From Octopus sinensis (Eukaryota), in assembly GCF_006345805.1 (NCBI RefSeq), contig NW_021826271.1:1-37397 (forward strand): a DNA stretch of 37,397 nt. The letters run 5' to 3'. This document shows positions 1 through 37,397 of this stretch, piece after piece (the first letter of the stretch is position 1; each line of letters begins with the position of its first letter). Under the pieces are notes generated by a model. That model did not search any database. It had not been told where the DNA came from and saw nothing but the letters and a program-made list of their open reading frames with translations. Made by a program: the position numbers and the translations under genes.

Positions 1-33
1 TACATATATAATACATATATACATATAATATAC

Positions 34-65
<32 letters not shown>

Positions 66-300
66 CATATTATATATATATATAGTATACATATATATTA
101 TATATATAACTTGTTCGAAGTTTATGGATACAGTTTGTGTATCAAATAGCTAACTTAAGGCGATGGCCTCATGGAGCGAAAAGCGGACAGCTTTATTCTT
201 ATTTTTATAAGAATGCATACTAGTATGGCGATAACTATTATTTTCCGGAAACGCTGCCGTTGTTCCTCTTAGAGAGACTTAGTAATTTTAATATTTCTAT

Positions 301-338
<38 letters not shown>

Positions 339-1045
339 TTATCAGATATATGTAAGAAAAAAAAAGGAAAATAGTGGTTGTTGTGTGCAGGCCTTTTTCT
401 TGGTCCCGCTTAAAATCAATATTTTTCATCTGATGTTGGGAACATACATCACTTGTGTTCCAGAGATGGTCATAGACTCTTCAAATTTTCTACATAATGA
501 GTAATGCTACCCCTAGGGGAAGAAAATATCTTTTCATAAGTAAATAACAAATGCCAATGATCGTTGCTTCAAGGGACATTACTCTTGATGATGTAGTTAT
601 GCTACTTTCACTTCATCTTCTATTACAGTTTTTTACAATGTCCATTAATTGCAAACTGCTAATATTTGCACATTAGTACTTCCTTGAGGTAGCCATGCCA
701 TTTAAATCACCTTTAATTATTTTTTAAATGCCTTCAGAAAATTTTTAGTTCAAATGCAGAGCAGGCATTTGAGTGTTTTCAATAAAAATACTGGTTCACC
801 AAAGTTACATTAGTGGATGAAGTAGGCAGAAAATAAAAGACCAGTGTATATGTGTGTGTGTGTGTGTTAGTGAATATGAGCTTAAAATTGAACTGCACTC
901 TTCAAAACTTGCACTAAGAATAAGTACAAGGTAAAATTACTACTTGCTTTTATTGCAAGTTGATGCAGGTAGTTTATCTCGTCCTCCTTCGACTTTTAGT
1001 TCATGCAATTGGAAAAAAATTGCATTATTTATGGGATGACCCAAT

Positions 1046-1193
1046 ATTCTTTCAGTTTCCGTCTACCAAATCCACTCACAAGGATTTGGTCAGCCTGAGG
1101 CTATATTAGAAGACACTTGCTGAAGGTGCTACACAGTGAGACTGAACCTGGAACCATGTGGTTGGTAAGCAAGCTACTTACCACACAGCCACT
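1046..1193 (-). mobile_element. Same SINE family, head portion only
   Basis: 141/146 identical to 2808-2953 by manual comparison. Confidence 0.8.
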
Positions 1194-2447
1194 GTATAGA
1201 GGTGCAGCAATATCAAAGGAAGGCTAACTGAGAAGATAGTTTTTGTGTGTGGCAAATGCTCAGGAGCAATAAACACTGAAAACGTGCAGAGAACAGCTTC
1301 TGTCACATTCCAGGGGAAAACTACAAGCAGCTGATAGCTTCCGTTACCTAGGTGACCAAGTCAGTAGCAGGGGTGGATGCTCTGAAAGTGTAGCTGCTAG
1401 AGTAAGGATAGCCTGGGCAAAGTTCAGAGAGCTCCTACCTCTGATGGTGACAAAGGGCCTCTCGCTCAGAGTAAAAAGTAGACTGTGTGGCACATGTGTG
1501 CAAATAGCTATACTACATGGCAGTGAAACATGGGCCATGACTGCTGAGGGCATGCATAAGTTTGCAAGGAATGAAGCCAGTTTGCTCTGCTGGATGTGTA
1601 ATATCAGTGTGCATTCACGACAGTGTAAGCTCCCTGAGAGAAAAGTTGGACTTAAGAAGCATCAGATGTGGTGTGCAAGAGAGACAACTGTACTGGTGTG
1701 GTCATGTGGTGAGAATGGATGAGGATAGCTGTGTGAAAAAGTGTCACACCCTAGCAGTTGAGGGAACCTACAGAGGAAGGAGACCCAAGAAGACCTGGGA
1801 TAAGGTGGTGAAGTATGACCATCAAATATTGGGCCTCACCGAGGCAATGACAAGTGACTGAGACCTTTGGAGATAAGCTGTGCTTGAGAAAACCTGGCAA
1901 GCCAAGTGAGACCATAACTGTGGCCTATGCCAGTGCTGTATAACCAGCCCATTTAAGAGTACCCTTCAATCATTGGACAATAAACTATGCTTGCAAAGAC
2001 CTGTTGAGGGAAGTGAATTCACTGTCATGGTCAATGACAGTACAACCTGATTGGCACCCGATCCAGTGGAGCATTAATAACACCATTCAAGCGTGATCGT
2101 TGCCAGGGCCGCTGACTGGCTCCCATGCCTGTGACACTTTAAAAAAAGCAACATTCAAGTATGGTTGTTGCCAGTGCCACTGGACTGGCTCCTGTGCATG
2201 TGGTACATAAAAAGCACCATTTGAGCATGGCCAATGCCAGTATCACCTGACTGGCCCTCATGCTGGTGGCACATAAAAGCACCTATACAGTCTAGGAGTG
2301 GTTGGCGTTAGAAAGGGTATCCAGCTGTAGAAACTTTGCCAGATCAGATTGGAGCCTGGTGCAGCCTTTTGGCTCACCACCCTTCAGTCAAACTGTCCAA
2401 CCTATGCCAGCATGGAAAATAGACATTAAACGATGATGATGATGATG
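1194..2447 (+). mobile_element. RTE-clade LINE, 5'-truncated, decayed (RT C-terminus, 3' UTR, (GAT)n tail)
   Basis: Translates across frameshifts (~1318, ~1620) as RCSNIKGRL..FVCGKC..FRYLGD..RIAWAKFREL..LHGSETW..WCGHVVRM..RPKKTW, typical of the RTE/BovB RT C-terminus. Internally repetitive 3' UTR ends in gatgatgatgatg at 2432-2447. Confidence 0.9.
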
Positions 2448-2549
2448 TATGTATATATATGTATATATAAATGTATGTATATATATGTATATATATTTGC
2501 ATATATATATATATGTATATGTTTATGTATATATTTTTTTTTGTTTCAT

Positions 2550-2741
2550 TGTTTCAGTCATTTGACTGTTGCCATGCTGGAGCACCACCTTTAGTCGAGC
2601 AAATCGACCCCAGGACTTATTCTTTGGAAACCTAGTTCTTTTGCTGAGCTGCTAGGTTACAGGGATGTAAACACACCAGCATTGGTTGTCAAATATACAC
2701 ACACACCATACATATTACTTATATATATGTACGTATGTATG

Positions 2742-2793
<52 letters not shown>

Positions 2794-2952
2794 TACGACG
2801 GGTTTCTTTCAGTTTCCGTCAACCAAATCCACTCACAAGGATTTGGTCAGCCTGAGGCTATATTAGAAGATACTTGCCGAAGGTGCTACACAGTGAGACT
2901 GAACCTGGAATCATGTGGTTAGTAAGCAAGCTACTTACCACACAGCCACTGT
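2550..2952 (-). mobile_element. tRNA-derived CORE-type SINE, full length, with internal (TA/CA)n microsatellite
   Basis: Minus strand begins AGTGGCTGTGTGGTAAGTAGC (A-box-like) ... GGTTCAGTCTC (B-box-like) ... CTTCGGCAAGTATCTTC (CORE-like), then a microsatellite, then a conserved tail ending ..GACTGAAAC. The same order recurs at three other sites. Confidence 0.75.
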
Positions 2953-2954
2953 AA

Positions 2955-3178
2955 AGAGCACTGGTGTTGGTGCCACATGAAAAGCATTGTATTGGTGCTA
3001 TGTAAAAAGCACCGTACACTTTATAAAAAAAATTTTGGCTTTAGGAAGGGCATCCAACTGTAGAAACCAAGCCAAAACAGATTATGGAATCTGGTGAAGC
3101 CCTGGCCTTGACAGTTCCTGTCAAGCTGTCTAACTCATACCAGCATGGAAACAGGCATTAAATGATGGTGATGATGAT
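2955..3178 (+). mobile_element. RTE 3'-end derivative (truncated LINE or SINE tail)
   Basis: aaaagcacc..ggaagggcatccaactgtagaaacc..ccagcatggaa..taaatgatggtgatgatg matches 2200-2447. Confidence 0.75.
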
Positions 3179-3502
3179 TATAATTTTTATTATTACTTAG
3201 CACTTGAGCTCAAATTCCCCGAGGTTGACTTTGCCTTTCATCCCTTTGGGATAAAAAAATAAGTAGCAGTCAAATACTGGTGTCAATATAATCAACTCCC
3301 CCTCCCCTTAAAAGCTGCTGGCCCTGTGCCAAAATTTGAAACCATCATCGTCATCATTATTTTCTTATCTATTTCTTTATATAATGGTGTGTTGAATTGT
3401 ATTATTTATATGAAATGATGTATGATTAATGTTTAATAATTTTAATTTTATGTAATTAGTGTTTTTTTTTATTTCTACTTAGTTGTTCTTATTTAATTTC
3501 AG

Positions 3503-4598
3503 ATATAATTACAACCGTGAAGATGAAGAAATTTACAAAGAGTTTCTAGAAATTGATACTGATTTCATTCCGCAAATTGTTAAATCTGTTGACAGACATA
3601 AAAAAGGTAGCATTTTAAGAGATCCAGAATGCTATGCTGATCTGCTGAGATTCTACGATGGTATTTGTGAATGGGAAGAAGGCAGTTCAACTCCAGTCCT
3701 GCATGTTGGCTGGGCAACACACTTAGTATTTTCATTGACTAAATTTGATCCACGAGTTCGACAAAGCATTGATCTGCACATTGAAGACAAAGAAGAAGAA
3801 TTGGAAGCTGAAGATACAATACCGGATGAGATGAAAGAGAATGCTGACAATGAAAACAATATCGAGAAAAATGATGAGACCTCAATTACAGAAAGTTTGA
3901 ACAAAAAATATTCTAAAAAGCGACGCCGCAAATCAGGACAATCACAGAAGTTTGACAACAAAAAACACAATAATAATAACAATGATGAAACTAGTGATCA
4001 GAATAAGATTTTGTTGGGTGTTACAAAGTCTTTTGAAAAGATCAATGGCAAGTCAAGTGAGGACCAAATTAAATGTGCTATAGAAGAATTAGTGTCCAAG
4101 ACTGAAGAAGATGGTCAAGATAATATCCCAAATTCTAATATAACTGCTTTGGCACAGGCATGCGGAGAGTCAATATTGAACCCTGATTATTTGCTTGGCA
4201 GTGGGGAGCCATTTGCTTTAGCTTCGGCTACAGGCGGCGCTACTAATGCAGATACTAAAGTTGATTACGATGAATTTCTCAGTACCAAGTCAAATGGAAC
4301 ACCGTTCTTTGGCATGACAGTGGATTCTCTTCTTAAAGCTGAAAGTCCTGCTGACATGATGATGTGTCGAAAGTCTGCTGATGGGGCAGCAAACTCTTAT
4401 GTGTTGCCAACTGTCTCCCTAGCTTTACGGAGTAAAAAAATGAAAGGTTTGAGGAAAATCTTGCAGTCAGCTAAACTGAATGCGAGTGCTATAAAACTTC
4501 AGCTTACTGCACAATCCCAAGTAGAATTCAGGCATAATAAGCGTGGTCTAGAAGCTGCTGATCAGACTTCAACAAGGAAACGTCTGCGACGAGAGTAA
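3503..4598 (+). CDS. MEN1: Menin, terminal coding exon (phase-2 start; upstream exons outside window)
   Basis: Acceptor ttatttaatttcAG at 3501-3502, then [51 protein letters not shown] and [24 protein letters not shown]. These match human menin motifs ([61 protein letters not shown]). Stop TAA at 4596-4598. The ORF-track start at 3483 is intronic. Confidence 0.97.
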
Positions 4599-5524
4599 CC
4601 AAATTGTTTTAAAACTCTTTTCTTCGATTTTATTTTTGTAAAGAAAATAGGAAAAAAATCTTTTTTGTTTTTATTTTGTTTGTTTGTTTTAAATATTGGA
4701 ATAGTCTCTTAAATCATGTCTTTGTTGAACATATCAGTTGATCTGGTTTCTCTATTCTATTGTATTCATTTATTTGTTCACACACACAAACATGCACATA
4801 ATCACTGCACACACATACACATGCAGCCAAGGTGTAAATTTTTTGTTTTAATGTGTATGTTTACATATACTTCACAGCTTTCAATTTTTTTTTTTAGATT
4901 ATTTATTTATCCTAAAATTTTATTTCTTAAAATGCATTACTCCCGACTATCTCTTGTATACTTTTCACATTTTAGCTGTGAAATGTAATTTCAAAAGAAT
5001 AACATATTGCTATGTTTATGTTTTGAAATTCGGAAATTTATGAATATTTGTTTAAAAGAAAGGAAGAAAAAATTGCAAGGCTCATTAATTAAGAAAATTT
5101 TAGAAAATTGCATGGAAAATATTTTAGACATTGATGAAATATTATATGTATTTTATTCTCTGTAATCTGTTTTTTGTCAATTTTGTTTGCTTTTTCTACA
5201 TTATTGCATTACTGCTATCATCTGTATTCCTTTCATATCTTATCTACAATGAATATAAGCCTTATAGTTTTCCTTTGTTAGGCTTATTTACAAAATATCT
5301 GAGTTGTTATAGAATGCTAGAATTATTAACAAACTTCATCTTCTACAACCTAGTTTTAACTTCTTGTCGATATAATTTCAGGTATATCAATACTTTTAAG
5401 CAAAAGCATTAATTACAGTTTTTTTTTGGGGGGGGGGAGTTATATTATATATCATCTGTTTGTGAAATATGGTATCATTGGTTATCAGTTTCTAACTGGC
5501 CAATTACTACTAGTTCCTGGTACT

Positions 5525-5846
5525 TCTAATCATAACTGGCATCCTGTCAGTTCCAGTTTATCGGATCAACTAAACAGCTTGCTCATGAAATTAATGTGCA
5601 CATGGCTGAGCACTCATCAGACACATGTACCCATAACATAGTTCTCAGGGAGACTCAGCATGACACAGAATATGACAAGGCTGGCCCTTTTGAATGATGG
5701 GTACAACTCATTTTTGCCAGCTGTGTGGACTGGAACAATGTGAAATAAAAAGTGTCTTGCTTTGAGGACACTACACATCGCTGGGAATTGAACTCATGAC
5801 CTTACAAAATATGGTCCAATATCCTAACTACTAAGCCATGCACCTT
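5525..5846 (-). mobile_element. Third tRNA-derived SINE family (partial opposite-strand copy at ~18225-18395)
   Basis: Minus strand starts AGGTGCATGGCTTAGTAGTTAGG (A-box) .. GAGTTCAATTCCC (B-box). The body is repeated in reverse at 18225-18395. Confidence 0.65.
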
Positions 5847-6074
5847 TCTGATCAAGTGGAATAAATACTACAAGGTAACTTTTGTTTGACACACTAATTT
5901 ATTGATAAGCAATACCCCACTATGTATTGTGTGTGTGTGTCTGTGTATATATACATACATACATAATAATAGAGGATAAAACTTTTTTTTTTAAATTTTG
6001 ACAGTGGCCAGCATATAAAATGATACCAATTAAGGTGAAAATTATACACACACACGCACACACAGTGACCAGCT

Positions 6075-6190
6075 TCTACACAGTTTTCACCTACCAAATT
6101 TCTCCCACACAGCAGTAGTTAACTCAAAACTCTGCTAGAAGACACTTGCCCAGGCACAATGGGATCAAACTTAAAATCTCATGACTAATC
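6075..6190 (-). mobile_element. Same SINE family, degenerate head
   Basis: cagttttcacctaccaaatt..tagaagacacttgccc. A further degenerate head lies at ~8905-9060. Confidence 0.55.
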
Positions 6191-7752
6191 TATTCACTAA
6201 AAATATACATATTTATAGCTTTGTTATAAATTAAAATAAATTTAAACAAAAAATAGGGGCTTAACAATGTAGCAACAAATACAAATATGTCCTGTTGTAT
6301 CTGTTGTGAGTATCTAATGATGACAAATTTTGATAGCAGGACACTGAAATACATCCAAACCATGTCAGTATGGAAAAATGTGGATGTAAAATTATGATGA
6401 TCATGAGGAGGATAATTAATTTTCACTCATTGCATCTTGCAGTTGTTTATGTATACTCAACGATAGCATCTCTGTTACAACTGTATGCCAAATGTATATC
6501 ATTATAACTATGAGCCAACCTTATGACCTTTCTGCAGTCACTCACTCTGGTAGAAATAACAACCAACTCTTTCTCATCTTAAATGCAAAAGATATATTGG
6601 AATATGTATACATGGATATGTGTCTAGAAAAAAAAAGGCAGGATATTCATGGTTGGAATGCATTCACCCAAGCATCTGCTTTATAACAGCTGGTCTGTAG
6701 CTAAGCAACAGTTACATCTTTGTAACGATTGTCAATAATCAAGCTTATATTTTCAGTCTTTTAGATCCATGGTTACCAGCATTTTACTACTTCATCTCAC
6801 AATTTAGTGAAAATAAAAATATTTTGATGTGTTTTGTGCATAAAGTCATGAAAGGTATTAAAACAAAAAAATATATTTTAGTCTATAAACATCCATTATG
6901 TACACCACAGAAAGCTATTAAGTACATAACTTCTTTATGAAGGTGCATGATCCAATGGTTAAGATGTTCAGCTGCATACCTTAAGATCATCAGTTCAATT
7001 CCAATACCAGGCTTCACTACTCAACTGTAAGTAAATACCAGTTGGGTGCTGGATGTTCGTCCAGGGTCATGAATGAGGGTTCTGAGAGGGAATCATGTCT
7101 GCTCATGATTTCATAGGTACTTAAATCAATTTGCAAAATCACAGTATTTGTTACCAAACCATACCTGCTCATGGGTAATGGTTTGCTGAACTGTATATCA
7201 CTTCTTTATTCAAAAAGCAAATATTGTTATCCAAATTTTTGTTTTGCATTTGAGTTAGTATTTTTCACACTTACTTCTCTCATATTCAGATTACTTTGTC
7301 AAATGTGGAGCTTATTTATTCACATTGTTTTAAATTTATCATGCATTATCTCATAGCTTCAAGATTTTTATGATGTGATTCTTTATTTTTAAAATGACAT
7401 TGTCGGGTAAGTGAGAAAGGCCTGATCTGGCTGCTCTGAATGTAAAACACGTAGAATATTGGCCAGATATAAGCTTGTTTAAATGGTAAAGGATTAAATA
7501 TAATTTAAGTTTTTCCCCATACACCTAGCTACAGCTTGTGACATGCCAGTGTTTGTGCATCACTGCTTTAACTGAAAGTCCACATCAATTCCTTGATTCC
7601 TAATCACACAGTTTTAATAGGTAAAATATAGAGTATGAATAATGTGGAAATGGCAAAAACAGTTTGCAAAGAATTAAAGATACGTTTCTGTTAATATCAA
7701 TAGAAAAAAAATCTTTTTGTTTTTAATGAAATAATACATACATACATATATG

Positions 7753-7788
<36 letters not shown>

Positions 7789-7867
7789 CATATACATGTG
7801 CATGAATATATTTATGTATACACATGTATGCATTTATCTATATATGTGTGTGTATTCATATATGCAC

Positions 7868-7927
<60 letters not shown>

Positions 7928-8129
7928 GTATGTACACACCCACCCACATGTATAATGTGTGTTTTTCTTTTACTCTTATATTTTCTCTAGTGTCTCATTT
8001 TTGGCATGGTTTCTATGGTTGAAAGCTTTTTCTTATGCCAACCACTTTACAGAGTGTGCTGAGTGTTTTTTCCATGGCACCAGCACTAGTGAGGTTACCC
8101 TGTAGCTTGCAAGACTAAAAAACCTCTTT

Positions 8130-8830
8130 GACTGAGAGGACAATTAGGATATAAGAAGGCTGCTTTATGTGAGGTATTGAGAAGTTGAAGTATGATAGGA
8201 GGATTAGGAATAGGCTTGTTGTTATAGAGGAGATTCATGGTTAATATGCATTTTACATTGGATTGTGGGCTGGTTAGAAGAGAGATAGATGTACCCTCCA
8301 GATAACGTGCTCAAGATGAATGAAAGAGAGAATGAAGATAGGTGAATCAGTAAAGGTGGATATGGTTGCAAGAGTTTGAAAGGAGAATGAGAGGAAAATA
8401 TAAACATAGGATGGAGGTAGTGAGATAATAATAGGTGAACAAGGGTTGGGATGATTTATGGTAAATATGAGTGGGAAGTTGATAAGAATGATCGGTTCAA
8501 TTGAAAGTAGCTCAAGAGAGTGGGTGATGATTGGCAATACAGAAATGGTGATATGAAATGATTTGTAGTGACCGGTTCTGATTTCATTACTTGCATCAGC
8601 AGGATAATAGAGTAGATTGGATAGTAATGGGAAATGAAGGGTGGACTTAAAAGTTTGCAAGCGTGTGGAGTGATTGAGAGATAGATAAAACAAAAGTGTT
8701 TGTGGAATGGTAAATGTGGAGGAGTGTTGATGGTAAGAACAAGATGTTGATGTTATTTGTAAGTGGCTTAGGAGAGAGACTCTGTTGTCTGGGTAGGAGA
8801 TAAAGAGAAAAAGCAGCTATTGTAGAACTT
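8130..8830 (-). mobile_element. Possible highly decayed Penelope-like element (GIY-YIG region)
   Basis: Strongly purine-skewed plus strand. Minus-strand pieces HSTN..IS.SL and GH..FHITISVLP..LELLSIE..LI loosely resemble the Penelope endonuclease. The similarity is weak and judged by eye only. Confidence 0.3.
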
Positions 8831-9302
8831 GTCGAGGTCACTGGTTGAGGGACCCAGTTGTATACATAGTGTGCATATACATGCTTCTACAGCCTCAGTT
8901 TTCTACATAGACATTGTGTGTGTGTGTGTATGTATGTGTATATACCAAATTTCACTCAACCTGAAAGTAATGGTAGAAGAGACTTCTCAAGGTGTCTCAC
9001 AATGGGATTTAACCCAGAATCACGTGGTTGTGAAGCTAAGTTCTGAATCACCAGTTCATGAGTGTCTATATATTTTCTTTCTTTTTTTTCTGCATTTCTG
9101 CCTGCACACCCATTTATAAGTAAACACTATGTTTAATTAATACACATACCAAATTTGTTAAAGATATAAATGAATTGATTTTGTTTTTTTTTTTTAATGA
9201 TTTCATATCTTTGAAATGATTATATAGGTTGAAATTACCTTTGTTTATATTTTCTTTCACATGTTACGCCACTTTTCTCTTTTTACTTTTTATTGTTTTT
9301 TT

Positions 9303-9505
9303 TAAGGTGGTGTGCCAGTAGAATTGTTAGCATGTTTGATAAAATGCTTAATAGCATTTCATCTATCTTTACATTCTGAGTTCAAATTCCACCAAGGCTG
9401 ACTTTGCCTTTCATCCTTTCAAGTTGAGAAATAAGTACCAGTTGAGCACTGGGGTTGATGTAATTAACTTACCCCTTCACCTAAATTTCAGGCCTTGTGC
9501 CAAAA
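9303..9505 (+). mobile_element. Solo copy of the ATT-associated SINE (others at ~3200-3345, 18672-18800, 25290-25500, 29690-29870, 37290-37397)
   Basis: Same A-box/B-box head and GACTTTGCCTTTCATCCTTT core. Confidence 0.75.
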
Positions 9506-9862
9506 TTTTTTTTTTCTCTCTTAATTTTCAAACTAGAAGTAAATTACAATAAATTTCAAGCTTTGTAGAAAAAAAAAACAGCCTAGATCCTTGATCATCT
9601 GACAAGATTTTTTTTTTTAAGAACTGTGTAAACTTATTAAAAATTATCATTTTACCAATCCTTTCTCTCTAGCCAAGCAGCCAGATTTATTTTTTAAAAA
9701 AAGATTTAGACATACCCTAGATAACCAGGATGATCATGATTGGAAAAACATGATTATAAGTTCTGCTTGAAATGAAGGATGACCTGGAGCTAACCACTAA
9801 CCAATATTAACATTACCAATAACAATTATATTGATATGTGATGTGATACCAATATATTAGCA

Positions 9863-10088
9863 TTTAGCCCTTTGCTTGTGAAAAGCACTTTCATAAGTTT
9901 GTTCTAAACACCCTTACTCATTTTCAAACTTTTAGTTAATCCTTATTTCATACATTCTGAGTAATATAAAGATTTCTTTTCATAAGTCCTATATTAATCT
10001 TCTCATTGAAAAACTTGGGAATGTGTATCGTATATGTTGTACGGATGTTAGGGAAATATGTCCTGTGTATCACAGGCAAAGGGTTAAA
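9863..10088. mobile_element. Second piggyBac-type MITE
   Basis: Left tttagccctttgcttgtga versus right tcacaggcaaaagggttaaa (imperfect TIRs with CCC/GGG ends and TTAA-like flanks). The interior is unrelated to the 26098 family. Confidence 0.55.
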
Positions 10089-10949
10089 GAATTTGTATTA
10101 CTGCTACTGTTGTTGTGGTCAGTTGGTTAGCTTTTTTTTTTTTTAATCTTTTGTGGTGATGGTGGTAAGTGTGAGGTGGGTAATAAGTACTATTGTTGCT
10201 CTTGTTTTTGTTATCCTTAGTCCAGTAGCAATTCAGATAAAAATATTCTAGTTCTGAATTAAAAGTGCTTTCTGGAAATGTAATCTAAAAAACCAATCTT
10301 GTTTGAAGTGGCAGTGGTAGTGGTTGACTTGAGCTTTGTACAAGGTACAACCATGTATGCATGTGGAACTAACAAGGCCAACCATTGGGTGTAATGTTCT
10401 TGGGCACTATATACTAAGGGATTCATGGAAAATTATGATTTACTTTTAAAATAAAATGAAATAAAATTGTTACCTTCTACATTTTAAAAATATTCCCCCA
10501 CTTTCACACATTTTAGTATTTACTGATCTCATAATTTTTAAGATCGGTAAACAAGGGGTACTTATATGTCTGTGTATATACATTTTGTGTGTGTATGTGT
10601 GTGTGTATGTATATATATATATCATAAACTTTTTTCCTTTTTCTTTTTTGTTTAACATTATACATACTAATACACAAACACACAGCTTTCTTTTCTTTGT
10701 ACATATGCATATGTGTGTGTGTGTGTGTGTGTATATATATTACAAAGTGACTCAAAGTCTCAGAGTTTTGTGCATGGCACTCTCTGCCCTTGAGTGACTT
10801 TGATGATTAAAAATAAAAAATGTATATGTATAGATGTGTTTGTGTATATATGCATTATATATATATATTTATATGTATTTATGTATGTGTATGTAATATA
10901 ATATCTATATGTATAACATATAAATTTTGTGTGTATGTATGTATGTATG

Positions 10950-10987
<38 letters not shown>

Positions 10988-11307
10988 TATAGGGCATCCG
11001 GCCATAGAAAATCTGCTACAAACTGTGACCCCTGTAAGTATGGAGAAATGAATATTAAATGATAATAATATTTATATATGTGTATGTATGATGAATATAT
11101 ATATATATATTATTAAATATATATTTATATATTAATATATATATATATTAATATATATTTATATATTATATATATATATGTATATATATTTATATATATA
11201 TTAATATATATATTTATATATTAATATATATTAATATATATTAACGGTGGTGCATCAGCATAGCCGCAGTTATGAGCTGGAACTACAGCAATATATATAT
11301 ATATGTA

Positions 11308-11369
<62 letters not shown>

Positions 11370-12601
11370 CATACATACACACATATATAATAGTTTGTAG
11401 CTGGGGTCCAGCATTGATTCAGTTCCTTGTTGAATGTGTGTATGCTTATGTCTATGTGTGTGTGTATAATATATATATATATATTATATATATATATATA
11501 TATATATTATATGTCTTTGTTTTTTATGTATAATTTTGTGATATTATAAACCACGTGTTTATTGATGGATTGTTATAGTTTTTTGCTTATAGCACTGAAA
11601 TTCAAAACCAATTTTTACTTGTATAGTGATATATCTACATTTTTTTTTGTTTTGAAAAAAAAAAATCATCTTTCTGTACTTAGTAACCCTGTCTTTTAGT
11701 ATTACATATATTTTGTTTTGTTTTTTTTGTCATAGCTACTTGAATATATGTTTTCTAAACTTTTTCTCCTTTTCTTTTGGGATATCCAATATGTATTGTC
11801 TTTCATATATTCATTTTACCTTTTTTTCTGTCAGATATATTTTCACTCATTACTTCAGAAAGAAAATGAGTGCAAAACAAAGCAAAAAAAAAAAAAAAAA
11901 AATTATGATGCATTGTCTTTCAGTGAAGTCCAACTCCAGTCCAAATGATTCCGTCTTAGTGCTGCTTCTTTTTTTCTTTGTTTTTCTATTTTTTTTGTTA
12001 AATATAACAATTTAGACTTTCAAAAATGTCTAAGTCTGCTGTTGTCCTATTTAAAATATTTTTCTTTTTCTTTATTTTCTTTTTTTTTTTTTTTTTTTTT
12101 TTTTGCAACTATATTTTTCGGTCCAATCTCAGTGTTCGTTCTGATATTTTACACGATGTTAACTTTTGACTTTCAAGTGTATTATTGTACACTCTCATGT
12201 ACCCGTGAAAGACGCATTTTACTTTAGCATTTAAACGCATACACACACACACATACACACATTTATATATACATACATGGCATCATATACTTGTTGGCAA
12301 GTCAAGTACCGCATTAGTTCAAATGTAATAACAACATGCATACATACATACATGCAAATATAAACACACAATGCACATATGCATTATTGCATTTGTTGTC
12401 CAGAACCATAGTGGTTCGAACCAAGTAAAGGTCATTTATCATTTTTTTACTTTTACTTTTATATGTTCAGTCTTTCTCTCTTTCTCCACTCTATCTCTCT
12501 ATATATATGTGTGTATATGTATGTGTGTGTATATATATATATTATATATATATATATATACATACACACATATATATATATATATATACACACACACATA
12601 C

Positions 12602-12629
<28 letters not shown>

Positions 12630-12638
<9 letters not shown>

Positions 12639-13468
12639 CATTTATATATATGTTTGTATATATATGTATATATGTTCGTATATATGTATATATATATATA
12701 TATGTGTGTGCACACATACACATACACACACACTTGGATACATGCATTCTGGCTATACTCTTTCCCTTCTACTTACCTCAAAGAAATATTTTAGGTTACT
12801 AATTTTTACCTAATGAATATTTTCTTATTTTGTTTTTTCTTTATAATATTTAAACAAATTATCATTAGTAATATGTAATTATTTCTTTTCCCTACACCCT
12901 CCACTTTTAATAACATCCGGTGACACAAGTTTTGTAGATATACATACTCTTTCTGGTGCTTTGTTACTCTAAAACAAAAAAAGTGAAGAAAATAAAAGAA
13001 AAAAACACAAACAAAACCTACTATCTGCCTCATTTGATCTCACTTGAATCCTATTCTGAAGTGAAAAAGAAAGAAAAAAAATATGATTAGTTTATTTTCA
13101 TTCTAAAATACATTCTGAACCAAAATATTAGTTAGAAATATTTTTTAACTAATTTCACTTTCATATTGTCAAATTCCATTTCATTTTCAAAACTGTTCTT
13201 TTTATCCAATATCAAAGAAAAAAAACAACAAAAAATGTCCATTTATTTTGTTCAGTTTTTTTTTCTTTCTTTATACATCACCCACAAAACATCTTTGATT
13301 TTATTTTATTCAAATGTATTGTGTAAATATAAAGTTATATTATTATACAAAACAAAATTTATTATTAATAATAAAAATACCCTATTTTATCAATTTTTCT
13401 GTTATATAACAAAGAAATAATATAATTCCAAAAATATCTATTTCATGTTATCTTATTAACAAGTGTTT

Positions 13469-13505
<37 letters not shown>

Positions 13506-15126
13506 CATTATTGTTTTGCTTGTAAATTTGATGCTGGTTTAAAAATCCATTATTAACATGTATTATAGTTTTTAAAATTTATTTATTTGGATTGAATACA
13601 GTTAATGATGTAATTTCAAAAGAATCATTTTTAATCATTCTTATAATGTTTGAATTAACATTTTCAACATATTTACATCATCATGCTTGAGTATATTCAA
13701 AAAAAAGAAGTAAAGGTAATGTGTTCAGTTTTTTTTCAGTCATGTTTTGAGTATACACATATATACACTCTTCCACATTCGTATATGTGCATGTATAAGT
13801 GGAGTGTGTGTGTATATGTATGTATATATATGTGGTGTGTATATTTGTGTATGCAATATATGTGTATGTACATATATATATATATTATATATATATATAC
13901 ATTTATATATATGTTTGTATATATATGTATATATGTTCGTATATATGTATATATATATATATGTGTGTGCACACATACAATACACACACACTTGGATACA
14001 TGCATTCTGGCTATACTCTTTCCCTTCTACTTACCTCAAAGAAATATTTTAGGTTACTAATTTTTACCTAATGAATATTTTCTTATTTTGTCTTTTTCTT
14101 TATAATATTTAAACAAATTATCATTAGTAATATGTAATTATTTCTTTTCCCTACACCCTCCACTTTTAATAACATCCGGTGACACAAGTTTTGTAGATAT
14201 ACATACTCTTTCTGGTGCTTTGTTACTCTTAAAACAAAAAAAGTGAAGAAAATAAAAGAAAAAAACACAAACAAAACCTACTATCTGCCTCATTTGATCT
14301 CACTTGAATCCTATTCTGAAGTGAAAAAGAAAAGAAAAAAATATGATTAGTTTATTTTTCATTCTAAAATACATTCTGAAACCAAAATATTAGTTAGAAA
14401 TATTTTTTAACTAATTTCACTTTCATATTGTCAAATTCCATTTCATTTTCAAAACTGTTCTTTTTATCCAATATCAAAGAAAAAAAACAACAAAAAATGT
14501 CCATTTATTTTGTTCAGTTTTTTTTCTTTCTTTATACATCACCCACAAAACATCTTTGATTTTATTTTATTCAAATGTATTGTGTAAATATAAAGTTATA
14601 TTATTATACAAAACAAAATTTATTATTAATAATAAAAATACCCTATTTTATCAATTTTTCTGTTATATAACAAAGAAATAATATAATTCCAAAAATATCT
14701 ATTTCATGTTATCTTATTAACAAGTGTTTTCATTATTATTATATTATTATTATTATTATATTATCATTATTGTTTTGCTTGTAAATTTGATGCTGGTTTA
14801 AAAATCCATTATTAACATGTATTATAGTTTTTAAAATTTATTTATTTGGATTGAATACAGTTAATGATGTAATTTCAAAAGAATCATTTTTAATCATTCT
14901 TATAATGTTTGAATTAACATTTTCAACATATTTACATCATCATGCTTGAGTATATTCAAAAAAAAGAAGTAAAGGTAATGTGTTCAGTTTTTTTTCAGTC
15001 ATGTTTTGAGTATACACATATATACACTCTTCCACATTCGTATATGTGCATGTATAAGTGGAGTGTGTGTGTATATGTATGTATATATATGTGGTGTGTA
15101 TATTTGTGTATGCATATATATGTGTA

Positions 15127-15150
<24 letters not shown>
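12630..15150 (+). repeat. Direct tandem duplication, two ~1.26 kb units
   Basis: Paired ORFs are offset by 1258-1259 nt (12802/14060, 12794/14052, 13683/14942). Units are nearly identical and bounded by (TA)n runs. Confidence 0.95.
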
Positions 15151-15174
<24 letters not shown>

Positions 15175-15292
15175 CTTATATATATATATATATATATATA
15201 TATTGGTAATGGTTGGAAGCAGGAAGAGAATCCAACCATAAAACCCTGCATCAATTAATTCCTCAGCCAAACCCATGTTAACTTGGAAAAAA

Positions 15293-15339
<47 letters not shown>

Positions 15340-15544
15340 GTATGTATTTGTGTGTGTGTATGTAAATACACATCCACCCAAGTATGCATGCACATTTATT
15401 TGCATAAGCTTCTTTGATTTTAACTTGGATATCTTTTTTTTTCCCCACCTCTTTCTTTCAAGTCTGTCAATTTACACAACTTCTGGCAAAGTCATTAGAG
15501 CATCAAAAGAGTACCTCATTTTTGCTCCAGGTTTTTGTTTTTAA

Positions 15545-16090
15545 ATTTTTACATTCTGAGTTCATGATGCACCAAAGGCAACTTTGCTTCTTATCCCTCT
15601 GGGAGTCAATAAAATAAAGTACCGGTGAAGTATGAAGTGTTAATGTTCATGTAACTCACTAACCCTTCTAAAAATTGCTTCCCTTATGCCCTTGTTAGAA
15701 AGAGTTAATATTATTAGGACAATAGAGGGGTAAAATTAAAAGAGTACAACACTAAATGTTTTGTGGTATTTATCATATGTTCCTTTACATTGTGAGTTAA
15801 AGTCCTGTTACGGCTGACTTTCGCTTTTATCCAGGGTCGATAAATTAAGTGCAGATCATGCACCAGGGCTTGTTATAGTCATTCTTCATCCTTCCCTAAT
15901 ATTCAGCTTTTTTTGCCATATTTCAATAGTTTATTAATACTATTTTCATTGTTGTTGTTGCTTTCTTTTATATGAGCTGTTTCAAGTCTCACTCAGAGAC
16001 CTTAAGTATCAGCCAGTTGGACATTTTACTATAGGTGTTATCTATAAATAGCAATGATATATTCTGCAAGGAGACCAAAATCTGAGAACT

Positions 16091-16127
<37 letters not shown>

Positions 16128-16658
16128 TATGAAAGTAGTGCTGCCAAAGTTGATGTTGCCTTTTTGGGGATCAATAAAATATGTACCAGTGAAACACTGG
16201 GGTCGATGCCATTGGCTAGTCCCCTCTGCAAAAATTTCCGGCTTTGTGCCTTTAGTAGAAAGGATTATTATTATTGTTGTTGTTGTTGTTGTTATTAAGG
16301 CAGTGCTGCTGAGGTCAACTTTGCCTTTCATCCTTTTGGGGTTGATTAAATAAGTACCAGTTACGCACTGGGATCAGTGTAATTGACTTATCCCTCCTCT
16401 GAAATTGCTGGCTTTGTGCCAAAACTTGAAAGCATTATTACAAAGGCAACGATCTGGTAGAGTTGTTAGTACGTTGTATAAAATGTTTAGCTGTTTTTCT
16501 GAGTCCAGATTTCACCAAGGTCAACCTTTCATCTTTTTGGGGGTCAATAAAATGAGTACCAGTCAAGCACTTGGATCAGTCTAATCAGCTAATCTCCTCT
16601 TCCAAAATTTCAAGCCTTGTGCCTATAGTAGAAAGAATTATTATTATTATTATTATTA

Positions 16659-16698
<40 letters not shown>

Positions 16699-16920
16699 GG
16701 CAGTGAGCTGCTAAAATCATTAGCATGCTGGACAAAATGCTTAGCTACATTTTGTTTGTCTTTATGTTCTGAGTTCAAGTACTGCCAAGGTTGACTTTGC
16801 CTTTCATCCTTTCAGTGTCGATGAAATAAGTACCAATCAAGTGCTGGGGGGTGGGGGTGATATAATTGACTAGTCCCCCTTCTCCAAAATTTCAGGCCTT
16901 GTGCCTATAGAAGACATGAT
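15545..16920 (+). mobile_element. Head-to-tail cluster of ~6 copies of a second tRNA-derived SINE, (ATT)n spacers
   Basis: Recurrent unit AAGG..GAGCTGGCAGAATC.TTAG (A-box) .. GAGTTCAAATTCC (B-box) ..GGTTGACTTTGCCTTTCATCCTTT..ATAAGTACCAGT..GGCCTTGTGCC, starting at ~15550, 15720, 16131, 16297, 16443 and 16697. Confidence 0.8.
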
Positions 16921-16934
16921 TATTATCATATAAT

Positions 16935-17343
16935 AGAACACAAAAGTTTGGATTGATAAGGTTTTACTAAGGGTGTGGGCAGTACTTGTCAACACAATCT
17001 TTTGGATTTCTTTGAGATATGGTTCCCCTCGGATGTTTAGATGTTTTTGACATCTTTTTTTTTTTATTATATCTAGGACACCTACAATAACAGGAAGAGT
17101 TTTTGCTTAAAGATGACACATTTTTTTTTGTATTTCAACTTCCAGGTCCTTATATTTATTAAGCTTGTCAAATTCCTTTACAGATATATTTTTATTAGTG
17201 AGGCCACTTACATCTATCAATCTACAAATATTTTCTTTCCTGTCTTTAATAATGTCTGGTCAATTAGTCCAGATTCTTCTGTCAGTATTGACTGGGACAT
17301 CCCAGAAGATGATGACATTTTTACCTTTAACTCAGGATGGTGT
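16935..17343 (-). mobile_element. Fragment of an RLE (restriction-like endonuclease) non-LTR retrotransposon, R4/Dong-like
   Basis: Manual minus-strand translation: VIIFWDVPVNTDRRIWTN*PDIIKDRKENICRLIDVSGLTNKNISVKEFDKLNKYKDLEVEIQKKMCHL*AKTLPVIVGVL, then a frameshift, then EPYLKEIQKIVLTSTAHTLSKTLSI. This is the WD..TD..NRPD..LID..KE..K..KY.DL..EI..P.I.G.L..IQK.VL C-terminal endonuclease signature. It is flanked by ATT/TAA repeats. Confidence 0.88.
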
Positions 17344-17519
17344 TTATTATTATTATAATTATTATTATTGCTATCACCTGATATTTTGGAATAAAAAGAA
17401 AAGTATAAATATTTGACCAGTCAACTTTATGGTTCTACAAAGGTAAACTCTTTTACTTCAGTCATTTGAATTTAGGATTAAATTACCATCATCACCACCA
17501 TGAGCCAACAAGGAAGCCT

Positions 17520-17725
17520 CTATGCAAATACTTGAAGTGCTAGAAATGGTGATCAAAACTCCATCACATCTTAATCCTACTGTCTTAAAAAATGATAAGG
17601 ACACATTAGATAATGTAGTCCTAGATATCCTTTAATAAAAAAAAAAAATGAAATGATCACAGTTGGAATGGCCTTTGACTATAGGTCAGCTCAGTCAGAT
17701 TGACCTTGGGCTAAACAATAACAGC
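17520..17725. repeat. Unclassified interspersed repeat (copy ~18450-18655)
   Basis: gtctta..gacacattagataatgtagtcctagata..cagt..ggaat..cctttga..caggt shared between the loci. Confidence 0.55.
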
Positions 17726-17844
17726 AAAGATAAAAACCACCACTTTTGCTAGCAGATGAATTTCACTGTAATTTTTTGCACCCACTTCGATTTATATATT
17801 CACACAAAAAAATTAATGTTAGCAATGAAATCCTTTTATCTTGT

Positions 17845-18190
17845 TTTAGTCATTGGACTGCAGCCATACTGGGGTACCTCCTTGAAGGGTTTTTTGTTGA
17901 ATAATTTGACCTCAGCACTTATTTTTTAAGTCTCTGGTATTTATTCTCTCATTCTCTTTTGCTGAACCACTATGTTACAGGGATGTAAACAAACCACTCC
18001 AGCTGTCAGGCGATGGGAAGGGTGTCAGACAGACACATGCACATATATATGCACAGTTTCCATCTATTTATATTCACTCACAAGATATTTCTCAGCCTGG
18101 GGTTACAGTAGAAGATACCCAAGGTGCTGCATGATGAGGCTGATCCTAAAACAGCATAGTTGCAAAGTGAGCTGCAAACTGGTGAATTAA
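17845..18190 (-). mobile_element. Same SINE family, diverged full-length copy
   Basis: gtcattggactgcagccatactgg..ctatgttacagggatgtaaac..cagtttccatctattta..cactcacaag..tagtagaagatacccaaggtgc. Confidence 0.7.
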
Positions 18191-18897
18191 TTTGAACTTC
18201 AGTATATTAAACTGTTAAATATAAGCTGGCAAGAATGAGTAGTACCCCTAATTCAAAAGGCCAGCTTTGTCACATCTGTGTCATACTGTCTCCCTGAGAA
18301 CTACATTAAGGATACACGCATCAATGGAGTGCTCAATGACTTGGACATTTATTTCATGAGCAGGCTTTTCTGTTGATTGGATCAACTGGAACCCTCATCG
18401 TTGTAACCGAGTGCCAGAGACAAGTGAAAGAAGTATCAGTACAGTTACTTGATTGGTGAACAAAAGCGTCCAAATATCCTTCAAATCTTGCCTCATTGTC
18501 TTACAAGAAAAAAGAGACACATGGATAATGTAGTCGTAGATATGTTTTGCTTACAAAAGTAGATCAATTAAATAGATGGGACAGTCATATCTGGAATTAC
18601 TTTCATCACAGGTTTACTGAATCAGGACTCACCTGGTTAAATAGTGATAACAAAATATTTTAAAAATTAATTCCACCCAGGTTGACTTTGCCTTTCATCT
18701 GCTCGGGGTTGATAAATCAAGTACCAGTTGCGTACTGGGGTCGATCTGATTGATTGACCCCCTTCCCCAAAATTTCGGGCCTTGTGCCTAGAGTAGTACA
18801 GAATATTTTTTAAATTGTTTTAATACAATATTGAAAAAAAAACTGTTTGACACTGTCTTGTAATCAACCATGCTTGTTAGTAGTTAATTAGATCTAT

Positions 18898-19385
18898 CAT
18901 CATCATCATCATTTAACATCTATTGTCCGTGCTGGCATGAGTTGGACAGTTTGACTAGAGTTGGCAAGCTGGGGAGTTGTACCAGGTTCCATCCTCATTT
19001 GGCTTTGTTTCTATGGCTGGATGCTCTTCCTAATGCCAACTACTTTACAGAGTGTGCTGGGTGCCTGAATGTAGCTCTACAAGGGCGCTTTTAAGTGGAG
19101 CTGCATTGAGTGCTTTTAGGTGGCATTGCATGGGTACTTTTACTTGGCACCACACAAGCGCTTTTATGTGGCTTTTTCACAGGCTCCTTTACACGGCACT
19201 GCACGGGTGCTTTTATGTGATATTGCACAGGCACTTTTACATAGCACCAGCACAGGTCTCTTGAGGTCAATCCTCACCAGAGGACCAGTATTTAACACTT
19301 CTTCTGAGGAGTACAGGTCTTCTTGAGTACAGCAAGGCACCAGGCATCTTGGTCTTTTGTCATCTTGTCTGAAAGGTTCAGCATC
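18898..19385 (-). mobile_element. RTE 3' UTR copy
   Basis: catcatcatcatttaacatc..tgctggcatgagttggacagtttgac..ggatgctcttcctaatgccaac is the reverse complement of the RTE 3' end. Confidence 0.75.
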
Positions 19386-20229
19386 CTTGGGTCATTAATA
19401 AAATAAAAAATTGTAAATAAGTGTAAATGTGTTTATGTTCCTTGACAGTTTATAAACAATGTAACCCTTTTTTTTTTTCTTTTTCTGTGATAATTGGTAA
19501 AAGTAAAACATTCGATTTTAAGGACTGGAATAAATTTTAATATCAGAAAGCCTTATTTATGATAGGAAGTTATAAAAATGTAAACTGATTCCTTTCTTGC
19601 TTTCAATTTGTGAATAAAAAGAAAGATGGGGTATGGGTTGACTTAAAGCAGACCAGTTCACAGTTTGTTGATTGCTTTTCAGACATACCCACTTACTTTC
19701 TCCAATCAATAGCACTAGATATACTATATAAAACAGTCAAGAATTATGCTATTACTATAGTGGATAGCTTAATTTGCATATTTCTATTTTACACATTCAC
19801 AGTTTTAATATTTATTACTGTTTTCTGTTCTATACAAATCCTTTGATATAGCCATATCCTTTTTCTCTTATTAATAATGCTACAGCTTTACATTTTGTTT
19901 AAGACTTTAGTTTTTGATCTAGAATAAAGAAATGACATTTAAAACTGTTGAGCAGTAGATAAAAAAATGGGGGTCAGGACAAAGGAAGTTTTCCACTAGA
20001 TGAAGTGTATTACATCCATAACAACTGGAGGTGAGGAGCTATCTATTTTGCTTGATTCTAATCTCATATTAATCCCATGTGATCTATGAAGATGCCCTGA
20101 TTGCAAAAATTCTTCTGAAATGGAAATGTTATTAGCTATTACACATTTCTCAATGAAAATTACTACTATTAATGGTTGGATGCGTGATGATTATAGTGAT
20201 AGCAGTGAAGGTAATGATGAATCAACAGT

Positions 20230-20234
20230 GAAAC

Positions 20235-20265
<31 letters not shown>

Positions 20266-20600
20266 CCTTCAAAGTCAACCTTGGTGGAATTTGAACTCTG
20301 GATGTAAAGCAGGACGAAATGTCACTGAGCATTTTGTCTGGCACACTCACTACCTTTATGATAATAACAATAATAATTCTTTTTTTCCGTTTGGAACATG
20401 GCCATCAATTTTGAGGGGTGGGGTGGTGCAGATCAATTGCATCAACCTCAGTACTTGGCTGGTAATTATTTTATCAACCCCAAAAATTAATGATTCTGCC
20501 AGCTCGCCACCTTAATGATAATAATGATGGTTTCAAATTTTGGCAGAAGGCCAGCAATTTTAGAAGAGAGCTGTAGTTGAATATACCAACTCCTTTTACT
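20230..20600 (-). mobile_element. Reverse-oriented fragments of the ATT-associated SINE with (AAT)n spacers
   Basis: caaagtcaaccttggtggaatttgaactc and gattctgccagctcgccacctt are reverse complements of the B-box and A-box regions. Confidence 0.7.
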
Positions 20601-21111
20601 TATTTACTACAAGAGCACAAAAGAAGAGATATTACAAGGATAGAATTGATCATTAATTCTTCTTCATATTATTATTACTAATAATAATATTCATGGAAAC
20701 TTTTTTGTCTGTTTATTGCAAGACGAAGTTATATGTCTGCTTTTCCCAACATAAATGAAATAAACCAATTAACTGAGAACTAAAATAAATATATAAAAAA
20801 AATGGTATCAGTTGCTAAAAAAAGATTATTCTCACCACTCCATGCCATCCCATCCCTAGGTCTCTATCTTTAGTCAATGAATTGATTTCAGTTAATGAGA
20901 CACACAAGACGCTGTTTAATAGTGATGATATACAAACATCTGTAATAATCTCAGTTACATTATACACTGAATTAGCATTTAAAAGATAATGGTTTCCCAT
21001 TTAAGTGCAAAATATTTTCCTTCACTTGGGTCTTTAAGAAAAAAAATTAATTTAACTTTTTTGCATGTTGTTCACTTCTTTTCATGAGATCTTTTGTCAT
21101 TTAGCCTTTAT

Positions 21112-21425
21112 TTGTTTCAGTCATTGGACTGGAACATTACCTTGATGGGTTTAGTTGGAAAAAAAATTGATCCCAGGACATTTTTTAAAAGTCTTGTATC
21201 GTTTTGTCAGTCTTGTTTGTTGAGCTGCTAAGTTACAGGGGTATAAACAAACTGACGCAGGTTGTCAATTGGAAATGGACATGGTGGAGACAAACACTGA
21301 CTCAAAGGTGCACACAGGCATTGGTTGACCAGAGCTATATTAGAAGACACTTGCTTGAGGTGCCACGCAGTGGGACCAAACTTGAAACCACGTGGTCACA
21401 AAGTATTCATTTTAACCACAGTCAT
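21112..21425 (-). mobile_element. Same SINE family, diverged full-length copy
   Basis: ttgtttcagtcattggact..gctaagttacaggg..agctatattagaagacacttgc..ggtgccacgcagtgggacc. Confidence 0.7.
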
Positions 21426-21706
21426 GCCTGCTAGTTCTTTATTTTGAATGGTCTCCTTTTTCAATGACATTTACAATCAGTACAATATGTCCACCTTTTT
21501 TCTGTAAACTTTGCCCTCAGTTGAATGAAAGGGAAAAGTTGACCTGAATTCAAATCTTGCCATGTTTCAGTTTGTCTTCCTTTGTTCCAGGCTCAGCTAA
21601 TTACTGAATAACCATTTTAATGAACTCTACCTACTCTACCATCTTTCTTTTAAAATTCAATATATTTTTGAAGTTAGAAATTATTAATATTATTACTATT
21701 ATCATT

Positions 21707-22090
21707 AAGGTGGTGAGTTTGCAGAATCATTAGCATGGTGAACAAAAGGCTTAGTGGTATAACTTTACATTCTGAGTTTAAATTCCATGAATGTTGAATT
21801 TACTTTTTATCTTGTTTCAAGGTTGATAAAATAAGAATCTGTCAACTCTAAGGTTGATGTCAACTTGTCTTCTCCCCTCAAAATGGTGAGCTGGAAAATT
21901 TGTTACTATACTGGACAGAATGCTTAGCATTTCTTCTAGCCCTTTATATTTTGAATTTAAATGCCACCAAGGTTGACTTTGCCTTTCATCCTTTCAGGGT
22001 TAATAAAATAAGTGCCAGTTGATTAGGGAGTTGATGTAATTGACCACCTTCTCCCCTAAAATTTCAGGCCTTGTGCCCACAGTAGAATAA
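21707..22090 (+). mobile_element. Tandem pair of the ATT-associated SINE
   Basis: Two successive units beginning aaggtggtgagtttgcagaatc and atggtgagctggaaaatt. Confidence 0.75.
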
Positions 22091-22610
22091 TATATTATCA
22101 TTGTCACATCATTGATAACTGGCATCTTAAATTCATTTGAGTCATAATCTTGGTAAATAAACTTTTTTTTTCTGCTGCTAGAATACAAGACTATCAGCCT
22201 ATATCATTCAAGATTTTTATTTATTTATATTGTCTTCATACACCACCAAACATTTGTATGTTTAGCATTTAGCTGACAGTCATTGATATTTTCAATCATA
22301 ATAGCATATGATTTTATAGTCCTTCAATTGCTTCCAGTTTGTACATGTGGGAAGTTCTGTTGGAGTTACTTGATGTTTTGCCTATTAATTTTTTAACTGT
22401 ATATATAGCAACACAATTCATGAATAGAATGAAAATAGTCACATCTACTTAGGATAAATCTTAGAAATCACATACACACACACACACACACACGTATATG
22501 TGTGTACATATGTATGTCTGTGTGTGTATGTATATATATATATATATATTTCGTTTTTGGATTTGGTTGGCAAGATTCTTTATGTGAGTGTTGAAGCATA
22601 TTCTGTTGTA

Positions 22611-22784
22611 TCTGGGGAGAGTCATTCTCTTTTGGTGCCTTATAATTTAATAAAAGAGTCAAAACTACTGAAAAGGTTGCAAGATGCAACGAAAATTTTA
22701 GAAAAATAAAAAAGAAATAAGTGAAAATTTTACCGGTGAGTGTGTTAAATTATAAGACACCAAAAGAGAATGACTCTCCCCAGA
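22611..22784. repeat. 40-bp inverted repeat (39/40 match) with 94-nt spacer
   Basis: 22611-22650 tctggggagagtcattctcttttggtgccttataatttaa versus the reverse complement of 22745-22784. Confidence 0.9.
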
Positions 22785-22929
22785 CACTACACACACACAC
22801 TACACATGAATCATTAAGATGTTTCCAAGTCATTTTTAATCAAATAAGCACCATATACACACACATGCATTTTTACAAGTTTCCTTATTTCATGCTTATA
22901 TTTCTCCAAGAGTATGAAATATATTGTCA

Positions 22930-23275
22930 TATGGGCAGTTAGTATACATCTGACGTGTAACATATGGGGAGCTTCTGTAGGTATAATGTATATAACATAC
23001 GTACAGCTAGTGTAGTTAATATAATATATATCACCTATAGGCTGCTAGTATGCATCTTTTTTCTATAGCCAGTTTGTGTAGATCTTATAATATATAACTT
23101 ATGGGAAACTGGAATAAACATCATGTATTGCATACAGGCAGCTTGTGTTGATATAATGATATATAACATATGCTGTTTTATGTATAAGTTTTTGTCAGTT
23201 TTATATGGGCAGATAGTGTAAATCTTGTAAAATGTAACTTATGAGCAGCCTGTGTAGATCTTATATAATAACATG
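22930..23275. repeat. Degenerate ~33-38 bp minisatellite, ~10 units
   Basis: Consensus approximately ATATGGGCAGCTTGTGTAGATCTTATAATATATAAC. Confidence 0.7.
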
Positions 23276-24489
23276 AATCTTTGATTACATCTTTATTTTT
23301 CATATACAAAATCATAAAATTGATTGACACATGTTTATAGTGGTAATGTGTGGTGTTTGAAATTAAAAATCCATATTTTAAGATACCAATGGCTGATCTT
23401 ATGCTCTGATGACTAATTCATATTATCTATATGCATATGTCTATGTTTTTTTTCATTCACTTTTTTTTTTCTTTCTTTATCAGTTGAAAATATATTTCTT
23501 GTTTCTCTCTTTAAACTATATATATACCTGAATATCTTAGGAAATAGGGGAGGGGTTACAAAAGACAAAAAAAAAAAAAAAGCGAAATGAAAGCATTATT
23601 TGTGAATATTTAGAAAGAAATGGCTTCATTACTAAAATGTATTCACAATATTCTGAGTGTTTTAGAGCACTGGGTATATTGTTGGAAGGCCAACTCTGAT
23701 AAATGGTCCCTTGGGTTGTAGGCAATTTTTCTTTCTTCCTGTAATCCACAATTTCCTGTTTTCTCTACCTTAAAACATAAAACTTTTGAGACTCATCAAA
23801 AGAGAAACTAAAAACTTAGATTAACATTCATTATAGAAATCTGCTTTCTTAAAAAAAAAAGTTTCTGTCATTTTCTCAATAATTTCTCATAGTGTTATTA
23901 ACGTAATTTTTTTAATATTCTTAAAATGAAAAAAATGTAAGCGCCAACTCTTCTTCTTCACACCGAAAACAAATGTCAGAACAACAAAAAAAAATCCCTG
24001 AAACAATATATTTTGAAATTTAAAGGAGATACCAAAAATTATAATAAAAATAGGTAACAAAGATGTTAAGAATAATAATTTTAACTTCACCTTAACAACA
24101 ACAACCCTTCTTTTGTAAAACTTCAAACCCCTGCCAGCTGACTTGTTTTTTTTCTCTTTTTTTTTCAATAGTTGAATCTCAAAGTAAAAAATGAGTGGTT
24201 TTTTAACCAATGATTGAATAATCTTAAATATTACGCTTGGTAAATGGTAAAAAGTCATGGCTACTTTTACCAGTACTACAGAGTCATTTGATTTTTATTC
24301 TATTTTTCAGGTTAGCATGGTTTACAATGCTAAGGATATGTTTATTTGGTTATTCCACTCTTACTTTGCCTGTTTTTATTGACTAATTCACTACTCTCTC
24401 TCTCTCATTCTCTCTCTCCCTCACTCCCTCCCTCTCCCCCTCTCTCTAACAGACATATACACACACAACCACCAATTACAAATGGTGAA

Positions 24490-24800
24490 ATATTTTTGTT
24501 GGTTGTTGAACCTATTTGTTACTATATTTCTGTTGAAATACACAACCTTTTTTCCCAGTTAATTTTGAAAATGATGAATTTAGTAAAATAACATTTTGAT
24601 GGAAGGTTTTAAGTTAGATCACTTTAACACATCAGTTATGATATTTCTGTTGAAATATACTGCCTTTGTTTCAGTTAATTTTGAAAATAATATATTTCGT
24701 AAAATAACCATACTAAGCCTGTGTTTGGAACATACGTTAACAAGAAATTTTGGTGGAAGGTTTTAATTTTGTTAACTTTAAAATAGGAAGTTTGTATCAC
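24490..24800. repeat. Unclassified interspersed repeat with internal duplication (second copy ~36690-36990)
   Basis: ctatatttctgttgaaatac..ttaattttgaaaat..gtgtttggaacat..aaattt appears twice within each locus and at both loci. Confidence 0.6.
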
Positions 24801-25524
24801 AAGACCAAGGGCAGACTTAGGTGTGTCGATAGTAAAAGGCTTGATGCTTTTTTTTTTAATATCATCATAGTTACCAGTGTTGATGCATTTTATTTGTTGG
24901 TTGACTCTTTTTTTTTTCTGTTTGTTTTTGTTTAAGCTAAGTTAATAAATGTTAAAGTGTTTCCAGGAGTATAGCAGGCAAAAGAAAAAAAAATTACAAT
25001 ATATAAAATATTGTATTATATTTAGATAGTTCTATGCCAGTCATTGATACTTACACTGACCTTGCTCATTGCTGCTTCACTTTCATTGGGTATTTGCTGA
25101 AAACTTTGTCTTCAGTGCTGTTGAAGGATAACAACCTAACTGAATTTGCTTATTTCATACTTTTTTGTTAATATAATCTCCGTGTTCTTTCCCTCCATGC
25201 ACACACACACATACACACAGATATTTGTATACCCCAAAACGTTTTTTTTTTTTATTTTGTGGTATTATTAATTGTGGATTGCTTGCTCCTTAAAAGCATT
25301 GGGCAAAATGTATTACAGCATTTAGTTACTCCCCTTTATATTTTGAGTTCAAATCCTGCCAAGGTTATATTTGCCTTTTATCTTTCTGGGGTTGAAAAAA
25401 GAATAAAATATCAGTCAAGGGCTGGGGGATGATTTATTTGACTTTTACTCCTTCCTGCGGGGAAAAAAAAATGAGGCCTCTATGTCTGTGCTAAAAACTA
25501 TTAACTCCACTTATTGCAACTGCT

Positions 25525-25526
<2 letters not shown>

Positions 25527-25611
<85 letters not shown>

Positions 25612-25625
25612 TATTATTATTATTA
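25527..25625. repeat. (ATT)n microsatellite, ~100 bp, directly after a SINE copy
   Basis: Directly visible. Representative of many (ATT)n, (TA)n and (CA)n tracts, e.g. 1-110, 11085-11245, 11290-11365, 12490-12730, 30100-30270. Confidence 0.95.
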
Positions 25626-26097
25626 TTGCTGCTAAATATTGATGATTTTTACTTTTATTGTAACATATAGGACATGTTCATCACAAGCATTTGCATCCAT
25701 GTTTAGAATGTTAAATTTTAGAATTTTTTTGTTTCTTGTTACAAAATATATTGCCTATATATATGTGTGTTTATATGTGTGTGTATGTATATATATGTAT
25801 GTATGTATATATAGATAGATAGACATCCTTTCAACTTTACTGTGGTATGAGGTTTCAGTATTTTTCAAATTAAACCTGGATTGTTTATGGAATTTTCTAT
25901 ACCTTTATATTCCTGTTGTTTCAAAGACATTAACATTAATATTTGGTTGCTTTGCTTCACCATTTATGAGAATAATGAACTTTATCTCCATTTCAACTTA
26001 TTTCTTCAGTTTACAGCTGCTTTCTTTTCAAAGTCCATGCATTTTTCAGAATTGGGGAGTGGGGTGTAATAAATTTTACTAACCGTGTCACCATTAA

Positions 26098-26313
26098 CCC
26101 TTTAGCAATTAAACTGGCCATATCAGGTCCACGTATTCTGTTTTGTAGTCAAACTGGCCAAATTTGGCCTCTCACACCTACCATAAAATGTCATTCTAAA
26201 AACATACTATCATGTGATTCAAATGTAGGAGCAATGAGATAATGCATACTTAATTCAAGCCAATTTGAATAGATAAGCATTATGCTTAACAAAATAATAT
26301 CAATGCTAAAGGG
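26098..26313. mobile_element. piggyBac-type MITE
   Basis: TTAA|CCCTTTAGCA ... TGCTAAAGGG|TGAA terminal inverted repeats with a TTAA-like target site. Related copies at ~7270-7497 and ~32919-33065. Confidence 0.7.
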
Positions 26314-27784
26314 TGAATCTGGTGTTTGTAAAAATAATGTACTTACATAAAATTGTGATTGGAAGTTGACTTATACATTCTCATGAATATTTTGATATAT
26401 CTGTAGTGTCCTGCCTTACCTGCAGCTTCTATAACCTGATAACTAACTTGGCATGCTTTGGGTTTCAACAGCTAGTTGATCCTATTAACCACTTGTTTAT
26501 TTGTTCATTTCAGATTATCATTAATACTATAGAACATTAGCAATGTTACTGTTAGAGACTTTGGTCCAAGTCTCATATAATAGAAGCAACATTAATTGAA
26601 TTAACCATTTTAATTTGTTGTCCATCTTCTTTCTCCTCTTTCCATCTCCGTTTCTCTCTTCTATTCTCTCTGTCATAAAGGTTTAGGGAGTTTTTCATTC
26701 CCATACCCTTTAATTAGCTTACTTTGTGTTTATCCCTTTTTGTATGTTTTTTTAAATATTTTTTTGCCCTCTTACTTCCAATCTCTGACACGATATTTGT
26801 AATTATGGAAACTGGAACTACTATTAACTGTATATTTCTACAAGATTTGTTACCCATAGATCAACTCTACCTTCTTTCCTACCATAATTTTACCCCCCCT
26901 CTCTCTTATTTGCTCTTTATTTTCTTTCTTCAAAGTTGTTTTCTTTAAAAGAAAATCTTCGAGAGAGAACTCTAATACCTTCGCTTCAATAATGTTTCCA
27001 TTTCTTATGTATGATGGATGTATTTACACTTTATGGTACCTATTAACTGTTTCATAGTCAAGGCCAGCAGCTGTTTGCCTTTCTCAAAGACAAAGTGTGG
27101 CACTGGTAATAATGGTTTAATAATACTGTCCTAACATAACCTCTTGGTGCCTTTTCTTTCTTATAAATTTCTTTCCCTACTAAAGTGATTTTTTTTCTTT
27201 TTTTTTTCTTTAAAGAAAGGCATCAAATTCTAAAGCCTTTTATAATAAGAAATATTTAGTATTTTATCAGATTTTGGCACAACACTCATATAAAACGACA
27301 TACAAATATAAATGCTCAGGTACATCACTATATGGACATGGCCTGAAAATGAAAATATTAACGGAATATATGTATGCAAACATGCATTTAGCTTCAAATA
27401 CTTACCATGCATGATTATTATATTAAACAAAATTATGGTCTACTCGAGTTTCCCCCTGCAGTTAGACTGACCTTAACTGTGACTGAAATGGAGGGACCTG
27501 TAGTATTTATAGAGTTGGTGTGGAGGGGTGCACAGAAGCATTGAATTTTTTAGCTGCTAATATTTGCACATTAAAGTATTTCTAACTAATTAATTTAAGC
27601 TATAATTAATTGAATACGATTCTGTATATTGAATACAAATGAACAAGTGATGAACCACACAAACTCAAAAGACAGATGTGTTATAAACGAAAACACAAGA
27701 TAAGTTCATTTTCATAGTTGTTGATAAATAGAAAATTAGTTAATTATTGATAATATTGACAAAGATAGCAATGTTTAAATTTGA

Positions 27785-28678
27785 TTAATCTTTCTCTTTC
27801 AAGAGAGTTTCTATGTCATTAGCCAAACTAATTTCATTCAGGAATGTCTGGTGGTTACCATCGTAGTAATTAATGCAGACTTTGGTGCACAATTTTGAGA
27901 GGCCATAATCAGACGATAAAGGGAGAGAGTCTGTTGGTTCCGTTTTGATTCGTAATAAATGGATGCAACCATTGTATTTTTTTCTGGGATTGTATTGATA
28001 ACCAGAATGGCAGTTCTGGATGAAGTCCCGACATTTCTGTGTCTGAAAGATTCGTAGGACTTCCGTCGTTGTTGAGAATATTGGGTGTTGTTTCATTCGT
28101 AGTTTCGTATAAACCTTCAACCAGTTTTTCTTACCTGATGGAGGGCTCATTAATGGTCGTCCAAATAAATACTTAATGGCCTACCTGAGTTTTGATTCAG
28201 TACCTTTTAGTTTCAGTAAAGATGAGCGAATCAGTAATTTAGTGTCCTGACTAATTGACTTGTAATTACTAATGAAGTTCAGGATGAAACCAATATCCAG
28301 GAACTCTTTGAACAGTTTAGTCGAGCAATCTGTTGGTAATTCCCTGGTTATATAATTACAGTGAGAATGGAAGTAATGTGGAGAGCCATCGAACAGGATC
28401 AGAACCTCAACTGGTTTGTTGCCGGTTTCTAACTGTAGGGCCATTTCGAAAGCTATGCAGGCACCGAAAGAATAACCAGCAAGTCTGTAGGGACCACAGG
28501 GGTTAGCAGCCTTCATTATGCAAATATAAAACGCTGCCATTTCCTCCACTGAATTTCTTGGAGTTTTATCAGTCAATCTAATTCCAAAACATGGTATTGT
28601 TAGCATCCGTCCCAAGGATTTCAATACATGAACATCACCTGTTACTGGGTGGACAATAAAATGTATGATATATATTTT
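27785..28678 (-). pseudogene. Orphan FASN-type (type I FAS / animal FAS-like PKS) thioesterase domain with one in-frame TAG at 28181-28183
   Basis: ORFs 28181..28624 and 27785..28150 are in the same frame, joined by TAG plus 10 sense codons (AIKYLFGRPL). The merged translation FIVHPVTG..GPYRLAGYSFGACIAFEMALQL..ILFDGSP..YNPRKKYNGCIHLLRIK..DYGLSKLC..DGNHQTFL aligns with the human FASN TE (FLVHPIEG, GPYRVAGYSYGACVAFEM, LFDGSP, YTPKAKYHGNVMLLRAK, DYNLSQVC, EGDHRTLL). An upstream in-frame TGA lies at 28679-28681, with no ATG or AG acceptor before FIVHP. Confidence 0.85.
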
Positions 28679-28885
28679 TCAATCCTTACATTATAATACT
28701 ATATATAGAATGTATAGCTTCATATTTTGATTTCTCCTGTTTGTCTATATATACATTTGTTTGGAGTTGCAAACAAGAGAATGGGTACTCAATATACACA
28801 CTACAGCTTTTTACTATGTATTATCATATATAACCAAGAATCCGAGTAGTTACAGAATAAATCCTCATGTTCTTTTATTCCATTA

Positions 28886-29250
28886 CTTGTTTCAGTCATT
28901 GGACTATGGCAATGCCAGGCTAACACTTCCAAAAGTTTAACTGATCATGTTGCCCCATACTTATTACTGCTTGGTTTTATTAAGTTCTATTTGTTAAACC
29001 ACTGAGTTACTGGATGTAAAGAAAATACAACAGGAATAACATCCAGACATAAACACAGACCATACATACACATGTATGTGTGTATGTATATATATATACA
29101 CACACACACGCACACACACTATGCTTCAGCACAGTTTCTGTCTACCAAATTCTGCTCTCAGGCCAAACTGAGACTATGGTAGAATTCACTTGGCCAAGAT
29201 GCCATACATCAGGATTGATTGAGGAACCATGTGGTTCTTGCATATTTCTT
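28886..29250 (-). mobile_element. Same SINE family, diverged full-length copy with internal (CA/TA)n
   Basis: ttgtttcagtcattggactatggc..ctgagttactggatgtaaa..cagtttctgtctaccaaatt..gaaccatgtggtt. Confidence 0.65.
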
Positions 29251-30110
29251 AACTTCAAAACTATATCTGTGTACACACACACACACAGATATATAGAGAG
29301 TGATTGACTGAAACAAAATATATAGCATTTAGAACTTCTTTATAAGTTTGTGTGGAATCAATTAATATATATTTGCATAAATATGTATTTCTTTCTGGAA
29401 GCTCACTTCACTGAAATTTCTATTCTGATAATAATTGCTTTTTAAAGAAAAGTACCAGTATATGGTATTGCTAAATTTCATATGCATACACACACATATA
29501 CATTATTTGTTGAAAGTATGATTGAATTCATTAAAAAATAACTTCTATTTTAAAATAGCTTTAAAAAATTCTTTTAATTGCATATCATATTTTCAGCATA
29601 AAATGTTTATGTTCTCCACAATTACATACACATATATATTTGTGTGTAACTTATTTTTATATATATATAATATATTCATTCATCATTAGGGTGGCAATCT
29701 GGTAGAATCGTTATCACACCTGGCGAAACGCTTAGGTTGACTTTGCTTTTCATCCTTTCAGGGTTGATTAAATAAGTACCAGTTGTGCACTGGGATCGAT
29801 GTAATTGACTTAATCCCTTTGTCTGTCATTGTTGCCCCCCTCTATATTTAGCCCCCTGTGGGCAATAAAGAAATAAATATATTCAATCATCAACAACTAT
29901 GTACATACACACACAAATGAATATATGGCAATAGGTCAGTGTTTCAGTGCTATAGATATATAATTACCGATTAAGTAAACAGAAGATGGATTTGTAACGA
30001 CGATCGCTTTGACTCATCCGGTGACTGTTCTTTATTGATGGGATGCTGTGCATCATATTGTGTTGCATCAATTTTGCAATCTGGGTTACATCAGGTACAT
30101 TCACACACAT

Positions 30111-30144
<34 letters not shown>

Positions 30145-30274
30145 CTTGTGTGTGTGTATTATATATATGTGTGTGTGTATATATATATTTTTATATATGT
30201 ATTCATATATGTATATGTGTATATATATATGTGTGTATATGTATATATATATATGTGTGTGTGTATATGTATAT

Positions 30275-30830
30275 CATCATCATCGTTTAACGTCCGCTTT
30301 CCATGCTGGCATGGGTTGGACAGTTTGACTGAGGGCTGGTGAGCCAGAAGGCTGCGCCAATCCAATCTGGCAATGTTTCTACAGCTGGATGCCCTTCCTA
30401 ATGCCAGCCACTCTGAGAGTGTAGTGAGTGCTTTTTACGTGCCACCAGCACGAAGGCCAGTCAAGCAGTACTGGCATCAGCAACGCTTGAATGGTGCTTT
30501 TTACGTGTCACTGGCACGGGAGCCAGTCAGGTAGTACTGGCAATGACCACACTTGAATGGTGCTTTTTATGTGCCGCCGGCATGGGTGCCAATCAGGCGG
30601 TACTGTCATTGGCTATAACAATGACTTCATTTGCCTCAACAGGTCTTCGTAAGTGCAGTTTACTGCCCAATGATTGAAGGGTCCTCTTAAATGGGCTGGT
30701 TATGCTGCACTGGTATAGGCCACAGTTACGGTCTCATTTGGCTTGCCAGGTCTTCTCAAGCACAGCATATCTCCAAAGAACTTGGTCACTTGTCATTGCC
30801 TCGGAGAGGCCCAACATTCAAAGGTCGTGC
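30275..30830 (-). mobile_element. RTE 3' UTR copy
   Basis: catcatcatcgtttaacgtccgctttccatgctggcatgggttggacagtttgac..ggtgctttttacgtg..caacaggtcttcgtaag..aatgggctggttatgc is the reverse complement of ~1830-2447. Confidence 0.85.
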
Positions 30831-33800
30831 TTTACCACCATGTGTTTGTGTATATATATATAAATGTGTGTGTGCATATATATATATATGTATGTGTGTG
30901 TATATATATATAGTTATATATAAATATATATATATGTATGTATATGTGTATATATATTCATTTTGCAATCCTCACTAGTACTGGTGTCACAAAAAAGCAC
31001 CCAGTATACATGTGGTTGACATTGATGCATAACAGTCCTCTCTTTCATCACACCCTTTTGAACTGTCCAGTGAGCCAGCATGGAAGCTGGATGTGAAATG
31101 ATGATTATGATTCTTTTATTACTAGCCATCTCAATTATAAACATGGTTGTACGTGTCTCGAGAGTCTTGTTTGTATAAACGATAGTGAATTAATTTAGAA
31201 TATTTTACTTTTAGGAGACAAGACTTAAGCAAACATATTAGTGATTAACACAGGAAATTCATCAACTATTAGATTAATTTCATGGTTGATTGATTGTAAT
31301 GTTTTTAAAATTTCAATATAGTTCACATTGTTTTTATATGCCATTTTTTAGTCTTTCAATATTTTCCTCTTTTAATTAGATTTCTGAAATTTGTTTCCAC
31401 ATTTTGTATTCAGTTAAACATGCTCTCTCCACATGAATACCAATTTCTCTGCTGCAATTTCCACGTGATGTACACATAATTACTTTTTCACCCTTCTATC
31501 CCAATCCCTTCTGCCTTTTAACATAATCCTTCTATTCTATTTTATTAGCCTTATAACTTTTATTCTCTGTATGTATACCTTTTTTTTTTAAATATCTTTT
31601 TCATACTCATTCCTCCCTTCTGCATGAGCTTCTTTGTATACATTTCTTAACCATTCCATTTTTCTCTTCTATACCTTTTTACATACTCATTCATGCTCAG
31701 CTGCTCAACTGTTTTCCTGGGATGGGTGATTTCGCTAACCATTGATTTTTTTCCATGTTTTTTTTTCTACCTTTAGCTATTTTGTAACTTTTCAACTTGT
31801 CCCTGCTTTAAATTTTGTCTCACATACACCGTTTTCTTCAGTTTCCTCCTCTCTTTGCTTCCATTCTTCTCCCTCACTTTTACTGCATTCACATCCCACT
31901 TGACTTCACTCTTCCCCAGCCAATCACCTTCACCCCCACACCACTTATTCCTTATCATACCCTTCTCCCTACACAAATACTCTTCTTTACATGCACAAAA
32001 ATCACCACCACTCCCTCTGTTCTTAATTCCTGTAAAACTGCATACCCACCCAGCCCCTAACTGTTCTTCTCTCTCTCTCTCCTCCTTTCTATCACCTTTC
32101 TCTTTTTACTCATCAAGGACTCTGTCCAAAATGTCTGAGACCTTTTTTCCTTTTTCTTCTCAAGCATGAAACTAATAATGCCTTTGTGGAAACTTGCCCC
32201 TCTTGTCTTTCCTTGTTTTTGTCCATCCATATATATATATATACTACATTGGTTTATGTCAAACAAAATGTAGAGGATGTTGTTTTTTTTAAAATTCAAA
32301 CTGAAACTAAGAGTCTGTGCTGCACACACACACACATACACACACACACATACTCGCACCCCGAAATTTTTACTTTAAAAGATAAATACATGAAAAGCAA
32401 AGACAATCTATAGATTAAAGAAATTTTTTGCTGTCATTATTTTGCTACTTGATATTTCCATAATAATTTTATTTACTAAGGTTGTGCCATCAGTATTACA
32501 AGAACTGATATTTTATTTTTGTAGCTTTTAAATATTTAAAACAAAGGGAGAAAAAAAAACAAAAAGAAAAGAAAGCCAAAAACATTGTGCAATTCAAATA
32601 TGTCTGATTTTAGTGCTTTCCCTGGCTATGTCCCTCTTCCTGCTTCTTATTTCTTAACTGCAAAACAAACAAAAAAAATGTACATGTCTTTTAAATGTGA
32701 CCCGGTGTAGGAGTGGTTGAGAATGCTAAGGTTTCCTCTCTTGTCTGTTGATGAAATAGATCACCTGCTGTATTCTGATGTAGATTTCTTTGACTATGTC
32801 CTCAACCCTACAAAAACAAAAAAAAGAAACTTGGTTCTTAAATATGAAATTGATATTTTAAGAAGAAATGATAAATAAGTGTAATGCATTTTAAATATAC
32901 TGTTTGTCAATTAATTAACACTTTAACATTCAGATTACTCTGTGAAATGTAATGCTTATTCACATTTTGATGATGTGATTATCTATCTTTTGAATGACTT
33001 GTAGGTAGGTTTGAACATAAAACAAAATATTTGAGCTTGTTATATGCCAGTTTGAATGCTAAAGGTTTATAGATGATATTTGATAGAGGTAACTTTCAGA
33101 ACTTTGAAGAAAAAAAATATATATAAATAATGAAAAAAATACCCTAAAATTTTAAGGGTTTTAAAAAAGTACTGGTTAAATGAATCTGTTGAAGTTTTTA
33201 GTGTTCAAAAGAAAAAAAAGTTGTTGAATAAATACCTTAACATTTTGACAGTTCATAAAAATATATCTGATATCAAATACTTTAAAAGTAGGCAAAAAAA
33301 TACAAAATTCCCTTAACAAGGTACTGAAAGAAATAATATATCTCTATTGATTTTTATTGGCTTTAAAAGATTTGTGTTCATAGAAATGCACCATTGTAGA
33401 TAAACTTATTTACTACTTTTTAGCTTGAGTTACATTACAGATATGGTTTTGTTGAAGGAGTTGTGTTTCCAAAAATATTACAAACAAGCAGGAAAAAGAA
33501 TGTCAAAAAAGAAAAACACTTCTTTTTTAGTATGAGATGAAGTTTTAAGGAACATTTGTTGTCTCCCCAAACATTAAGATTTTTTTTTAGGAGATAAGCA
33601 TTTGCTCCACAAATCTGCTTCAACAGATATTCTAACTCAAAACTCCCTTTCTTATACCCATTTAGTGAGAAATTTATCATAAATGTCTTTTATATTGGTA
33701 GTACTTTGAATGTTTCATATATGGTTTATATCTAAACACCCTGGTTCATTTTGGAATGCCATTTTTACCTCCTTTTAGTACCATCTGGTTGATAGAAGAT

Positions 33801-33894
33801 GCTCCTAGTGACTTCCATGAAAAGTGCTGTGCTCTTGAATGGACTTTTTGTGAGAGTAGTTTTCTGTTCCCTTCCTTTGGAGGATTTATCAACT

Positions 33895-34080
33895 CTGGAA
33901 TGACGAAAGGCTAAGTTGACCTTGGCTCATTTTGAACTCACCAATGCTCTAATACTCTAACAATTCTGCCAATCCACCAGCCTGCACTGGTATTCATTTT
34001 ATTGACCATAGTGGGATTTGAACTCAGAACAAATTATACAAAGCATTTTATCTAACACCCCTAACGACTATCAATTCACT
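33895..34080 (-). mobile_element. Two reverse-oriented degenerate copies of the ATT-associated SINE
   Basis: aaaggctaagttgaccttgg..tttgaactcac..aacaattctgcca and gggatttgaactcagaac. Confidence 0.6.
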
Positions 34081-34609
34081 ACTGTTTTCGTTCTATGTCA
34101 GATACTTCATGATATTGCCAAGGCATATTTTTGTCATAATTTTAACCATCATCATCTACTAAACACTGACCAGTCTCTAATGAAAACAATATGCTACACA
34201 GATGTCATGTTTCCATTGTTTATTAGCTTTCCACAACAATTACTACAAGATGAAAGTATTTTATGCTTCTTGTTTATGTTAATATTGTTATTGAATTTTA
34301 CCTTTCTTTCTAAGAGCATCAAAATATATATCAGTCATTTATTTGGATTGAAGAACTTGACATGTTCTACTTTAAAATAAGTCCCTCTCTCACCCCACCC
34401 CCAAAATGTGGTTTCTGTTTATGTTAGAAATCATCAGTTTCTTGATTGACAGTCCTCTCCTCAGGGGGCTATCATACCTTTGTGTTCTATATATAACATT
34501 CATTTTTTTTTTTTAATCCCTTTTTGAATTTATTTGATTTCTATTTAACTTTCATGTCTTTGTGTTTCATGTCCTTTAATAGTTTCTCATCTGGAGCCCT
34601 TGTGGTAAA

Positions 34610-35026
34610 TATTTATTTTTATGTTCTGAGCTCATATTCTGCTTAGATCAACTTTGCCTTTCATCTCTCTAGATTTAATAAAAATAATATACCAATCAAT
34701 TACTGGAGATGATGGTATCAGTTTACTTCTCCTTTCAAAATTGCTGTCTTGGGCCTAAATTAGAAACCATTATTTTTATTAATTTTATCATTATCATCAT
34801 CATCATTATTATTATTATGATATAGCAGAATCATTAACACACTGGACAAATGCTTAGCGATATTTTTGCCTGTTGCTATATTCTGAGTTCAAGTTCAGCC
34901 AAGGTCAACTTTGCCTTTTATCCTTTCAGGGTCGATAAATTAAGTACCAGTGTAACACTGGGGTTGATGTTATTGACTAATATCCCTTATCCAAAAATTT
35001 CAGGCCTTGTGCCTTTAGGAGAAAGG

Positions 35027-35081
<55 letters not shown>

Positions 35082-36205
35082 CTCTCAATACATGGCTATG
35101 ATGCTCCCCCACTACTTCTGCTCGTGATCAGAGATGCACATATCATCAGCTGCTAAGGGACAAACTCAGCTGGTTAAGGTCAAACAACTGACAAGTAAAT
35201 CTGTGATATTGAACAGAATATTTGCTGTAGCCCATCTTTTATACCAAGACAAAACAATGTACATGATAACACTTCCAATCATTTAAAAAGTGAAGCCATG
35301 AGAACTACTGCCTGGTACTGTATCTATTATTAACATCATTATTATTATTATCATCATCATCATTATTATTTAAGGTAGCGAGCTGGCAGAATTGCTAGCA
35401 TTCTGGGTGAAATGCTTAGTAGCATCTCACTCGTTGCTACATTCTTCCTTCAAACTCTTCCGAGGTTGACTTTGCCTTTCATCCTTTCAGGGTCAATATG
35501 ATTGACTATTCCTCTCCCATCAAATTCCAGGTCATGTGCCTATAGTAAAAAGGATTATTATTATTATTATTTACGTAGTGCGGTGGTAGCATGCTTGGCA
35601 AAATGATTAATGGCATTTTGTTTTGTCTTTAAGTTCAGATTTTGCCAAGGATGAGTTTGCTTTCCATCCCTTCGGGGTTGATAAAATAAGTACCAGTCAA
35701 GTATTGGGGTTGATGTAATCAACTATCCCTCTCTCTCAAAATATATATCAGGCCTTGCACCTGTAGTAGAAAACATTATTATTAAGCCAGCAAGCTGGCA
35801 GAATTGTTAGTACTTTGGACAAAATACTTTGCAGCATTTTTTCCAGTTCTTTACACCTTGAGGTCAAATCCTGCCAAAGTCAACTTTGCCTTTCACGGTT
35901 GATAAAATAAAGTACCAGTCAAATACTACAGTCATTGTTATCAACTACCTCTTTCTCTCAAAATTTCAGCCCCTGTGCCTTTATTAGAAAGGATTATTAT
36001 TGTTTCACTAATGTGGTGCATTGGCAGAATTGTTAGCATACCAGACCAGAGTTCTTAACAGCATTTTATTTGACTCTATATTCTGAGTTCAAATTTCACC
36101 AAGGTTAGCTCTGCCTTTTATCCTTTCAGGTCAAAAACAATAAGTACCAGTTGAGTACGAAGGTTGATGTAATTGACTTAGCCCTTCTCCTAAATTTCAG
36201 GCCTT

Positions 36206-36239
<34 letters not shown>

Positions 36240-36670
36240 AGGCAAAATGCTTAGCTGTATTTCATCTGTCTTTACAGTCTGAGTTCAAATTCTGCTGAGG
36301 TTGACTTCACCTTTCATCTTTTCAGGGTCGATAAACTAAATATCAGTTGTGTACTGGAGTCGATGTAATTGACCGTCCCCTTCCTCAAATTTCAGGCCTT
36401 GTGCCTATAGTAGAAATTATTATGATTATTATTATTATCATTATTATTAATATTATTATTATTATTATGGTAAAAGGCTGGCAAAGCCAGTAGCATGCCC
36501 AACAAAATACTCCGTAGCATCTTGTCTTAATTTGAATTCTGCCATGGTCAATTTTGCCTTTCATCTTTTCAGCATCGATAAGATAGTCAATTACTGGTGG
36601 GGGTTGATGTAATCGACTTCACACTTCCCTCAAAAACTGCTGGCCTTGTGCCAAAATTTGAAACTATTAT
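34610..36670 (+). mobile_element. Head-to-tail cluster of 8 copies of the same SINE, (ATT)n/(ATC)n spacers
   Basis: Copies at ~34615, 34820, 35371, 35575, 35783, 36010, 36240 and 36470. The last six are contiguous apart from ATT runs. Confidence 0.85.
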
Positions 36671-37397
36671 CATTACTGAGACAGCAGATAAAATGTTATT
36701 TACGCTTTTATTACTCTATTTCTGTTGAAGTACAATTAATTTTGAAAATATAATGTAGGGAAATGTCTTTGTTACTATTAAACTGGGTGTTTGGAACATG
36801 AATTAATATGAAATTTTTAATTTTTAATTTAGAACACTTTAACCTTCTTGTTGCTATATTTCTGTTGAAATACACTTTCTTTTAATTAATTTTGAAAATG
36901 ATGAAAAATTTAGTCAAATAACTTATTTGGAACGCATTAACATGAAATTTTGATGGAATGTTTTAATTTAGGCCAATCAAAAACAAAATATTTGTGTCAT
37001 AGAACTGGCGCTGAAAGGTTTAAGGATTGTTGGAATTAGAATAACATCAGAGAGGACATTTTACAATATAGTAGCAGTCTTTTAATATAGCATCAGATTG
37101 ATGTCTCATAGTATTTGTGTCAAGCAGAATGTCTTGTGGCATTGTGGTTGACAGAATGTCTTGCTGTACAGCACCAAACAAAATATTTAATTTTATAGCA
37201 TCAATCAGAACTGTCTTGTATCATTATGAGAATGTTCATATGGCAGGAATGGTAGTGCTAGATTAAATACCATTTAAGATGGTATATCATCAAATCAAGT
37301 GTCCAGCATTTTTTTGTTACAATCTTTTATGTTCTGAGTTTCAAATCTCTTCAAGATCATCTTTATCTTTCCATCTCCCGGTGTCAATAAAATAGAA

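Follow-up and report, generated by a model that had tools for sequence, protein, structure and literature searches.

A probable young retrocopied pseudogene holding the thioesterase part of a fatty acid synthase-like gene in Octopus sinensis

The stretch of DNA analysed here (the window) is the entire unplaced Octopus sinensis contig VCDQ01004077.1 (GCA_006345805.1), 37,397 bp in length. Its plus strand carries the last exon of menin, whose product matches the C-terminus of O. vulgaris menin CAI9734583.1 without a difference and that of O. bimaculoides at 97% identity. Window 742-12703 aligns with the O. vulgaris MEN1 locus (OX597829.1) at 98.6% identity, and the colinearity with the O. vulgaris MEN1 3' end continues to window position 15826, i.e., over the first 15.8 kb of the contig; the O. 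vulgaris locus that was compared spans to the equivalent of this same position, short of the retrocopy described below. By its sequence, the contig evidently belongs at the 3' end of MEN1. Approximately 23 kb downstream of the last menin exon, and on the opposite strand, lies a retrocopied thioesterase (TE) coding region that is embedded in genomic flanks of ~27 kb and ~9 kb. Elsewhere in the window, tandem 66–68-nt units of a SINE-like repeat occupy positions 2084-2213 and 30428-30609 (also 30272-30611), and a GC-richer block (46% GC) at 1273-1858 on the plus strand holds two overlapping open segments with motifs similar to those near the C-terminal end of a non-LTR retrotransposon ORF2; a Pfam search with these open segments gave no significant match. 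The features that are referred to in the following are:

3483..4598, plus strand: last exon of menin, a 371-codon open reading frame (PF05053, E 8e-58)
28679..28693, minus strand: two stops in frame, a short distance 5' of the copy, TAA at 28693-28691 and TGA at 28681-28679
27570..28664, minus strand: the entire retrocopy, 1,095 nt, made up of the 26 nt at the end of exon 11, exons 12–17, and ~214 nt of 3'UTR
28639..28664, minus strand: tail of parental exon 11 and 5' truncation point, from alignment to the parent
28604..28606, minus strand: first in-frame ATG (codon 25), after the first β strand, FIVHP
28533..28638, minus strand: equivalent of exon 12, which neither the O. sinensis nor the O. 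vulgaris parental locus retains
28412..28532, minus strand: equivalent of exon 13, with GYSFG, also absent from both of these parental loci
28313..28411, minus strand: equivalent of exon 14, with LFDGSP, from alignment to the parent
28146..28312, minus strand: equivalent of exon 15, with the TAG, 98.7% identical to the O. sinensis and O. vulgaris parents
28181..28183, minus strand: premature stop TAG, where the parents have TGG (Trp)
27970..28145, minus strand: equivalent of exon 16, with most of a ~29-residue family segment, from alignment to the parent
27785..27969, minus strand: coding part of exon 17, with DGNH and the TAA, from alignment to the parent
27570..27784, minus strand: copied 3'UTR, 93.5% identical to O. 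bimaculoides (locus L001, 43549-43762)
27543..27569, minus strand: flank 3' of the copy, GTGCAAATATTAGCAGCTAAAAAATTC, with only an A6 run, 18 nt past the copy end

The TE frame runs on the minus strand from 28678 to 27785 (297 codons), and its terminal TAA is located at 27787-27785. As the initial annotation had proposed, the two open reading frames at 28624..28181 and 28150..27785 share one frame in translation, and the nucleophile, Asp, and His motifs that it had pointed out (GYSFG, LFDGSP, and DGNH) are all found in the minus-strand translation, with the catalytic Ser, Asp, and His codons at 28471-28469, 28390-28388, and 27853-27851, respectively. Its report of a single TAG and no frameshift was borne out as well: the sole internal stop is the TAG at 28183-28181 (codon 166, in the context CTC AGG TAG GCC), and alignment to the spliced parental mRNA gives no indels in the 876-nt coding sequence and one 1-nt indel in the 3'UTR. 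The in-frame TGA that had been noted ahead of the domain is also present, and is accompanied by the TAA listed above.

With X at the position of the stop, the translation matches the Pfam Thioesterase family PF00975 at E 6.5e-21 (76 bits, against a curated cut-off of 26.4), and the human FASN TE structures 4z49, 2px6, and 1xkt at E ~4e-37 in two aligned stretches; judged by these scores, the resemblance is far beyond chance. As for the human FASN TE (2px6/1xkt/4z49; PF00975), the copy encodes an α/β-hydrolase TE in which the Ser of the GxSxG motif, the Asp, and the His can be aligned, GYSFG with GYSYG, LFDGSP with LFDGSP, and DGNH with EGDH. It differs from the human domain by a low overall identity, by the broken frame, and by ~29 residues before the last third that have no human counterpart (query 171-215 versus 16 human FASN residues). 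The initial annotation had described a ~30-residue insertion at this position. The extra residues relative to human FASN are real, but they are an ancestral family trait rather than an insertion in the copy, since the O. bimaculoides parent and the relatives from Solemya, Haliotis, Gigantopelta, and Pinctada align across the segment in one stretch. In animal FAS, the TE is the C-terminal domain of the synthase and follows the ACP, whereas no other part of a synthase accompanies the copy in the window: when six mollusc relatives of the parent and two ~2,500-aa proteins were used as tblastn queries, the TE was the only match. The earlier statement that no KS lies upstream agrees with this search, where the KS- and AT-bearing relatives match the TE alone and no KS or AT is found in the window.

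A word-indexed protein search gave weak and mostly unnamed matches from metagenome and other databases, and by itself would have wrongly suggested that the domain has no close relative. An exhaustive HMMER search identified O. bimaculoides XP_014775595.1 (LOC106872932, 1,022 aa; E 1.6e-174), with 88% amino acid identity in a single stretch over residues 732-1022, the ~29-residue segment included. The TE region of the O. bimaculoides locus (L001) is divided into seven exons over 13 kb, and a unique GT-AG solution yields the protein. The corresponding parents are XP_036356706.1 in O. sinensis (locus L003, CM016860.1) and CAI9716890.1 in O. vulgaris (locus L005, OX597815.1), and the retrocopy locus is therefore unlinked to its parent. 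In the parental family, which consists of ~1,950-aa “fatty acid synthase-like” proteins, Pfam detects KS, AT, and TE domains and a weak ER-like ADH_zinc_N match, and gave no match to KR or ACP in the members examined. KS domains are carried by the O. vulgaris protein P0289. For Haliotis rubra XP_046574357.1 (P0010), the Pfam matches are KS, KS_C, KAsynt_C_assoc, PLAT, AT, weak ADH_zinc_N, and TE, and the placement of a PLAT/LH2 domain (residues 483-591, E 6e-23) between KS and AT makes for an odd FAS-like architecture. With regard to the FAS-type source suggested in the initial annotation, the TE matches FASN TE structures, but the parent is a divergent mollusc FAS-like gene and not canonical FASN. 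By domain description, not by phylogeny, the parental family (Haliotis, Gigantopelta, Pinctada, Solemya, and Octopus), with only KS, AT, TE, and the weak ADH_zinc_N match, can be likened to the mollusc AFPK “mo-clade 4”, in which only KS-AT-TE is predictable (Lin et al. 2024, PMC10764717). It differs in that cephalopods are not mentioned in PMC10764717, and in that the O. sinensis and O. vulgaris gene now stops before the TE.

Comparison of the intron pattern with that of the parental exons, which had been put forward as a check, revealed that six parental introns are missing from the copy. The blastn search against O. bimaculoides L001 returned seven abutting HSPs, the six GT-AG introns (0.7–3.3 kb in O. 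bimaculoides) are exactly absent, and all six junctions are seamless. The copy is truncated at the 5' end, where it starts 26 nt ahead of the exon 11/12 junction; upstream of 28664 no homology to the O. bimaculoides and O. sinensis parents was detected, with scores below those of shuffles. At the 3' end, homology to O. bimaculoides genomic DNA extends 20 nt past AATAAA, which coincides with the expected cleavage site, and the parental AATAAA itself has become AATTAA in the copy (27595-27590, minus strand). The absence of a poly(A) tail, already noted in the initial annotation, holds for the flank GTGCAAATATTAGCAGCTAAAAAATTC, and no convincing target-site duplication was found, the flanks sharing at best a direct repeat of 6 exact nt, or of 10 nt if a mismatch is allowed. 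Both marks may have been lost by decay, or a tail may be dispensable for the reverse transcriptase. Given the six exact intron losses, the end at the poly(A) site, the 5' truncation, and the new locus, the copy would have arisen via an RNA intermediate, which on the sequence data is the only simple explanation of its structure. Introns within the copy itself, either at the TAG (donor-like CAG/GTAGGC) or accounting for the extra 29 residues (CAG/GTAAGA ... AG), were also considered and rejected, as both stretches are exonic and colinearly translated in the O. bimaculoides parent. As a separate observation, the copied 3'UTR differs by 6.5% from O. bimaculoides, compared with ~18–21% at synonymous sites of the adjoining coding sequence, and the UTR appears to be better conserved than the silent coding sites.

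The parental genes of O. sinensis and O. vulgaris differ from that of O. bimaculoides, which retains an intact TE. By sequence comparison, the remnants of the TE region are located as follows:

L003 (O. sinensis) 46534-46700 and 54619-54990: remnants of the parental TE region
L005 (O. vulgaris) 75477-75640, 79697-79795, and 85054-85300: remnants of the parental TE region

In both species, exon 11 carries a GAA>TAA change at the position of residue 690, and the homology to O. bimaculoides stops at the same point, 71 nt before the end of this exon. Exons 12 and 13 were not found at either parental locus even with 7-nt words. Exon 14 is present only in O. vulgaris, as an inverted, decayed remnant with six private changes that include GAT>AAT at the catalytic Asp, and in both parents exon 15 is interrupted, 14 nt short of the donor, by one and the same SINE-like insertion. 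The list of lesions reaches as far as exon 15, with exons 16–17 lying beyond the ends of L003 and L005, and the annotated parental proteins of both species finish at ...SFADE. Because the lesions are common to two independent assemblies, they can be regarded as real, and the parental FAS-like gene has evidently lost its TE-coding part in O. sinensis and O. vulgaris. The retrocopy is the best-preserved copy of the TE domain found in O. sinensis. With regard to repeats at these loci, the SINE-like family seen at window 2084-2213 and 30428-30609 has many occurrences in the parental FAS-like loci, and is of the same kind as the insertion in parental exon 15, as connected by transitive BLAST matches via L001 34793-34988. 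A ~252-nt unit that is single-copy in O. sinensis (L003 53280-53508) is repeated about nine times in tandem in a parental intron of O. vulgaris (L005 81697-83714).

Between the copy and its parent in the same genome, divergence is ~1%. The exon 15 equivalent matches the O. sinensis and O. vulgaris parents at 98.7% identity (2/155 mismatches) and the O. bimaculoides parent at 91%. One of the two mismatches is the stop itself, which is TAG in the copy and TGG in the O. sinensis, O. vulgaris, and O. bimaculoides parents; at the other, the parents have changed from CGC to TGC. As all three parental genes have TGG, the nonsense change arose in the retrocopy. The initial annotation had argued against editing on the grounds that the stop aligns with Ala, which is true of human FASN; the true parental codon specifies Trp, and the argument does not survive. 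The retrocopy also lacks the SINE-like insertion in exon 15, and because this insertion is common to both parents, retroposition predates the insertion as well as the O. sinensis/O. vulgaris split, which corresponds to ~1.4% divergence. When changes are polarised with O. bimaculoides as outgroup over 253 comparable nt (the exon 14 remnant and exon 15), two are specific to the copy (one synonymous and one nonsense), seven are specific to the parents, and one is ambiguous; the excess in the parents (7 versus 2–3 in the copy) is not significant.

A dN/dS ratio near one had been suggested as a mark of a pseudogene. The calculation for the TE region of the copy versus the O. bimaculoides parent gives dN 0.056, dS 0.207, and ω 0.27, with 17/16/39 differences at the three codon positions, and is uninformative in this respect, as the divergence from O. 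bimaculoides almost all predates retroposition. The upstream 667 codons of the O. bimaculoides and O. sinensis parents yield essentially equal values (dN 0.049, dS 0.238, ω 0.205), and we therefore assign most of the divergence of the copy to orthologous change during the period as a constrained gene. Selection on the copy itself cannot be measured because of the small number of copy-specific changes. Its own share of ~1% amounts to roughly 6–12 substitutions over 876 nt; 3.4% of random substitutions in the TE coding sequence create a stop, and the probability of one stop after 6–12 substitutions is 0.19–0.34, while a rough estimate gives less than one expected frameshift. The copy is too young for an open frame to be a sign of selection, and the intact frame and Ser-Asp-His triad reflect youth, not selection.

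As for coding potential, the first in-frame ATG is located behind the FIVHP strand, a β strand that carries an oxyanion-hole residue in human FASN TE. Between the TGA at 28681-28679 and the FIVHP codons there is no AG, and thus no canonical splice acceptor, so that an upstream exon cannot be joined without deletion of the FIVHP strand. A polypeptide ending at the TAG would be devoid of the catalytic His. The sequence U-A-G is a favoured ADAR context. In a 300-nt local fold, the RNA at the TAG is no more stable than shuffled sequences (z = +0.33, a value that refers to a local duplex only). In the protein searches, neither O. sinensis nor O. vulgaris yielded a protein with the retrocopy TE, and exact look-ups of the 121-, 141-, and 147-aa open reading frames in other assemblies gave no record. 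We infer that the retrocopy is not expressed, and the lack of a start codon, the two in-frame stops upstream, and the absence of a standout RNA structure make rescue by editing or readthrough unlikely.

In all likelihood, the TE region in the window is a processed pseudogene, i.e., a young, 5'-truncated retrocopy of the 3' end of a FAS-like mRNA. This is the reading that the initial annotation had ranked first, and it has gained from the absence of introns, the start within exon 11, the end at the poly(A) site, the position at the menin locus, and the ~1% divergence. Reverse transcription of a spliced, polyadenylated mRNA of the LOC106872932 orthologue, presumably by the enzyme of a LINE, would have taken place in the ancestor shared by O. 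sinensis and O. vulgaris; transcripts of a full-length RTE-class LINE occur in the octopus neural transcriptome (PMC9115989). What was inserted downstream of the menin gene is just the 3'-most 1.1 kb, with the TE domain and the 3'UTR, giving a copy with no promoter of its own, no start before the first β strand, and two in-frame stops upstream. The TGG>TAG nonsense change was gained later, and the parental gene has since lost TE exons that the copy preserves. Some observations speak against a pseudogene, namely the missing poly(A) tail and target-site duplication, the 876 nt free of frameshifts, and the intact triad, and the destroyed parental TE exons in the same genome would fit a hand-over of function; the larger number of changes in the parental remnants than in the copy points the same way, though without significance.

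Such a hand-over is the essence of a functional orphan retrogene, in which the TE would have been separated by domain fission to act in trans as a discrete enzyme, leaving the parental exons free to decay, with the UAG edited to Trp, read through, or representing a sequencing error or a null allele. The parental TE region is wrecked in O. sinensis and O. vulgaris alike, the SINE-like insertion, at least, is younger than retroposition, purifying selection (ω 0.27) acted on the TE until roughly when the copy was made, and the triad is intact with no frameshift. Furthermore, UAG>UIG editing would give back the ancestral Trp, and restorative (“harm-permitting”) editing of G>A substitutions has been discussed for coleoids (PMC6881472). 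Against this, youth by itself accounts for the intact frame, a start at codon 25 drops the first β strand, two in-frame stops lie at most five codons upstream with no AG acceptor before FIVHP, the fold near the TAG does not stand out from shuffles (z = +0.33), and neither a TE protein from the two species nor a record of the three open reading frames was found in the searches. We therefore consider a functional retrogene very unlikely, and its most specific form, where a TE split off by retroposition is the sole survivor in the O. vulgaris/O. sinensis lineage and A-to-I editing makes the UAG read as the ancestral Trp, extremely so.

A transcript that makes no protein, with the copy forming part of a lncRNA, a 3'UTR, or an antisense RNA downstream of menin, would be in keeping with the location ~23 kb past the last menin exon on the opposite strand, and with the many lncRNAs and repeats that octopus genomes transcribe (PMC9115989). 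Nothing in the sequence demands such a transcript, however, and there is no unusual RNA structure, so that it appears highly unlikely. An artefact, whether from cDNA contamination, mis-assembly, or a DNA-level segmental duplicate minus introns, could be suspected from an unplaced contig of only 37 kb and from the missing poly(A) tail and target-site duplication. The chance of this is close to negligible: the copy has ~27 kb and ~9 kb of genomic DNA on its two sides, the contig is colinear with O. vulgaris MEN1 over its first 15.8 kb, and the joint, exact loss of six introns together with the poly(A)-site end is the signature of an RNA intermediate. Present-day cDNA contamination in particular was rejected, as the copy holds exons 12–13 that are missing from the parent in the same genome, and differs from that parent.

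Read as a processed pseudogene, the copy shares with LINE-mediated examples the spliced colinearity, the 5' truncation, the poly(A)-site end, the new locus, the lack of promoter and start, and the early nonsense change. It differs from these in that no poly(A) tail or target-site duplication is recognisable, and in that one domain of a multidomain synthase has been copied. The likeness to orphan retrogenes (PMC3548309, PMC5803294) is that the parental sequence for the TE part is lost or disabled while the retrocopy persists, but in this case the persisting copy has a broken frame and no start, and the parent has lost its TE-coding part only, not the whole gene. In comparison with ADAR amber/W recoding (UAG>UIG), the copy has a genomic UAG at an ancestral UGG position, but no duplex at the site in the 300-nt fold.

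If the retrogene-plus-editing alternative were true, the locus would be an extreme case of restorative editing, combined with domain fission through an RNA intermediate, and would put the “harm-permitting” view of coleoid editing to a clean test in nature. As a processed pseudogene, the copy is routine and of a well-known kind. It nevertheless preserves the TE exons 12–13, which are no longer seen at the parental loci of O. sinensis and O. vulgaris, and it shows that the parental mRNA was still properly spliced shortly before the O. sinensis/O. vulgaris split, and for this reason it helps to date the recent loss of the TE part. The parental family is poorly understood, with only KS, AT, and TE recognisable (PMC10764717), and the disappearance of its release domain from one octopus lineage is relevant to the role of the enzyme.
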